Virus record (IMG/VR): IMGVR_UViG_3300028840_000655
Location: 1-63,957 of that record
Reading direction: 5' to 3' (one strand)
Source of the DNA: a virus
Lineage: Duplodnaviria > Caudoviricetes
DNA length: 63,957 nucleotides
In this document: positions 1 through 63,957 of the stretch, one piece after another
Layout: each line of letters opens with the position of its first letter
Numbering within the stretch: the first letter of the stretch is position 1
The notes under the pieces: model-generated
What the model was told of the DNA's origin: nothing
Database searches by the model: none
Seen by the model: the letters and a program-made list of their open reading frames with translations, nothing else
Made by a program: the position numbers and the translations under genes

Positions 1-144
1 AGGAAGCCGTCCTCGCGTGGCTCGGCTCATCGTGGGCGGGGCGCGCTCTCAACCCGGCGCTCTCGTCCTACACGACCGGCGACGACTCAGAGTCCTACTC
101 GGTCTCGTCGGCGGAACTCGCAGGCACGGCTCCGCCGGACGCAG
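1..144. repeat. Terminal direct repeat, copy 1 (circular-assembly overlap)
   Basis: Identical to 63814-63957; the ORF starting at 63177 reads through the join to TAG at 192-194. Confidence 0.97.
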
Positions 145-197
145 CGCGGACCCTGTCGCGCTACTGGCGCAGGGTCCGCAACGGGGTCGTCTAGGTG

Positions 198-491
198 CTA
201 GGCGCGGAGGTAGTGCGTGGGGTCGTCGAAGATGCGCTCGACGCTCGCGATGACGGCGTCGAAGCCGCGCTCTTCGGGGTACACGCGATGCGAGTGGGGA
301 CGACCGTCGCAGTCGAAGCAACGCGGGTACTCGTCCGGGTCGAAGGACGAGCCGTAGAACGTGTGACCCGTGTTGTATCCGATGGTCTCGCCGAGATTGG
401 GCGAAGGGCGGTCTCCGCAGAGCGGGCAATGGTCGATGGCGGAACCCGGCTCGATGTCGGTCACGGTCGCGCCACAAGTGCAGATGAACAT
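198..491 (-). CDS. Small Cys-rich (Zn-finger-like) hypothetical protein
   Basis: CxC and CxxC motifs; ACGAACGGAGAC motif (497-508) just upstream. Confidence 0.75.
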   Translation of the reverse strand: MFICTCGATVTDIEPGSAIDHCPLCGDRPSPNLGETIGYNTGHTFYGSSFDPDEYPRCFDCDGRPHSHRVYPEERGFDAVIASVERIFDDPTHYLRA

Positions 492-509
492 TCGTCGTCT
501 CCGTTCGTA

Positions 510-848
510 CTAGGCGTTGGGGAGAGCCGTGACGATGTCGACGCGCATCGCGTCGGCGGTCTCCGGCTGGTTGTCGCGGCGGAGCATCAAGGTCACGACG
601 CGGCGGTCGCGGATGATGACCCAGACCTGATTGCCGTTGCTCTCGGTGCGAGCGTAGAAGTCCTCGTTCGTCGAGCCGACATGCTCAGGGAGCGTGGTCA
701 ACTTGACGGCGACGGAGCGACCGGCGGGGCACTTCGAGGCGATGGCGGCGGAAGCGGCGAGAACCTTGCGACCGCTCAGACCGGCGGCGGCGATGCGGGT
801 CATCGCTCGTTCGGTTGCGTGGTTCGTGGGGGCGTTCGTCGTTTCCAT
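510..848 (-). CDS. Hypothetical protein, probably leaderless
   Basis: ATG at 848 lies 6 nt after the -10 (TACATT) of the promoter at 855-883; the start site is inferred. Confidence 0.65.
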   Translation of the reverse strand: METTNAPTNHATERAMTRIAAAGLSGRKVLAASAAIASKCPAGRSVAVKLTTLPEHVGSTNEDFYARTESNGNQVWVIIRDRRVVTLMLRRDNQPETADAMRVDIVTALPNA

Positions 849-854
849 GACCGT

Positions 855-917
855 AATGTATACCCTAGCGTAGACGATGTCAAGCATATTCTCGCCCGTA
901 GTGTTGACACCTGTCAC
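855..917 (-). promoter_or_regulatory. Cassette promoter: CRP/FNR-like box 904-917, TTGACA-17-TACATT, operator variant 860-873
   Basis: Read directly from sequence; same layout as the other cassette promoters. Confidence 0.8.
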
Positions 918-961
918 CATCCTACGGTGTCAGATGCGGCGTTGTCAGGGGGCAGTTTGCG

Positions 962-1297
962 ATGAGCATCGAAGGTCGACTCAAGGACGTCATCGCCATC
1001 GAGCGGAAGACGGCAGGCGCGCAGAACGCGTACGGCGTCGCGGCGGAGACGTGGTCGACGCTGGCCGTCGTCAAGGCGTGGTATCAGCCATCGAGCCGGA
1101 AGGAAGGCGTCGAGGACACGTCGGGCGGCTCGCTCCGCGAGGACGGCACGTTCTACATGCTCGACACGGACATCGTCCAGAGCGACCGCATCCGGTACAA
1201 CGGCGAGGTCTACCGCATCACGGACGTCCATGACCCGGCGGGACGGCGAAGCGACCGCCATCTCGAAGTCATGACCAGCATCACGAGGGTCGTGTGA
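962..1297 (+). CDS. Head-closure (SPP1 gp16-like) protein
   Basis: Size, motifs (I.IER...NAYG...W; DRIRYNGEVYRITDV) and synteny. Confidence 0.8.
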   Translation: MSIEGRLKDVIAIERKTAGAQNAYGVAAETWSTLAVVKAWYQPSSRKEGVEDTSGGSLREDGTFYMLDTDIVQSDRIRYNGEVYRITDVHDPAGRRSDRHLEVMTSITRVV

Positions 1298-1785
1298 TGG
1301 CGGAGCAAGTCGAAGTCGAAATCGACGAGAAGCAATGGCAACTGTTCCGCAAGGCCATCGCGCGCGGGTTCTTCCTCGCAGCGTCGTTCGTCGAGGGCGA
1401 GGCGAAGGCTCTCACGCCGGTCTACGGCGACCCGGACCAAGGCGGCATCTACAAGACTCGCGCTCCCGGCTCGAAGCCTATCGGCGGCACGCTCCGGCGG
1501 TCCATCCATACGGTCGTCTACATCGACGGAGCGCGGCAGTTCGCGGGTTCGGCACAGCAGAACTCCGGGTCTGACCAGAACCGCGAAGCCGTCCCGAAGT
1601 ACAGCACGGGGCGCGGCATCGAGGCGTTCGTGGGAACCAACGTGTTCTACGCGTTGTTCGTCCACGACGGGACTGTCAAGATGACGGAGCGTCCGTTCCT
1701 CCGAACGGCGTTCGACAACTCATCGGACCAGTTGGTCCGGTACATCGCGGAGGGGTTCCGACAGACGTTCGGGACGAACCCATAG
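1294..1785 (+). CDS. HK97 gp10-like tail completion protein
   Basis: GTLRRSI, VGTNVFYALFVHDGT and RPFLR motifs. Confidence 0.85.
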   Translation: MMAEQVEVEIDEKQWQLFRKAIARGFFLAASFVEGEAKALTPVYGDPDQGGIYKTRAPGSKPIGGTLRRSIHTVVYIDGARQFAGSAQQNSGSDQNREAVPKYSTGRGIEAFVGTNVFYALFVHDGTVKMTERPFLRTAFDNSSDQLVRYIAEGFRQTFGTNP

Positions 1786-1799
1786 AGCGGAGGGCATCA

Positions 1800-2072
1800 A
1801 TGCCATACATCGCGAAGAACACGACGGGCGGCGACATCGCCATCCGGACAGAAGAGGGCAAGCGCATCGTCGCGGACGGGGAGGTCTTGACGGACATCTC
1901 GAAGAGCATTGCGATGCAGGCGCGGAGTCGCGGGTTCGAGGTCGAGTGGGTCCAGAACCCCGAAGACATCGCTCCGCAAGTGGCCGACGTCATCAAGGCG
2001 AAGGAAGAGGTCGTCGAGGCGAAGGACGAGAAGCCGAAGCGGAAGGCGACCGTCACGGTCAGCGAGGACTAG
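1800..2072 (+). CDS. Hypothetical protein
   Basis: GGAGGG RBS, phage-like codon usage, inside the structural operon. Confidence 0.7.
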   Translation: MPYIAKNTTGGDIAIRTEEGKRIVADGEVLTDISKSIAMQARSRGFEVEWVQNPEDIAPQVADVIKAKEEVVEAKDEKPKRKATVTVSED

Positions 2073-2492
2073 ATGAACGACCCGTTCGGGACAATCCTGC
2101 TCGCCATCCGCAACGACGCGACGGTCGCGGGCATCGTCGGGGACACGTCGGCGAAGGTCACGTCGAAAGCGGCGCAACCTCCGTCCGTCCGTCTCCGCAA
2201 TCAGGGCACGTCCCGGACGCCGTTCGGACCCAACTCGAACCGGGTCGGGGTCCATCTCTTCCGTGCCATCGCGCAATGCTACGGATTGGAGGACGACCCG
2301 AACGGAGAACTCATCGCGTCGCAACTCGCGCGGGCTGTCGCCGATGCAATCCACGGCATCGGGGCGGTCAGGGGAACGGGAACCAACCTCATCCTCCGGG
2401 CGTGGACGCCGGACATCAACGAGATTGTGCGTGACCCGGACACGGATTGGCCTTACCATACGGTTCGGATAGAGGCTTACGCGGCGGACTAA
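2073..2492 (+). CDS. Tail terminator-like protein
   Basis: Size and position before the tail tube gene. Confidence 0.65.
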   Translation: MNDPFGTILLAIRNDATVAGIVGDTSAKVTSKAAQPPSVRLRNQGTSRTPFGPNSNRVGVHLFRAIAQCYGLEDDPNGELIASQLARAVADAIHGIGAVRGTGTNLILRAWTPDINEIVRDPDTDWPYHTVRIEAYAAD

Positions 2493-2552
2493 TCCGCTAC
2501 GTCAGAGCGGTCCGGGTCATACGGGTTCGGACAGAGCGAAAGGAATAGGGAC

Positions 2553-3359
2553 ATGGGCGTCACGGTTCTCGCAGAGAACTACATCATCGGGCCAGCGAGC
2601 ATCCTGTACAGGGACGTAGCGGCGACTGGCGACTGGACGGACCTCGGAGCGACGCTTGACGACGCAGTCATGCGTATCGTCTCGGAGTGGTTCGTCCCTG
2701 ACAACATCACGGGTCTCAAGGCTCCCGTCGTCGGGCTTGACGTGCAGCGTCGTCTGAACGCGGAGTTCGAGTTCACGCTTCCCGACTTCGTCGGCGGGAA
2801 CATGGAGGTCGTCTTCCCCGGCGCACGCGTCACAGCGGCGGTCTTCAACGACACGGTCTCGACCCCGTTCACGTCGACCATCGCGGTCGCAGACGTCGAG
2901 GCGGGCGCGCAGAGCATCGAAGTCCTCGCGGTCACGAACCTCGCGGTCGGCGACTACATCCGCATCGGCTCCGGCGCGGGCGTCCTCGTCGAGTATCGTC
3001 AGGTCACGAACATCGCGGCGAACGTCATCTCGTTCCGCGACCCCCTGCTCTTCCCTCACGCCATCGGCGAGGACGCGGTCGAGACGGACGGCGACTACCG
3101 CTCGGTCTACGAGGCGTCGCTGTACTCGCGGATGCCCACGTCCGCCTACAAGGAATGGGCGATGCGGATGAGCAATGGCAACGGCTACAGCGAACTCCGG
3201 CTCCCTCGCGGTCTCTCGACCACGGAGACGGCGGAGGTCACGGTCGGCGACAACTCGCTCTCCGGTATCCGGGTCATGGTCAGCGGGCGCGGCGATGGGC
3301 CGAACCCCAACACGTCGCCTTACCAACTCATCATCAACGAGTCCCCCGGTCCGGCCTAA
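2553..3359 (+). CDS. Major tail (tube) protein with an inserted beta domain
   Basis: IIGPA.I...W.DLGAT..... motif and synteny. Confidence 0.8.
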   Translation: MGVTVLAENYIIGPASILYRDVAATGDWTDLGATLDDAVMRIVSEWFVPDNITGLKAPVVGLDVQRRLNAEFEFTLPDFVGGNMEVVFPGARVTAAVFNDTVSTPFTSTIAVADVEAGAQSIEVLAVTNLAVGDYIRIGSGAGVLVEYRQVTNIAANVISFRDPLLFPHAIGEDAVETDGDYRSVYEASLYSRMPTSAYKEWAMRMSNGNGYSELRLPRGLSTTETAEVTVGDNSLSGIRVMVSGRGDGPNPNTSPYQLIINESPGPA

Positions 3360-3362
3360 TCC

Positions 3363-3947
3363 GTGACCATCGAGGTTCGGACGGAGAACGATGCGGAAGC
3401 CGGTATCGTTCAAGTTCGGATGGGCGGGGAGTGGTTCTCGCTCCCCGTCCTGACAATCGAACAGTCCGAAGAATGGCAGGCGGGTGTTGGTGCGGAGATT
3501 GCGTCGCTCGACGACGGGCTGGACCCGGAGCAGGAAGCGGCGGAGTCAATCACCACAGTCCTGAGACAAGGTTCTCTCGCGATGCGGCGCATCGTCGTCG
3601 CGTACGACCGGACCGAAGTGCTAGGCGGGGAGGGAAGCATCCGTCAGCACATGACACAGCGGGAACTATGGGAGGCGACCGAGCGCATTCTCGATGCAGA
3701 GTTCCCTTTCGACACGACGGCAAAGCGTTCGGTGGCCGAGATGTTTGGGCTACCGCTAAGAGCGTTGGAGATAGTGACGCAGGCAGTAACGGAGGAAGCG
3801 TCACGACGGGCGAAATATCCGAATGGTGTCTCGCCTATTGGGGCATCTCCTACACCGTCATCCGACGCGAATGGACGCGAGAACAACTCGCAATCCGCTG
3901 GACCTACGGACAGCGGCGCATCAAGGAAGAGACGCAGGCGAACCTAA
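3363..3947 (+). CDS. Tail assembly chaperone (gpG-like)
   Basis: Lies between the tube and tape-measure genes; in-frame slippery site C CCT TTC at 3704-3710. Confidence 0.75.
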   Translation: MTIEVRTENDAEAGIVQVRMGGEWFSLPVLTIEQSEEWQAGVGAEIASLDDGLDPEQEAAESITTVLRQGSLAMRRIVVAYDRTEVLGGEGSIRQHMTQRELWEATERILDAEFPFDTTAKRSVAEMFGLPLRALEIVTQAVTEEASRRAKYPNGVSPIGASPTPSSDANGRENNSQSAGPTDSGASRKRRRRT

Positions 3948-4147
3948 TCAATCAGGAGGTCGCAACCATGCACGGCGTAGCGCGCGTCATGGTCAAGGAC
4001 TACGGTCAGAAGCGACATCGGGATGTCATGCGCCTGCTCCGCTCCAACGAACGCACGAAGCCGAAGGTCGACTACTCGAAGGAATGGCAGCGGCTCGTTC
4101 ACGACTCCGAGACGAAGTTCGGGGTCAAGGTCCAAAGGGTCAACTAG
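3704..4147 (+). CDS. -1 frameshift extension of the tail assembly chaperone (gpGT-like)
   Basis: The -1 frame is open from the slippery heptamer to a TAG abutting the tape-measure ATG. Confidence 0.65.
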   Translation, partial: PFRHDGKAFGGRDVWATAKSVGDSDAGSNGGSVTTGEISEWCLAYWGISYTVIRREWTREQLAIRWTYGQRRIKEETQANLINQEVATMHGVARVMVKDYGQKRHRDVMRLLRSNERTKPKVDYSKEWQRLVHDSETKFGVKVQRVN

Positions 4148-7075
4148 ATGGCATCACTAGGCGACGTCTTCCTTCGACTGCGGTCTGACGACAGTCAGTA
4201 CCGGAAGGAAGTCGTCGAGCAGGGCAAACAAGCGGGCACGAAGGCGGGCGACGCAGCCGGGGAGACGATGTCGCAGCGCATCGGCTCGCAGTTGAAGAAG
4301 CATTCGACGCTCATCGCCACGTCGGCAGGCGCGGCGTTGGGCACGTTCGTCGCGGGCGCGGCTCAGGACTTCGCGAAGTTCGAGCAGCAGATGAACGAGG
4401 TCCGGACCCTGCTCCCGGACATCACGGACTCCGCGTTCAAGGACATGCAGAACGACGTCAAGGACTTCTCGAACGAGTTTGGGAAGTTGCCGGAGGACGT
4501 CATCCCGGCGCTCTATCAGTCCATCTCGGCAGGCGTCGAGCAGGGCAACGTCTTCGACTTCCTCGAAGTGGCGAACCAAGCGGCGGTCGGCGGCGTCACG
4601 GACTTGGAGACGGCGGTCGACGGTCTCACGTCGGCGACGAACGCGTGGGGCACAGAGAACCTGTCCGCAGAGCAAGCGGCGGACTCGATGTTCACGGCGG
4701 TCAGGCTCGGCAAGACGACCTTCGGCGAACTGTCGGACTTCATGTTCCAAGTGGGACCGCTCGCAGCGGCGCTCGGCGTGGACTTCGACGAGGTCAACGC
4801 AGCCATCGCGACCCTGACGGCGCAGGGCACTCCGACACGCGTCGCCACGACGCAGATGAAGCAAGCGCTCTCGGACCTGTCGCGCGAAGGCTCGAAGACG
4901 GACAAGGCATTCAAGGACATCGCGGGGCAGTCGTTCCCCGCGTTCATCGAGCAAGGCGGCGGACTCGAAGGTGCGCTCATCCTCATCGAAGAGGCAGCGG
5001 CGAAGAACGGCAAGACGATGCTCGACCTGTTCGGCTCCATCGAGGGCGGGCAGGCCATCCTCGGTCTGACGGGCGAGAACTTCGAGTCGTTCGGCGAGAA
5101 CCTTGACGAGTTCGAGAACAAGACGGGCGCGGCAACCAAGGCGTTCGAGACGATGGACCAAGGCGTGCAGGCGACGGCGAACCGCATCGCGGCGCGGCTC
5201 AAGACGTTCGCAATCGGCATCGGCGAGTACCTTGCGCCTGTCGGTCCCATCCTGACGGCGTTCGGTCCGACCATCGGCAAGGCTCTCGGCGGGGCGTTCG
5301 GCGCAGGCTTCGGCTTCCTCGTGACTCGCATCCCCGCTCTCATGGCTCCGGTGTTGGCGAAGATAACGGCGACCGTCACAGCGTCGGCGTTCGGTCAGAC
5401 GTTGCTCAACAACATGGGGCACCCGTCGTTCCTCAATCGTCTCCGTGGTCTCGGCGGCGGTTGGGGCAAGGCACTCGGCATCGGCGCGGTCGCTGTCCTC
5501 GGCACCATCATCGCGGCGGAACTGGCGAAACTCAACGAGGTCATCGCGGCGAACCGTGAGCAGCAGCAGGCAATCACGGCGGCGCAACAGGAGATGCTCG
5601 ACGAGGGGCTGTCGCGCGAAGAGGCGCAGGAGCAGTTGGACAACCTCCGCTCGGTGCGCGAAGGACTCGAAGGCGCGGCGGGCGCGGTGTACGACCTGTC
5701 GGCGGCGACCGAAGGCATCGCGGGCGTCGGCAACCTCATGGACTTCCTCGCAGGCGGCGAGGACGTCGCGACGTTCAACCAAGACCGCATCCGGGCGCTC
5801 GAAGAATATCTCGCGTCCGACCTTCCGGAGACCTTGCAGGGGTCGGCGAAGGAAGGCGGCGAGAAGGTCGCAGAAGCCGTCGCGGAGGGCGTCGAAGAGC
5901 AGGAAGAGAACATCGCGGCAATCACCGAAGACCTCATCGCGCGAGGCATCCTTGCTCCGCTCGAAGACGGGACTCCGGCGGTCACGCAGACGCTCGACGA
6001 AATCCTCGAAGACGGCGCGCGTGCCATCGAGGCGGGGGAGCGTCGCCTGACGGACGTCTTCGCTGGACTCGGCGAGGACGGCGCGATTGCGATGCGCGAT
6101 GCCATCCGGGGCAAGACGCCAATCGCCGAAGCGTTCGAGTCGTTCCCCGAAGAGATGCGGACGGCGATGGCCGACCTCGTCCCCGTCGTCAAGGAACAGA
6201 TGAGGACGGCTCGACGCGAGGCGCGGCACGAAGCATCGCTCATGGGCGTCTCGTTCCGCGAGGGCATCAAGCAATCGAAGAGCGTCGTCAAGAATGCGAT
6301 GGAAGACCTCAAGTGGGCGATGCTCAACCCCATCAAGGGCGTCAAGGCGGTCATGAAGATTGAGGGCGCGTTGCAGTCGAAGCAACTCCGCAACGGTCTT
6401 CGCTCAGGCGACCCGTTCATCCGGGCGCAGGCTCTCCGGACGCGCGCTCAGTTGGTCGAAGAGTGGGAAGCGATGACCGGCGAGGCGTGGGACCACGGCA
6501 AGTCGACGTCTGAGAACATCGGCAAGGGCATCAAGGCGCGACGGCGTCAGGCTCGACGCGAGGCACGCAAGACGAAGAACGCGGTCACGGAAGAGACGGC
6601 GGCGGCGGCGGAGCAGCAGGAAGAGACCGGCGTCTCCATCGTCGACAACCTCATCTCTGGCATCCGCTCGATGATGGAGAACTTGCGGAACATCGCGGGG
6701 CGCATCGGCGAAATCATCTCGAACAACACGAAGCCGGGGTCGCCGACGAAGGAAGGTCCGCTCTCGAAGGAAGGCGGTCTCGAAGTATGGGGTCGCGCAC
6801 TCGCGGAAGACTTCGGGAAGGGTCTCTCGTCTGGCCGTTGGGACGCAGCATCGGCGCTCGGTCTGCGCTCGTTCAACCAGCGGAGCGCGGACCTGTCGAC
6901 AGCGGCGACCATGCGTCCCGGCGACAGGCCGGGGGGCGACACGACCATCAACCTCGAAACACACGGACTTCCCATGCGGGCTAAGACACCGCAGGAGGTC
7001 GCACAGCAACTCCGGCGGGCGGCGCGCATGGGCGTCATCACTCCGAAGCGACCACGGGGGGTCTTCGCAGAATGA
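4148..7075 (+). CDS. Tape measure protein (TP901-family core)
   Basis: 975 aa, Ala/Gly-rich helical; FEQQMNEV, ADSMFTAVRLGKTTFGEL motifs. Confidence 0.95.
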   Translation: MASLGDVFLRLRSDDSQYRKEVVEQGKQAGTKAGDAAGETMSQRIGSQLKKHSTLIATSAGAALGTFVAGAAQDFAKFEQQMNEVRTLLPDITDSAFKDMQNDVKDFSNEFGKLPEDVIPALYQSISAGVEQGNVFDFLEVANQAAVGGVTDLETAVDGLTSATNAWGTENLSAEQAADSMFTAVRLGKTTFGELSDFMFQVGPLAAALGVDFDEVNAAIATLTAQGTPTRVATTQMKQALSDLSREGSKTDKAFKDIAGQSFPAFIEQGGGLEGALILIEEAAAKNGKTMLDLFGSIEGGQAILGLTGENFESFGENLDEFENKTGAATKAFETMDQGVQATANRIAARLKTFAIGIGEYLAPVGPILTAFGPTIGKALGGAFGAGFGFLVTRIPALMAPVLAKITATVTASAFGQTLLNNMGHPSFLNRLRGLGGGWGKALGIGAVAVLGTIIAAELAKLNEVIAANREQQQAITAAQQEMLDEGLSREEAQEQLDNLRSVREGLEGAAGAVYDLSAATEGIAGVGNLMDFLAGGEDVATFNQDRIRALEEYLASDLPETLQGSAKEGGEKVAEAVAEGVEEQEENIAAITEDLIARGILAPLEDGTPAVTQTLDEILEDGARAIEAGERRLTDVFAGLGEDGAIAMRDAIRGKTPIAEAFESFPEEMRTAMADLVPVVKEQMRTARREARHEASLMGVSFREGIKQSKSVVKNAMEDLKWAMLNPIKGVKAVMKIEGALQSKQLRNGLRSGDPFIRAQALRTRAQLVEEWEAMTGEAWDHGKSTSENIGKGIKARRRQARREARKTKNAVTEETAAAAEQQEETGVSIVDNLISGIRSMMENLRNIAGRIGEIISNNTKPGSPTKEGPLSKEGGLEVWGRALAEDFGKGLSSGRWDAASALGLRSFNQRSADLSTAATMRPGDRPGGDTTINLETHGLPMRAKTPQEVAQQLRRAARMGVITPKRPRGVFAE

Positions 7076-7548
7076 CGTCACCGGCAATCGGCGGTCTTCA
7101 TCTCCCGGTGTTGGAGTGGAACTCGAACGCGCTACAGGCGACGTCGTCGGGCGAGATTGTCCTTGCGACATGGGTCGTCCGGGGTCTCGACGATACGTGG
7201 GAGGTTCGCGGCGAGGACACGGTCATCCCGTCCGCTCATGGGCGCACGGCGCGCGACCGCAAGCGCGACTACCTCATCATCGAGGTCAACGGCTTCGTGA
7301 CCGGGCAGGGCGCGTCTCCGGCGCTCCAACTGGCAGACGTCCGCTCTCGCATCCAAACCCTCCGGGGCGTCTTCGACCCGACGCAGTCACCGGGCGACCT
7401 CGTCGTCCGCTACGAGGACGGGGACAACGGCACCATCTCGTGTCGTCCGGTCAACCTCATCTGGTTCGAGTATCCGGACCCGGTCTACCGTCCGTTCTCC
7501 GGCGAGTTCATGGCGGTCGGGGCGGATTGGGTCAAGGCGACGCCGTAG
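7072..7548 (+). CDS. Distal tail (Dit-like) protein
   Basis: Follows the tape measure; size fits. Confidence 0.65.
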   Translation: MTSPAIGGLHLPVLEWNSNALQATSSGEIVLATWVVRGLDDTWEVRGEDTVIPSAHGRTARDRKRDYLIIEVNGFVTGQGASPALQLADVRSRIQTLRGVFDPTQSPGDLVVRYEDGDNGTISCRPVNLIWFEYPDPVYRPFSGEFMAVGADWVKATP

Positions 7549-10500
7549 ATGGCTTCTCTCGTCTTCAACGTCCACTCCCGCTCGAACCCCAATGCGGCAC
7601 CGTTGGGGACGCTCACGGACGTCTCAGACAAGCAACTCGGCATCGAGGACAACGCGGTCGGCAACGGCGGGTTCAACATCCATCCGGACTCGGCGCAGAT
7701 TGGCCTAATCACGAACGGCAACTACGTCAAGGCGTACCGGGACAGCGTCTCGGCGGCGAACCTTCTCGGCGGGTTCTGGATTGAGTCAGGCGGCGATACG
7801 TTGCTCGCGGACACGGAAGCGGGCGGGCAGAACTGGCAGCGCGGCGGGCGCGGTCCCATCGCCATTCTCGAAGAGGCTATCGTCTGGCACAAGGCGACCT
7901 CCGGGACAGAGAAGAACATCGAGCGGGCGAAGAACCGTTGGGTCTGGAAGAACGCTCACCCGGCGCGCGTCCTCGTGCGGTTGCTCGAAGAGGCGAAGGC
8001 ACGGAACACGCTCCCCGGCGTGTCGTGGGACTTCTCTCGCACGCGTGACAGCGACAACGTCAAGTGGTCATCTGCCAACTTCGACAGGTTCGAGGTTCCC
8101 ATCGGCGCGAACTTGCTCGACGTCGTCGGCGTCCTTCGGGACAACGACCTGTGGGTCTACATGGACGCGAACCTCGTTCTCCATGCGTACGACAACGAGA
8201 AGGACAACGACCTGTCGGGGAGCATCGACATCGAGGAAGGTGTCAACATCCGGGAGACCAGCGAGCGGACCATCGCAGGCTCGACGGCGCGCTCCCACGT
8301 CCTCGTGCAAGGGAACAACGAAGACGAGAAGTCGCGCTACGCGTACGCGGGCGACGCGACCGTCCGGTCTCAGATTGGGCGACGCAAGGAAGGCTACTTC
8401 GAGTATCCGCGAACGTCGACGAAGGCCATCCTCCGGCGTGTGGCGCGGCGCAAGATACGGAAGTGGAAGAAACAGTTTGACGGTCCGTTCACGCTCGGCG
8501 TCATCGACACGGTCGGTCAGGTTCCGGGCATCGACTTCACGGTCGGCGACGAGGTCAACGTCAACATTCCCGGCGCGTACAACAACTCGACGGAGCGCGT
8601 CATCGGCATCACGTTCGTCGAGCGCGACAACGGCGAGTACGACAGCATCGTCGACTTCGGAGACTTCGCGCACGACGCGAACGGGAACTACATGGGCGGC
8701 GACTCGTCCGGCTTGAACCCGTGCGGTTGCGGCGGGAAGAAACCGGGCGGCGGGTTCGGCGGCGGCGGCGGCGGGACACCGCCACCATCGGTCCCCGGCA
8801 CGACCCCCGTCCGCGAGGGCACGTACTTCCTCGATGACTTCAACCGCACGTCGAGCGACGTCGGCTATCAGTTCGAGGTCGGCACGTCCATCCCGACCGA
8901 ACCGCTCTACGGCATCTCCGCTCTGACGAAGCAACTCCACGAAATCCCGGTCCCGTCCGGCGGGGCTGTGGATGACGTCAAGTTCATCTTCTCGGACTTC
9001 ACGTCGCAGAACGACGGCTTGACGCCAAGCATCTCGTACTCTCCGCTCGTCGGCTACGCGCCACGCGTCCTCGGTCAGTCGGAGACGAAGGTCGCGGACG
9101 CGCTGGCAGATGACATCGACATCGCCATCCCGGACGGCGCTCGCGAGGGCGACATCCTGCTCGTGTGGATTGTTCACTACCGGGGGACGGTCGGCGGCGA
9201 CTACGGCGCTCCCGGCAACTATTGGGATTGGTCGCCAGCAGACTCGGCCTACGTCAACTCCGGTTCGTCTCACGGCGGAACGCCTGCCGGTTACGCGACG
9301 ATGGTCGGCATCCGTCTCGATGCGACGAACATGGCGGCGCTCGGCATCACCGGGTTGCAGGACGACACGGTCAACACGGGCGACGCAAGCAACGCGGCGA
9401 GCGCTCGGCAGGACCAGTCATGGGCTATCGCGTGGCTCGTGCGAGACGTCGCGGACATGGTCACGGACGGCATCTACGGATGGAACGGCTCCCCGACCAC
9501 GAGCGCGCTCATCGGCTCGCTCAACCCGACGTCCGGATGGTTCGACTACAACAGCGGGGACATGACCCTGTTCTTCTCGGCGGCGGCGGCGGACGGAGCC
9601 ATCTCCGGCGAACACAACGAGTACAACGAACTCTACTCGGACACCGAACTCAACATCGACGGCGCAGGCAACGACGCGGGCACCATCGTCTCGGCTCGTT
9701 GGGACGACGCGACCACGCAGGCACCTACGCCGAACCGGACGTTCCCCGGTTCCCTACAGGTGCAGACCATCTTCGCCCTTCGCGCGGGTCCGGGATGGAC
9801 CGGGTTCGAGGGGCACACGAACATCTCGCACGCTCCCACGATGCACCGCTTCCGGACGCTCGACGGGAGCGAGCCGGACGTCGACTACGTCCACGTCTTG
9901 TTGAATGAACCAGCGGCGGTCGGATACGACAAGGAAGCCAACGTCGGCTACGCGACGGGACTGCTCATCAACCCCGGCAGTTACATCGAGGGGACCGACC
10001 TGTTGCACGGCGGGACGGACCAACCGTACTTCCCGGACATGGTCGGTCCTTCGCCGGACAACGGAGACTTCGTCTACTTCGGCTATGTGTCGGTCGGCGG
10101 CGCGGGAGACGAGTTCCTGAACGGCGACATCGGGACGTGGGACTTCACGACGCTCGACTTCTCAGGCTCGCCGAACGGGTTTCAGACGGTCAAGTTGGTC
10201 GGCACTCGCGAAGACGACCTCAATCCGCACGGTCTCTTCGCGTACAGGAGTTCGAGCAATCAGTTCGAGTTCAACTTCATCACGCGTTGGGCTGTCTCCG
10301 CTTCGACGAACGCCACGGACGAGGACACGTCGACCATCTCGACCGGGGCGAACGGCGGCGGGTTGTTGGAGAACAACTATGTCCTCAACAGCGACGGCGG
10401 ACTCGGCACCATCCTGACGAGCGGTCAGAACGGCGGTTCACCGTGGCCGGGGGGCAACCCGTGGTCGTTCCTGACAGGGCCGGTCGGCGACCTGACAGAG

Positions 10501-11298
10501 TTCGGGTTGGATGGAGACTATCTGTTCGCTCAGGGGGACAACACGGTCGGCGGCGGCTTCGCGTCGTTCTACGTGTTCGGCGATGAGCGGGTCTTGCCAT
10601 TCTCGGCGGACTCGTGGGAGATGGAACTCCGGTATCGGCAGACGGGCAAGACGCTTCCATCATTGGACGGGACGCTTCACCGATTGAGCGGGTCTTGGCA
10701 GTATCCGTACATGTCCTTCTCGGTCGAGTTCGGTTCATCTACACCGAACGGCGTCAAGGTCCAGTCCGGCGTCTCCCCGGCGACGAATGACATCCTGACG
10801 AAGACGGTCGCTGGCACGGGCAACTGGGGTCGCGTCAAGTGGCGCAAGGAAGGTCTCCGTCACTTCCTCAAGGAATGGGCCGAGAGCGGGTCGGAACCGT
10901 CTTGGCAAGTGGCCGACGACATCCTCCCGTCCGCGCTCGACGAGTCGGCGGAGACGTACGACTCTCAGGACCGCTTCACGCTCGACTTCATCGTCGGTTG
11001 CTCCGGCGTCGCAGACGTCCGCCTAGAGGTCGATTGGGTCAAGGTCACGACGGTCGCGGAGGGCGGCTCGCTCGTCATCGAGAAGTTGGTCGCGCGCGGC
11101 GACGGCTCGACAACCAAGTTCTTCCTCGGCTCGTCCTTCAAGGAAGGAACGCTCATCGTCGCGGTCGACGGGAACCGTACGACCCCTGTCGAATGGGACG
11201 CCGAAGAGGGATGGTTCCGGCTGGACCGGGCACCGTACGGCGACCCGGCAGACGAGACGGGGTCTAGCCTCGTCACGGCGAACTACGAGAAGGCGTAG
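7549..11298 (+). CDS. Baseplate hub/Tal-like minor tail protein with long C-terminal beta-rich extension
   Basis: Position; N-terminal ~380 aa hub-like part, Gly/Pro linker, then a lectin-like region. Confidence 0.7.
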   Translation: MASLVFNVHSRSNPNAAPLGTLTDVSDKQLGIEDNAVGNGGFNIHPDSAQIGLITNGNYVKAYRDSVSAANLLGGFWIESGGDTLLADTEAGGQNWQRGGRGPIAILEEAIVWHKATSGTEKNIERAKNRWVWKNAHPARVLVRLLEEAKARNTLPGVSWDFSRTRDSDNVKWSSANFDRFEVPIGANLLDVVGVLRDNDLWVYMDANLVLHAYDNEKDNDLSGSIDIEEGVNIRETSERTIAGSTARSHVLVQGNNEDEKSRYAYAGDATVRSQIGRRKEGYFEYPRTSTKAILRRVARRKIRKWKKQFDGPFTLGVIDTVGQVPGIDFTVGDEVNVNIPGAYNNSTERVIGITFVERDNGEYDSIVDFGDFAHDANGNYMGGDSSGLNPCGCGGKKPGGGFGGGGGGTPPPSVPGTTPVREGTYFLDDFNRTSSDVGYQFEVGTSIPTEPLYGISALTKQLHEIPVPSGGAVDDVKFIFSDFTSQNDGLTPSISYSPLVGYAPRVLGQSETKVADALADDIDIAIPDGAREGDILLVWIVHYRGTVGGDYGAPGNYWDWSPADSAYVNSGSSHGGTPAGYATMVGIRLDATNMAALGITGLQDDTVNTGDASNAASARQDQSWAIAWLVRDVADMVTDGIYGWNGSPTTSALIGSLNPTSGWFDYNSGDMTLFFSAAAADGAISGEHNEYNELYSDTELNIDGAGNDAGTIVSARWDDATTQAPTPNRTFPGSLQVQTIFALRAGPGWTGFEGHTNISHAPTMHRFRTLDGSEPDVDYVHVLLNEPAAVGYDKEANVGYATGLLINPGSYIEGTDLLHGGTDQPYFPDMVGPSPDNGDFVYFGYVSVGGAGDEFLNGDIGTWDFTTLDFSGSPNGFQTVKLVGTREDDLNPHGLFAYRSSSNQFEFNFITRWAVSASTNATDEDTSTISTGANGGGLLENNYVLNSDGGLGTILTSGQNGGSPWPGGNPWSFLTGPVGDLTEFGLDGDYLFAQGDNTVGGGFASFYVFGDERVLPFSADSWEMELRYRQTGKTLPSLDGTLHRLSGSWQYPYMSFSVEFGSSTPNGVKVQSGVSPATNDILTKTVAGTGNWGRVKWRKEGLRHFLKEWAESGSEPSWQVADDILPSALDESAETYDSQDRFTLDFIVGCSGVADVRLEVDWVKVTTVAEGGSLVIEKLVARGDGSTTKFFLGSSFKEGTLIVAVDGNRTTPVEWDAEEGWFRLDRAPYGDPADETGSSLVTANYEKA

Positions 11299-11301
11299 GC
11301 C

Positions 11302-14300
11302 ATGACGGACGCATACGACATCACATGGGCGGCAGGCTCGACCGTTGGCGGGCGGCGGAAGAACAAGTGGGACGCGACGGTCGCTCCGACTGCCGCAGAC
11401 GACTCGGCGGACGGCTTCGAGATTGGCTCCCTGTGGGTCGACGTCAACAACGACGACGTCTACATGTGCGTCAACGACACAGCGGCGGCGGCGGTCTGGC
11501 GTCATCTGAACGCGGGCGTCTCTGACCACGGCGGATTGACGGGACTCGGCGACGACGACCATCCGCAGTACATCAAGGACTCGGAGTTCACGGCGACCGG
11601 CGATGTCCTCGTCGGGACCGGGGCGGGGACGTTCGTCGCGCGCCAGAACAACGACAACGCATCGACGGCTCCGACCGCATCCGACGACAACACGGCGGGC
11701 TACGCCATCGGTTCTCGTTGGCTCGACACGACGAACGACAAGGAATACGTCGCGACCGACGTCTCGACCGGCGCGGCTACGTGGGTCGACCTGACGACCG
11801 GGGCGGGCGGCGGCGCTCCCACGGACGCCGATTACCTCGTGGGCACGGCGAACGGCTCCCTGTCGGCAGAGATTGTGGTCGGCACCACTCCCGGAGGGGA
11901 ACTCGGCGGGACATGGGCTTCCCCCACGGTCGACAGCGTCCACTCAGGCAGCGCTCACCACTCGCAGAGCCACGTTCTCGACGGAGGGGACCACACGGTA
12001 TCCGGACTGACGCCGGGGCACGTCCTGACGGCTCTGACGGCGTCGACGTTCGGCTTCGCAGCGGCTCCGGCGGGAACCCCGGCTTCGACGGTCACGGACG
12101 AGACGACCTTCGGCATCTCCCCGGCGGTCGGCACGGACTCAGAGTACGCGCGGCAGGACCACACGCACGGCTCTCCCACGAACCCCGTAACGGCCCATGA
12201 GGCGGCGGGAGACCCGCATCCGGGGTATCTGACGCCTGCGGAGGGGAACGCGGCGTACGAGCCGTTGGGCGCGGTCTCGACGCACGAGGGACTGTCCGAC
12301 CCGCACACGGGCTATCGGTTGGAGAGCGCGGACCACTCGCACGCATCGACGGGACTCGAAGGCGGACTCGTTTCGCATGACGTCCTGACGAACGTCTCGG
12401 CGGACGACCATCACAACCAAGCGCACGCGTTCGACGGCGCGGACCACACGGGCTTGACCATCACGTCCCTCGCGACGGGAGACTTGCTCCGGTACAGCGG
12501 GACGGCATGGGTCAACTATCCGGACTCGAACTACGCGGCGAGCGGTCACACGCACGCCTACGCGCCAGACGACGCGGACTATCTCGTCGGCACGGCGAAC
12601 GGCGGGTTGTCGGCGGAGATTGTCGTCGGCACGGCACCGGGCGGCGAACTCGGCGGCACATGGGCGAGTCCAACGGTCGACACGACGCACGCAGGCTCGG
12701 CGCACCACAGCGAGTCTCACGTCGTCAACTCCACGGGTCCACACGCGGAGAGCGGTCTGACCATCGGTCACGTCCTCCGGGCGTCGGCGGCGGACGCGTT
12801 CTCGTTCGCGGCGTTGCAGGCGTCGGACATTCCGGCGCTCGACTACGCGCCATCCGACGTCGACTATCTCGTGGGGACCGCGTCAGGCGGTCTCTCCGCT
12901 GAGATTGTGGTCGGAACGGCACCGGGGGGCGAACTGGGAGGAACGTGGGCGTCTCCGACCGTTGACAGCGTCCACAGCGGAAGCGCGCATCACGCGCAGA
13001 GCCACGTCCTCGCGACAGGCACGGCGCTCGGACCGGACCACACAATCAGCGGCGCGGCGGCGGGCGAAGTCCTCCGGGCGCTGTCGGCGACGACGGCAGC
13101 GTTCGACGTCCTGCAACATGGCGACCTTGGCGGCGTCGGCACGGACGACCATCACAGCCAGAGCCACGACCACAGCGCAGCGGGCGACGGGACGACGCTC
13201 TCCCCGGCGACGCTCAACCTCCCGTCGACCACGACTCCCGCGCAGACGACGGAGGGTCAGGTCGTATGGGACAGCGACGGCGACTTCCTGACGGTCGGCG
13301 ACGGCACAGGGCGCAAGGACTTCGGGTATCTCGGCACGACGAACCCGGTCACACAGAACTACTCTGACGCAGCGGCTCCGGGTTCCTCCGTCGAAGTCGC
13401 GCGCATCGACCACGTCCACGGGATGCCAGCGGCAGGAAGCGGCGCACCCGATGACGCGGATTATCTGGTCGGCACGTCCAATGCGGGCTTGTCCGCAGAG
13501 ATTGTCGTTGGGACAACCCCCGGCGGCGAACTCGGCGGGACTTGGGCGTCGCCGACCGTTGACTCGGTCCACTCCGGTTCGGCGCACCACGCGCAGAGCC
13601 ACGACCACAGCAGCGCGTCGGACGGAAGCACGCTCGACCCGGCTATCCTGCTCTTGCCACCCGGACCGTTGCTCACGAGCGGCACGAACGGTCAGTTGCT
13701 CAACGACGGGACCGGCGTCCTGACGTTGGCAGACGGCAGTCTCTCAGGCGGCTACAAGCACTATCCGTTCCTGAACAGCACGCCTAGCACGCAAGCGTTC
13801 GGCGACAGCGCGGACGCGGGCACGCCAGCGACAGCGGGCTTCGCGAGTGCGGACCACAAGCACGCGTTCCCCGCGCAGTCAGCCATCGACCACGGGTCCA
13901 TCACGGGACTCGGCGACGACGACCACACGCAGTACCTTCTCGTGTCCGGCACGCGCGCCATGTCGGGCAATCTCGACGTCGGCGGCAACAGCATCATCTC
14001 GTCCTCCGGCTTCCCGGCTCTCGGCGAATGGGGACTCGACGCCGGTCACGGTTGGTCGGTCTACGCGTCCTACATCTCGCAGCAGTTCGGCTCGGCGGCT
14101 CCGGCGGTCGGTCCGTACATGGACGCGTACCGCTACGGGGCGAGCGGCGTGGTCGCTCCGAGCGATGCTCGCATCTGGCAAGTCGAAGGCTACGTGTACG
14201 ACGGCACGTCCAGCCTCGACACGGCGACCATCATCTTCCGCGTGGACGGAGCCATCGCGACGGATGACGCTCCGACCGACATCATCTTCGCGACCGGCAT

Positions 14301-17300
14301 CGGCGTCGGCGGCGCAGGCGGCGACGGATGGGACGAGCGTTGGCGCATCGCCAGCGATGGCGACCTCGAACCGATGTCAGACAGCGCGTACGACATCGGG
14401 ACGTCGGCAATCAGGGTCGCGACGGGCTACGCGGACATCTGGGATGGCGCACAGGTTCACACGCCGCACCTGACGCAAGTCGTCGTATCAGACACGCTCT
14501 TCCCGCTCTTCGAGGCGCGCAGCGCGGACGCTGGACCGGGCGCGAAGGACGACAACGACGTTCTCTTCCGCCACGACATCTACGGTCACGACGGGACGGG
14601 TTACATCATCGGCGCGCAGATGACGGCGCGCGTCGACGGCACGGTCGGCACGAACGTCATGCCGTCCGAGATGGTCTTCGGCATCAACACAGGCGGCGCG
14701 GCTATCTCGGAAGAGGTCACGTTCCGTCCAGACTCGACCGGATGGGCCGATGCGACCATCGCTCCGGGCGTCAACTACGGCGTCTCGCTCGGCGATGCGA
14801 CGCATCAATGGGGACAGGCGTGGCTCTACGAGGGTCAAATCGGGGAACTCTACGTTTCCGCTATCTCGGAGTTCCGGTCCAACCTCGATGTCTACAAGCA
14901 AGCCGACTTCGGCACCGGGGCGTTGCAGTTCTACCGGGCACGAGACAACGCGGGCAGCGAAGAACTCGTGCAGAACAACGACACCCTCGCGTCCATCTAC
15001 ATGGCGGGATACGACGGCGACCAGTATCTCGGCGCAGCCGAAATCAGGGCCGACGTCGACGGCACGGCGGCGGACAACGTCATGTACGGCGAACTCATCT
15101 TCTCGACGAACAACGGCGGGACAGCAGCGACCGACCGTTGGCGCATCTCGGCGGCGGGCAACCTCGAACCGATGCTGGCGTTCACGACGGTCGGGGCGTG
15201 GGACGAGCCGGTCGGGGACTTCTATGCGGAATACACATATACCCTGCGCTCGGCGTTCGGCGCGAGCATCGAGTATTACCAGACGGCGGACAACGTCGAC
15301 AACGACTTTCTCGGCTTCCTGTCGATGCACGGGCAGACGACGGGCGGCGGCTTCTCGCAGGGCGCGCTCATCTTCACCCGCGTCGACGGAACGGTGTCGG
15401 CTGGCGTCCTGCCGACCGAAATCGTCTTCTCGAACAATCTCGGTTCCGGGACGAGCGCGACGAACATCTGGCGGTTCGCTCCATCTGGCGCGTTCGAGCC
15501 GATGGCGGACTCGCTTTACAACATCGGCACGGCGAGCGTCCGTCCGGCGACCATCTACGCGGACAACCTCAACTCGGCAGGTGACATCACAATCGGCGCG
15601 GACGTTATCACCGAAGCCGAATGGACCGACCTGACGGACGGCGGCGAGACGACGTTGCACACGCATCCGGGCGGGGGCAGCGGCGCTCCGGTCGGAGCGG
15701 ACTATCTCGTGGGGACAGCAGACGGCACCCTGACGAACGAGATTGTCGTGGGCACGTCTCCCGGCGGAGAACTTGGCGGGACGTGGGCATCTCCGACCAT
15801 CGACACGACGCACAGCGGTTCATCTCACGCGAACATTCCGACGCAGACGGGCGCGCTCAACATGGGCACGAACGACATCACCGGAGTCGGCGACATCACG
15901 ATGGTCGGCGACATCGACGGCGAGGGCTTCGGTCCGTACTTCCACCATCCGACGACACGCGTCGGCATCACGCTCGAACGAGAGTCGACCGTCGTCGCAG
16001 ACGGCGAGGTCGGCAACTTGCTCTTCTACGGCAACGGCTGGCCGATGGGAGCCATCCGGGGCTACGCTCGTGTCAACGCTCCGGCGTCCGGCGACTCTCC
16101 CGGCGCGCTCGTGTTCGAGACCACGCCGGACGGCTCGTCGACGTCGGTCCAGCGCTGGCAGATTGACCATACCGGCGCTTGGCTTCCCATCACCGACTCG
16201 ACCGTCGACATCGGGTCATCTTCGGTCAGGGTCGCGACGGGCTACTTCGACAACCTGAACTCCGCTGGCGACATCACCATCGGCGCGCAGACCATCTCGG
16301 CGGCGGATTGGCTCGACCTGACGGACGGCGGGGCGACGACGCTCCACTCGCACGCGGGCGGCGGCGGCGCTCCGACGACGGTCGACTATCTCGTCGGCAC
16401 AGCGGACGGGACGCTCTCGAACGAGATTGTCGTGGGCACGACGCCGAACGGCGAACTCGGCGGGACGTGGGGAGCCATCACGGTCGACGCGACGCATTCC
16501 GGTTCGTCTCACGCGGCGCTCCCGACGCAGACGGCGACGCTCGACATGGGCGGCAACGACATCATCTCGGACGGCGTCACCGCTGGCGCTCTCGGCGAGT
16601 GGGGCACGGACACAGGCCATTCGTGGGCTGTCTACGCGTCATACATCTCCATGCAGGGCAACTATGCGGCACCGGGCGTCTCGCCTTACATGGACTCGTA
16701 CCGCTACGGGACCGCTGGCGCGACGGTCGCGGACGACTACTTCCTGTGGCAAGTCGAGAACTACGGATACGACGGGACGTCCAGCATCGACGGCGCAACC
16801 ATCTTCTCGCGCATCGACGGAACGGTCTCGACGGGCGTTCTCCCGACCGAGATTGTGTTCGGGACGAGCCTGACGAACGGATGGGTCGAGCGCTGGCGTA
16901 TCTCCCCGGCGGGCGACTTCGCTCCGATAACGGCTGGCGCACCCGGCGCAGGCTACGCCGTGGGCGAGTGGGCGTTGCCGGTCCGGGACGTCTACGTCGG
17001 CGACTTCATCGCGCTCAGGGCGGAGCGAGATACCGGGCCGAACAACATCGAGTTCTATCGTGGTCGAGCGAGCGGGACCATCGTCGCGGACGACGACATC
17101 CTCGGCTACATCGGGTTCTACGCCAACGACGGCGCAGAAGGCGGCGTCATGGGGGCGCGCATCGCGGCAGTCGTCGACGAGGCGACCCCGGCGAACGATG
17201 ACGTCCCGACCGAACTCGTCTTCTCGACGACCAACGCAGGCACGGTCCCGACCGACCGTTGGCGCATCTCCCCGGCAGGGGCGCTCTCTCCCATCGCGGA

Positions 17301-19314
17301 CTCGACGTACGACATCGGCGAGTCGTCCTTCGCGGGCAACAAGCACGTCAACGCGCTCTACGTCGACACCATCTATGTGACGGACATCACGAAGGATGCA
17401 ATCAACGGGGCGGTCGACTCAATCACGGTCAACACGCTCTCGTCGTCGTCGTCCTCGTTCATCGACATCCTGTCGGCAAGCGGCATCTACTTCGGGACGA
17501 ACGGCGTCGGCACCACGTACAACTACGAGTTCCTTGGCGGCAACGCGGACATGCGGGGTCCGTCCGGGTCGGAACTGTCGCTCTACCGCGACGACCCGAC
17601 GACGCTCGACACGAACCAACTCGGAGCCATCTACTTCGGCGGATGGGACACGGGTTCGACGGAACGCCGGACGGCGAGCATCCGGGCGAACGCGGCGCAG
17701 GACTTCGGTCTCAACACGAACCTCGGAACCGAACTGACGTTCGCGGTCACGCTGACAGGCGGCAACACGCCTACGGACGTGTGGCAAATCGAGGCGGACG
17801 GCGACCTCATGCCGTTGCTCAACGCCACGTACGACATCGGCTCGTTCTCGCAGAAGCCAGCGGCGGTCTACGGCGTCCTCGGTTCGTTCACGAGCCTCGA
17901 TGTCTACGAGACGGGCGGAGGGACAGCGGGCTTCGACTTCGGTCGAACGGACCTGACGACCGACGCAGAGACGCTTGCAATCATCAACTTCCGTGGCTCA
18001 GACGACGGTTCTGGGGTACAGGTCGGCGCGACCATGTACGCGCGGGCGACGGAGGACTGGACGTCGACGGCGCACGGCACGTCTATCTCGTTCCAAACGA
18101 CGCCGAACGGCGGGACGTCGCAGTTCACACGCTGGCGCATCGACCAGAACGGCGCGCTCTGGCCGTTCACCGACTCGCTCTATGACATCGGGCTGTCGAC
18201 CAACCGGGTCAACCAAATCTACACGGACGGCATCGACACGGGCGGCAACATCGTCCCGGAGACGGCGGGCGGTCCGAGCATCGGCGCGTGGACTAACGAG
18301 TTCAACACGTTCTACTCGAACTACCACGAACTCGCGGTCCGCGACAACGTCTCGTTCCCGCAAGAGAAGTTGAACCGGACGCGCGCGTCATCCGCCATCG
18401 TGCAGGACGGCGATTGGCTCGGTCGCATCCTGTTCACCGGGCGGGACACGACGACGCAGCGCGACGCGGCAGCCATCCGGGCGGCGGTCGACGGGACACC
18501 GGGCGCGTCGGACATGCCGGGAGAACTCGTCTTCTCGACGACGCCGGACGGCTCCGCGACGTTGACCGACCGATGGCGCATCTCGGCGCAGGGTCACTTG
18601 GAGTCGGCGACGGCGGCGAACTACGGCATCTACGGCAAGCCGCCGAACGTCGTCACCTACACGTCGGGGTCTGGCAACTGGACGAAGCCGACCAACCCGA
18701 CACCGACCTACATCGTGGTCGAAGTTCAGGGCGGCGGAGGCGGCGGCGGAGGGTCGCAGGCGACGTCGACGAGCGAGGCCGGGTCCGGCGGCGGCGGCGG
18801 CGGCGGCGGGTACGCGCGCAAGGTGTACTCGGCATCCGACCTGTCCGGGGCGTCATCCTTCGCGTACGCTGTCGGTTCCGGCGGCGGCGGCGGCTCAGGC
18901 AACACCAACGGGTCGGACGGCAGCGCATCGACTTTCACCGTTGGCGGGACGGCGTTGACGGGCAGCGGCGGCGGCGGCGGGACTGCCGGGGCAGCCGGGG
19001 TAGGGTTCACCATCGACAGCGGCGGCGGCAGCGGTGCAGCATCTAACGGCGACGTCAACATCGGCGGCGGTCCCGGTCACAACGGCATCCGCGTGTCGCT
19101 TCCCGGCGTCTCGGCGGCGACCGCAATCCAAGGTCACGGCGGCGACTCACAGTTGGGCGGCGGCGGGCGGCGCGACCCGACCGGCGGCGGCTTCGGTGGC
19201 TCAGGCTACGGCTCCGGTGGCGCGGGCGGTTGGGGCAACCAGAGCAGCGCAGCGACCGATGGCGGAGACGGCAAGGACGGCATCGTCATCATCACGGAGT
19301 TCTACGGTCCATGA
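11302..19314 (+). CDS. Giant repetitive tail fibre / receptor-binding protein (2670 aa)
   Basis: Several internal repeat families and a C-terminal Gly-rich domain; follows the hub gene. Confidence 0.85.
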   Translation: MTDAYDITWAAGSTVGGRRKNKWDATVAPTAADDSADGFEIGSLWVDVNNDDVYMCVNDTAAAAVWRHLNAGVSDHGGLTGLGDDDHPQYIKDSEFTATGDVLVGTGAGTFVARQNNDNASTAPTASDDNTAGYAIGSRWLDTTNDKEYVATDVSTGAATWVDLTTGAGGGAPTDADYLVGTANGSLSAEIVVGTTPGGELGGTWASPTVDSVHSGSAHHSQSHVLDGGDHTVSGLTPGHVLTALTASTFGFAAAPAGTPASTVTDETTFGISPAVGTDSEYARQDHTHGSPTNPVTAHEAAGDPHPGYLTPAEGNAAYEPLGAVSTHEGLSDPHTGYRLESADHSHASTGLEGGLVSHDVLTNVSADDHHNQAHAFDGADHTGLTITSLATGDLLRYSGTAWVNYPDSNYAASGHTHAYAPDDADYLVGTANGGLSAEIVVGTAPGGELGGTWASPTVDTTHAGSAHHSESHVVNSTGPHAESGLTIGHVLRASAADAFSFAALQASDIPALDYAPSDVDYLVGTASGGLSAEIVVGTAPGGELGGTWASPTVDSVHSGSAHHAQSHVLATGTALGPDHTISGAAAGEVLRALSATTAAFDVLQHGDLGGVGTDDHHSQSHDHSAAGDGTTLSPATLNLPSTTTPAQTTEGQVVWDSDGDFLTVGDGTGRKDFGYLGTTNPVTQNYSDAAAPGSSVEVARIDHVHGMPAAGSGAPDDADYLVGTSNAGLSAEIVVGTTPGGELGGTWASPTVDSVHSGSAHHAQSHDHSSASDGSTLDPAILLLPPGPLLTSGTNGQLLNDGTGVLTLADGSLSGGYKHYPFLNSTPSTQAFGDSADAGTPATAGFASADHKHAFPAQSAIDHGSITGLGDDDHTQYLLVSGTRAMSGNLDVGGNSIISSSGFPALGEWGLDAGHGWSVYASYISQQFGSAAPAVGPYMDAYRYGASGVVAPSDARIWQVEGYVYDGTSSLDTATIIFRVDGAIATDDAPTDIIFATGIGVGGAGGDGWDERWRIASDGDLEPMSDSAYDIGTSAIRVATGYADIWDGAQVHTPHLTQVVVSDTLFPLFEARSADAGPGAKDDNDVLFRHDIYGHDGTGYIIGAQMTARVDGTVGTNVMPSEMVFGINTGGAAISEEVTFRPDSTGWADATIAPGVNYGVSLGDATHQWGQAWLYEGQIGELYVSAISEFRSNLDVYKQADFGTGALQFYRARDNAGSEELVQNNDTLASIYMAGYDGDQYLGAAEIRADVDGTAADNVMYGELIFSTNNGGTAATDRWRISAAGNLEPMLAFTTVGAWDEPVGDFYAEYTYTLRSAFGASIEYYQTADNVDNDFLGFLSMHGQTTGGGFSQGALIFTRVDGTVSAGVLPTEIVFSNNLGSGTSATNIWRFAPSGAFEPMADSLYNIGTASVRPATIYADNLNSAGDITIGADVITEAEWTDLTDGGETTLHTHPGGGSGAPVGADYLVGTADGTLTNEIVVGTSPGGELGGTWASPTIDTTHSGSSHANIPTQTGALNMGTNDITGVGDITMVGDIDGEGFGPYFHHPTTRVGITLERESTVVADGEVGNLLFYGNGWPMGAIRGYARVNAPASGDSPGALVFETTPDGSSTSVQRWQIDHTGAWLPITDSTVDIGSSSVRVATGYFDNLNSAGDITIGAQTISAADWLDLTDGGATTLHSHAGGGGAPTTVDYLVGTADGTLSNEIVVGTTPNGELGGTWGAITVDATHSGSSHAALPTQTATLDMGGNDIISDGVTAGALGEWGTDTGHSWAVYASYISMQGNYAAPGVSPYMDSYRYGTAGATVADDYFLWQVENYGYDGTSSIDGATIFSRIDGTVSTGVLPTEIVFGTSLTNGWVERWRISPAGDFAPITAGAPGAGYAVGEWALPVRDVYVGDFIALRAERDTGPNNIEFYRGRASGTIVADDDILGYIGFYANDGAEGGVMGARIAAVVDEATPANDDVPTELVFSTTNAGTVPTDRWRISPAGALSPIADSTYDIGESSFAGNKHVNALYVDTIYVTDITKDAINGAVDSITVNTLSSSSSSFIDILSASGIYFGTNGVGTTYNYEFLGGNADMRGPSGSELSLYRDDPTTLDTNQLGAIYFGGWDTGSTERRTASIRANAAQDFGLNTNLGTELTFAVTLTGGNTPTDVWQIEADGDLMPLLNATYDIGSFSQKPAAVYGVLGSFTSLDVYETGGGTAGFDFGRTDLTTDAETLAIINFRGSDDGSGVQVGATMYARATEDWTSTAHGTSISFQTTPNGGTSQFTRWRIDQNGALWPFTDSLYDIGLSTNRVNQIYTDGIDTGGNIVPETAGGPSIGAWTNEFNTFYSNYHELAVRDNVSFPQEKLNRTRASSAIVQDGDWLGRILFTGRDTTTQRDAAAIRAAVDGTPGASDMPGELVFSTTPDGSATLTDRWRISAQGHLESATAANYGIYGKPPNVVTYTSGSGNWTKPTNPTPTYIVVEVQGGGGGGGGSQATSTSEAGSGGGGGGGGYARKVYSASDLSGASSFAYAVGSGGGGGSGNTNGSDGSASTFTVGGTALTGSGGGGGTAGAAGVGFTIDSGGGSGAASNGDVNIGGGPGHNGIRVSLPGVSAATAIQGHGGDSQLGGGGRRDPTGGGFGGSGYGSGGAGGWGNQSSAATDGGDGKDGIVIITEFYGP

Positions 19315-19748
19315 CACGCATCGAGTTCCCGGTCAAGTTCTGGCAGCGCATCCGTCGAGCGTGGCTCGGCGATGCCTACATGGACGAGTTCTTCGGCACG
19401 GCGAGAGAGCAGCATTCGGAGGTGCAGGCGACCCCTGACCGGCGCGTTCCCGACCGCGAGGGATACGACCGCGTCAACGACATCCGGCTCGACCCGGACA
19501 ACGAGACGAAGGTCTGGGAGTGGGACGTCGACCTCGACGCCGGGGAGCAGGCGGAGTGGGACGCGATGTTCGCGGCGGTCACGGCGGGCGGCGACGGGTC
19601 GGTCCCCTCGTTCGCTGCAATCGAAGCGATGGTCTCGACGATGTCCGCGTACCGGGACAGCACGCCGGGGACGACGACCCCCGCGCAGATGGACGCGACG
19701 CTCCGCGCCATCATCGACTACATCCGCTATCTCGAAGCGCGCGTCTAG
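19311..19748 (+). CDS. Hypothetical protein (possible fibre chaperone)
   Basis: ATGA overlap with the fibre stop codon. Confidence 0.65.
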   Translation: MTRIEFPVKFWQRIRRAWLGDAYMDEFFGTAREQHSEVQATPDRRVPDREGYDRVNDIRLDPDNETKVWEWDVDLDAGEQAEWDAMFAAVTAGGDGSVPSFAAIEAMVSTMSAYRDSTPGTTTPAQMDATLRAIIDYIRYLEARV

Positions 19749-19972
19749 GGCATCCGCGCTCGGATGTCGGCTAGGTTCTTCTCGTCCTCGGTCATCAACG
19801 CGCCGAACGGGACGACGGCGGGTCCGCTCCCTTCGAGGACGACCTTCACGAACGGTCCCTCCGCGTTCCCCATGAACACGCCGAACTCCCCCGCGCCTAT
19901 CTGGCGCATCGTTCCGCGCTCGTCGAAGTCGGACGTGTCGGTCTTGACGTAGACGGTCTCTCCGCGTCTCAC
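19745..19972 (-). CDS. Hypothetical protein
   Basis: Coupled ORF in the leftward accessory block. Confidence 0.6.
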   Translation of the reverse strand: MRRGETVYVKTDTSDFDERGTMRQIGAGEFGVFMGNAEGPFVKVVLEGSGPAVVPFGALMTEDEKNLADIRARMP

Positions 19973-20196
19973 AGGTACTCCGGTCGCGGCTCAGGCTTCG
20001 GATAGTGTCGCCAGACCGAGAAGACGGACTCTTCGGTCTCGCACTTCGGGCATTGCGGGCTGTGGGGGGTCGACCATCCTGACGCGCAGATGCCGCAGGC
20101 GGCTCGGACCTCGACGAGTTCTTCGCGGCACCATCGGCAGATGATGTCGGCGGACCCGAAGGTCTGGACGATTGGTCTCGGTTCGTGGTCTCTCAT
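19969..20196 (-). CDS. Small Zn-finger-like protein
   Basis: Three CxxC motifs; GAGGA RBS. Confidence 0.65.
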   Translation of the reverse strand: MRDHEPRPIVQTFGSADIICRWCREELVEVRAACGICASGWSTPHSPQCPKCETEESVFSVWRHYPKPEPRPEYL

Positions 20197-20292
20197 TCGT
20201 TCCTCAGACGCTCTCAGACGGACGGAGAGCGGAGATTGTACCGGGAACGGACACCGGGTCGTCTCCGCTCTTCTCGTCCGTCAGGGGCCGTT

Positions 20293-20667
20293 CTACGCGG
20301 TCGAGCGCTTCAAGCGCGCGATGCTGGCGGCGCGGGCTTCGTCGTCCATCTCTTCCCAACGTCGACGGGCGGCTTCGCCACGGGCACGCCGGACGAGGCT
20401 CGCTCGCTGGCGATACATCGCGGACGTGACCTTCGGCGGGAGCAGGACTCGCGTCGAGCCGTCCGCGCTTACCGTCTGGACGAGCGCGTAGTTCCCGGCG
20501 TCTGCCCAACCGACCTTCGAGTCGATGGTGAATGTCTGGACGACATGGGTCACGGTCATCAACCCGTCGTTCGTCGTGACGGTCGACGGGCGGCTCTTGC
20601 GAACCCCCGGCAACCCGTCAATCTCGGCGAGCCATCGGTCGATGACGTCCATGCGGTCTTCTCTCAT
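20293..20667 (-). CDS. Hypothetical protein
   Basis: Variant start motif ACGCACGGAGACC upstream. Confidence 0.7.
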   Translation of the reverse strand: MREDRMDVIDRWLAEIDGLPGVRKSRPSTVTTNDGLMTVTHVVQTFTIDSKVGWADAGNYALVQTVSADGSTRVLLPPKVTSAMYRQRASLVRRARGEAARRRWEEMDDEARAASIARLKRSTA

Positions 20668-20787
20668 GTGGGTCTCCGTGCGTGCTATGGGTTCGGGGGA
20701 GACGTCCGTAGGTGTGTTCGGGATGTCTCCCCTCGCGGAGCGGCAACCGTGCTAGGTGACTACCGCTCCGGTCCTTCTATCGTGGGG

Positions 20788-21156
20788 CTACCGATAGGCG
20801 ACCTCCGTCCTGCGGGTCCGGCGAGTGTACCGGCGGGGGGAGCGGCGGACCGGCTCGAAGCGGTCCCCGCGTGCGAAGTAGGCGTTGTCGACGAAGATGT
20901 CGACCATCTCGTCGATGGCGGCGTCTTCCATCGCGTCGAAGGCGAGGTCGGCGGCGAGGCCGACGTTGTTCGGGCGCATCTCGCGGAGCAGGCTTTCGAG
21001 GGCGGCGGCGGCGAAGATGCTCTCACCGTCGAACCACTCGTTGCGGACCTGAACCTCGTTCCAACGCTCGTTCTCTTCGGGCGTCAGGGTCGGGACGGTC
21101 TCGCTCAGGTAGGCGATTGCGTCCGCGTAGTCCTTGGCGATTGCGTCGTTGTTCAT
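20788..21156 (-). CDS. Hypothetical protein
   Basis: Start motif 21162-21173 and its own cassette promoter. Confidence 0.8.
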   Translation of the reverse strand: MNNDAIAKDYADAIAYLSETVPTLTPEENERWNEVQVRNEWFDGESIFAAAALESLLREMRPNNVGLAADLAFDAMEDAAIDEMVDIFVDNAYFARGDRFEPVRRSPRRYTRRTRRTEVAYR

Positions 21157-21193
21157 TCGTGGTCTCCGTTCGTGTGTCTGATTGACTGACGTC

Positions 21194-21242
21194 AGGATAG
21201 CCTACGCTGGCGTAGATGTCAACTACACCTAACCGCTCAATC
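21194..21242 (-). promoter_or_regulatory. Cassette promoter TTGACA-17-TATCCT, operator 21202-21215, upstream element 21223-21242
   Basis: Read directly from sequence. Confidence 0.8.
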
Positions 21243-21535
21243 TACCGGGACAGGATGGCGACCCGGTTCGCGTGGATGTCGAGCGCGGCGGCGGCGGCGA
21301 CGGCGGGATAGCCGACCGTCTCGGACGTCCCGAACCCCTTGCGCTTCGAGCCGTACTGAACGGCGAACCGGGCGCTCCCGGTGCGGTCCTGCTCAGGCCA
21401 CAGGGACGAGTGTCCGATGCGGAGGGTCCGGACCGTGTTGCCGGACTTGTCGGACGACCACGTCACGGTCTTCCCGGAGAGCAGCGCTTCGAGGGCGGCT
21501 TCGGTGCCGACGTTGATGGAGTAGCAGCGGGTCAT
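21242..21535 (-). CDS. Hypothetical protein (MTRCYSINV...)
   Basis: GGAGG RBS; coupled to the upstream ORF. Confidence 0.65.
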   Translation of the reverse strand: MTRCYSINVGTEAALEALLSGKTVTWSSDKSGNTVRTLRIGHSSLWPEQDRTGSARFAVQYGSKRKGFGTSETVGYPAVAAAAALDIHANRVAILSR

Positions 21536-21729
21536 CGTACGACCTCCCAGTTCTCGGTCTCGGGGTAGTTGCCGGTTCCGGCGTAGTAGCCGCCGGGGGT
21601 CAGCCAGTCGATGCCGACCGTGCGGGTCGCGTAGTTCGGGCGGGGGTCGCTGGCGACCTCGCGGATGCGGCGGGGTCCGACGCGGACCTTGTCGCCCTTG
21701 CGGAGTTGGTTCGTCTGGACGGTCATCAT
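21532..21729 (-). CDS. Hypothetical protein
   Basis: Start motif 21736-21747. Confidence 0.75.
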   Translation of the reverse strand: MMTVQTNQLRKGDKVRVGPRRIREVASDPRPNYATRTVGIDWLTPGGYYAGTGNYPETENWEVVR

Positions 21730-21762
21730 GTCTCTGTCTCCGTTCGTGGGCCGGGGGACCGC

Positions 21763-21999
21763 TTACGCGGTCCACTCCCCGGCGATGATGCGCTGGCGCT
21801 TGACGTTGACGGCGATGTCGAGAAGGCGGGTCAGGCGGAAGACCTGACGAGAAGCGGCGTTCGCCTGACGGCGGTTGCCCATCGCGATGTTCATGCCGCC
21901 AATCTCGGAGGCGTTGTAGAGCATCGACTGTAGGGTCGGGATGTAGTCGGCGAGTTCGGCGTCCGTCATGCCCTTGATGTAGGGGTCGCGGTTCGTCAT
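21763..21999 (-). CDS. Hypothetical protein
   Basis: Start motif 22006-22017. Confidence 0.75.
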   Translation of the reverse strand: MTNRDPYIKGMTDAELADYIPTLQSMLYNASEIGGMNIAMGNRRQANAASRQVFRLTRLLDIAVNVKRQRIIAGEWTA

Positions 22000-22041
22000 C
22001 TCGTGGTCTCCGTTCGTGTGTGTGTCTGATTGACAAGTCGA

Positions 22042-22104
22042 AGACTACAGGACGTCTACGCTAGCGTCAACCCCTAATCTGCCTCATCCGTTGACAGCGC
22101 GCAC
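22042..22104 (-). promoter_or_regulatory. Cassette promoter TTGACG-17-TAGTCT, operator 22056-22069, CRP/FNR-like box 22091-22104
   Basis: Read directly from sequence. Confidence 0.8.
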
Positions 22105-22193
22105 CACGGCGAAGATTGCGAAGCCGACCACGAGCCACGATGCCCACAGCGCGAGCAGGCACCCGGCGCGGTCCCATTCCTCCTGCTCTTCGT

Positions 22194-22415
22194 TCATCGG
22201 TCGGCGTAGTGGTCCCCGCCGCACTTCTCGCAGCGGGGTCCGGTGTACAGCGGCGGGTCCGGGCGGAAGTCGAACTCGTCGAACTCGACCTTCTCGCGAC
22301 TGACGCGGATGCCGATGCCGTAGCCGATGTCGCCGAGCCGGAAGAGCAGGCGACCGATGGCACGGCGGACGGGGTTCGGCTCCGGGACGAACCGGAACTT
22401 GACGTCGGGCTTCAT
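22194..22415 (-). CDS. Hypothetical protein (MKPDVKF...)
   Basis: GGAG RBS; starts 2 nt after the stop of the 347-aa ORF. Confidence 0.55.
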   Translation of the reverse strand: MKPDVKFRFVPEPNPVRRAIGRLLFRLGDIGYGIGIRVSREKVEFDEFDFRPDPPLYTGPRCEKCGGDHYADR

Positions 22416-22417
22416 GA

Positions 22418-23461
22418 CTACTTGCTCCAATCGAAGATGCGCGTCTTGCGCGGGATGAGTGGCTTGTCTGTCGGTCCCTTGACGTAGGGCGAGATGTAGA
22501 CCTGACGATGCACACCGAGCGACGGGAACCATTGGTTCCGCCAATGTCCTCCGACGAGCCATCGGTGCGACCATTCGACGGGTCGAGGGTCGCTGTCGTC
22601 CGCTGTGGGCGTCGTGGGGCGACGGAGACGGACGATGACGACGTTCCGCTCCGGGAACTCGTATCGCTTGCAGCGACGCCGTACGGGGCGCGCAGGGCGT
22701 CCGGGCGCGTGCGTGACGATGGTCTGCTGTAGCAGGCGGAAGAGGACTTGGACGTCATGCGTCATCGGCGTCCCTTGGATGTCGCTCCCCTCGTACTTCG
22801 GCGGCGGGTCGTCGAAGAGCCACGGGTAGATGCCGTCGACGATGAGGTCGCCACGGCGCACGCCTTCGCCTTCGCCGTAGCGGCGCATGACGGTCGGCGT
22901 CTGGTATGCGCTCCCGTTGTCGTACGCGTCGATGTCCCCGGTCTTGTGCAGCATGTACAGGATGATGCCCCTCCGCCGGGTGACGGTCTTCGGGTTCGCC
23001 TTCTCGGCGTCGCTCATGAACCGGGGGTCTTTCGTGTACGGACCTTCGACGTCGACTTCGAGCGGCGACCACAGGAACGCGCGATGCACGATGGTCTGAC
23101 CGTGGACGTCCTCGATGCCGTGCGGGCGCGTCAGGTAGACGAACCCGGCGGCGGTCAGGATGTCCTGCTCGTGTAGCGGCTCTTCGACGAAGTCGGCGCA
23201 GGCGGCTTCCCACAGGGTTTGCATGTCCGGCGAGACGTGGATTGGCTCCGCGTTGAAGAGCGCGTCCGGGACGTACTCGGTCCCCTGTGCGACGAAGCCG
23301 TCGTTCGGGCGTCCCTTGTCTCGCTGCGATTGTGCCCAGCCGTTGAGGTAGCGTCGACCCCTGTCGCTTGTCGCGAAGAGGTATGCTTCGAGTTGTGCAT
23401 CGAGGGCGTCTTCCCAGCGGGCAGACGTCGAGCGATGCGCGCGAATGGTCTCGATGGTCAT
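22418..23461 (-). CDS. Conserved-type phage hypothetical protein with C-terminal W.V.GHWR motif
   Basis: 347-aa ORF; start motif 23465-23476. Confidence 0.8.
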   Translation of the reverse strand: MTIETIRAHRSTSARWEDALDAQLEAYLFATSDRGRRYLNGWAQSQRDKGRPNDGFVAQGTEYVPDALFNAEPIHVSPDMQTLWEAACADFVEEPLHEQDILTAAGFVYLTRPHGIEDVHGQTIVHRAFLWSPLEVDVEGPYTKDPRFMSDAEKANPKTVTRRRGIILYMLHKTGDIDAYDNGSAYQTPTVMRRYGEGEGVRRGDLIVDGIYPWLFDDPPPKYEGSDIQGTPMTHDVQVLFRLLQQTIVTHAPGRPARPVRRRCKRYEFPERNVVIVRLRRPTTPTADDSDPRPVEWSHRWLVGGHWRNQWFPSLGVHRQVYISPYVKGPTDKPLIPRKTRIFDWSK

Positions 23462-23541
23462 GTCGTCTCCGTTCGTGTGGGGAGGGAAGGGACGGACCCG
23501 CCGGGGAGGGAGTTAGCGGGTCCGTCTCCGTTCATCCTAGC

Positions 23542-23916
23542 CTACTTGTAGACCGCCATCGGGAGCGACTTGTCGACGTTGATGCCGTCGACCTTGAGGA
23601 TGTAGCCGGGGCGGTCGAAGCACGCGGCGTCCCAATCGACGATGCCGACGACGACGTAGCGTCCCTTCTGCGCGCCTGTCTGGTCGTGGTAGAACTCGGC
23701 GGCGTAGCCGACCTCGTCCGGAACCCACTTGCGGTCGTCACCCCAACCTTCGGCGTGGACCGTGCGACCCGCGCTCATGATGGCGAGGCTCGGCTTGCTC
23801 TTGCCGGGGCGGGCGACGAGGTAGATGGTCCCGTCCGTCCAACCGTACTCGTTGGTCTCGTACGGGTTCGAGGGGTTGATGCGTCCTGCGGGGAGGATGG
23901 CGTTGCCGTGGTACAT
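23542..23916 (-). CDS. Hypothetical protein (MYHGNAIL...)
   Basis: Start motif 23922-23933. Confidence 0.75.
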   Translation of the reverse strand: MYHGNAILPAGRINPSNPYETNEYGWTDGTIYLVARPGKSKPSLAIMSAGRTVHAEGWGDDRKWVPDEVGYAAEFYHDQTGAQKGRYVVVGIVDWDAACFDRPGYILKVDGINVDKSLPMAVYK

Positions 23917-23941
23917 GTCGTGTCTCCGTTCGTTCGTTGGT

Positions 23942-24214
23942 CTAGCCGATGGTCTGCCGACCGGAGCCGATGCAGTTCGCGACCTTGACGGCGGCGAGTT
24001 CACCGTTCTCCGGAGCGTCCGCGTAGAACGCTTCGCGGGTGTAGGCGACGACGAAAGCGTCCTTGCTCCCTGCCTTCGCGACGAAGTCGTTGACGGTCCA
24101 CTCGACCGGGTCGAGGTCGATGTCGTGGTTGTGGTCGAACTTGCGCGTGTGGGCGCAACCCGGCTTGTGCAGTTCGTTCTGGCCGAAGTTCGAGTTTGCG
24201 ACGGTCGTCTTCAT
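23942..24214 (-). CDS. Hypothetical protein
   Basis: Start motif 24219-24230. Confidence 0.75.
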   Translation of the reverse strand: MKTTVANSNFGQNELHKPGCAHTRKFDHNHDIDLDPVEWTVNDFVAKAGSKDAFVVAYTREAFYADAPENGELAAVKVANCIGSGRQTIG

Positions 24215-24244
24215 CGGGGTCTCCGTTCGTGGGGGACGGTCGCC

Positions 24245-24454
24245 CTAGCGGGCGACGACGTCCGGATGCGAGATTGCCATTGCCGCGCGGTCGCGGGAGA
24301 TGGGGAGCCAGCGCTGCGCGCGACCCCAGTAGTGGAACTTGACCGTGTTGTTCGGGTAGATGGAGCGGCGGATGACGACCGGGGCGACGAAGCCGTCAGG
24401 CTTGCAGTTCTCGAAGGCTTCGGTGTAGACGGTGTTCGGTCGGCGGTCGGTCAT
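24245..24454 (-). CDS. Hypothetical protein
   Basis: Start motif 24462-24473. Confidence 0.75.
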   Translation of the reverse strand: MTDRRPNTVYTEAFENCKPDGFVAPVVIRRSIYPNNTVKFHYWGRAQRWLPISRDRAAMAISHPDVVAR

Positions 24455-24490
24455 CTGTCGTGTCTCCGTTCGTGATTGGTTGATGACCGT

Positions 24491-24554
24491 AGGTTACTAC
24501 GTGAGCGTAGACGGCGTCAAGGGGTAATCGAGGCGAAGTGGTGACAGGTGTCAA
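24491..24554 (-). promoter_or_regulatory. Cassette promoter TTGACG-18-TAACCT, operator 24497-24510, CRP/FNR-like box 24541-24554
   Basis: Read directly from sequence. Confidence 0.8.
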
Positions 24555-25201
24555 CGTCGGGTCCGGTTGCAGCGTGTCCCGGCGAAGAACCTTGCGTTCA
24601 CCCCGACGAGGGTTGGAACCCCGCCATCGAGTGCGACTCCACGCGTTCTGCTCGACAGGTTCTTGCTCCGGGGACGCCGGGGCGGGGCGGTTGGTCGGAC
24701 TCCCGAATACGGCTTGCGCCATCGGCTCCGGGTCCGACCTCATCGCGGTCCTGCTACCTGTGGGGGGTCTCCGCTGCCAATCGGGGCGGATGCGTTCCCA
24801 CGTCGCGGTGTCCGCGATGCTGTCTGGAAGAGAACCCCCGCCGAGAGCCGACTTCCTGTCGTCTTCGGTCCCTAATCAGCAATGCCCTTCGTCCGAACCG
24901 AGCCGGTAGTTCTGTCGATGCTGGCGACTCTCTGACCCGATGCCGGGGGAGCGGTCGTCGCTTGCCTTGCGACTTGCGGTCTCCCGTCTGTCGAGTTTCG
25001 AGTCGGCGTCTCCGTCGAACCCCTGCGGCTTCCTTGTTTGCTCGTCCCTTGCGGCGGCGAGTAGTGACTACTCCGGGGCACCCTCCCGGTCGTCCCTAGT
25101 TTCGACGTCGCTCACGTTGGCGGCGTGTCCGTAGTTCGACTCCCGGCGGGGGGTCTCTTCCGTCTGCTGGTCCGCGCTTTCGGCGCTCGCCGTTCTCTGT
25201 T
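24545..25201 (-). ncRNA. Candidate large structured non-coding RNA (~650 nt)
   Basis: Own promoter; no credible ORF; 26-bp long-range helix with G.U pairs valid only on the minus strand; several GNRA-capped hairpins. Both ends are estimates. Confidence 0.75.
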
Positions 25202-25207
25202 GCACGT

Positions 25208-25267
25208 AGTATGCGCCTACTCTGGCGTAGACGTCAACCCCCTCTAACTACACCAATCCGCTCAATC
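25208..25267 (-). promoter_or_regulatory. Promoter of the ncRNA: TTGACG-18-CATACT, operator 25217-25230, upstream element 25248-25267
   Basis: Read directly from sequence. Confidence 0.75.
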
Positions 25268-25542
25268 TCACGAGGGGGGTCGTCGAAGTCGTCGAACTTG
25301 AGCGAGATGGTCGCTTGCATCCGGACCGGACCTTCGTGTCGCATCATGCGCGCGTAGATGCGCGCGCCGATGAACGTCTCGAACGTGTCGAACAACCCGG
25401 TCAGGGCTTCGGACGAGAACGAGATGCCTTCGGCGCTCTCGATGCCTGCGACGCGCGGGTCGACGTCGCGGACGATGGAGAACGTCATCGCATCGTGGTC
25501 CCCGGCGGCGAGTTCGTCGAAGAGGTCGCGGTCAGACGACAT
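25234..25542 (-). CDS. Hypothetical protein (MSSDRDLF...)
   Basis: GGAGG RBS; phage-like codon usage. Confidence 0.65.
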   Translation of the reverse strand: MSSDRDLFDELAAGDHDAMTFSIVRDVDPRVAGIESAEGISFSSEALTGLFDTFETFIGARIYARMMRHEGPVRMQATISLKFDDFDDPPREIERIGVVRGG

Positions 25543-25822
25543 CGGGTCTTCCTCCGTCCTTGTCGGCGTACTGCCATTGCAGGGTCTCCGGGAGCGTGTC
25601 CGTCCCCGCCATCGCTTCTTGTACGCCGGAGAGCGAGGCGAAGTGGATGTCGTCTTGTCCGTCGAAGCGGACGCGCCTGACGACGAGACCACGACGCCAC
25701 AGGGACTCGACGGTCTCTGGCGTGCAGCCGATGGCGGCGACGAGTTGTCGTTCCGTGCGCGCGGGCACGTACGCGAGGAACCGGATGAGGCGGCGGTCCT
25801 GTTCGGTCAGGTCGTACTTCAT
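25532..25822 (-). CDS. Small winged-helix-like DNA-binding protein (MKYDLTEQD...)
   Basis: LTEQDRRLIRFL...TERQLVAAIGC...LWRRGLV pattern. Confidence 0.55.
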   Translation of the reverse strand: MKYDLTEQDRRLIRFLAYVPARTERQLVAAIGCTPETVESLWRRGLVVRRVRFDGQDDIHFASLSGVQEAMAGTDTLPETLQWQYADKDGGRPDVV

Positions 25823-25957
25823 CGGCGGCGTCTCGCGGTCTCGGTCACGACGTACGAGCGCAAGGCGCGCAAGGCGGACCAACACGGCTTGCACAGGTAG
25901 CGTCCTTCGGGCAGGAAGACGACGGCGGGCGCTTCGCCACAGTCGGCGCACGGACGC

Positions 25958-26137
25958 TCACTCATCGCTCGCCACGCGGACGCGTCGGGCTTCGTCGTAC
26001 CGGCGGAGTTCGGCGGGCTGGACGAACCAGTCGCGTCCGCGCTTCGTGGCCTTCAACTTGCCCTTGTGGACTTGCTGTCGCAGCGTCGCGGGGTTCACCC
26101 CCAACTTCGCGGCGGCTTCACTCAGGGTCAGCGGCAT
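25958..26137 (-). CDS. HTH (excisionase/MerR-like, HTH_17) DNA-binding protein
   Basis: LTLSEAAAKLGVNPATLRQQVHKGKLKATKRGRDWFV. Confidence 0.85.
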   Translation of the reverse strand: MPLTLSEAAAKLGVNPATLRQQVHKGKLKATKRGRDWFVQPAELRRYDEARRVRVASDE

Positions 26138-26393
26138 CGCTCTCTCCGTTCTTGAGGTAGCCGAGCCGGAGGTCTTCGAGCCGGTCCTGCGCCATGCGGA
26201 AGCGTCGGGCTTCCATCCGCAGTTGGTCGACAGCCGTCCGGAGGGCGGGGGACAGGGCGCGGTTCGCATCGCGCGCCGGATTGGTCTCGTCGTTGAGCAG
26301 CGTGTCCGCTGCCGCGTCGAGTGTCACGCTCTCGGCGTGTAGGGCGGTCTCCGCCATGCGGAGCGCTTCGTCCGTGGATGGTCGGTTGCTCAT
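26118..26393 (-). CDS. Hypothetical protein
   Basis: Coupled ORF. Confidence 0.65.
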   Translation of the reverse strand: MSNRPSTDEALRMAETALHAESVTLDAAADTLLNDETNPARDANRALSPALRTAVDQLRMEARRFRMAQDRLEDLRLGYLKNGESDAADPE

Positions 26394-26746
26394 TCGACTG
26401 CTTCCTCGATGGCGTTCGCGAGGGCGCGGAGCCGACCCGCCTTCGCGTGTGTTTGGAACTCCCGACTCGGCTGTCGGAACATGTCGTTCGCCTTCCGGTC
26501 AAGACCGGCGGCGGCGGACATGAGAGCGTCGGCGATGGCCGACAGGTCTCGCGCGTCAAGTTCGACGACGAGGCGGACGGGGTCGACGACCGCGCCGGTC
26601 GACAGGACCGGGACGCCGTCGATGGCCGTGACGCGGACCGTCGTCGCGTAGTGTTCGGGCTGGACGCATTCGGGGTAATCGAAGAGGCTCGAAGCCTCGT
26701 GGACGTTGACTTCGTGTCCGCAGGACAGCGTCGCTGTGACTGTCAT
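26390..26746 (-). CDS. Hypothetical protein
   Basis: Variant start motif ACACACGGAGACC. Confidence 0.7.
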   Translation of the reverse strand: MTVTATLSCGHEVNVHEASSLFDYPECVQPEHYATTVRVTAIDGVPVLSTGAVVDPVRLVVELDARDLSAIADALMSAAAGLDRKANDMFRQPSREFQTHAKAGRLRALANAIEEAVE

Positions 26747-26772
26747 CTCGTGGTCTCCGTGTGTGGCTCCGG

Positions 26773-27000
26773 CTAGACAGCCGGAGCGTCCTTGATGACG
26801 GCGAGTTCGTCGCCGAACTGGAAGCCTGCCGAGCGCGAGACGCGCTTCTGGAAGTCGAAGCGGACCTCCGCGAGACCGCCACGCGCGCCGCTCGTGTCGA
26901 TGACACGGGTCACGACGCCTTCGTGTCCGGTCGGCAGATGCCGGACGCGCGCGCCGCGCTGGACGCGAGTGTCGAGAAGCGAGTAGTTGGGGTTGGTCAT
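26773..27000 (-). CDS. Hypothetical protein
   Basis: Variant start motif ACGAAGGGAGACC. Confidence 0.7.
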   Translation of the reverse strand: MTNPNYSLLDTRVQRGARVRHLPTGHEGVVTRVIDTSGARGGLAEVRFDFQKRVSRSAGFQFGDELAVIKDAPAV

Positions 27001-27155
27001 CGGGGGTCTCCCTTCGTGATGCGCTCCGCCTTCGCTTCGGCGGACCGCTGGTTGACGATGCTCTGGATGAGCAGCGCGCGCTTGTTGTTGACCTTCATGC
27101 CGTAGCGCTTGTTCTGGCGCTTGCGGTCTCGTGTGTCAGCGTGTCGGTCGGTCAT
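26997..27155 (-). CDS. Small basic hypothetical protein (MTDRHADT...)
   Basis: Start motif 27162-27173. Confidence 0.65.
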   Translation of the reverse strand: MTDRHADTRDRKRQNKRYGMKVNNKRALLIQSIVNQRSAEAKAERITKGDPR

Positions 27156-27188
27156 CGTTTGGTCTCCGTTCGTGGTGGCGATATGGGA

Positions 27189-27251
27189 ACCATACGCTAG
27201 CGTAGACATGGCGTCAAGACCTAATCCGTGGTACTTGTTGCGGCAAGGCAC
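27189..27251 (-). promoter_or_regulatory. Cassette promoter TTGACG-17-TATGGT, operator 27192-27205, CRP/FNR-like box 27238-27251
   Basis: Read directly from sequence. Confidence 0.8.
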
Positions 27252-27375
27252 CATGACCGTCGTGCTACCATGCGTTCCACGCGCCGCAGCCGGGGTCGGT
27301 GCGCCGCGACATCCGGAGTCGAGAAACCGTCCGGGCGCGCAACCCGGAACCCCGGCGATAACACGGAGGGAACTC

Positions 27376-27678
27376 GTGCCAGAACGCATCCCGGTCGCCG
27401 TGACGACCCCCAACCCGCAGGGCGGCACGGTCACGCAGACCGTCTCATTCCAAGGCATCCCGCAGGCGAACGACATCATCCGCGTCGGTCAGCGGACGTG
27501 GATGGTCGCGCGCGTCAACTGGACGCCGGTCCGCGAGCCGTGGGAGATTGGCGTCGAACTCGTCCTGTCTCCGCTCGACGCTCCGCAGCCGCAGCCGCAG
27601 CCGCAGCCACACGCGCATGAAGAGGACGAGGCTCCGACCACGCGCAAGACGCGGCGGAAGACAGCGAAGGCGAACTAG
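27376..27678 (+). CDS. Hypothetical protein with PQ repeat
   Basis: GGAGGG RBS before GTG at 27376. Confidence 0.65.
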   Translation: MPERIPVAVTTPNPQGGTVTQTVSFQGIPQANDIIRVGQRTWMVARVNWTPVREPWEIGVELVLSPLDAPQPQPQPQPHAHEEDEAPTTRKTRRKTAKAN

Positions 27679-28094
27679 ATGCGGTAGACGTTCTCGCCGT
27701 GTGCGAGTAGCGTCAGGACGCGACGACCGACCGGCTCCCAGACCTTCGGGTCGACGGAGCCGGTCGTTTGCGCTGCGCCGATGGCGTCGTTGAGGTCGGT
27801 CGCCAGACCTCCGACGTTCTCGCTGTAGGACTTGAGGAACGAGGCGCGCTCCGACCGCGTCAGATGCTCCGGCACCGGCTCCAACTCCGCGAGCCATTCC
27901 AACTCGACCCCGACCCACGTCGCGAGGCGTTCGACGGCGGGACCGATGTTGCGGCTCTTCCCGTCCGCTCCGTCGAGTAGGTCGCCACGGATGGCGAAGA
28001 GGGTCTTCGTCGACCATCCGACGTGCGTCTTGATGCTGCCCTTCGTCCAGACCTTCGGCGTCATCGCTGCCATCGCTCTCGCAGTTCCTCCCAC
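27675..28094 (-). CDS. Hypothetical protein
   Basis: Phage-like codon usage; start uncertain. Confidence 0.6.
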   Translation of the reverse strand: MGGTARAMAAMTPKVWTKGSIKTHVGWSTKTLFAIRGDLLDGADGKSRNIGPAVERLATWVGVELEWLAELEPVPEHLTRSERASFLKSYSENVGGLATDLNDAIGAAQTTGSVDPKVWEPVGRRVLTLLAHGENVYRI

Positions 28095-28522
28095 GCTCTC
28101 ATCCCGTCGACCGCTGGCGTCAATGTTCGGACCGCATCTACGGGAGAACTCTTACAGGATGAACTGTTAGACGTGATTGCGGGGCGAACATTCACCGGAC
28201 GACGCCGGTTCTGGACGTCGGGAGCGAGGACGAACCGGGTCCATCCGTAGCGTCCGCGCTTCGTGGTCAGGCGACCGAAGCCGATGCGGGCGAAGAACCG
28301 GAGGACGTCGTTCAGGCGGGACAGGGAGTAGCCGACGATGCGGGCGACCGTGCGTTGGTCGAACTTCCGACCCCCGGCGACGGTCAGGAGTAGCGCGTGT
28401 TCTCGCGCTGTCAGATGCCACTCGCGGTCCATGTTTGCCGCGTAGACGGTCACGACGCCGGGGTCGCCGAGACGGGGGATGCCGTAGGTCATGTTGCTCC
28501 TTGCGATGCGGTAGACCGTCAC
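28061..28522 (-). CDS. HTH DNA-binding protein (possible replication initiator or regulator)
   Basis: DQRTVARIVGYSLSRLNDVLRFFARIG is HTH-like; divergent from the NrdR-like boxes. Confidence 0.55.
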   Translation of the reverse strand: MTVYRIARSNMTYGIPRLGDPGVVTVYAANMDREWHLTAREHALLLTVAGGRKFDQRTVARIVGYSLSRLNDVLRFFARIGFGRLTTKRGRYGWTRFVLAPDVQNRRRPVNVRPAITSNSSSCKSSPVDAVRTLTPAVDGMRAWEELRERWQR

Positions 28523-28581
28523 GCGAGGTCGGGTCTCTTGGGACGTCGGAGCCTACACCGTCGACGCTGGCGAACGCAACT

Positions 28582-28637
28582 CGACTACATGTTGTGGTCG
28601 CTCGACGCTTGCACCACTACATGTTGTGGTATACGCT
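28582..28637 (+). promoter_or_regulatory. Tandem NrdR-like boxes (28582-28597, 28613-28628) overlapping promoter TTGCAC-17-TACGCT
   Basis: C(G/C)ACTACATGTTGTGG twice, 31 bp apart; matches NrdR-box consensus and tandem spacing. Confidence 0.75.
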
Positions 28638-28741
28638 GGCAGAGACTCCTGCGATAGCGGGACTGTCACGCGCGGGCATAAGAGGCATCGGACTGTGGTC
28701 ACAGGGTCCGGTGCCTTGCTCGTTGCAGGGAGGAACGAGCG

Positions 28742-28951
28742 ATGGAGTATCGCGGACGACTCGTCGAGTGCGACGTCTGCGGCGCTCTCCGTGAGCGGCG
28801 CGACATCGGTCCGACGATGACATACGACCCGGAGACGAAGTACACGGCGGTCATGCGCTGTCGCGACCGCTCGGCGTGCGAGGCGCGCGCGTCATCCCCC
28901 GAAGACGATGGTCGCGTGCGCGTGCGCCGGGGTATCCTCGTCATCGCATAG
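28742..28951 (+). CDS. Small Cys-rich protein
   Basis: GGGAGG RBS; CxxC motif. Confidence 0.65.
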   Translation: MEYRGRLVECDVCGALRERRDIGPTMTYDPETKYTAVMRCRDRSACEARASSPEDDGRVRVRRGILVIA

Positions 28952-28971
28952 CACGCACGGAGGAACCCGTC

Positions 28972-29193
28972 ATGCCAGACCATGACGTCGAGATGCACCC
29001 GATGAGAGCGCACTCAGGGGGAGTCACCGTCCGCATGGATTGGGGCGGCGGCTTCTGCGACACGGTCGGTTGGCACGTCATCCCTGAGAAGAACGACCTC
29101 GTCGAATGCGGCGACACGCTCTACAAGGTCCAGACGCGACGCTTCGACTCCGACGAGCCGAACGTCATCGTCCTCATCCTCGAAGCGCTCTAA
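28972..29193 (+). CDS. Hypothetical protein (MPDHDVEM...)
   Basis: GGAGG RBS. Confidence 0.6.
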   Translation: MPDHDVEMHPMRAHSGGVTVRMDWGGGFCDTVGWHVIPEKNDLVECGDTLYKVQTRRFDSDEPNVIVLILEAL

Positions 29194-29198
29194 CCCGT

Positions 29199-29268
29199 CA
29201 AACCCGGTGCGATATTGAACGCTTAGGCGTGCAAGCGTCCAAACCCGGTGCGATATTGAACGCTTAGG
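29199..29268. repeat. Two exact 29-bp direct repeats CAAACCCGGTGCGATATTGAACGCTTAGG (period 41 bp)
   Basis: 29199-29227 and 29240-29268, intergenic. Confidence 0.95.
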
Positions 29269-29437
29269 ATGTCGCGCGATTGGGCGGATTGGTGTAGTTG
29301 ACACGTTCTTGACAGCCGTGCTAATGTGCATGGCACAAGGCAGCGCGGACCGCCAAGCGAACTCCCCGCAAGGGGACAGCAGAAGGGTCCGGGGGACTAA
29401 CCTCCGGACTCCCCGCACAGCACGAAGGGAGACCAGA

Positions 29438-30490
29438 ATGACGGTCATCTCACCCGAACGAGTCGCAGTCGCGCAGACTGAGGACCGTTCCCTCCCGTGG
29501 ATTGGTCACGGCGAGAACATCACTCAGGTCGACGGTCTCATGACCGCACAGGAAGTCATCGACGCAGCCGGTCTCGGCTGGACGACCCGCAAGGTCTCGC
29601 TCATGACGCAGGAACACGTCCCGGTCCCCGGCAAGTTCGCCGTGGTCCGCGAGGACAACGGGTTCCCGCTCGGCGTGGTCGGCGAGAAGTACGTCGAGGT
29701 TTGGAACGAGGACGCCTTCGACTTCGCGAACGGCATCGTCGCCAGCGACGGCAACCAGTTCGTCGCAGGCGGACAGGTCGACGACGGTCGTCAGGTCTTC
29801 CTCGTCATCGACCTCGGCGCGGTCGAGCCAATCACCATCGAGGGCGACCCCGGCTTCAAGACGTACCTCATCATCCGGACGTCGCACGACGGCTCGTGCG
29901 CGCTGTCGGGCATGGTGACGCCGGTCCGTCTCCGCTGCCGGAACATGCTCAACCTCGCCATCTCGCAGGCAATCAGCCGGTTCAGCATCCGGCACAGCGG
30001 CAACATCGAGAGCAAGATGACCGCTGCTCGCAACGCTCTCGGCATCTCGGTCGACTACATGCGCCGGTTCGAGATTGTCGCCAACTCCCTCATCGACACG
30101 AAGGTCTCGGACGACCGCGCAGAAGCCATCTTCCGCGACGCCTTCTCGATGAAGGACTCCATCGAAGAGAAGGGCGAAGACTCCGACCGCTACGTCAACC
30201 ACGCAGCGACGCGGACCTTCGACCGCTACATCGACGCTCCCGACCTCGCGCACATCCGGGGCACCGGCTGGGGCGTGGTCAACGCGGTCGCCGAGTTCAT
30301 CGACCACGACCGCACCTACGGCAAGGGCGCGGACCGCAACGCTCTCGACGTCAAGACCACGTCGGTCCTGTGGGGTCAGGGCGCGAACATCCTCAATCGC
30401 ACTCTCGCTCTCGTCGACCCGGTACTCGCCGACCGGCGGGTCGCGCGGCAGGCGGACAAGTTCCGCAACCGCGTCGAGGTCGTCGCCTAG
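29438..30490 (+). CDS. DUF932 / TIGR03299-like phage-plasmid protein
   Basis: PW.G.G, AGLGW, LGVVG..Y, SHDGS, TPVR..C.N.L, IRHSG and GT.WG.VNAV.E..DH motifs. Confidence 0.9.
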   Translation: MTVISPERVAVAQTEDRSLPWIGHGENITQVDGLMTAQEVIDAAGLGWTTRKVSLMTQEHVPVPGKFAVVREDNGFPLGVVGEKYVEVWNEDAFDFANGIVASDGNQFVAGGQVDDGRQVFLVIDLGAVEPITIEGDPGFKTYLIIRTSHDGSCALSGMVTPVRLRCRNMLNLAISQAISRFSIRHSGNIESKMTAARNALGISVDYMRRFEIVANSLIDTKVSDDRAEAIFRDAFSMKDSIEEKGEDSDRYVNHAATRTFDRYIDAPDLAHIRGTGWGVVNAVAEFIDHDRTYGKGADRNALDVKTTSVLWGQGANILNRTLALVDPVLADRRVARQADKFRNRVEVVA

Positions 30491-30502
30491 CGCTTACACC
30501 GA

Positions 30503-30593
30503 GCCGGGGGGTTCCGGACTCCTCCTTCCCCCCGGCACCATTCGTGGGCAACGGCACCCCCGGCGGTCTTCGGACTAGCCGGGGGGCTGTTGC
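30503..30593 (+). terminator. Double GC-rich hairpin after DUF932, terminator-like
   Basis: GCCGGGGGG...CCCCCGGC and CCCCCGGC-GGTCTTCGGACT-AGCCGGGGG; no U-tract. Confidence 0.5.
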
Positions 30594-30689
30594 GTGTGGT
30601 CAACACGGCGTCGCGATTGGGGGTTGACGCGTCTACGCTGGCGTAGTAATCTGACGATGTCATCAAGACACACACACACGAACGGAGAC
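30590..30689 (+). promoter_or_regulatory. Cassette: CRP/FNR-like box 30590-30603, TTGACG-17-TAATCT, operator 30633-30646, start motif 30678-30689
   Basis: Read directly from sequence. Confidence 0.85.
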
Positions 30690-30693
30690 CCAA

Positions 30694-31056
30694 ATGAGCC
30701 TCGACTACACCCCCACTCGCAGCAATCACAGCATCAAGCGCGGCACCCGCTTCGCTCTCACCTTCTACAAGACGGACGGCTCCATTCAATGCACTTGGAC
30801 CGGACGCAAGTCGAGCAACGTCAAGGGTCGCCCCGGCGTCATCAAGGTCGTCGGCGAGTACGTCGACTGGAAGGGCGGCATCTACGTCGACCTCAACAAC
30901 CTCAACCGCCAGTTCATGAGCATCACCCCCATCTCGAAGACCCGTCCCGCGTTCTACATCGACGAGGCGCGCGAGGTCCGCGAGGTCGAGAACCACGGCA
31001 CCTACCGCGTCTTCGAGATGCGGAAGCCGGGAGACTTCCTCCCGGAGCGTCAGTAG
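30694..31056 (+). CDS. Hypothetical protein
   Basis: Full cassette upstream. Confidence 0.8.
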   Translation: MSLDYTPTRSNHSIKRGTRFALTFYKTDGSIQCTWTGRKSSNVKGRPGVIKVVGEYVDWKGGIYVDLNNLNRQFMSITPISKTRPAFYIDEAREVREVENHGTYRVFEMRKPGDFLPERQ

Positions 31057-31113
31057 TCACGAAGGTAGTCACCGGGGGGTCGCCAGACCCCCCACAACGA
31101 ACGGAGAGCCACG

Positions 31114-31335
31114 ATGAAGCGACCAGTCGACACGATGACCATTACCGGACCAGTCGGGTCTCGCGTGGTCTCTGGCACCGGCACGTACGTCGACGGCTCC
31201 GTCTACTTCGGCTCCGCCGAGTTCGAGGCCGAGCGCGGCGAGACCTTCGCCGAGTTCATGGTCCGGATGGAGACCGAGCCTGCTCCCGCCGGGGAGCCTG
31301 CGGAGTTCTTCACCACAGTCAGGAAGGGGCGCTAG
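31114..31335 (+). CDS. Hypothetical protein
   Basis: Variant start motif ACGAACGGAGAG. Confidence 0.7.
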   Translation: MKRPVDTMTITGPVGSRVVSGTGTYVDGSVYFGSAEFEAERGETFAEFMVRMETEPAPAGEPAEFFTTVRKGR

Positions 31336-31521
31336 TCATGGCCGAACGTCTCTGTCGCAAGGCGAAGTGCATCGACCTCGCGGGAGGTCCGGGTCTCGTC
31401 GCGCATTACGTGAGCGAGTGTCCGTACCGCAAGCCGTCGTGGTGCCGTCGCGAGGCGTGCGTCGACTTGGCGATGGGTCAGACGACGCATCGGGCGGGCG
31501 AGTGCCGGAGGGCGTGGTGAT

Positions 31522-31617
31522 GTGCGCGCTGTCAACACTTCGGCGCTCTTGGGGGTTGACGCTAGCGTAGATGCTGCTATGCTGGACGCAGTCCAATCGG
31601 ACGACACGAACGGAGAC
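31522..31617 (+). promoter_or_regulatory. Cassette: box 31522-31535, TTGACG-16-TATGCT (TGn extension), operator 31557-31570, start motif 31606-31617
   Basis: Read directly from sequence. Confidence 0.8.
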
Positions 31618-31623
31618 CAACCG

Positions 31624-31857
31624 ATGAAGCGCTACACCCTCCCCGACGAGAACGACCGCAACTACGCCGCCTACTTCTCGCTCATCCCCGACACCGACGA
31701 GTTCATCGGCGAGTGCGAATACTGCGACGGCTACATCGTCCGCGATTACGGCGGCGAGGTCGTGGCCTGCTCGTTCGGTATCGGTTGCTCGACCGACGAG
31801 CCTTGGAGCATCCGGTCCCGTTGGGACTCGCTCAAGGCGGAAGGTCTGCTCCGATGA
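31624..31857 (+). CDS. Small Cys-containing hypothetical protein
   Basis: Start motif upstream. Confidence 0.75.
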   Translation: MKRYTLPDENDRNYAAYFSLIPDTDEFIGECEYCDGYIVRDYGGEVVACSFGIGCSTDEPWSIRSRWDSLKAEGLLR

Positions 31858-32120
31858 ACGCGCTCAACACGCGCCAGCGGGCGCACGACTGGCGAACGGC
31901 GGACATCACGTCCGCCATCGCGGAAGAGGCGCAGGAGCGCGCCAGCGAGCCGGAGGGGCATTCCTTCCTCGTCCTGACCGACGACGACGCAGTCGCTCGC
32001 GAGGTCGCTCCGCTCATGGCGCAGCGGCTCTACCCGGACCGCTCGTTCGGCGAGGTCATCCACAGCGAGCCGGTCACGTACGACGGTCCTGCCATCGAGG
32101 TCGTTCTGCGGGTTCGTTGA
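31854..32120 (+). CDS. Hypothetical protein (MNALNTRQ...)
   Basis: ATGA coupling. Confidence 0.65.
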   Translation: MNALNTRQRAHDWRTADITSAIAEEAQERASEPEGHSFLVLTDDDAVAREVAPLMAQRLYPDRSFGEVIHSEPVTYDGPAIEVVLRVR

Positions 32121-32213
32121 CAGCAGTCACCATTCCGCGTCGATTGGGGGTTGACGCTAGCGTAGACGATGCGCTACGATGACATCGTCATCAAGACACA
32201 CACGAACGGAGAC
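32117..32213 (+). promoter_or_regulatory. Cassette: box 32117-32130, TTGACG-18-TACGAT, operator 32152-32165, start motif 32202-32213
   Basis: Read directly from sequence. Confidence 0.85.
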
Positions 32214-32220
32214 CGAAGCA

Positions 32221-32430
32221 ATGACCGACCGAACCGCTGAGAACATCGCCGCTCTCATCTTCGAGGCCGACGACCTCGTCGACATCGACCCTGAGACCGC
32301 CCGCGAGTACCTTCGCATCGCGACCCCCGTCTTCCCGAAGGTGCAGGACGCCATCGTCCGCAACGGTCTCGCCAAGATGCACGCTCAGGTCGCGAACCGC
32401 ATCGCCGACCGGCTTGGCATCAACGCCTAA
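32221..32430 (+). CDS. Hypothetical protein
   Basis: Start motif upstream. Confidence 0.75.
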   Translation: MTDRTAENIAALIFEADDLVDIDPETAREYLRIATPVFPKVQDAIVRNGLAKMHAQVANRIADRLGINA

Positions 32431-32461
32431 TCCCACAGCCACACGAACGGAGACCACGAAC

Positions 32462-32635
32462 ATGACCGCCATCTCAGTCTCGACCACGGACATCGACCTC
32501 GTCGCTCTCGACGAGGCGTGGGAAGACCACGTCGACAACCACTCGTTCGCGGACGGCACAGCCGACCCGAAGTCCTGCGCCTACTGCGCTACGGACGTCG
32601 AGGACGGCTCGTGGACCGACGCATTCGTCCAGTAG
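32462..32635 (+). CDS. Small acidic hypothetical protein
   Basis: Start motif 32443-32454. Confidence 0.7.
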   Translation: MTAISVSTTDIDLVALDEAWEDHVDNHSFADGTADPKSCAYCATDVEDGSWTDAFVQ

Positions 32636-32644
32636 GGGAACGAC

Positions 32645-32962
32645 ATGCAGAAGTACATCAAGCGCTACACCTACCCGAAGCCGGGGGACATCGGCTACGT
32701 CTACGGCATCAAGGGGAACGAGGTCCGGTGCATCGTCCTCCGGGTCGGCAAGTTCGGGCCGAACCGCATCGCGGAGGTCTACTCGCTCGAAGGCGACTCG
32801 TGGGTCGCGATGGAGTTCGCCGGGGACATCATGCCGGAGCGCTCCGATGAGCAGCAGGCACGATGGAAGGCCGACAAGTCGTGGGGGACGTGGGCACGCT
32901 TCGAGCAGGCTCCCGACCACATGCAGGCGCGTCACGGCGTCGTCAAGTCAAGCCACTACTAA
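32645..32962 (+). CDS. Hypothetical protein
   Basis: RBS and codon usage. Confidence 0.7.
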   Translation: MQKYIKRYTYPKPGDIGYVYGIKGNEVRCIVLRVGKFGPNRIAEVYSLEGDSWVAMEFAGDIMPERSDEQQARWKADKSWGTWARFEQAPDHMQARHGVVKSSHY

Positions 32963-32990
32963 TCGCAACGAACGAAACGGAGACCGAACC

Positions 32991-33620
32991 ATGAACATCC
33001 GATGCACGTCCCGCGTCATGCCCTTGGGTTCCATCCGGGGCCATGCGTGCGGCAAGCCTGCGAAGTGGGCAATCAAGACCGCGACCAACGTCGAAGGCGT
33101 CGAGTGGGAACCCGCGTGCGGGACACACAAGGGCGTCTACGTCAGGCGCGCCTACAAGGACGCCAGCGTCGCGCAACTCGTCGAGGGCGCGGACGGTCCC
33201 GAAGCCGTCCTCTTCGACGAAGGCATCGCCGTCGAGAACGACATCATCGCGCAACTCGACCGGGCACGGTTCGTCCGCATGAAGGAAGCGGAAGCGCAGG
33301 CGAAAGCGCGGCGGGCCGAGACCGAGAAGCACGAGACGCAGCGCATCGAGCGCGCGTGGAACGAGTCCCGTGTTCTGTGGACCGTCACAGAAGACGTTGA
33401 CTACAAGGGCGACCCAATCTACGAGGTCAAGCCGTTGGGCGACGTTCCGTTCGTCCACGGCTCGACGGTCGGCGTCACCACGAAGGAAGGCGAACCGCCG
33501 GAGGTCCGCGTCCTTGGCTCACTCGCTCCGCAGACGGCGGCTCAGGCGCGCGCGATGGCTCGTGCGTTCCTCGCAATCGCCGATGACATGGACGCGATGA
33601 CGCGCGCCAACTCGCGTTAG
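32991..33620 (+). CDS. Hypothetical protein with N-terminal Cys/His cluster
   Basis: Variant start motif ACGAAACGGAGACC. Confidence 0.75.
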   Translation: MNIRCTSRVMPLGSIRGHACGKPAKWAIKTATNVEGVEWEPACGTHKGVYVRRAYKDASVAQLVEGADGPEAVLFDEGIAVENDIIAQLDRARFVRMKEAEAQAKARRAETEKHETQRIERAWNESRVLWTVTEDVDYKGDPIYEVKPLGDVPFVHGSTVGVTTKEGEPPEVRVLGSLAPQTAAQARAMARAFLAIADDMDAMTRANSR

Positions 33621-33711
33621 ATGTCGCGTTCGCTTGACGTGGTTGTCGCGTTGCCCTACTGTACGGGTTAGACGCGGCGACCACGTCGCGCGACACGGGA
33701 GACCATCGGGA

Positions 33712-33927
33712 ATGTCCGACAAGCCTCTTCAACTGACCGTCACCATCGCGCTCAAGCGCGGCTATGACACGGTCGCTTCCAACACGCTCACGGCTTCCGC
33801 CGAGACAGACGCCCGTCTCGTCGGGATGCACGTCGAGAAGACGGTCGACAGCCTACGCTCAGACGCGGAGACGTTCGCCACAACGACGGACCCGGTCTCT
33901 GAGACCGTAGTCAACGTCGCCGACTAG
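33712..33927 (+). CDS. Hypothetical protein
   Basis: Promoter TTGACG-17-TACTGT (33634-33662) and GGGAGACC RBS. Confidence 0.6.
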   Translation: MSDKPLQLTVTIALKRGYDTVASNTLTASAETDARLVGMHVEKTVDSLRSDAETFATTTDPVSETVVNVAD

Positions 33928-34035
33928 GCCGGGGTCCGTGCGGGGCACCCTCGTCCGCGAGGGTCAAACCCTTGCTCCGCGTTCGGGAGACGAGTCGCCT
34001 GTCCGCACTCGTCTCCCGGACCCCCGGACATCACC

Positions 34036-34947
34036 ATGACACTCGACCGCTCGACCTACATCGGGTCATCTGACGCGGCGCGTATCGCCGGACTCTCGCC
34101 GTGGGGTTCCCCGCTCTCCGTGTGGATGGAGAAGACGGGGTTCATCGAGCCGAAAGACGAGACGCTTCGCATGTGGCTCGGCTCGAAACTCGAACCTATC
34201 CTGCTCGAACTCTTCGAGCAGAAGACCGGCAAGTCCCCGGCGCGCTATCCGCAGGACGCTCCCCCGATACTCCATCCGAAGTACCCGTTCATCGGTTGCC
34301 ATCCGGACGCCGACTACCTCGAACTCAAGACCACGGAGTTCGCTCGCGATTGGGGCGAGGACGGCTCCGTCGTCACGCTCGACGCGATGACGATACCGCT
34401 CCACTACTTCATCCAGACGCAGCACATCATGGCGTGCATGGAGTGGCCGACCATCGACGTCGCGGTCCTCATCGGGCACAAGGACTTCCGCCGGTACGAG
34501 GTTCCCGCGAACCCGACCGTCATCGACCAACTCATCCGCACCGAAGTCGCGTTCTGGACCGACCACGTCGAGACCGGCGTGGCACCGGAGCAGGACGACA
34601 TCGAGAGCCGGAAGGCGTATCTCCGCAAGCGCTTCCCCGCTCCCATCGCCGACATGCGCGCGGCGACCCCCGAAGACCTACAAGCGCTCGAAGAGTGGCG
34701 TCTGGCGAAGGCCGAACTCAAGTCGGCAGAGCAGCGCGCCGAACAGGCAGCGAACCGCATCAAGTCCCGCATCGGAGACAACGCGGGCATCATCGGCGAG
34801 GCGACATGGACGACGACCCGGCGCAAGGGTCTCGACATGACCGCTCTCCGTGAGCAGATGACGGCGGCAGGCATGGGGTTCATCCTCGATGCTTGCTCGA
34901 CCGAGACCGAATACCGCACGCTCCGAGACAAGGGAGGGAAGCGTTGA
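34036..34947 (+). CDS. YqaJ-like viral recombination exonuclease
   Basis: IGSSDAA..AG.SPW.SP..VW.EKTG, PD...ELKT and Y..Q.QH motifs; adjacent to RecT. Confidence 0.92.
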   Translation: MTLDRSTYIGSSDAARIAGLSPWGSPLSVWMEKTGFIEPKDETLRMWLGSKLEPILLELFEQKTGKSPARYPQDAPPILHPKYPFIGCHPDADYLELKTTEFARDWGEDGSVVTLDAMTIPLHYFIQTQHIMACMEWPTIDVAVLIGHKDFRRYEVPANPTVIDQLIRTEVAFWTDHVETGVAPEQDDIESRKAYLRKRFPAPIADMRAATPEDLQALEEWRLAKAELKSAEQRAEQAANRIKSRIGDNAGIIGEATWTTTRRKGLDMTALREQMTAAGMGFILDACSTETEYRTLRDKGGKR

Positions 34948-35945
34948 GCAAGTCGTCAGCCGTCGTCAAGCGGGAGCAAGACCCGAAGGCGGCATACGCC
35001 AACATCGAGGGGCTGGTCTGGCAACGGCAGGAAGCCATCGTCAAGACGCTCCCGTCGACCATCGAGCCGGAACAGTTCATCAACGTCGCTTTGCAAGCCG
35101 TCACGCGGACGCCGAAGTTGCTCGCCTGCTCTCCGGCTTCCATCGTCAAGGCTCTCCGCGACGCGGCGGAAGTCGGACTCGTTCCGTCCGGTCTCATGGG
35201 CAGCGCGTATCTGGTCCCGTATTGGAACTCAGGCGCGGGCACGTACGAGGCTCAGTTCCAAGCGGGCTACCGTGGACTCATCGACCTCGCGCGTCGCTCC
35301 GGCGAAGTGCGGCTCATCGAAGCGCATGTCGTCCGTGAGCGCGACGACTTCGCGTTCGCCTACGGGACCGAAGGGTTCATCCGCCACGTCCCCTACATCA
35401 ACCTGACCAACGAGAAGGACGGCGAGGGCGTGTTGCTCGACGGCGGCGACTACGTCGCGGCATACGCTCGTGCGGTCCTGACGTCCGGCGAAGAGCAGTT
35501 CGAGGTCATGTCGCGGGCGGAGGTCGAGGCTATCCGCAAGCGCTCGAAGGCAGCGGACTCCGGTCCGTGGATGACCGACTACGCCGAGATGATGCGGAAG
35601 ACTCCGACCCGGAAGTTGCTCAAGTACCTCCCCCTGTCCGCGTCCGCGCTCACACGCGCGCTCGAAATCGAAGACGCGGCGGAGTCGCACGCGTCACGCG
35701 TGCCACAGAAGGCGCAGACGGTCTCTTCGCAGGCTCGCCATCAACTCGCGGCGTCTCTCGGCGTCTCAGACGAGCCACAAGCCACGGAGAGCGACGCTAG
35801 CGTAGAAGACGATGCAGAAGCCATCCCGTTGCCGGTCGAGGCGCAGGGGACGTTCTGTGGCGTCGTGACCGACACCGGGACGTGCATCAAGTCTCCGGGG
35901 CATGAGGGCGACCACACGGCTCCCGAAGCGGCACCGTTCGCGTGA
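34944..35945 (+). CDS. recT: RecT-family single-strand annealing protein
   Basis: PKLLACS..S, AYLVPY, GYRGLIDLARRSG, GPW..DY.EM..KT...LLKYLPLS. Confidence 0.95.
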   Translation: MSKSSAVVKREQDPKAAYANIEGLVWQRQEAIVKTLPSTIEPEQFINVALQAVTRTPKLLACSPASIVKALRDAAEVGLVPSGLMGSAYLVPYWNSGAGTYEAQFQAGYRGLIDLARRSGEVRLIEAHVVRERDDFAFAYGTEGFIRHVPYINLTNEKDGEGVLLDGGDYVAAYARAVLTSGEEQFEVMSRAEVEAIRKRSKAADSGPWMTDYAEMMRKTPTRKLLKYLPLSASALTRALEIEDAAESHASRVPQKAQTVSSQARHQLAASLGVSDEPQATESDASVEDDAEAIPLPVEAQGTFCGVVTDTGTCIKSPGHEGDHTAPEAAPFA

Positions 35946-36141
35946 GCCGGGGCGAAGGCGGCGGGCGGAAGCGCGGCGTCGGCAAGTGGGAGGGCAACCC
36001 GCAACGTGTCGGGACTGGTCTCGGACCGCTCAAGCCGTCCGCCAACGGACCACAGTCGATGCACAAGGGCATGGGCGCATCGAAGGCATGGTGCTACAGG
36101 TGCGACAGCGAGCATCGTTGGGAACAGGAGTGCTACGCGTA

Positions 36142-36306
36142 ATGGGGGACCGTGGATTGTGCGACGTCTGTCGCGGAACTGGCACCCGAACGAAGTGGGT
36201 CGACGGTTCGGGCTACGTCGAAGTCAGATGCTACGCGTGTCACGGCACGGGTCGCTGGCATCGCTCAGACGAGCGGTGGCCTTACCAACAGAAGCCGAGC
36301 AGATAG
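36142..36306 (+). CDS. Small DnaJ-type Zn-finger protein
   Basis: CxxCxGTG twice. Confidence 0.65.
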   Translation: MGDRGLCDVCRGTGTRTKWVDGSGYVEVRCYACHGTGRWHRSDERWPYQQKPSR

Positions 36307-36314
36307 GGGAGAAC

Positions 36315-36581
36315 ATGACGACCGCGCTCCGGAACCCGGACATCACCATGCAGCCAATCGACGAGGTCGGGACCATCCTCGTCTACGAGACCGTCCCACG
36401 CGTCACGCGCGTCGGCGAGAAAGCCGTCATGCGGAAGCGCTTGTGGGGCGTCATCATCCCGGTCCCCGGCGGCTTGTTCCAAGCCACGGACCCGGATGGC
36501 AACGACGTCGGCGACGCACAAGAGTCCTTGACGCTCGCGGTCGACATCCTCTTCGAGCCGGTCAGGTCATCGTCCCGATGA
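36315..36581 (+). CDS. Hypothetical protein
   Basis: GGGGAG RBS. Confidence 0.65.
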   Translation: MTTALRNPDITMQPIDEVGTILVYETVPRVTRVGEKAVMRKRLWGVIIPVPGGLFQATDPDGNDVGDAQESLTLAVDILFEPVRSSSR

Positions 36582-36868
36582 GCGACGAACGGGAAGCGGT
36601 GTTGATGGGCGTTCGCTCAGGGTTCAGCGTCAAGACCCGGCGTCCGTTCGTCGAGGTCGCGTTCGGCGACACGAGCATCGAGATACCAGTCAAGGACGCG
36701 CTCGAACTCGCGTGGTCTATCGTCTTCGCGGCGACGGCTGGCATCTCCGAAGCGGCAGGCATCGAAGCGGCGGGCGGCGAGAAGTTGACGACCGACGAGG
36801 TCGGCGAACTGCTCAACAACCTCGCGGCGGCGCGGATGAGGGTCAACGAGGTCGAAGACCTCCCATGA
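36578..36868 (+). CDS. Hypothetical protein
   Basis: ATGA coupling. Confidence 0.6.
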   Translation: MSDEREAVLMGVRSGFSVKTRRPFVEVAFGDTSIEIPVKDALELAWSIVFAATAGISEAAGIEAAGGEKLTTDEVGELLNNLAAARMRVNEVEDLP

Positions 36869-37191
36869 CCGGCGTCGTCGAGGCGTTGCGATGGGAGGTC
36901 TACTCGCTCGACGACGGGAAGTGCATCGCGGCAGTCATCGACCCGCACGCCGGACCGTGTTACGACCGATGGGGCAAGGTCATCGACTCCGCTCCCCGCA
37001 TCGCGTTCGAGGACTGCGAGATGGACTTCGTCCGGCTCGGCGCGTACGGTCCCCGGCACACGCTCCCCGAAGACCACGTCATCTTGTGTCCGGGGCACCA
37101 TCGCGGGACCGGACCGTCTCGCGGCTACCAATGGGCGACGTCCCATCGGGCGCACGAGCGGGCGTGGATTGAGCAAGGGAGGAAGTGGTGA
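36865..37191 (+). CDS. HNH-like protein (possibly degenerate)
   Basis: LR.EV...D...C and LCPGHH pattern. Confidence 0.5.
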   Translation: MTGVVEALRWEVYSLDDGKCIAAVIDPHAGPCYDRWGKVIDSAPRIAFEDCEMDFVRLGAYGPRHTLPEDHVILCPGHHRGTGPSRGYQWATSHRAHERAWIEQGRKW

Positions 37192-37441
37192 TGGCGCATG
37201 ACGGAGCCATCAAGTGCGTGTGGTGCAAGGACCGTCCCGGCGGTTGCATGTTGTGTCTGACGCCGAAGGAAGCCGCCGAGACGAGCAAGGCGAGCGAGAA
37301 CATCGACGTCGTTCAGCGTCGCTCTGACGAGGCGTCGCGCAACATCGCAGCCATGCCGGAGGAACCTGAGAAGGTCGAGCGTTACTACCCGCGCAGCGCG
37401 TGGGATGTCACCGACCCGGACGAGTAACGGAGGGAACGGAG

Positions 37442-37786
37442 ATGATGGAGATGCCGATGTTCGACTTCGGCGACCGGCGGCGACGCAGCATCCAGCAGCG
37501 GTTCGACGAGTGGGTCGAGACGGAGGACGGGCAAGAGGTCTACCAGAACTGTCTCGAACGCGTGTGGCGGCTCAGGCGGCGCGGTTGGCGGTTCTTCGGG
37601 ATGAAGGCGATATGGGAAGCCGCACGGTATGACCGGGCGCTACAGGTCGGTCCGGACGCGGAGGGGTTCAAGTTGTCCAACGACTTCCATGCTCGGATGG
37701 CGCGCTACATCCTAGACAGGAACCCGGAACTCATGACGTGCAACGATGGCGCTCCGTTCTTCCATCTCCGGGAACTCCGGGCATGA
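37442..37786 (+). CDS. Conserved-type phage hypothetical protein
   Basis: RBS and codon usage. Confidence 0.7.
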   Translation: MMEMPMFDFGDRRRRSIQQRFDEWVETEDGQEVYQNCLERVWRLRRRGWRFFGMKAIWEAARYDRALQVGPDAEGFKLSNDFHARMARYILDRNPELMTCNDGAPFFHLRELRA

Positions 37787-38106
37787 CGAAGCCGACGTAC
37801 GCGAGGACGAACTGCCGGTTCTGCGGCGGGACCGTGTCGGTCCTGACAGCCGACCCGACATCTGACATGCGGGCGCACATGCTGTCAGTCGAGCATCGAC
37901 GCGCCATGCAGCCGCAGACGGTCGTCAAGCGCGTTGACCGGACGCCGTATCCGGAGCCGGACTCCCCCTACGCCGAGCAGGGTCCGATGAAGACCTTGCT
38001 CCGGGGAGCCGTCTGTCAGGGATGCCGCCAGAAGGTCGACGTCGTCCGCTATCTCGACGGGGTTCATTCCGTTCACCCCAACGGTTCGCTTGCATGTCGC
38101 GACTAG
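37783..38106 (+). CDS. Zn-finger-like hypothetical protein
   Basis: CxxC...H....H motif. Confidence 0.6.
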   Translation: MTKPTYARTNCRFCGGTVSVLTADPTSDMRAHMLSVEHRRAMQPQTVVKRVDRTPYPEPDSPYAEQGPMKTLLRGAVCQGCRQKVDVVRYLDGVHSVHPNGSLACRD

Positions 38107-38283
38107 ATGAGGCAGGCTAGGCGCGTCATCGGATTGGATGGTGACAACGTGAGCAGGCGTGCTAATCGGGATAACAACAGCACGCTAGGGCTAATGACCC
38201 GTCGCAGCAGACCCGCAAGGTCGCTCCGGTCGGTCTCCACCCGTATATCGCGTCCCGACACACAACACGAAGGGAGACCACAC

Positions 38284-38496
38284 ATGGACACATTCAACCG
38301 GCTACTCGACGCAGCGCTCTCCGTGCAGCGGTACAACCGACGCACAGGGCGCGTCGAGCCATTAGGCGAGGTCAAGGTCGTCTTCCGGCGGAAGACCGGG
38401 CAATGGCTCGTCTCCGTGGGCAAGTTCTCGTCCGCTCGTCCAGACATCGACGAAGCGATGGAGGACGTCATCGCTCGCATCGAGCGCGAGGCATGA
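38284..38496 (+). CDS. Hypothetical protein
   Basis: Variant start motif ACGAAGGGAGACC. Confidence 0.7.
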   Translation: MDTFNRLLDAALSVQRYNRRTGRVEPLGEVKVVFRRKTGQWLVSVGKFSSARPDIDEAMEDVIARIEREA

Positions 38497-38822
38497 CACG
38501 ATGCGCGTGCGGGCGCAAGGGCAAGTATCGGTTCACCGTCATCGAGACCCGCGAGTCGTTCGTCCTATGCGGGACGTGCGCCTATCCGCGACTCGGCAAG
38601 CGCTGGTCGCACGAGTTCGAGGTCTCGGTCGTCAAGTGAGCAAGGCGCAACGCCGGGACCACGCTCCCGACCCCGACCACAAGCCGCAACCCGTGTTCTG
38701 TCTCGTATGCGACGAAGAACTCAAGTCCGTCTATGACGCGAGGAAGCGGCGGCGCTACTGGCGACATCTCCGGCGACCTCGCGTTGCACAACCCGTCTCG
38801 AACACGAAGGGATGAGCAACGG

Positions 38823-39305
38823 ATGAGGCTCGTCGCAATCGACCCCGGACCAATCGAAAGCGCGTGCGTGTGGTTCAACGACGGCGACGTCTACGCACAC
38901 GACATCTGGCCGAATGACGAACTGCTCGGCACGCTCGCAGTCTCGCAATGGGTCGGCGAGTCGGACGCGGTCGTCATCGAGCAAATCAAGTCCTACGGCA
39001 AGTCGGTCGGCGAGGACGTCTTCGAGACGGTTTGGTGGACCGGGCGGTTCTTCGACCGGGCGGCGGGGCGGTTCATCCGGACCGAGATGGTCCCCCGTCG
39101 CAACGTCAAGATGTACCTGTGCAACTCGATGTCCGCGAAGGACAGCGACATCCGGCAACGGCTCATCGACATCTACGGCGGAACCGGAGGGCGGGAGAAA
39201 GCCATCGGGCGCAAGGCGTCTCCCGGTCCGCTCTACGGCATCAAGCGGGACGAGTGGCAAGCGCTCGCGCTCGCAGTCACGTTCAACGACACGGAGGTCT
39301 CATGA
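38823..39305 (+). CDS. RuvC-like Holliday junction resolvase
   Basis: LVAIDPG, VVIE, VK..L.....AKD and DEWQALALA motifs. Confidence 0.8.
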   Translation: MRLVAIDPGPIESACVWFNDGDVYAHDIWPNDELLGTLAVSQWVGESDAVVIEQIKSYGKSVGEDVFETVWWTGRFFDRAAGRFIRTEMVPRRNVKMYLCNSMSAKDSDIRQRLIDIYGGTGGREKAIGRKASPGPLYGIKRDEWQALALAVTFNDTEVS

Positions 39306-39964
39306 ACATTCTCGGCATCGACTTGAACGCGTGGCGTCCCAACGTCACGGAAGACGAGTTCGACAAGTTGCACGGTCTCGGCTGTCGGTTCATCGGCGTC
39401 CGGGTCTCGGCGAACAACGAGGCGGATTGGACCGCAGAGAAGTTCGTCGACATGGCGCGCGCTCGTGGTTGGGTCACGTTCGGCTACCACTACCTGTCCG
39501 CAGACAAGGGCGACTCGAACCTACAGAACGGCTACGAGCAGGGGAGGGTCTACGCCGAAGCGGCGTCCGCTCTCGACCTCGATGGGCACTTCCTTGACGT
39601 CGAAGACGGCGACACGCAATGGGCCGACGTCGTCGCAGCCGTCGAGCGTATGCGCGCGGGCACGGGCGAGGCCATCGGACTCTACAGCCGCCGGTCGTTC
39701 TTCGAGCCGAAGTTCGGCGAGCGCGATGACATCTTCGACTTCGAGTGGATGGCCGACTACCGCGAAGCACCGAACGGCGTGTGGTTGGCGAAGTGGGAAG
39801 AGTTCGCGGCGGAAGCCGAGAGCGACGAAGCGCTCTGGCAGTTCTCCGACGAACTCAAGTGGCGATACGACAAGGCGGACGGAACGAAAGCGACCCGAAG
39901 CGTAGACGGCAACCTCTTCGCAGGGTCTCAGGTCGACCTCTTGTACTACCTCAAGGGGCGATAG
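39302..39964 (+). CDS. GH25-family muramidase (lysin), catalytic domain only
   Basis: GIDL..W, GYHY, LDVE, GLYS, WMADY, LWQF and VDGN motifs. Confidence 0.85.
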   Translation: MNILGIDLNAWRPNVTEDEFDKLHGLGCRFIGVRVSANNEADWTAEKFVDMARARGWVTFGYHYLSADKGDSNLQNGYEQGRVYAEAASALDLDGHFLDVEDGDTQWADVVAAVERMRAGTGEAIGLYSRRSFFEPKFGERDDIFDFEWMADYREAPNGVWLAKWEEFAAEAESDEALWQFSDELKWRYDKADGTKATRSVDGNLFAGSQVDLLYYLKGR

Positions 39965-39999
39965 TCACCATTCATCATCCGAGCAGAAGGGAAGGGAAC

Positions 40000-40707
40000 A
40001 TGAAGCGCACAGCGCTAATCATGGGTCTGCTCGTCGCGCTAATCGCGGCGGGAAGCGCTCCGGTCACGGCGACGAAGCCGAACCCGGAACACAAGGTCAT
40101 CGTCTGTCACGCGACGGCGGACTTCATCAAGGGCGAGCGAAAGTACGTTCGCGTCAACGTCGACATCGCATCGAGCGGCTACGTTCAGGGAGGTCATCAC
40201 GACCTCGATGACCCGGACACGCTCGGCGCGAAGCACGCACGCGGCGGCGACATCATCCCGCCGTATCAGTACGGGGACTTCGCCTATCCGGGCCAGAACT
40301 GGACGAGCGAGGGTCAGGCCATCTGGTCGAACGGTTGCGTCGTTCCTCCCCCTCCCCCGCCTGTCGTCCCGCCGGAGCCTCCGAAGCGCGTCGTCTTCGC
40401 TCCCCGCGCGTCGTCCGTCGTGTGCGGCGACCCCCGCGTCAAGGCGTGGCTCGACAACCGGCGCTCGAACGTCGCAGCGCAGTACCGCATCCGGTTCGTC
40501 CGGGCGAAGGACGGTCAGGTCCGCGTGGACTACCGGACCGTCGCTCCGAAGGCGATGAAGGTCTGGGGCTGGCGTTGGGTCAAGGGCGGCGGAACCTACT
40601 TCTCGGTCAAGGTCCGCAAGGCCGGGACCGACAACGGATGGCGGACGCTCATCGGCAAGCGCATCTATCAGGGCGCTCCGTGGGGCACCGGAAGGTGCAT
40701 CAAGTAG
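40000..40707 (+). CDS. Secreted protein with signal peptide, KVIVCHAT domain and Pro linker
   Basis: MKR plus hydrophobic stretch at the N-terminus; PPPPPP linker. Confidence 0.75.
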   Translation: MKRTALIMGLLVALIAAGSAPVTATKPNPEHKVIVCHATADFIKGERKYVRVNVDIASSGYVQGGHHDLDDPDTLGAKHARGGDIIPPYQYGDFAYPGQNWTSEGQAIWSNGCVVPPPPPPVVPPEPPKRVVFAPRASSVVCGDPRVKAWLDNRRSNVAAQYRIRFVRAKDGQVRVDYRTVAPKAMKVWGWRWVKGGGTYFSVKVRKAGTDNGWRTLIGKRIYQGAPWGTGRCIK

Positions 40708-40907
40708 CCGCCACTAGACACTAACCATATCGGGGCGTAACATCGTCCCCTCAAAGAGACCCCTCCGAAGGGGTGGACCGCCGGTACTGTCCGACTGCTC
40801 AAGGACAGCATCGGCGGTCCTTCTGTTTGCAGTCATACGTACTTTCACGTAGGGTTCAGCCAAGCCTGCTCGACTACATCACCCCATACCTTCGGAGGGT
40901 CATCGCA

Positions 40908-41189
40908 TTGGGCGAACTGTCTGACGCTGTCCTTAGCACCGTCGTCGAGAAGGGACCGAAGTGTTCGGTCGCGTTGTTCATTGAGCAGCATCCGGGAGCG
41001 AGTGACGACCTCGCGTCGTTGCTCCGGATGAACAGCGTCCCGGCGACGCTCATCTGCAACAACATCAACTCCATCTTCGGCGTCGAAATCAACCCCGACA
41101 TCATGCGGCGGCACCGTCGCGCTGTGACCGGGTCTCAAATCGGCGACAAGTGCGCCTGTCAGCCGCTACCCGCCAAGGGCAAGGGCTAG
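40908..41189 (+). CDS. Hypothetical protein with Cys/His motifs
   Basis: GGAGGG RBS before TTG; upstream promoter TAGACA-17-TAACAT. Confidence 0.6.
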   Translation: MGELSDAVLSTVVEKGPKCSVALFIEQHPGASDDLASLLRMNSVPATLICNNINSIFGVEINPDIMRRHRRAVTGSQIGDKCACQPLPAKGKG

Positions 41190-41195
41190 CGGACG

Positions 41196-42176
41196 ATGGG
41201 GGAACTCAAAGACCGGGTCGACGAGGTCAGGGCCGACCTCGCAGGCAAAGACCCCCGGTGGCTCAGGCTCGAAGACATGGTCGCCGAACTCGCGGGCGAG
41301 GGGTACGACTTCTCGGTCCTCGATGGCAACGTCATCGTCGGCAACCCGGACCGGACGCACGAGTACCATGCGGACGTTCTGCCGAAGGGCAGGGCGTCGC
41401 TCGCAGTCATCTCCGACACGCACTTCGGCTCGACATACGAGCAGTTGACGGCGCTCCGGCAGTTCATCGCCGAAGCCGACGACCACAACGACGGCGACGG
41501 CGTCGACGCCATTCTCCACGCGGGGGACTTGACGCAGGGCACGCCGAAAGCGCATCGCGGCATGGAACACGAGGTTCATCTGCGGTCGGTCGACGGGCAG
41601 GCGGGCTACACGGCGGAGGTTCTGCCGCGCTCGCGTCACGGCACGCCGTACTACGTCATCACGGGCAATCACGACGATTGGTGGCTCAACGAGTCAGGCG
41701 CGAACGTCGTCCGCATGGTCTCCAACCGACGCGACGATGTCCGCTACATCGGGCAGGACGCGTGCTACTTCACCCTCAAGGGCGAGGAAGCCGACCTCCG
41801 GACCTATCTCGTCCACCCGGACGGCGGGCAGTCGTACGCGAAGTCGTACAAGCCGCAGAAGTTGACCGAAGCAATCCCCATCGACAGCCGGACCCAACTC
41901 GCCATCATCGGGCACTACCACACGTTCGGCGTGTTCGAGGTCCAGAAGACCATCACCATCATGCAACCATGCTTCCAAGGGCAGTATCCGTGGATGGTCC
42001 GCAAGTCCTTGTACCCGACCATCGGTGGCATCATCATCGACATCGAGTTCGACGAAGGGGCGGTCTCTCGGTTCGACTGGTCCCTTCGCAAGTACCCGGA
42101 ACTGACGGAGGACTATGACCGCGAAGCATCCGCTCGCTGGCAGCGACCCGGCGGCGTTCTGCCGGAGGACGGCTAG
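41196..42176 (+). CDS. Calcineurin-like metallophosphoesterase
   Basis: SDTH, GD, GNHD, H and GHYH motifs. Confidence 0.9.
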   Translation: MGELKDRVDEVRADLAGKDPRWLRLEDMVAELAGEGYDFSVLDGNVIVGNPDRTHEYHADVLPKGRASLAVISDTHFGSTYEQLTALRQFIAEADDHNDGDGVDAILHAGDLTQGTPKAHRGMEHEVHLRSVDGQAGYTAEVLPRSRHGTPYYVITGNHDDWWLNESGANVVRMVSNRRDDVRYIGQDACYFTLKGEEADLRTYLVHPDGGQSYAKSYKPQKLTEAIPIDSRTQLAIIGHYHTFGVFEVQKTITIMQPCFQGQYPWMVRKSLYPTIGGIIIDIEFDEGAVSRFDWSLRKYPELTEDYDREASARWQRPGGVLPEDG

Positions 42177-42353
42177 TGTTGTGCGGCGTCCTCCGCATCG
42201 GTCCGTCGTTCACATTGGTCGCGGTCGCGGTCGGGTTGCTCGTGTCGAACGGTGGCGCTCTGACCGTCTGCGCGGTGCGTTCCGTGTGTCATGTGTGCAT
42301 CTAACAAGGAATACGTATCGTGAACGTGCGCTATGCTCAGGCAGACTCGTGTC

Positions 42354-42716
42354 ATGACGAGCGAGCAAAGCGTGAACGGCAACGGGAGACCAACTTGGCA
42401 GGACATCCGGTCGGTCGAGGCGGCTCTACGTGTCGAGTGGGAGGGCGACCTTCGCGCTCTCCGTGTCGAGTGGTCCGATGACGTCAAGCGCATCGAGAAG
42501 CAAATCGACGAAGCCATACAGCGCGACCGAGAGCGCTGCGCGGCGTCGCTCACAGCCATGATGGAAGACGTCAAGGCTCTCAAGGCGCACCAACGGGAGA
42601 CCGAGCAGTTCCACGACCGCCTACGGGGCGCGTGGATGCTCATCGTCTTCCTCATCGGGAGCAATCTGGCACTCGTACTTCTGACGTTGCTCGGATTGGT
42701 CGTCGCACTCAGGTAG
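42354..42716 (+). CDS. Coiled-coil protein with C-terminal transmembrane helix (lysis cassette)
   Basis: Hydrophobic C-terminus; adjacent to the peptidase and holin. Confidence 0.65.
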   Translation: MTSEQSVNGNGRPTWQDIRSVEAALRVEWEGDLRALRVEWSDDVKRIEKQIDEAIQRDRERCAASLTAMMEDVKALKAHQRETEQFHDRLRGAWMLIVFLIGSNLALVLLTLLGLVVALR

Positions 42717-42736
42717 GAACCCAACAGGGAGGGCAT

Positions 42737-43483
42737 ATGGCGACAGCCGCACAGCGTCGACGCCGACACGTCAAGCGCATCCTCGCGCGACGGAACCGCT
42801 ATCAGTTCGGGCAACCGGCATCGACGACCAATCTGGTCGGCGGCGGGTCGTTCGCCTGTACCGATACGTGCATCCAACTCATCGTGTGGATGGCGAAGGG
42901 CAAGAAAGTCACGCTCAACGACGTCAGGCGTCGCTCAGGCGGTCCGAAGGGTTCGAGCCGGTTCACGCCGGGGATGCGCGGTCTGGTCCCGTCAGAAGCG
43001 CTCAGGGCGCTCCGTTCGTACGGACTCGACTACGAACTCCGCTCACTCGGCGCGAGGGACTTGCTCCGCATCGCGCGCAATCGCGGTCCCGTCATCATCG
43101 CCGAGCAGTATTGGGCGCACCCGCAATGGAAGGGCTACCGCTACGCCGGTCGCACGCTCCGGGGCTGGTCGACCTCGCACGCAGGCAAGCGCATCCGCGT
43201 CGGGTTCGCTCGACCCCGGACCCGCGCTGGTCTGACGCAATGGAACTTCCGGGGCAACCATGCGGTCTTGCTCGCATCGGCGTTCGTCGCCGGTCTCGAC
43301 AACGTCGAGCAGAGCATCGGTCTCGTCCGTGACCCGAACCACAACTCGTCGGTCCGACCGGAGCGTCCGAAGTGGGACGTCGTCACGCCACAGCAGTTGA
43401 ACCGCATGTCGAACTCCATCCGCAACGCGTACTACGGGCGGCGACTCGCCTACGTGCCGAAGAGGAAGGTCATCAACGCATGA
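42737..43483 (+). CDS. C39-like (papain-fold) peptidase, candidate endolysin
   Basis: YQ...C..TC, NHAVLL and DPN catalytic-triad pattern; lies upstream of the holin. Confidence 0.65.
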   Translation: MATAAQRRRRHVKRILARRNRYQFGQPASTTNLVGGGSFACTDTCIQLIVWMAKGKKVTLNDVRRRSGGPKGSSRFTPGMRGLVPSEALRALRSYGLDYELRSLGARDLLRIARNRGPVIIAEQYWAHPQWKGYRYAGRTLRGWSTSHAGKRIRVGFARPRTRAGLTQWNFRGNHAVLLASAFVAGLDNVEQSIGLVRDPNHNSSVRPERPKWDVVTPQQLNRMSNSIRNAYYGRRLAYVPKRKVINA

Positions 43484-43701
43484 ACAACCCGGACTATCTG
43501 CCACGAGACGACGACTTCCTGACGGACGTCCCGCCGGAGGACGAGCCGGTCGCAGGCGAGGCGACAGAGAACGAGGTCGACGAACGCGACGAGGATACGG
43601 CGGACGTCATCCCGGCGACGGACGAGGAAGAGGGATACGACGAGGACGACCCAGCGGTCGACCACGCCATCTACGGCGACCCAGAGTCAACGGAGGGATA
43701 G
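43480..43701 (+). CDS. Small acidic protein
   Basis: ATGA coupling; very D/E-rich. Confidence 0.6.
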   Translation: MNNPDYLPRDDDFLTDVPPEDEPVAGEATENEVDERDEDTADVIPATDEEEGYDEDDPAVDHAIYGDPESTEG

Positions 43702-43706
43702 GGAAC

Positions 43707-43991
43707 ATGGACGGCATCAAGGACGCACTCAAGCGGCTCTTCCGCGAATACCAACTCATCTCCGGAGCCATCATCGCAACGCTCGCAGTAGCGGTCGCGA
43801 TGGATTGGGTCACAATCACCGACGAGCAATGGCCCATCGTCCTGTCCGCCATCGTGGCGTGGTTGCTCGTCCTCCGCTTCCTGTCGACTCCGGTATCCGA
43901 CCCGGTCCTCCGTCCCGGCACGATGGTCAACGTCGACTCGTCATGGCCGACGTCGGTCGTCGCGGCGCTCGAAGAGGACGACGAGGCATGA
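43707..43991 (+). CDS. Holin (two transmembrane helices)
   Basis: Two hydrophobic segments; TPVSDP motif of actinobacterial-type holins. Confidence 0.7.
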   Translation: MDGIKDALKRLFREYQLISGAIIATLAVAVAMDWVTITDEQWPIVLSAIVAWLLVLRFLSTPVSDPVLRPGTMVNVDSSWPTSVVAALEEDDEA

Positions 43992-44203
43992 CCGGCGTCG
44001 ACGACCCGTATCTCGAAGAGACGGCGCGTCTCCGGGGGAACCGACAACAGGAATGGCTCGACGAAGAGTTCGGGGAGCGCATCGAAGGCTATCTCGGCAC
44101 GGTCCATTGGTATGACGACCCCGGCACCGTCTCGCTGGTCCTCATCTTCGCTGTCGTACTCGGCGGTCTCGTGGGTTTGCTCGTAGGGGTAATCGTCCGC
44201 TAG
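43988..44203 (+). CDS. Small membrane protein
   Basis: C-terminal transmembrane helix. Confidence 0.6.
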   Translation: MTGVDDPYLEETARLRGNRQQEWLDEEFGERIEGYLGTVHWYDDPGTVSLVLIFAVVLGGLVGLLVGVIVR

Positions 44204-44212
44204 AGTCCGTTC

Positions 44213-44731
44213 ATGCGGATTGTCAACCCCGGCGAAGGCGACATCATCACCGAGCCGGAGCGCGAAGAGTGGGAACAAGAGGTCTACGATGTCGTCCCGA
44301 CGCCACCTAGAAAGCGTGGCAAGGGGCAGGGTCGTCCCTCGAAGCGTACGCCGGAGCGAGCGGTCGTCATCATCGCTGCGCTGCGCGAAGGTAGTACCCG
44401 CGAAGGTGCAGGAGCGGTAGCGGGCATCTCGGCGCGACGTCTCAACGAGTGGTATCGCGACAACGAAGACTTCCTCGAACTGGTCGAGAAGGCGGAGCGG
44501 TTCGCACAAGCCGACATGCTCAAGGGCATCCGTCGCGCAGGGCGAGACCAATGGCAGGCTCTCGCGTGGTTGCTCGAACGCCGATGGCCGGAGCAGTTCG
44601 CGAAGCGCGAGAAGACGGACGTCGTCATCGAGGTCAGGTCGTACGTGCAGCAGTTGGCAGAGAAGCATGGCGTCGATGAGTCGGAGGTCATGGCGCGGCT
44701 CGCAGCGGTCGCAGCGTCGAGGCAGGGCTAA
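44213..44731 (+). CDS. terS: Terminase small subunit
   Basis: GRPSK.TPE HTH and WQALAWLLERRWPE motifs; precedes TerL. Confidence 0.85.
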   Translation: MRIVNPGEGDIITEPEREEWEQEVYDVVPTPPRKRGKGQGRPSKRTPERAVVIIAALREGSTREGAGAVAGISARRLNEWYRDNEDFLELVEKAERFAQADMLKGIRRAGRDQWQALAWLLERRWPEQFAKREKTDVVIEVRSYVQQLAEKHGVDESEVMARLAAVAASRQG

Positions 44732-46282
44732 GTGAGCATCGCAGCCGCTCCGAAGTTCCCGTCGAACTGGCAGGACATCGCGGACGGCATCGTCGTCGAC
44801 CTCGAACTCGAAGCGGAAGCCGCGAAGGAACGCGAGAGCAAGGTCGCAGCCGTCCGGGAGGACGTGCGTGAGTTCGCGAAGTACGTGTGGCTCAACGACC
44901 CGAACCGGGGACCAATCCCCTTCGACATGTGGGACTGGCAGTTGGGTCTGCTCGACCTGTGGGCGAACGAACCGGCGGTGTGCGTCCTCAAGGCGCGGCA
45001 GTTGGGCGTCTCGTGGCTCGTGGCTGTCTACGTCGTCTGGCGCGGTCTCTTCAACCACGGGCAACGCATCCTGCTCGTCTCCATCGGGCAGCGCGAAGCC
45101 GACAAGTTGTTGGAGAAATGCAAGTTCATCATCGACATGCTCCCCGATTGGCTCAAGCCGCCGGTCGGGACGTACGTCGACAACGTCACGCGGCTCCGGT
45201 TCGACCTCGTCGACAGCGAAATCGAGTCCCTGCCAGCATCCGGCGGCGTCGGTCGCTCCCGGTCGGCATCGCTCGTCGTCCTTGACGAACACGCGTGGCA
45301 GGCGCGCGACCGCGAAATCTGGACCGCCATCAAGGCGACCGTCGAGCATGGCTCCATCATCTCCATCTCGACAGCCAACGGACTCGGTCCGCTCCACACG
45401 CGCATCTACAAGTCGGCGAAGCAAGACAAGGGCCGGTTCATCCCCGTCTTCATCCCGTGGTCTGCCGACCCCCGGCGCAACGAGACGTGGTACGAGGCAG
45501 AGCGCGAAGAGTACGAACTGGCCGGACAGGGCGATGAGTTCGTGCAGGAGTACCCGGCGAACGACGAAGAGGCATTCATCGTCACCGGCTCCCCGGTGTT
45601 CAGCGCTCCCGTCCTCTTGGCGTTGCCGCAGGAAGCCGTAGAACCAACGGAGCCGGGACTGTGGGTCTACCGCAGGCCGGAACCCGGCGCGCGCTACGCC
45701 ATCGGCTGTGACACGTCTGAGGGCGTCGCAGGCGGCGACTGGTCGAGTGCGACCGTCCTCAAGTTGGAGCAGGCCGAGACGGACGCTGGTCTGCCAACGT
45801 ACCGGGCCGAACAGGTCGCGCAGTTGCGGGGCCGATGGGAGCCGGAGGTCTACGCGAAGAAAGTCGATGCGCTGGCGCGGTACTACGCGAAGGCGACGGA
45901 GCGGAAGCGCGGCACCATGCACCACGTACAGGTCGGGGTCGAGCGCAACAACCACGGACACGCGGTTCTCGTCGTCCTACGTCAACTCAACCCGCAGGAA
46001 GACCCGTACACGCTCACGGCATGGGGCGGCAAGGTCGGATGGCTCACGAACAAGCAAACGCGTCCCATCATCCTTGACACGTTCGCCGGGGCGGTCCGGG
46101 CGGGGGACATCGCGATACACGACCCCGGCACCATCTCGCAGATGTCGACGTTCAGCCAAACCGCAAGCGGCGGCGAGGCGCAGAGCGGCTACCATGACGA
46201 CGACGTCCTCGCAGCAGCGATAGCGTTCGTCCATGCGAGGCGCGCGTTCGGCGTCACCGTCGAGATGCGGAAGCGGGAGTAG
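44732..46282 (+). CDS. terL: Terminase large subunit
   Basis: LKARQLG (Walker A), VVLDE, ISTANG, GCD.SEG...D.S, VERNNHG and HDD motifs. Confidence 0.97.
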   Translation: MSIAAAPKFPSNWQDIADGIVVDLELEAEAAKERESKVAAVREDVREFAKYVWLNDPNRGPIPFDMWDWQLGLLDLWANEPAVCVLKARQLGVSWLVAVYVVWRGLFNHGQRILLVSIGQREADKLLEKCKFIIDMLPDWLKPPVGTYVDNVTRLRFDLVDSEIESLPASGGVGRSRSASLVVLDEHAWQARDREIWTAIKATVEHGSIISISTANGLGPLHTRIYKSAKQDKGRFIPVFIPWSADPRRNETWYEAEREEYELAGQGDEFVQEYPANDEEAFIVTGSPVFSAPVLLALPQEAVEPTEPGLWVYRRPEPGARYAIGCDTSEGVAGGDWSSATVLKLEQAETDAGLPTYRAEQVAQLRGRWEPEVYAKKVDALARYYAKATERKRGTMHHVQVGVERNNHGHAVLVVLRQLNPQEDPYTLTAWGGKVGWLTNKQTRPIILDTFAGAVRAGDIAIHDPGTISQMSTFSQTASGGEAQSGYHDDDVLAAAIAFVHARRAFGVTVEMRKRE

Positions 46283-46321
46283 ACGCATCGTCTACGCTAC
46301 GGGAATGTACAGGGGCGTCAG

Positions 46322-47947
46322 ATGACAGAGAAGAGCAAGGGACCGCTCATCACGAAGGCGTGGGTCTTCGACGGACCGGGCGGGGTTCGCATCGCGAAGG
46401 CGGAAGCCGACAGCCAGCAGTTGCCGGACGACCCGTTCAACTACAGGCCGGACTCGACATCCAGCGGTCTCATCCGTCCGCCGATGTCGATGGATGGGTT
46501 CGCGGCGCTACTCGGCGGACCGTACGGTTCAGGCAACACGCTCCACGCTCGATGCGTGGCGCAGAAGGCGTCTGACGTCGTCGGGCGCGGCATCGAACTC
46601 CGTGCCATCGAGGACGAGGACGAGAACGAAGAGGGCGCACAGGGCGCGCAGGCCGAAGAGGACCGATACAACGCTTGGCTCGAAGGCGTCGAAGACGACG
46701 CGCAGCAGGAGTGGTCGTTCAAGGAACTCCTGACGAACGTCTGGTCCGACTACGAGAGCATCGGTTGGGGCGTCATGGAGTCAGGACGCAATCTCGGCAC
46801 CGGACTCCCCGATGGGCTGTGGCACGTCCCCGCTCACACGATGCGCGCACACAGCGACCACGTCCGCTTCGCGCAGACGCGCGGCGACAAGTTGGTCTGG
46901 TTCAAGCGCTTCGGCATCGAGGGGGATGTCGACAAGACGGACGGCGAGTGGTATCCGGAGGGGCTTCCCCCGGAGCGGCGCGGCAACGAGGTCATCGTCA
47001 TCCGCAACTACACGCCGATGTCGTCGTACTACGGACTCCCCGACATGGTCCCGGCGCTCGGCGCGTTCGCGGGCTGGTCGGCACAGCAGCAGTTCAACGT
47101 CAGGTTCTTCGACAACCAAGCCGTTCCGAGCATGGCCGTCGTCATCGAGGGCGCGGAACTGTCCGACGAGGTCGAGGCGACCATCTATGACCACTTCGAG
47201 CGCATCAAGGGCGACCCGTCTCGCACCATCGTCATCCCAATCCCCGGCATCCCCGGCATCGCCGAGCAGTTCCAACCGAAGTTGCGCTTCGAGAAGTTGT
47301 CGACCGAAATCAAGGACGCGTCGTTCCGCATGTACCGGCAGGACATCGCGTTGGAGACGTGCATCGCGCACGGCGTTCCCCCGTACCGCATCGGCTGGCC
47401 CATCGTCGGCAGTCTCGGCGGCTCCACGGCGGAAGAGATGACGCAAATCTACAACGACAGCATCGTCCAGCCGAGACAAGAGACCATCGAGAAGCGTCTC
47501 AAGCGGACCATCCTCGGACCCAACGGTCTCGACATCACGTCGTACGAACTCAAGGTCAACGAACTCGACGTCAGGAACGAGATGCGGGACTTGGAGAAGT
47601 CGCAGAAGATGTACGAACTCGGCATGTCGACCCCGAACGACGCTATCCGGTTCTTCGGGATGGACGAGCGCGAGGACGAGGGCGGCGACGAGTACATCAA
47701 GGTTCCGCTCGCAGCGAACAAGGGCACGACTTCGACCCCGGACGAGTCACCGATGCCAGCGTTCGGCGCTCCCCCTCCGCCACCTACGGCAGAGCCGGAG
47801 GACAACCCGTTCGTCGAAGAGGCGGTCGCGAAGTATTGGCGCGACCAACTCCGGGACATCACGGACCTCAAGGAACGCGTCGCGAAGGCTCTCGGAGACG
47901 ACCTGACGGCTCTCGAAGAGGAAGACCCGGTTCGAGCGCTGGCGTAG
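46322..47947 (+). CDS. Portal protein (PBSX/HK97-like)
   Basis: YYGLPD, FFDNQAVP, HGVPP and TPN...R motifs; synteny. Confidence 0.95.
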   Translation: MTEKSKGPLITKAWVFDGPGGVRIAKAEADSQQLPDDPFNYRPDSTSSGLIRPPMSMDGFAALLGGPYGSGNTLHARCVAQKASDVVGRGIELRAIEDEDENEEGAQGAQAEEDRYNAWLEGVEDDAQQEWSFKELLTNVWSDYESIGWGVMESGRNLGTGLPDGLWHVPAHTMRAHSDHVRFAQTRGDKLVWFKRFGIEGDVDKTDGEWYPEGLPPERRGNEVIVIRNYTPMSSYYGLPDMVPALGAFAGWSAQQQFNVRFFDNQAVPSMAVVIEGAELSDEVEATIYDHFERIKGDPSRTIVIPIPGIPGIAEQFQPKLRFEKLSTEIKDASFRMYRQDIALETCIAHGVPPYRIGWPIVGSLGGSTAEEMTQIYNDSIVQPRQETIEKRLKRTILGPNGLDITSYELKVNELDVRNEMRDLEKSQKMYELGMSTPNDAIRFFGMDEREDEGGDEYIKVPLAANKGTTSTPDESPMPAFGAPPPPPTAEPEDNPFVEEAVAKYWRDQLRDITDLKERVAKALGDDLTALEEEDPVRALA

Positions 47948-47956
47948 TCTGGCGTC

Positions 47957-50900
47957 ATGCCCTACGCCAGCGTCGCAGAACTCCCGGCGAGCGTCCGGCG
48001 TCGTCTGACGGCGCGGTGCGCTCGCGTGTGGATGCGTGCGTTCAACGCGGAGTACGCGAAGAGCGGAAGCGACGCGAAGGCCATGATTGCGGCGAACGTC
48101 GCAGCACGGAACTGTCAGCGCACCATCGCGAAGTTGCTCGACGACCTCGAACTCGCAGCGTCGCGGCGCGTGGTCAAACAGCAGACGGCACCGTCACGCA
48201 AGGCGCGCGACGACTTGCAGCAGCGCATCCTTCACGAGTGGATTGACGCACTCAGGGCGTACTACGTCGGGTTCGCAGAGCGCATCGGCGTCGAGATTGA
48301 CACGACGCTCCCTCCGAACCAACGGCAAGGGCGCATGGTCAACCCGGAGCGGGACCGGCGGAACTTCAAGGTCACGAAGCGCAAGACGTTCATCGGACTC
48401 CCGACGCGGGCACCGTTCGACCTTCCGATTGACTGGCAGAACGAAGCGAACATGCTCGCGGACGTCATGGGCGAGCAGTACGTCAAGTGGCTCAACGCCG
48501 GGACGGCGCGGGCGGCGACGGACATCGCGCTCGTCAACGCGGACGTCAACGCTATCCGGGGCATCGCCGGGTCGCTCCAACTCGGCGACTACGAAACCTC
48601 TATCCGACAGGAACTCGCGAACCGCGTCGTCCGCATCACGGAGGTCCAGCGCACCGTCCTCCGCGACACGGTCCAGCGTGGCATCGAGGCGGGGCTGTCG
48701 ACGAAAGAGATTGCTCGCGGGGCGCGCGTAGGCGGGCGGGTCTATCCGGGCATCAAGGGCAGGGTCGACGAGTTCTACCGCAACCGCTCGCGGGTCATCG
48801 CGCTCACGGAGTCGGCGAACGCGTACAACCTCGGACAGTTGGAGGGCTACTCGCGCTCCGGCGTCGTTCAGGAGGTCCGCATCTTCGACGGTCTCGATTG
48901 CGGTTGGACGAACCACGACGACCCCGACAAGGCGAACGGCACGACGCGCACGTTGCAGCAGGCGGCGGCACAGCCGACGTCGCATCCGAACTGTCAGCGC
49001 TCATGGGCACCCGTCCCGCTCGCTCAGACGCAGGGCGTAGGCCGCACAGCGACGCAGACATCGGGCATCTCGACGAAGCCGCCTACATCGACCCCGACTC
49101 CCCCTCCGCCACAGGCGCGCGTCGGCGTCCCCGGTTCGCGTTGGGCACAGGCATCGTTCGACGACGTCGAGCGGGCGATGCTTCCCGAAGTCGCTCCGGG
49201 TCAGGCCGAATGGGGATGGACGCAGATTGACGACATCACCCGGCTCCCGCGCGACCCGAACGGCAACGTCATGTCGCGGCTCTACATCGACAAGCCGACT
49301 CAGGCGCGGGCGCGCGAAATCATGCGTGAGCGCTACGGCATCCAAGACGTCACGTTCGACGCAGTCACGAAGTCGCAGTACACCATCGACGACGTCCGCG
49401 ACGTCATGCTCGCGTTGGAGGACTACCGCGACCTCGGCGTCGGCTTCGACGACCTCGTCATCAACTTCACGAAGAACAAGGGCGGCGGCGCGCTCGCGGA
49501 CTTCCGGACGTACAACGGCACGGCGGGCGAACTCAACTTCCATCTCTCGCTCGCTCGGCGCGCTCGGTTGGGCAACACGGTCCACGACGGGCAGTACACG
49601 GGCTTCCGCTCGACGGCACAGCACGAACTAGGGCACGCGCTCGACGACCGGACGATGTCGACGTTCTCCGGGCGGTTCCGGTGGAATGCCGATTGGGCGA
49701 GGGCGACAGCGTCTCAGGCGGACAACGACGAATGGCGCATCATCCACAACTCGTCGCGCGGCGTGGGCGGCGGCAAGGACGCAGCGCAACAGGTCAAGGC
49801 ATACCAGAGCCGTCTCGCGGACCTTGACGACGAGATTGCGCGCAGGACGCAGTCGCTCGCGGAACGGCAGGCGCGGTTCGCTCGTGCGACGGACCCGACC
49901 GACATCCAGTTGCAGCGTCGCTCCATCCAACTCGAACAGTCGCAGTTGGCGCAGGCGAAGAACTCGAAGGCTCAATACGAGCGGTTGCTTCGGCGGCTAC
50001 AGGACGACATCGACAGCGGAGCCGAAGCGTTCCCCACGAACTACGCGCAGACGGCGGCGGGCAAGGGCAACCCGTTCGCGGAGGACTTCGCGGACACGGC
50101 GCGCGGCTACTTGCAGAACCCGACAGAGTTCAAGCGGCTCTACCCGCGACGCGCAGCGCACTTCGAGAAGATGTTGGAGCGGGCGCGCTCCCTGCCGAAG
50201 AACTACGCGGACGACGTCCCTCTTCCGAAGAACACAGCGCTCTATCAGCAGCAGGAAGCGGCGAAGAAAGCGCAGCGAGCGGCGAGGGCGAAGGCGAAGC
50301 GAGACGCGGCGAAGGAAGCGGCGAGGCGCGAGGCAGAGCGCAAGGCGCAGGAAGAGGCGGCGCGCAAGGCGCGCGAAGAGGCGGCTCGTCTCGAAGCCGA
50401 ACGCAGGGCGCGCGAGGAAGCGGCACGGCGCGCACGCGAAGAGGCGGCTCGACGGGCAGCGGCGGCGGACGACGTCTACAGGCCGAACCCCGGCATCACC
50501 AATCGCTCGGATTGGGCGGGCATCGTCGACGAGGGCGCAGAGCATTACCGGACGACGAGGGCGCTCGGCGGCGACCCCGGCAATCAGACGATGGCGGCGA
50601 TGAACGCGCGGCTCGGCACGGATGGCGCTCCGCGTGTCGTGGACTCGGTCGACGACCTCGTTCGGGCGGGCTGGCGCGAGACCTATCGTGGGACGTCATC
50701 CGCGACGTTCAACGACTCGTTCCGCTCAGGCGCGTTCTTCCCCGGCAAGGGCATCTACGGCGACGGCACCTACACGGCGGCGGCGCAGTCGTCAGGCAGC
50801 GCGCTCCGGGGCGGCGGTCCACGCATCGCAGCGGGCTACGCGACGGACTACGGGAAGGTCATGCGGATGGCGCTTCACCCGCGCGCGAAGGTCATCTCGT

Positions 50901-51265
50901 ACGACGACGCGTGGCAGGGCATGGTCGAAGGCGAGAAGCGGTGGCGCGAGGCGAGGGGCATCTTCCTTGACCGGGAGGGGCGAGGGTACTTCTACAAGCG
51001 CATCGACCCGGCGAGCGGGCGCGAACTGTCGTTCCCATCTGCGGGAGACGACATCTCGGCGTGGACGCGCGTCCCGGAAGAGGTCTTGGCGGAAGCCAAA
51101 GAGTTCGAGGACTACGGACAATGGGCGCTCGCCAACGGCTATGACGCCATCATCGCCGACCACGGGACGACGGGCGTCCACGACTACATCGTCATCCTCA
51201 ACCGCACGGCGGTCGCGGTCGAGAAGGTCGACAGGTTCCCCGACGAGTTCAACCCCATCCTGTAG
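47957..51265 (+). CDS. MuF minor head protein fusion: ChaB-like N-terminus, MuF, HEXXH zincin, coiled coil, ART-like C-terminus
   Basis: MPY.S..ELP..VR; R..VIALTE...AYN...HPNCQRS; HELGH...NYA...EDFAD; YRG...GIYGDGTY...A.GYA...GYDAI. Confidence 0.85.
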   Translation: MPYASVAELPASVRRRLTARCARVWMRAFNAEYAKSGSDAKAMIAANVAARNCQRTIAKLLDDLELAASRRVVKQQTAPSRKARDDLQQRILHEWIDALRAYYVGFAERIGVEIDTTLPPNQRQGRMVNPERDRRNFKVTKRKTFIGLPTRAPFDLPIDWQNEANMLADVMGEQYVKWLNAGTARAATDIALVNADVNAIRGIAGSLQLGDYETSIRQELANRVVRITEVQRTVLRDTVQRGIEAGLSTKEIARGARVGGRVYPGIKGRVDEFYRNRSRVIALTESANAYNLGQLEGYSRSGVVQEVRIFDGLDCGWTNHDDPDKANGTTRTLQQAAAQPTSHPNCQRSWAPVPLAQTQGVGRTATQTSGISTKPPTSTPTPPPPQARVGVPGSRWAQASFDDVERAMLPEVAPGQAEWGWTQIDDITRLPRDPNGNVMSRLYIDKPTQARAREIMRERYGIQDVTFDAVTKSQYTIDDVRDVMLALEDYRDLGVGFDDLVINFTKNKGGGALADFRTYNGTAGELNFHLSLARRARLGNTVHDGQYTGFRSTAQHELGHALDDRTMSTFSGRFRWNADWARATASQADNDEWRIIHNSSRGVGGGKDAAQQVKAYQSRLADLDDEIARRTQSLAERQARFARATDPTDIQLQRRSIQLEQSQLAQAKNSKAQYERLLRRLQDDIDSGAEAFPTNYAQTAAGKGNPFAEDFADTARGYLQNPTEFKRLYPRRAAHFEKMLERARSLPKNYADDVPLPKNTALYQQQEAAKKAQRAARAKAKRDAAKEAARREAERKAQEEAARKAREEAARLEAERRAREEAARRAREEAARRAAAADDVYRPNPGITNRSDWAGIVDEGAEHYRTTRALGGDPGNQTMAAMNARLGTDGAPRVVDSVDDLVRAGWRETYRGTSSATFNDSFRSGAFFPGKGIYGDGTYTAAAQSSGSALRGGGPRIAAGYATDYGKVMRMALHPRAKVISYDDAWQGMVEGEKRWREARGIFLDREGRGYFYKRIDPASGRELSFPSAGDDISAWTRVPEEVLAEAKEFEDYGQWALANGYDAIIADHGTTGVHDYIVILNRTAVAVEKVDRFPDEFNPIL

Positions 51266-51267
51266 TG

Positions 51268-51367
51268 GTGACAGCGCGCACCATCCGGCGAAGATTGGGG
51301 GTTGACGTCTACGCGAACGTAGTCCACTATCAGGACATCAAGCCAAACGGCTAGCACGAACGGAGAC
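51268..51367 (+). promoter_or_regulatory. Cassette: box 51268-51281, TTGACG-17-CACTAT, operator 51309-51322, start motif 51356-51367
   Basis: Read directly from sequence. Confidence 0.8.
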
Positions 51368-51372
51368 CCGCA

Positions 51373-51870
51373 ATGCAGACCATCACCATCAAGACCGCTC
51401 TCATCACCAACTTCCGCGACAGCAGCGGCATGATGTTCGACCCCTCGTTCGGCGAGATGATGCTCATGGACCGCACGCAGGGTCCGGACGTCACCATCGC
51501 CGTCGACGAGACGCAGGACGAAGCCGCCACCATCGCCGAGAAGGTGTGGGTCGTCGGCAACCGCATGGCGCGCGACGCCAACGGCACGGCATGGCCGAGC
51601 AACGTCCGCTCGATGAGCATGGGCGACGCGGTCGTCTTCGAGTATTGGGGCGAGACCTTCATCGCCATCGCCAAGGACTTCGGCTTCCACGTCGAGTTCA
51701 TCAACCCGCTCTTCGTCGACAAGGTCGCCGCTCCCCGGAGCGAGCAGGGCGAGTTCGGTCCGTGGGCCGACGCCAGCGACGAGGTCGTGGCCGGTCTGAC
51801 GGAGCGCGAGTCCGCTGTCGAGTTCGAGACCGCCCGCATCCAGAGCGACCCGTACGGTCTCATGAGGTAG
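51373..51870 (+). CDS. Hypothetical protein (RSMSMGD motif)
   Basis: Full cassette upstream. Confidence 0.8.
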   Translation: MQTITIKTALITNFRDSSGMMFDPSFGEMMLMDRTQGPDVTIAVDETQDEAATIAEKVWVVGNRMARDANGTAWPSNVRSMSMGDAVVFEYWGETFIAIAKDFGFHVEFINPLFVDKVAAPRSEQGEFGPWADASDEVVAGLTERESAVEFETARIQSDPYGLMR

Positions 51871-51894
51871 GTCGAAGAAGTGCGGTTAGGGGGG

Positions 51895-51957
51895 TTGACG
51901 CCCCCCGCCGCATCGACTACTCTGGCGTAGACATCGCAACCACACACGAACGGAGAC
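51895..51957 (+). promoter_or_regulatory. Cassette: TTGACG-17-TACTCT, operator 51917-51930 over the -10, start motif 51946-51957
   Basis: Read directly from sequence. Confidence 0.8.
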
Positions 51958-51961
51958 CACG

Positions 51962-52384
51962 ATGCAGAAGCAAGTCACCCTCAACATCCAGAAGGACACC
52001 GGCTCCAACTGGACGTTCCGCTCCACGGACGCGAACGGCGAGACGACCGTTTGGGACATCGACGTCCGCATCGCCAACGAGCATGACAGCACGTACGACG
52101 TCAACGGGCGTCAGGCGACCGTCAAGTTGTACGTTCAGGTCTGCCAGCAGGACGTCGAGCGTCCCGCGTTCATCTCGACTCGCGGCACCCTCGTCATCAA
52201 CCGTCTCCACGACGGCGAGATGTTCGACTGCGAAGCGACCCTCGACTTCGGCAAGTTCGAGACCATCGGCGAGACGGCAGTCATCGGCAAGACCCGCCGG
52301 GGCACGGCAGAAGCGTTCGCTTCACAGGTCGCTCAGGACTTCGTCGCGAAGATGCGGCGCGACCGGAAGGCGGTCGCCAAGTGA
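51962..52384 (+). CDS. Hypothetical protein
   Basis: Cassette upstream. Confidence 0.8.
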   Translation: MQKQVTLNIQKDTGSNWTFRSTDANGETTVWDIDVRIANEHDSTYDVNGRQATVKLYVQVCQQDVERPAFISTRGTLVINRLHDGEMFDCEATLDFGKFETIGETAVIGKTRRGTAEAFASQVAQDFVAKMRRDRKAVAK

Positions 52385-52722
52385 GCGGGAACGAAGTCAC
52401 GAACCGCTACCTCAAGGTCACGCGGGACGAAGTCGGCGAGTTCATCGTCGGCTCGACCGTCACCTACGGCGGACATGACGACTGTCGGCATCAAGCCGGG
52501 ACGTGTCCCCACGAGCGGACCTTCTCAGGCTATCCGGTCCACGTTTGGCAGGGAGACCGCTTCGACGGCTCCGGCGAGATGATGACGTTCGTCTCGTACA
52601 TCCTCATCAACGACGAGCATCCGGAAGTCGGCGAACACGGCGACCTCGTCGCCATCCCCGTCGAGTCCATCATCAAGACCGTCACCTACAAGGTCGGCGC
52701 ACGCAAGGGAGACCAGTCATGA
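52381..52722 (+). CDS. Hypothetical protein
   Basis: GTGA coupling. Confidence 0.65.
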   Translation: MSGNEVTNRYLKVTRDEVGEFIVGSTVTYGGHDDCRHQAGTCPHERTFSGYPVHVWQGDRFDGSGEMMTFVSYILINDEHPEVGEHGDLVAIPVESIIKTVTYKVGARKGDQS

Positions 52723-53237
52723 CCCGGACCATCACGCTCGACAAGGCGAAGACCATGTCGAACACAGTCGAGAACCTTCGCGAAGGCGACATCCTCGCGA
52801 CCGTCCACGAGGACTTCGCGGTCCTGTTCCTCGTCGTCAAGGTCAAGCCGGGACGCAACCAGTTCGGCGACGAGTGGGTCGAACTGACCACGACGGCGCA
52901 GCACAACGGCGTCACGCGCATGGTCACGTACTCGAAGGGCGAGCGCGTCACGATGGCGTGCGATTGCGGCAAGGGCCACTTCTGCCCGCAGTTCGGCTCG
53001 GCGTTCTCTGACGGCTCCCGCTCCGTCGACGTCAAGCGCTCCGGTTCCATCAAGGTCGCCGTCACCCTGACCATCGAGGTCGACCCGGAGACGTACGCCG
53101 GAACGTACGGCGTCGCTCCCGAAGAGGCGGTCTCGGACGCACGGCGGTTCGTCAAGGACAGCATGACCCCGACGATGCTCAACGCGGCAGGCATCTTCGC
53201 CAGCGACAGCGGCATCGAAGTCGTGCGGTCGCGGTAG
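52719..53237 (+). CDS. Hypothetical protein
   Basis: ATGA coupling; GGGAGACC RBS. Confidence 0.7.
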   Translation: MTRTITLDKAKTMSNTVENLREGDILATVHEDFAVLFLVVKVKPGRNQFGDEWVELTTTAQHNGVTRMVTYSKGERVTMACDCGKGHFCPQFGSAFSDGSRSVDVKRSGSIKVAVTLTIEVDPETYAGTYGVAPEEAVSDARRFVKDSMTPTMLNAAGIFASDSGIEVVRSR

Positions 53238-53246
53238 GATGGCGTC

Positions 53247-53465
53247 ATGCCCATCACGTCAGAGCAGAGTCAGGCGATAGCCGCTCTGCTCGACCAACAT
53301 CTCGACCTCGACGCGACGCCGGTCCTCAACACGGCGGAGCGCGTCGACCTTCGCGAACGGCTACACGCCAGTCGCGGCGGCGGCGAGTGGGACGCTCTCA
53401 CGCTTCGAGAGCGCAGGCTTGCCAACGCGGAACTCCGCAGACTCCGCCGTATCAGCAGGGGATGA
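53247..53465 (+). CDS. Hypothetical protein
   Basis: ORF tiling. Confidence 0.55.
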   Translation: MPITSEQSQAIAALLDQHLDLDATPVLNTAERVDLRERLHASRGGGEWDALTLRERRLANAELRRLRRISRG

Positions 53466-53809
53466 CGATGGGGCGCTACGTGGTAGGGGTCGACGGCGGC
53501 ACAGCCGAAGTCGAGAGCGACGGCACCATCGTCGCTGTCTCCGACCGGCGGCTCGGCAACCGGCTCCGGCGGAACCTCGCGCTCACGGCGGTCATCCGCG
53601 AAGTCACCGGGACCATCGGCGAGGCGACCGAAGAGGACGCGGCTATCTTCGAGCGCATCCGGGAGTACCGTCCCGGACACCCGATGCACGTCTTCGCGAC
53701 GCTCTTCCTCATGGACGCAGACTTCGTCATCCCGACAGACGACATCGAGCGCGTCCGGGCGGCGGGATACAACGTCTCAGACGAAGGACTGCTCGTTTCG
53801 TCTGATTGA
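53462..53809 (+). CDS. Hypothetical protein
   Basis: ATGA coupling. Confidence 0.6.
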   Translation: MTMGRYVVGVDGGTAEVESDGTIVAVSDRRLGNRLRRNLALTAVIREVTGTIGEATEEDAAIFERIREYRPGHPMHVFATLFLMDADFVIPTDDIERVRAAGYNVSDEGLLVSSD

Positions 53810-53836
53810 CACGACGCCTACGGACGCGCATATAAT
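53806..53836 (+). promoter_or_regulatory. TTGACA-19-TATAAT promoter, leaderless into the protease gene
   Basis: Perfect hexamers but a long spacer; GTG 6 nt after the -10. Confidence 0.6.
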
Positions 53837-53842
53837 CGACGC

Positions 53843-54256
53843 GTGGCGGACGTCGTCTCGCGTGACGACTCATTCGAGGTAGCCGTCCCAATCGCAAAGC
53901 GCGATAGGGCACGGCAGATTGCCTATGGCGTCGTACTCGAACCCCGCGACGCGTCGAACCCGGACCTACAGGGCGACTGGCACTCGGCAGAAGACGTCGA
54001 GAAGGCCGCTCACCGCTTCCTTGCTCACGTCGCCAACGGCGAGGGTTTCGGCGACCACATGCACGACCGACAGACGAAGGCGGGATACCCGGTCGAGTCC
54101 TTCATCGCCCCTGTGGACTTCACGTTGGGCGACCAGTTGGTCAAGCGCGGTTCGTGGGTCATGGGAATGCACTACCCGGACCCGAACATCTGGAAGGGCA
54201 TCGTTGACGGGCGCTACTCGGCGTTCTCCGTTGGCGGCTACGGACGGAGGGTCTAA
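53843..54256 (+). CDS. XkdF-like prohead serine protease
   Basis: YGVVLEP...DLQGD, AAH.F, VESFIAP and G.YSAFSVGG motifs. Confidence 0.9.
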   Translation: MADVVSRDDSFEVAVPIAKRDRARQIAYGVVLEPRDASNPDLQGDWHSAEDVEKAAHRFLAHVANGEGFGDHMHDRQTKAGYPVESFIAPVDFTLGDQLVKRGSWVMGMHYPDPNIWKGIVDGRYSAFSVGGYGRRV

Positions 54257-55174
54257 ATGCCACGTCTCGTCGACATGGACATCGACACCGTCTCCCTCGT
54301 GGACAAGGGCGCGAACAATCGAAGGTTCGCCGTCCTCAAGCGCGCGTCAGTCCGTGGGCCGATGGTCTCCGCGCCTGACGACGCTCAATCGACGGAGAGC
54401 GGCGATAACGTGTCAGATGACACAGAACCAGAGTCGGGCGTTCGCGCGGCTCTGGGGAAGATTGCGGACGCTCTGGGGCTGTCTGACGAAGGACGCGAGT
54501 TCGTGGGCTTCGTCGACAACCACGGACAGCCGCTTACGGCAGAGACCGTCACGAAGGCGGTCGACTCATACCGGGACTTCGTCCTCGACGCTCTCAAGGT
54601 CGAGAAGGCGGGGCGGAAGATTAGCGGCGCTCGGATGACGCAGTTGAAGAACGCGATGAGCGTTCTCGGCGACCTCATCAACGGCGTCGAAGAGGGGTAT
54701 TGGACCCCGCCGAACATCGAGAAGGGACACGAGGTAGACGACATGAACGAGCAGGAACTCCGCGAACTCGTCGCGAAGACCGTGAGCGATACCTTCACGG
54801 CGGCGTTCGCCGACGACGGCGCGGGCACGCAGGCCATCGCGAAGGCGGTCGCGGGCGTGCAGAAGTCAGACGAGGCTCCCGCAGAGAGCAAGGAAGAGGC
54901 TCCGGCGGCTCCCGTCGAGACTGCGGCTCCGGCTCCGGCGGCGACCGAGACGTCCGCGCAGGAACTCGCCGACGCCATCTCCAAGCGTCTCGACGAGTTC
55001 GGCACGACTCAGGGTCAGGTCATCGAGGCGGTCGCGAAGGTCGCCGAGCGTCTTGACAACCTCGAAGGCGGCGCGCGCCAGAGCGGCGGAGCCATCGAGA
55101 AGGGCGAGAAGCCGAAGACCATCACCAAGCGCGAGAAGGGCGACATGTCGTCCCTCCACGGCATCCTCGGATAA
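54257..55174 (+). CDS. Capsid scaffold protein
   Basis: N-terminal VSLVDKGAN, KAGRKISG.R, Ala/Glu-rich helical body. Confidence 0.75.
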   Translation: MPRLVDMDIDTVSLVDKGANNRRFAVLKRASVRGPMVSAPDDAQSTESGDNVSDDTEPESGVRAALGKIADALGLSDEGREFVGFVDNHGQPLTAETVTKAVDSYRDFVLDALKVEKAGRKISGARMTQLKNAMSVLGDLINGVEEGYWTPPNIEKGHEVDDMNEQELRELVAKTVSDTFTAAFADDGAGTQAIAKAVAGVQKSDEAPAESKEEAPAAPVETAAPAPAATETSAQELADAISKRLDEFGTTQGQVIEAVAKVAERLDNLEGGARQSGGAIEKGEKPKTITKREKGDMSSLHGILG

Positions 55175-55186
55175 GGGAGCGCGAAC

Positions 55187-55570
55187 ATGACCATCCCCGC
55201 ATCCGGCAAGTGGTCGCCAGACGGCAGGGCGTACGACTACGGGTCGGCGCTCGGCGTCAACCTCGACGCTTCGGCGTCGAAGGCGGGCGGCGTCCTCGCG
55301 GTCCCGGTCACGGCGCATTACGTCGCCTTGACGACGGGCGGCGCGGAAGCGCTCACCCTCGCGGACGGCGTACCGGGCCAGACCATCACCATCGCTCTCG
55401 TCTCTGACGGCGGCGACGGCACCCTGACCCCGGCGACGGCGTCAGGCTTCACGAGCATCGTCTTCGCTGACGCAGGCGACGTCGCGGCTCTCAAGTTCAT
55501 CGACTCGACCGTGGGTTGGGTCATCCTCGGCACGGCGGGCGTCCTTGCTCCGCCAGTCACCGTCGCCTAG
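55187..55570 (+). CDS. Putative capsid decoration/cement protein
   Basis: Small beta-rich protein just before the capsid gene. Confidence 0.55.
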   Translation: MTIPASGKWSPDGRAYDYGSALGVNLDASASKAGGVLAVPVTAHYVALTTGGAEALTLADGVPGQTITIALVSDGGDGTLTPATASGFTSIVFADAGDVAALKFIDSTVGWVILGTAGVLAPPVTVA

Positions 55571-55588
55571 AGCGAAGGGAGATAGAAC

Positions 55589-56026
55589 ATGGCAGGCAAG
55601 ACCCTTACTCGTCCGTACGACGAGAAGAACGCAGGCGCGGTGTCGGTCGCGGAAGCGCGCATCGACTTCGCAGCCGCCGATGCGCGCGTATACCTCGCGT
55701 CGCTCCCGGCGGGGGCAATCATCCTCCGAGCGTGGTTCGACATCGAGACCTCGTTCGACAGCGGCACGAGCGACGAACTCAACATGGGTTGGGGCGACGT
55801 CGGCGCGGCTACGTCTGACGACATCATCGACGCGGTCGACGGCACCGGCTCCGGCATTCAGGGCGAGGTCGGTCCTCTCCCGGTCGGCACCCTTGCAGCG
55901 GCACAGGACATCTACCTGTATCACCTGACCGGGGGCACGGCTCCCACGGCGGGTTCCGCGAAGGGTTACATCCTCTTCGCCCGCGCAGCGGACAACGGCG
56001 AGAGCAACGGCTTCTACGGCGCGTAG
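55589..56026 (+). CDS. Putative capsid decoration protein
   Basis: LPAGAII......T.FD jelly-roll-like pattern. Confidence 0.55.
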   Translation: MAGKTLTRPYDEKNAGAVSVAEARIDFAAADARVYLASLPAGAIILRAWFDIETSFDSGTSDELNMGWGDVGAATSDDIIDAVDGTGSGIQGEVGPLPVGTLAAAQDIYLYHLTGGTAPTAGSAKGYILFARAADNGESNGFYGA

Positions 56027-56054
56027 GGCTGGACTGAGAGAAGGGACACAGACA

Positions 56055-57008
56055 ATGACCATGACCGGAGACGAACTGCTCCGCAAGGCAGCGGGGACCA
56101 TCACGGTTCCCGGCAACTTCATCGCGGCGTCGGGACTGCTCCTGCCAGAGCAGGCCGACGCGTTCCTCGATGCTGTATACGACGCGACTCCGTTCGCTGC
56201 GCTACAGCGTGTCGAGCGTCGTCGCTCCAAGAGCGGCACCATCGCGAAGATTGGCATCGGCTCGCGCCTGCTCCGTCCGAAGACGACGGGCGTAGACGAC
56301 GCCACTCTCAGCCGTCCGGACTTCTCGGACGTCGGCTACCAGACGGTCGCTTCGCGGCTCGACTGGGAGATTGACGAAGAGACGTTCGAGGAGAACATCG
56401 AAGGCGCGGGCTTCGAGGACCATGTCCTCCGGCTCATGACCGACCAAGTCGGGCGCGACCTCGAAGACCTCCACTTCAACGGCGACCCGACCGACGTCTC
56501 GGCGGACGCGGTCTTCCTCAACCAGAACGCCGGTTGGCTCTACCAGTTGGAGACCGGCGGCATCGCGCATCGCGTGGACGGCTCCGCCATCTCCGCAGGC
56601 GCGGTCGAGAAGGGTCACTTCTTCGCTGCCATCGAGGCGATGCCGGACAAGTATCTGCAACAGGGCCGAGCGCGGTGGATGGCTTCCCCGACCACATGGG
56701 CGCGTTACGTCGAGTACCTGACCGACCGGGCGACCGGCGCAGGCGACAGCGCTCTCATCAACGGTCAGGTTCCGTCAATCGCGGGCATCAACGGCGTGTC
56801 CATCCCGGTCATGCCGAACGACCGCATCCTTCTCGCGGACCCGCAGAACTTCATCGTCGTGAACACCAAGGACATCCGTGTTCGCCGAACGACTGAGGGT
56901 CGCGAGGCCATCCGCGCCGACAAGCGCTTCTACGCAATCTTCCTTGACGACGATTGCATGATTGAAGAGCAGGACGGCGTCGTGGACGTCTACGGTCTCA
57001 CCGCCTAA
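56055..57008 (+). CDS. Major capsid protein (XkdG-like, HK97 fold)
   Basis: GLL.PEQAD.F, E..FEENIEG and DLE.L.FNGD motifs. Confidence 0.92.
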   Translation: MTMTGDELLRKAAGTITVPGNFIAASGLLLPEQADAFLDAVYDATPFAALQRVERRRSKSGTIAKIGIGSRLLRPKTTGVDDATLSRPDFSDVGYQTVASRLDWEIDEETFEENIEGAGFEDHVLRLMTDQVGRDLEDLHFNGDPTDVSADAVFLNQNAGWLYQLETGGIAHRVDGSAISAGAVEKGHFFAAIEAMPDKYLQQGRARWMASPTTWARYVEYLTDRATGAGDSALINGQVPSIAGINGVSIPVMPNDRILLADPQNFIVVNTKDIRVRRTTEGREAIRADKRFYAIFLDDDCMIEEQDGVVDVYGLTA

Positions 57009-57023
57009 GACATCCATCTAGAA

Positions 57024-57063
57024 GGCGGGTCGAGCGGTGGCGGGACAGGGCCGCTCGACCCGC
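57024..57063 (+). terminator. Hairpin after the capsid gene
   Basis: GCGGGTCGAGCGG...CCGCTCGACCCGC, 13-bp stem. Confidence 0.7.
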
Positions 57064-57090
57064 TAACTTCATCCGGGGAGACGAGGGACC

Positions 57091-57459
57091 ATGTACGTCC
57101 GATTGAACAACCAGACGAAGGGTTCGCTGACCACACAGTTGCCTAGCGGCGCGAAGGTCAGCATCACTCCGGCAGGCATCGAACTGTCCGACGAAGACGC
57201 GGCGTGGCTCATCGGGCGCTACGCGAACGTCGTCGAGTATGTCGTCGACACGTTGACCGACGAGCGTCCTGTTTCGCTGCCAGAGCCAGAAGCGCAGCCA
57301 GAGCCGGAGCCTGCTCCGACCCCGACTTCCGTACAGCCGGAGACCACGACAGAAGACAGCGGCTCCGGGGCAATCTCCGTCGCCGAACTTACCGAAGGCG
57401 GAAGGAAGGGCGCGACGAAGTCGAGCAAGTCGTCCGGACGCCGAACCAAGCGCACTTAG
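57091..57459 (+). CDS. Hypothetical protein
   Basis: RBS; structural operon. Confidence 0.65.
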   Translation: MYVRLNNQTKGSLTTQLPSGAKVSITPAGIELSDEDAAWLIGRYANVVEYVVDTLTDERPVSLPEPEAQPEPEPAPTPTSVQPETTTEDSGSGAISVAELTEGGRKGATKSSKSSGRRTKRT

Positions 57460-57473
57460 AACGGAGCGGCTAG

Positions 57474-59375
57474 ATGGCGATTGGCGACGACTTCTCGATT
57501 GCGGCGAACGGCGACATCCGCCACGTCTCCGGGTCGACGAACTACTCCGTCTTGGAGATGCACCGTTGGTTGCAGGGTCTCGCTGACAACGAGGACTCGG
57601 CAGGCAACGACTACATGGACATCACTCGGTTCACGCCGAGCGAGCGTTCGACCGACAACATCATCACGCTTCTCGACTACAGCGGCATCTCGGGTCCGAC
57701 ATACAACCTCGACGACACAGCCATCGAGTTCCTGTACGACGGCAGCATCGAGCAGAGCGGCGGCGACACGCGCTACGCCGGTCTCGTGGTCGTGGGCGCG
57801 GTCGAGACGGGCACCGAACTGCAAATCTGGCAGGACGAGGCAATCCTGACGAGCCATTGGTCGACAGGGAAGAACCCCGACGCAGGCGCGTCCATCCTCA
57901 ACCGCGTCCTCATCAAGACGCGCGAGGGCGGCGCGAACATCGACGGCGGTCGCATCATCGTGTGGGCGAGGGAACTCGGCGACACGTACGGCGAGTTCGC
58001 TGTGACGATGGGTCTCGGCAACAACACGGCGGCTATCTTCACGTCGACCGACCTCAACAACCAGACGGCAGAAGCCACCATCGCGACATGGTCTGACGTG
58101 ACGAACACCGAAGGCTATCAGTTGTACGACATCTCGGACGATGGAGCGGACGAGGCGTGGTACAGCCGATGGGACTACGGCACGCGCTCGGCGGCACAGG
58201 TCTACGAGCGAACGAAGTGGCTACAGCGACGCGGCACGGCTTCGACCTTGCACGCGATGAGCGGCGCGCTCTTCCGTGGCATCACGCATCAATGGAACTT
58301 CGACGGTCAGACGACGAACTTCACGGAGAACAACATCGTCGTTTGGGGCGTCTACATCACGTTCACGGGTCAGACGACGAACTTCACGCTCGGCGAGTAC
58401 CTGTCGTTCAGCGGCGGCGCGTACGGCAAACTCATCATGGTCAACGACGCAGGCGCGACCGGCGAGATGGTCGTCATGGTGCAGAACGCGGGGTCCATCA
58501 CGACTTCCGAGACCATCACGGGTCTCACGTCAGGCGGCGACGGCACGGTCGGCACCGTCACGGACAACACACAGACGGGCGGTTCGGCTCGCATCCTTGC
58601 GGTCGACGACAACGGCGCGACCGGAACCATGTGGGTCCAGTTGCTTTCGGGCACGGCTCCCGGCGACAACTACGTCCTCTACGAGCGAGGCTCGGCGGCG
58701 ACCGACCACGGCGCGGTGCAGGGCACCGTCTCGACCATCACGGTCTCGCCAGAGTTCATCGGCACCTACACCGGCTCCGCATTCATCGGAGCGCGAGGCA
58801 TCGGCGTCGAACCGACTGACGGCATCGCAGCCGACCAGTTCTTCGAGTTGACGACCGGCGCACTCGTGCAGCCGCCGAACAACCAGACGTTCACCGTGTT
58901 CGGTCTCGTGGTCGGGGACCGCGTCCTCGTCACGAACAACAACGCGGGCGCTCCGGACTTCGCGCAGTTGACGTTGAACACGACGCTCTCCGGGGCGACT
59001 GTGGGCAGCGTCATCGTCGACGAGGCAATCCCCGCAGACACTCCGTCTTCGGGTTGGCTCCGCGTCGAGACGGACGCAGGGCGCTATCAGCATTGCGTCT
59101 ACACGTCATGGGCGACGTCGACGTTCACCATCTCGCCGACTGAGGACTTCTCAGGCGACAACGCGACGGCTGGCAACGGCGTCATGATTGGCTACATCGA
59201 CAAGGCGGCGACAGCCGTCGAAGAGTCGTGGACCGGCACCTACCAGTCGGACCGCACGATGTTCGTGCGAGTGCGCGAGGGAACGTCGGGCACGCCAATC
59301 AAGACCTTCGAGACGACAGCGGTCTTCGGTTCCGGTGGCGGTTCGGCTACAGCCATCCGAACGGACGACTACTAG
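57474..59375 (+). CDS. Large beta-rich putative virion protein
   Basis: 633 aa, Thr/Gly-rich, between capsid and adaptor genes. Confidence 0.7.
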   Translation: MAIGDDFSIAANGDIRHVSGSTNYSVLEMHRWLQGLADNEDSAGNDYMDITRFTPSERSTDNIITLLDYSGISGPTYNLDDTAIEFLYDGSIEQSGGDTRYAGLVVVGAVETGTELQIWQDEAILTSHWSTGKNPDAGASILNRVLIKTREGGANIDGGRIIVWARELGDTYGEFAVTMGLGNNTAAIFTSTDLNNQTAEATIATWSDVTNTEGYQLYDISDDGADEAWYSRWDYGTRSAAQVYERTKWLQRRGTASTLHAMSGALFRGITHQWNFDGQTTNFTENNIVVWGVYITFTGQTTNFTLGEYLSFSGGAYGKLIMVNDAGATGEMVVMVQNAGSITTSETITGLTSGGDGTVGTVTDNTQTGGSARILAVDDNGATGTMWVQLLSGTAPGDNYVLYERGSAATDHGAVQGTVSTITVSPEFIGTYTGSAFIGARGIGVEPTDGIAADQFFELTTGALVQPPNNQTFTVFGLVVGDRVLVTNNNAGAPDFAQLTLNTTLSGATVGSVIVDEAIPADTPSSGWLRVETDAGRYQHCVYTSWATSTFTISPTEDFSGDNATAGNGVMIGYIDKAATAVEESWTGTYQSDRTMFVRVREGTSGTPIKTFETTAVFGSGGGSATAIRTDDY

Positions 59376-59455
59376 CGGGCGGGGTCCACTCCCCGATGAG
59401 AGCAACGACGGTCCGGCCCAGTATCCGGACCGTCGCTTGCTACACGGAGGTCTAG

Positions 59456-61300
59456 ATGGCAGCGTCCACATGGAACCTCGCGAACACGACAGACATCATG
59501 CTCGAACCGTCGACGGACGGGAACTTCACGGCGTTCGGCGGCGGTCCTGCGGGTCTCAACAACGAGACCGACTACTTCATCCAAGGGTCGGAGTGCGAGT
59601 CGAAGAACGCATGGGCGAGCGCGTATCGCGGGATGATGCACGACGAGGGCGCGGACCTTCCCATCGGGACCGACGAGGTCGCGATGATATGGACCATCTA
59701 TCACGTTCCGAACGCGCTCACCGACAACGCCGGAGCGGGCGAGACCGGGCACGTCATCCGCGCAGGCTCGGCGGTCGACGCGAACTACTACTACTTCAAG
59801 GTCGGCGACAACCTGACGTTGCTCTTCGAGACGTGGGTTCCGTGGGTCGTCAACTGGGATAACTCGCTCGAAAGCGGCACGGTCGGGACGCCAACGGCGA
59901 CCATCGACCATATCGGCGCGGGATGGGACGTCTCCGCGAACGGTCCGACGAAGGGTTCTCCGGCGGGCATCGACTGTATCCGCGAAGGTCGGTTCGAGTT
60001 GCAGTACCGCGACGGCGACGCGACACCGAATGGGCCGAACACGTTTGCGCTCGCGGAAGCGTTCTCCAACGATAACTCGCGCCGATGGGGCGTCTTGGAG
60101 TTCATCGCAGGCACGTACCGGATGCAGGGATACCACTCGTTCGGCGACGCGTCGAACCCGGTCTACTTCCAAGACTCGGACGTCGTCCTCTTCATCCGCG
60201 ACACGCCATACGCTCCGGCGGGCTTCAACCGCATCGAAATCGAGAACGCGTCGACCGACGTCGATTGGGACAACATCATCATCACGGCGTTGGGGACGCA
60301 GTCACCGGGGACGTTCGTCGTCACGTCCGGCGCATTCGACGCGGTCAACTGCCAGTTCATCGGCATGGGGACGTTCGACTTCCTGTCAAGTTCGAGTGCG
60401 ACCGCATGTGTGTTCGCGGGCACGGCTCAGGTCACGGCTCCGGGGACCGACCTGTCGGGGTCGCAGTTCGTCGAGCCTACGGTCGCGGCAGATACGGCGG
60501 CGGTCGTGTGGGATACAGCGACCGACACGGACGGACTGCTCGACAACACGTCGTTCGTCTCGCACCCGACCACGGCGCACCACGCCATCGAGTTCTCGAC
60601 CTTCGCGACCTCGTTCGACCTCGTCGGCATCGCGTTCTCAGGCTTCGGGGCCGAAGGCGCGAACGACGCAGCGCTCTACTTCCCGGACACCGGCTCGGAC
60701 CGGGCATGGGTCGTCAACCTCATCGGTTGCACCGGGACAATCAACTTCAAGAAGGTCAGGGCGGGCGACACGGTCTCGCTCGTCATCGACCCGGTCACGC
60801 TCGCCATCACGGTCGAGAACTCGGCAGGGACAGCCATCTCCGGCGCGCGGGTCATCGCGGAGGTCACGTCGGCGGCGGGCGGATGGCCCTATCAGGAGTC
60901 CATCTCCATCGTCCAGACGGCAGGCACGGCGACCGCGACGCACACGGCGCACGGGCTGTCGACGAACGATTGGGTCGTCATCCGTGGGGCGACGCAAGAG
61001 GAATACAACGGGGTCCATCAAATCACGGTCACGGGCGTCAACACGTACACGTTCAGCGTCGACAGCGGTGCGACGTCCCCGGCGACCGGCTCCCCGACCG
61101 CGACCTTCGCTGTCATCCAAGGCACGACCAACGTCTCCGGCTTCATCTCGGCGACCTACTCGTACACGGCGAACCAACCCGTACGAGTCAGGACGCGCAG
61201 CGCGACGACTCCCCCGTACTACAAGCCGGACGTCCGGACCGTTACCATCGACAGCGGAAGCGGTGCGAGTCAGACCATCGCGCTCATCACGGACCAGTAG
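59456..61300 (+). CDS. Large beta-rich putative virion protein
   Basis: 614 aa; beta-helix-like middle and a TAHGL...V.I.G....YNG domain. Confidence 0.7.
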   Translation: MAASTWNLANTTDIMLEPSTDGNFTAFGGGPAGLNNETDYFIQGSECESKNAWASAYRGMMHDEGADLPIGTDEVAMIWTIYHVPNALTDNAGAGETGHVIRAGSAVDANYYYFKVGDNLTLLFETWVPWVVNWDNSLESGTVGTPTATIDHIGAGWDVSANGPTKGSPAGIDCIREGRFELQYRDGDATPNGPNTFALAEAFSNDNSRRWGVLEFIAGTYRMQGYHSFGDASNPVYFQDSDVVLFIRDTPYAPAGFNRIEIENASTDVDWDNIIITALGTQSPGTFVVTSGAFDAVNCQFIGMGTFDFLSSSSATACVFAGTAQVTAPGTDLSGSQFVEPTVAADTAAVVWDTATDTDGLLDNTSFVSHPTTAHHAIEFSTFATSFDLVGIAFSGFGAEGANDAALYFPDTGSDRAWVVNLIGCTGTINFKKVRAGDTVSLVIDPVTLAITVENSAGTAISGARVIAEVTSAAGGWPYQESISIVQTAGTATATHTAHGLSTNDWVVIRGATQEEYNGVHQITVTGVNTYTFSVDSGATSPATGSPTATFAVIQGTTNVSGFISATYSYTANQPVRVRTRSATTPPYYKPDVRTVTIDSGSGASQTIALITDQ

Positions 61301-61310
61301 GGGAGTGGCA

Positions 61311-61769
61311 ATGCACGAGTACAAGGCGAACCGCGCACCGATTGACAGCGACAAGGCGGCGTGTCTCGATTGCGGCAAGCCGCCGAGCGACAGCGAACAT
61401 TCGACCGTCACCGTGACGCCACCCGGCGACAAGGTCGTCATCCCCGGCAACCCGCCGGAGACAAGGGCGCGCGTCGTTCACATGGAAGACCTCCGCAGGC
61501 CGGACGGCACGGCTCCGAAGAACAACGGCGAACTCATCTCCGTCATGAACGCGAACGCGCTCGCGCAGGACAACGCGGACCTCCGCAATCAGGTCTCGGA
61601 ACTCAAGGCCATGCTCGCGAAGGTCAACCTCGTCTTGACGAGCATCCAGAAACAGCAGCAGGCGATGAGCGTCACCATCGCGCAGACACACGGCGCGACG
61701 CAGGACACGAAGACTCGTCTCATGGCGCACATGCGCGACGAGCATGGTCTCCCGTGGCTTGGAGAGTAG
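61311..61769 (+). CDS. Hypothetical coiled-coil protein
   Basis: GGGGAG RBS. Confidence 0.65.
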   Translation: MHEYKANRAPIDSDKAACLDCGKPPSDSEHSTVTVTPPGDKVVIPGNPPETRARVVHMEDLRRPDGTAPKNNGELISVMNANALAQDNADLRNQVSELKAMLAKVNLVLTSIQKQQQAMSVTIAQTHGATQDTKTRLMAHMRDEHGLPWLGE

Positions 61770-61779
61770 AAGGTGATGG

Positions 61780-62391
61780 ATGGCGACGGCGATTGATTGG
61801 GGGACGCGGGTTCTCACTATTCCGAAGGCCGACCTGACGCCTGTATCGGGCGAACTCTACGAACTCGACACGGAAGCGTGGCGGCTCGAACTCAAGGCTC
61901 TCGAAACGAGCGAGGACGGCATCGTCTTCCCTGACATCCACAGGAACCCGGTCGACTCAGGCATCGTCATCGCGGGCGTGCAGTACGCGCGCTTCATCGA
62001 AATCATCAACGGCTTCAAGGTCGAGTTCCAAGTCGACGGGTTGGTCTCACCGGATGACCACTACTCCGTCACGCTCGTCGGCTCGAACAACAACATCTTC
62101 GACGAGGGCGTCATCGTCAGGAACTCGGTCGGCGTGAACTCGCAGAACTCAGCGGGTCTCATCAAGGACACGAACGCGGACCTCGCGGCGGACGTGTGGG
62201 CGTATCAGATTACGCCGGGGTTCAACGTCGCGGACCTCGTTCGGGGCATCGCGGCGGCGAACCTCGCGAAGTTGTCCGGGGCGGGCGGTTCGACCATCAT
62301 CATCCGCGACGTCGACGACACGAAGGACGCCATCACGGCGAGCGTCGACGCGGACGGGAACCGCATCTCCCTCGTTCTAGACCTGTCGTGA
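61780..62391 (+). CDS. Putative virion protein
   Basis: Operon context. Confidence 0.65.
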   Translation: MATAIDWGTRVLTIPKADLTPVSGELYELDTEAWRLELKALETSEDGIVFPDIHRNPVDSGIVIAGVQYARFIEIINGFKVEFQVDGLVSPDDHYSVTLVGSNNNIFDEGVIVRNSVGVNSQNSAGLIKDTNADLAADVWAYQITPGFNVADLVRGIAAANLAKLSGAGGSTIIIRDVDDTKDAITASVDADGNRISLVLDLS

Positions 62392-62392
62392 C

Positions 62393-62821
62393 ATGTTCGC
62401 ACCGCGCTACTTCACCGAACGCTACTGGACCGGGCGCTACTGGCCGCCGGGGGGTGACATCGTCATCGCTCCGCATTACGGCATCGTCACCGTTCGCGAC
62501 GAGCGGTCGGTCGGCGTGGTCGCGGCACCGGAGCGCGAAGCGTTCATCTCAAGCGACGTCCGGACGGTCTCTGTCGACGCTCGACGGGTTCGGTCTGTAT
62601 ATCTGGCGTCCTCGGACCCGCGTATCGTGGCTGTCGCGGCGCAGGACGGACGGAGAGCGGCGTTTGCGTGGCAGGGGAGGAATGTATCGGTCCAGCCGCA
62701 ATCTTCCCGCACAGGGCGTCTGGCGGCGTCTGACGGTCGCAGGGCTTCCGTCAGTTCGACAGGACGACGTAGCATGGTCTCGACGCGCGGGCGGCGGGCG
62801 ACGGTAACGGAGACGACATGA
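62393..62821 (+). CDS. Hypothetical protein
   Basis: Operon tiling; MF.P.YF...YW...YWP N-terminus. Confidence 0.55.
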   Translation: MFAPRYFTERYWTGRYWPPGGDIVIAPHYGIVTVRDERSVGVVAAPEREAFISSDVRTVSVDARRVRSVYLASSDPRIVAVAAQDGRRAAFAWQGRNVSVQPQSSRTGRLAASDGRRASVSSTGRRSMVSTRGRRATVTETT

Positions 62822-63180
62822 GCGACCTCGAACTCATCTACGGCGAAGACAAGACCCTTGACGTACAGGTCACGGACGAGACGGGCGTTCCCGGCACCGT
62901 CGACATCTCGTCGTCGGAGTTCTGGTTCGTCGTCAAGGCCGATTGGCTCGACTCGGACTCGGCGGCGTTGCTCACGAAGACGGTCGGCTCCGGCATCGCC
63001 ATCGCAGACGGACCGAACGGGCAGGCGACCATCGCCATCGCAGACACGGACTTCGCGGCGTTCGACAACGAGCCACGGCAGTACGTGTGGGGTCTCGCGG
63101 AGCGTAACGGCGGGACCGTCTACCGGCTCGACCGGGGGACCATGCTCATCTCACCGGCAGTCCTAGAGGTTCTGACATGA
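62818..63180 (+). CDS. BppU-N-like Ig-fold virion protein
   Basis: GED....V.V.D.....DIS...F..K...G.I.I.D...G...I.I...D pattern. Confidence 0.55.
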   Translation: MSDLELIYGEDKTLDVQVTDETGVPGTVDISSSEFWFVVKADWLDSDSAALLTKTVGSGIAIADGPNGQATIAIADTDFAAFDNEPRQYVWGLAERNGGTVYRLDRGTMLISPAVLEVLT

Positions 63181-63957
63181 CGCTCGTCACGCTACAGGCG
63201 GCGCTCGACCGGGTCGGCGTCGAACACGATACGGACGACGCGGCGCGCGTCCTGCTCTTGCTCCGCGCCATCTCCGCAGAGACCGAGCAGAAGGCAGGCC
63301 GGACGTGGTCGGCGACGGACTCGTACGTCAACGAGGTCATCGACTCGAAGGGCGTGTCGTCGGTCATCCTGTCGTCCGTCCCGGTCTCGGACCTCCTGTC
63401 GGTCAACACGGTCTACGGCGACGGCGAGGACGGCGTCATCGACTATCCGAGCCGTGTCGTGTGGGACGGCGTCACGTCGTACGCGACGGGTCTCGCGGCT
63501 CCGGTCGCCATCGGGGACACGAACGTCAAGGTCGACGACGTCGCGGACATCGAGGTCGGACATCACATCCTCATCTCGGACGACGAGGTCCGCTACGTCA
63601 CGGCGGTCGGCACGGCGGGCGCAGGCGGCACGGGCGTCGACTTCATGCCAGCGGCGCGCTTCGCGAACTCGGCAGGCAGCATCTATCACGTCGCCGGGGC
63701 GGACGCGTGGGTTCTCGACGACCCGCGACGCGGCAAGGTCTACGTCAGGGAGGGGCGGCGCTTGCTTCGCTTCATCTACCGCGTAGCAGCGGAGACGGTC
63801 CCGTACGACTTGCAGGAAGCCGTCCTCGCGTGGCTCGGCTCATCGTGGGCGGGGCGCGCTCTCAACCCGGCGCTCTCGTCCTACACGACCGGCGACGACT
63901 CAGAGTCCTACTCGGTCTCGTCGGCGGAACTCGCAGGCACGGCTCCGCCGGACGCAG
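63177..63957 (+). CDS. Head-tail adaptor protein (continues across the circular join to stop at 192-194)
   Basis: Own translation MTLVTLQAALDRVGV...VPYDLQEAVLAW...SYSVSS...TLSRYWR; typical gp6/gp15-like adaptor ends; precedes the head-closure gene. Confidence 0.8.
   Translation, partial: MTLVTLQAALDRVGVEHDTDDAARVLLLLRAISAETEQKAGRTWSATDSYVNEVIDSKGVSSVILSSVPVSDLLSVNTVYGDGEDGVIDYPSRVVWDGVTSYATGLAAPVAIGDTNVKVDDVADIEVGHHILISDDEVRYVTAVGTAGAGGTGVDFMPAARFANSAGSIYHVAGADAWVLDDPRRGKVYVREGRRLLRFIYRVAAETVPYDLQEAVLAWLGSSWAGRALNPALSSYTTGDDSESYSVSSAELAGTAPPDA
63814..63957. repeat. Terminal direct repeat, copy 2
   Basis: Identical to 1-144. Confidence 0.97.

Follow-up and report, generated by a model that had tools for sequence, protein, structure and literature searches.

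A candidate large structured RNA of an uncatalogued family behind an operator-bearing promoter in an uncultured phage genome

What occupies the longest stretch of low coding signal in an otherwise gene-bearing phage genome, and is it transcribed for its own sake? We addressed this question for an IMG/VR virus record of 63,957 bp that was analyzed over its full length (hereafter, the window). When 150-nt segments are scanned and a best codon-position GC class below 0.83 is taken as low coding signal, the longest low-signal run covers 24346-25395 (1050 nt by the extents of the scanned segments), followed by a runner-up of 855 nt, and a local frame plot lacks gene-like GC3 from approximately 24460 to 25240. 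The first-pass annotation had pointed to this locus as the largest gap free of credible ORFs, lying behind an operator-bearing minus-strand promoter that lacks the ribosome-binding motif and ORF of its siblings, and had proposed a structured non-coding RNA of ~650 nt. The gap, the promoter and the missing gene start are all recovered here. A scan for TTGACG-18-CATACT with at most two mismatches yields six matches, with the sole exact one at 25237-25208(-), and this is the single promoter-like site found in 24000-25600, where shuffled sequences lead one to expect 0.1. After the sibling promoters come ACGAACGGAGAC and an ATG, neither of which follows here. In a related metagenome contig (L013), the same position carries a TTGACA-18-TAATGT promoter, and the operator is a perfect CTACGC..GCGTAG palindrome. 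As this relative keeps both the promoter and the operator palindrome, co-regulation of the element with the other operator-bearing promoters, which had been suggested for the early accessory genes, is plausible.

One explanation for such a region is that it is a decaying or unusual coding stretch, or a functionless spacer that resembles its relative through recent recombination and contains a long helix by coincidence. One minus-strand frame indeed has just two stops in ~840 nt, and a 45-codon ORF shows a gene-like codon-position GC (0.70/0.50/0.83) and is called a gene by annotation pipelines. The low stop count can be attributed to composition, since U makes up 10.7% of the element. In an exact look-up of 10 ORFs, two are on record, namely this 45-codon ORF and the downstream gene. 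Against a coding function, the alignment with L013 contains indels of 3, 1, 1, 1, 6 and 2 nt, and no candidate ORF remains intact through those of 1, 1, 1 and 2 nt. The 45-codon ORF is frameshifted in L013 after ~24 codons and has no relative besides itself among 5.8 billion protein clusters; a 69-codon ORF lies in different reading frames in the window and L013, and a protein homologue search retrieved no relatives of a 183-codon plus-strand ORF. Neither a conserved frame nor a gene-like GC3 is thus found, and a further variant described below (X9) even shifts the length by -2 nt. Homologues that conserve a reading frame, which had been named in advance as evidence against an RNA, did not appear; the relatives carry frame-breaking indels instead. 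At the level of reading frames, this comparison demonstrates that the region is non-coding.

Relatives of the element are scarce. Searching 50,697 phage records by blastn with 24400-25300 returned no match, and exact look-ups of 27-, 18- and 17-nt blocks of the RNA in IMG/VR were empty. Seven genome-contig matches to a 20-nt block were dismissed as chance, their likeness being confined to 20-26 nt. A pattern scan of metagenomes returned 10 loci, eight of them unrelated and two of them relatives (L013 and L021). The BLASTn and nhmmer search proposed earlier was hence empty for phage records and successful in metagenomes: L013 is the one relative of the element found, with promoter, operator and RNA body. 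It is identical in 342 of the first 400 alignment columns of the RNA, compared with 67.6-76.0% in the other blastn segments and neighboring genes, and its sequence ends at window position 24690; two further lineages are known from difference tables of short contigs alone. L021 is 96% identical over 140 nt beside a segment of 74%, which is phage mosaicism, and recent exchange could therefore explain part of the high identity to L013. This nearby mosaic exchange is also what a functionless spacer would draw on. The alignment has a divergent segment between conserved ones, a pattern that a structured RNA explains better than one recent exchange does. Searches through neighboring genes added little. 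No related IMG/VR loci were found via the upstream 102-aa or the downstream 69-aa protein, and the upstream protein matches itself alone in a homologue search. A terminase query led to one locus (24% identity), and an alignment of two DUF932 proteins led to one other (26%), whose record (G002) has neither the RNA nor the terminase. The sole contig from an exact scan of IMG/VR for the 17-nt start motif (G001) is unrelated. IMG/VR has been described as screened for structured RNAs by Fremin et al. (2023; PMC10690425), and no description of the element was found in a literature search that stopped short of the supplementary RNA list of that paper.

The relatives also define the limits of the element (Table 1). 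Its predicted 5' end lies ~7 nt past the -10 box. At the other side, a short contig of the L013 type (X4) matches 24612-24739 with three substitutions and five gap letters and then diverges, the next gene opening with its start motif and ATG directly after 24612; the 3' limit was put at 24612 because the relative's sequence diverges there. The conserved unit consequently measures ~590 nt (25201-24612) rather than ~650 nt. Two structures assigned earlier to the distal end are lost with this revision: a T-loop-like hairpin at 24605-24625 straddles the boundary and is not conserved, and a helix of 24572-24591 with 24658-24677 is just 71% complementary and is not supported as a conserved part.

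Table 1. Coordinates of the candidate RNA, its promoter and the adjoining spacer in the window.
Feature	Position	Strand	Basis or detail
Upstream promoter element	25248..25267	-	Repeat common to promoters at 21222(-) and 29298(+); largely kept in L013
Sigma-70-type promoter	25208..25237	-	-35 TTGACG 25237-25232, 18-nt spacer, -10 CATACT 25213-25208
Operator half-palindrome CTACGCCAGAGTAG	25230-25217	-	Inside the promoter's 18-nt spacer
Conserved body of candidate ncRNA, ~590 nt	24612..25201	-	L013 identity, X4 match, no GC3 signal, no Rfam match
Small 5' hairpin	25181..25192	-	Consensus fold; columns 16-27 invariant
Motif AGCGCGGACC	25178-25169	-	After the 5' hairpin; also present in the DUF932 leader
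26-bp closing helix, 5' arm	25136..25161	-	Inverted-repeat ranking, MFE folds, L013 substitutions
Predicted multi-branch core inside the long helix	24852..25135	-	Invariant 40-56-nt blocks; alignment with L013
Variable sub-domain of core	24912-24980	-	Alignment with L013; X9 replacement
26-bp closing helix, 3' arm	24826..24851	-	Inverted-repeat ranking, L013 substitutions
Predicted second domain: three-tier stem-loop, 8-bp outer stem	24741..24819	-	Independent MFE folds of window and L013
Hairpin with GGC-GCAA-GCC cap	24693..24739	-	MFE fold; apical part kept in L013
Conserved 3' tail	24612..24692	-	X4 contig (L013-type): no listed difference at 24612-24688
Window-specific spacer, outside the conserved RNA	24455..24611	-	Relative puts start motif and ATG directly after 24612
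TGACA..TGTCA box	24541-24554		Within window-specific spacer
Next promoter (-35 at 24520), then start motif and ATG of gene 24454-24245		-	Within window-specific spacer

The element also shows signs of selection in its base pairing. The first-pass annotation had described a 26-bp long-range helix with one mismatch and two G.U wobbles, and this helix withstands comparison. Its 26-nt arms are 88% complementary as DNA and rank first among 114 inverted-repeat pairs genome-wide; in the minus-strand RNA they would form 23 Watson-Crick and two G.U pairs with one C.U mismatch. In L013, the 5' arm carries five substitutions (25160, 25159, 25153, 25150 and 25149), all compatible with the helix, and the 3' arm carries four (24838, 24837, 24828 and 24827), each complementary to a 5'-arm change. 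All nine arm substitutions (9/9) preserve or improve pairing, which speaks against an incidental helix in a functionless spacer: four pairs are doubly changed yet remain paired, the C.U mismatch has become A-U, and 26 of 26 positions pair. The chance that four changes hit partners of five changed sites and are complementary is ~4e-6 (5/14950 x (1/3)^4). We regard a coding remnant or idle spacer as highly improbable. We also considered that the 3' arm might pair instead with another GAGACCCCCC copy (24754-24771) and rejected this pairing, as it shows no covariation in L013.

A second domain behaves likewise. Folded independently, the window and L013 yield the same predicted MFE architecture for 24741-24819, where identity falls to about 55% (26 of 50 and 32 of 50 alignment columns); the helix sequences differ and remain complementary. 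A small hairpin previously placed at 24803-24817 gives way in the folds of both phages to an 8-bp long-range stem of this larger domain. The hairpin with the GGC-GCAA-GCC cap, on the contrary, was rightly recognized: it is part of the MFE fold, and L013 retains its apical part, in which a single G-C pair has become C-G (columns 489/513), albeit with a weaker lower stem. At least two helical domains thus show compensatory change in the alignment. This covariation evidence comes from two alignable sequences (window and L013) in which most core helices are invariant. In a model taken from the MFE fold of the window only, core pairs changed on both sides all stay paired (5/5), while those changed on one side do so in two of nine cases; many minor helices of the model are unreliable for this last reason. 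Folding energies beat those of shuffled sequences modestly and on both strands: z-scores are -2.76 (minus) and -1.63 (plus) for the whole region (20 shuffles each), and -3.12 (minus) and -2.68 (plus) for the core (100 shuffles each). The two wobbles, which pair only in the minus-strand RNA, had been read as an argument for selection on RNA structure. Selection on structure is borne out by the compensatory changes in the 26-bp helix and the second domain; the strand argument drawn from the wobbles is weak, because plus-strand pair counts do as well (changed pairs kept: plus strand 13/18 versus minus strand 7/14). Overall, the alignment supports the view that the region is under selection for RNA-type base pairing.

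Compensatory changes suit either strand, and they would also be expected of a DNA-level element, such as a recombination site, an origin of replication or a region for primer RNA, in which processes such as gene conversion between the arms or single-strand folding keep the repeat complementary. The phage needs an origin somewhere, given that RecT and YqaJ genes are present and no DNA polymerase is recognizable among the scanned proteins. However, the two G.U (G.T) positions of the helix are kept in both relatives and conversion would erase them, the second domain covaries over short helices, as is typical of RNA, and a conserved promoter is directed into the element. In addition, no iterons, tandem repeats or AT-rich stretch were found, and neither integrase type nor a reverse transcriptase was detected. 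This reading is therefore very unlikely. A few specific candidates were discarded on similar grounds. An attP or other recombination site was rejected with the absence of PF00589 and PF00239 integrases/recombinases from the genome, and a retron, group II intron or DGR-type RNA with the absence of reverse transcriptase (PF00078) from the complete genome. A type III antitoxin RNA (ToxI-like) would comprise ~36-nt tandem repeats; these are absent, there are no tandem repeats at all in 24545-25207, and the only array in 24400-25300 is a two-copy 9-nt unit (25279-25296) inside the upstream gene. Separately, the genome encodes an Xis-like HTH_17 protein at 25958-26269.

The element also turns up in two RNA libraries. 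Its core is covered by contigs of two metatranscriptome runs, X3 and X9, each from a separate study (both of the two compared); these contigs are unstranded and may contain DNA. X3 spans 24870-25106 with zero differences over 237 nt. X9 matches 24841-24911 and 24981-25111, and the 69 nt in between are replaced by 67 other letters, so that the 5' strand of one predicted stem is kept and the stretch with its 3' strand is replaced. Both contigs stop short of the flanking genes, although contigs cannot show absence. More broadly, some words of the element occur in 14 of 16 listed sequencing runs. Comparison was confined to X3, X9, X4 and X7, leaving aside small shares in X5, X6, X8 and X10-X14; for X7, the matches are all short, fall in the upstream gene and stay below 90% identity. 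Two pieces appear spurious, a short one of X9 (25440-25477, seven differences in 38 nt) and one of X4 (24633-24667).

Does the element belong to a known RNA family? Across the whole window, no Rfam 15 model reaches its gathering threshold. At E-values up to 10, the hits are at chance level and comprise only eukaryotic models (snoRNA, miRNA and lncRNA) along with a few small bacterial motifs (D12-methyl, COG2908), and the scores for the region and its sub-regions are 9.6-20.4 bits against gathering thresholds of 40-93. A by-eye resemblance to RNase P P4 motifs is unsupported by covariance models. ROOL RNAs are associated with tRNA genes, whereas no tRNA or tmRNA gene was found in this genome. 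GOLLD (RF01998) and ROOL (RF03087), which are reported to form RNA-only multimers by cryo-EM (10.1101/2024.12.08.627333 / PMC12286853), are similar in that they measure at least 500 nt, are multi-domain, are often encoded by phages or prophages and are rich in GNRA-type loops, but their covariance models do not match the element even at E-values up to 10. The earlier proposal of either a divergent GOLLD- or ROOL-like member or a new class is hence narrowed to the latter, which is the better alternative as no Rfam 15 family is reached at gathering score. In descriptive terms, the element shows one hallmark of a large structured RNA, several hundred conserved non-coding nucleotides (~590 nt) shared with L013 and X4-type contigs.

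A closer parallel in layout is offered by Pleft of Cluster A mycobacteriophages (L5, D29, StarStuff), where an early promoter with an operator likewise precedes ~500 nt that lack a conserved ORF. In L5, this repressor-controlled early promoter is described as producing a ~500-nt non-coding transcript that is abundant, stable, toxic to the host and processed into smaller species (PMC5712189), and a 2025 preprint presents Pleft RNA as essential for lytic growth (10.1101/2025.11.21.689395). As far as these sources describe them, the systems have in common a high-GC phage and small early genes downstream of the RNA. In contrast, L5 51140-51672 and the element share only chance blastn matches of 8-13 nt, and an nhmmer profile of window and L013 finds no match there. 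The L5 RNA lies at the genome end, while the element is internal, and ~90% of L5 transcripts are described as ending at a defined place, while the element is without a visible terminator. The best reading of these comparisons would be an element arranged like the L5/D29 Pleft RNA and not homologous to it.

No terminator-like site is seen on the minus strand near the element, and in the L013-type relative the conserved part leads straight into a gene. The RNA may therefore be a leader or be processed out of a longer transcript. In the former case, it would be a long structured 5' region that acts in cis, for instance through antitermination or by controlling the stability or translation of early genes. 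The leader of the DUF932 gene, which lies behind a sibling promoter, is indeed structured and conserved over ~110 nt (85% column identity). The put RNAs of HK022, which mediate processive antitermination through ~70 nt folded in two stem-loops, are likewise structured RNAs directly past an early promoter, co-transcribed with early genes. Still, the element and the next gene are separated in the window by a regulator box plus a complete promoter, the downstream gene is not the same among relatives, and ~590 nt with long invariant blocks far exceeds known antitermination RNAs; no terminators are known downstream, and the mobility of the element is cassette-like. A cis-acting leader is thus rather unlikely.

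Instead, the locus is probably a functional structured RNA gene expressed from promoter 25237-25208(-). Under this proposal, 25201-24612(-) would encode a ~590-nt candidate ncRNA of an uncatalogued family, transcribed from its own sigma-70-type promoter. Its predicted order from 5' to 3' comprises a small hairpin, a core of ~285 nt enclosed in the 26-bp helix, the three-tier stem-loop, the GCAA-capped hairpin and the conserved tail. As the promoter carries the phage's palindromic operator, the RNA should appear when the operator-bearing early and accessory promoters switch on, and it may accumulate early in infection as a stable, U-poor molecule. Promoter, operator and RNA would together form a portable cassette, since the gene that follows differs between relatives. 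The RNA may act in trans via its tertiary structure and probably not by antisense pairing; within the phage, no complementarity longer than 16 nt was found outside the shared promoter and operator sequence. One possibility, advanced tentatively by analogy, is that it serves as a scaffold or decoy for a host or phage protein, resembling the Pleft RNA of L5/D29. More speculatively, and with considerable doubt, it could represent a new class of large tertiary-structured RNA that moves among high-GC environmental phages as a self-contained cassette (an 'RNA moron') and whose three-dimensional shape fulfills an essential early task, for instance as an RNA-only assembly comparable to ROOL and GOLLD, as a ribozyme, or as a decoy that disarms a host RNA-binding defense or nuclease. 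Such a molecule would be expected to show covarying helices separated by invariant blocks, which here are 40-56 nt long.

Large structured RNAs of unassigned function are uncommon, and the classes described so far have each brought unexpected RNA biology, RNA-only cages among them. The candidate presented here comes with a defined promoter, operator and domain boundaries, at least three natural sequence lineages and a presence in RNA libraries, and is for these reasons ready for in vitro transcription, chemical probing and cryo-EM. Even if it were to prove ordinary, for instance a leader, it would still mark a conserved regulatory module. The pattern of L5 and D29, an abundant early ncRNA made from a repressor-controlled promoter, would in turn be extended to uncultured phages, which suggests by analogy that high-GC phages may generally rely on 'RNA first' early expression.

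The gene-free stretch probably holds the gene of a functional structured RNA, transcribed from its own promoter. The genome carries a family of near-identical promoters, composed of GGGGGTTGACG, a palindromic operator and then the -10 element, and in most cases the motif ACGAACGGAGAC and an ATG come next. The minus-strand promoter proposed in the first-pass annotation (TTGACG-18-CATACT) is real: it is the sole exact match among six at up to two mismatches, and nothing else in 24000-25600 looks like a promoter. As had been remarked, the start motif and ATG are absent after it, unlike after its sibling promoters. Genome-wide, the operator regulon comprises around 11 promoters. The TTGACACCTGTCACCA box does lie at a fixed distance before promoters, and in the window it stands between the candidate RNA and the next promoter. 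A position-specific GC scan finds both neighbours gene-like (third position 0.85-0.93) and no gene-like signal from about 24460 to 25240. When low-signal runs were ranked genome-wide in 150-nt windows, the gap was indeed the largest one without coding signal (1050 nt by window extents; next run 855 nt).

Positions of the features discussed, in window coordinates unless stated otherwise
Feature	Position (strand)	Remark
Longest run of low coding signal	24346-25395
Promoter TTGACG-18-CATACT	25237-25208 (-)
Candidate RNA, conserved body	25201-24612 (-)
45-codon ORF	25205-25068	called as gene by pipelines
26-bp helix	25136-25161 with 24826-24851
Second domain	24741-24819	downstream of the 26-bp helix
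GCAA-capped hairpin	24693-24739
TTGACACCTGTCACCA box	903-918; ~24540-24556	identical copies
TTGACACCTGTCACCA box, further entry	32117-32130
DUF932 gene	29438-30490	PF06067, E 1e-45
DUF932 leader	29298-29437 (+)	L013: 3675-3860 (-)
L021 locus	20545-21223	96% segment: 20545-20684
Xis-like HTH_17 protein	25958-26269
YqaJ	34036-34947
RecT	34893-35945
ORF with Pro-Gln repeat	27109-27678 (+)
2,670-codon ORF	11302-19314 (+)

Direct DNA and protein searches did not succeed. Relatives were then sought through the phage's own signature of promoter and start motif, for which metagenome contigs were scanned, and two of the ten loci found are true relatives. The contig L013 (7,903 bp) is syntenic with window 32350-24690 and stops at 24690. 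Its blastn segments over protein genes show 67.6-76.0% identity and its DUF932 protein 78% amino-acid identity, while the segment spanning the end of the upstream gene and the candidate RNA reaches 79.3%. Of the opening 400 alignment columns of the candidate RNA, 342 agree between the two phages, and the central part reaches 223 of 250; columns 401-500 fall to 26/50 and 32/50. Behind a sibling promoter, the DUF932 gene itself is preceded by a leader some 110 nt long, with GCAA-capped hairpins, 85% column identity to L013 (higher than the gene at nucleotide level) and the motif AGCGCGGACC, which it has in common with the candidate RNA 5' end. Mosaic exchange among these phages is clear from another related contig, L021 (2,400 bp), in which 140 nt match the window at 96% identity and adjoin a 74% segment.

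A coding stretch could be suspected from the 45-codon ORF and from one minus-strand frame with only two stops, which are so few because the RNA strand holds only 10.7% U. The 45-codon ORF, however, has a start codon that lies no further downstream than the predicted transcription start, and a search of 5.8 billion protein clusters gave it no relative; in L013 the first ~24 residues are common before a frameshift to a different, shorter end. A 69-codon GTG ORF occurs in both phages, with frames that differ after about ten codons. The L013-window alignment contains indels of 3, 1, 1, 1, 6 and 2 nt, and a further lineage (X9, from a metatranscriptome) lacks 2 nt midway through the two-stop frame. 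The reading frames thus indicate that the candidate region is not a protein, and a coding or functionless stretch is hardly credible. The low U content may shield the RNA from AU-preferring endonucleases.

The 26-bp pairing noted earlier ranks first of 114 inverted-repeat pairs and recurs in every minimum free energy (MFE) fold. Of the nine substitutions that L013 carries in the two arms, five fall on the 5' side and four on the 3' side. At four pairs both partners have changed and are still Watson-Crick (G-C to A-U, A-U to G-C, and twice C-G to U-A). A-U takes the place of the window's lone C.U mismatch, the two G.U pairs are retained, and 26 of 26 positions pair in L013. By our own arithmetic, the chance of such placement and complementarity in the helix arms is about 4e-6. 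For the second domain, despite the low identity of columns 401-500, separate MFE folds of both sequences give an identical three-tier stem-loop shape. Its 8-bp outer stem and its inner stems have different sequences in the two phages, but in each they are complementary. What stands of the GCAA-capped hairpin is its apical part, kept in L013 with one G-C to C-G swap. The RNAalifold consensus counts 14 double changes, 100% paired, a figure inflated because the structure came from the same alignment. In the fairer test, the window-only MFE, pairing in the core is kept at 5/5 double changes but at only 2/9 single changes. On these counts, the predicted 26-bp helix and second domain are solid, whereas many small core helices are not.

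Folding is better than that of dinucleotide shuffles on the minus strand, but because the gain is modest and the plus strand behaves likewise (z of -2.76 and -1.63, respectively, for 663 nt; -3.12 and -2.68 for the core), folding energy alone decides little. The minus strand is assigned from the promoter, the retained G.U pairs and the slightly better z; the plus strand pairs about equally well. An element acting at the DNA level would suit pairing on both strands, yet it is very unlikely; no tandem repeats or iterons were found in the region.

In a 31-mer index, 14 of the 16 runs contain some of the region's words; they come from 11 studies, and contigs of four runs were compared with the region. 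A 237-nt contig from one metatranscriptome is identical to 24870-25106. The 271-nt X9 contig, from another study, matches 24841-24911 and 24981-25111 with two differences each; 67 other letters replace the window's intervening 69, which therefore marks a variable sub-domain. Contigs from these RNA libraries are unstranded and may include DNA, and attest the presence of the sequence rather than transcription. A DNA run (X4) holds L013-type sequence, the listed differences coinciding with those of L013, and prolongs that lineage over 24612-24739 (three substitutions and five gap letters). Beyond 24612, its contig continues with the start motif and an ATG, the first codons being unlike those of the window's gene at 24454. 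Conservation of the element thus stops near 24612, and the next gene varies between relatives. This breakpoint falls within the 3' helix of the first-pass annotation (71% complementary) and within its T-loop-like hairpin, neither of which is conserved. The arrangement in X4 would fit an RNA acting only in cis, as a leader; in the window, by contrast, an inserted regulator box and full promoter separate the element from the next gene, and we regard a mere leader as unlikely.

The window is a complete IMG/VR virus record (63,957 bp, 144-bp direct terminal repeats, 65% G+C). Against 50,697 GenBank phage records, identity does not exceed 35% for the terminase, the portal or the DUF932 protein. Among these, portal and DUF932 best match mostly phages of Actinobacteria, and the terminase uncultured, cyanobacterial and Pseudomonas phages. 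No tRNA or tmRNA gene, reverse transcriptase, tyrosine recombinase or serine recombinase was found in the genome; an Xis-like protein and the recombination genes YqaJ and RecT are present. The ORF with a Pro-Gln repeat and basic tail has a reversed AT skew within the otherwise leftward early block and occupies an apparent second gene-free gap. The 2,670-codon ORF, with several internal repeat families (50-190 nt, spacing 285-2,571 nt), probably encodes a repeat-built tail fibre or host-recognition protein.

Rfam 15 gave nothing at gathering thresholds and chance-level hits only at E up to 10; GOLLD, ROOL, OLE, RNase P, tmRNA, introns and ribozymes are without support there. The suggested divergent GOLLD/ROOL-like member thereby loses its footing, and the alternative of a new class agrees with no catalogued family being matched. 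A catalogue and literature search yielded no description of the RNA, which the supplements of an IMG/VR structured-RNA screen (PMC10690425) might list. Antisense matches to the rest of the phage do not extend beyond the shared promoter sequence. In the candidate RNA, covarying closing helices surround invariant blocks of 40-56 nt, a pattern that is typical of RNAs held by tertiary contacts or bound partners, not of antisense regulators; a scaffold or decoy mechanism is a tentative suggestion. The closest arrangement that the literature search brought up is the Pleft RNA of mycobacteriophages L5, D29 and StarStuff, described as a ~500-nt non-coding transcript from a repressor-controlled early promoter that is the most abundant phage RNA, stable, processed and toxic to the host (PMC5712189), and presented in a later preprint as essential for lytic growth (10.1101/2025.11.21.689395). 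The two RNAs have no sequence in common, so the likeness is one of analogy and not of membership. Large structured RNAs outside the catalogues are a known kind of object in phage early regions. The stretch would form a cassette complete in itself, with promoter, operator and RNA, and its product would be a large structured RNA made alongside the operator-controlled early genes.
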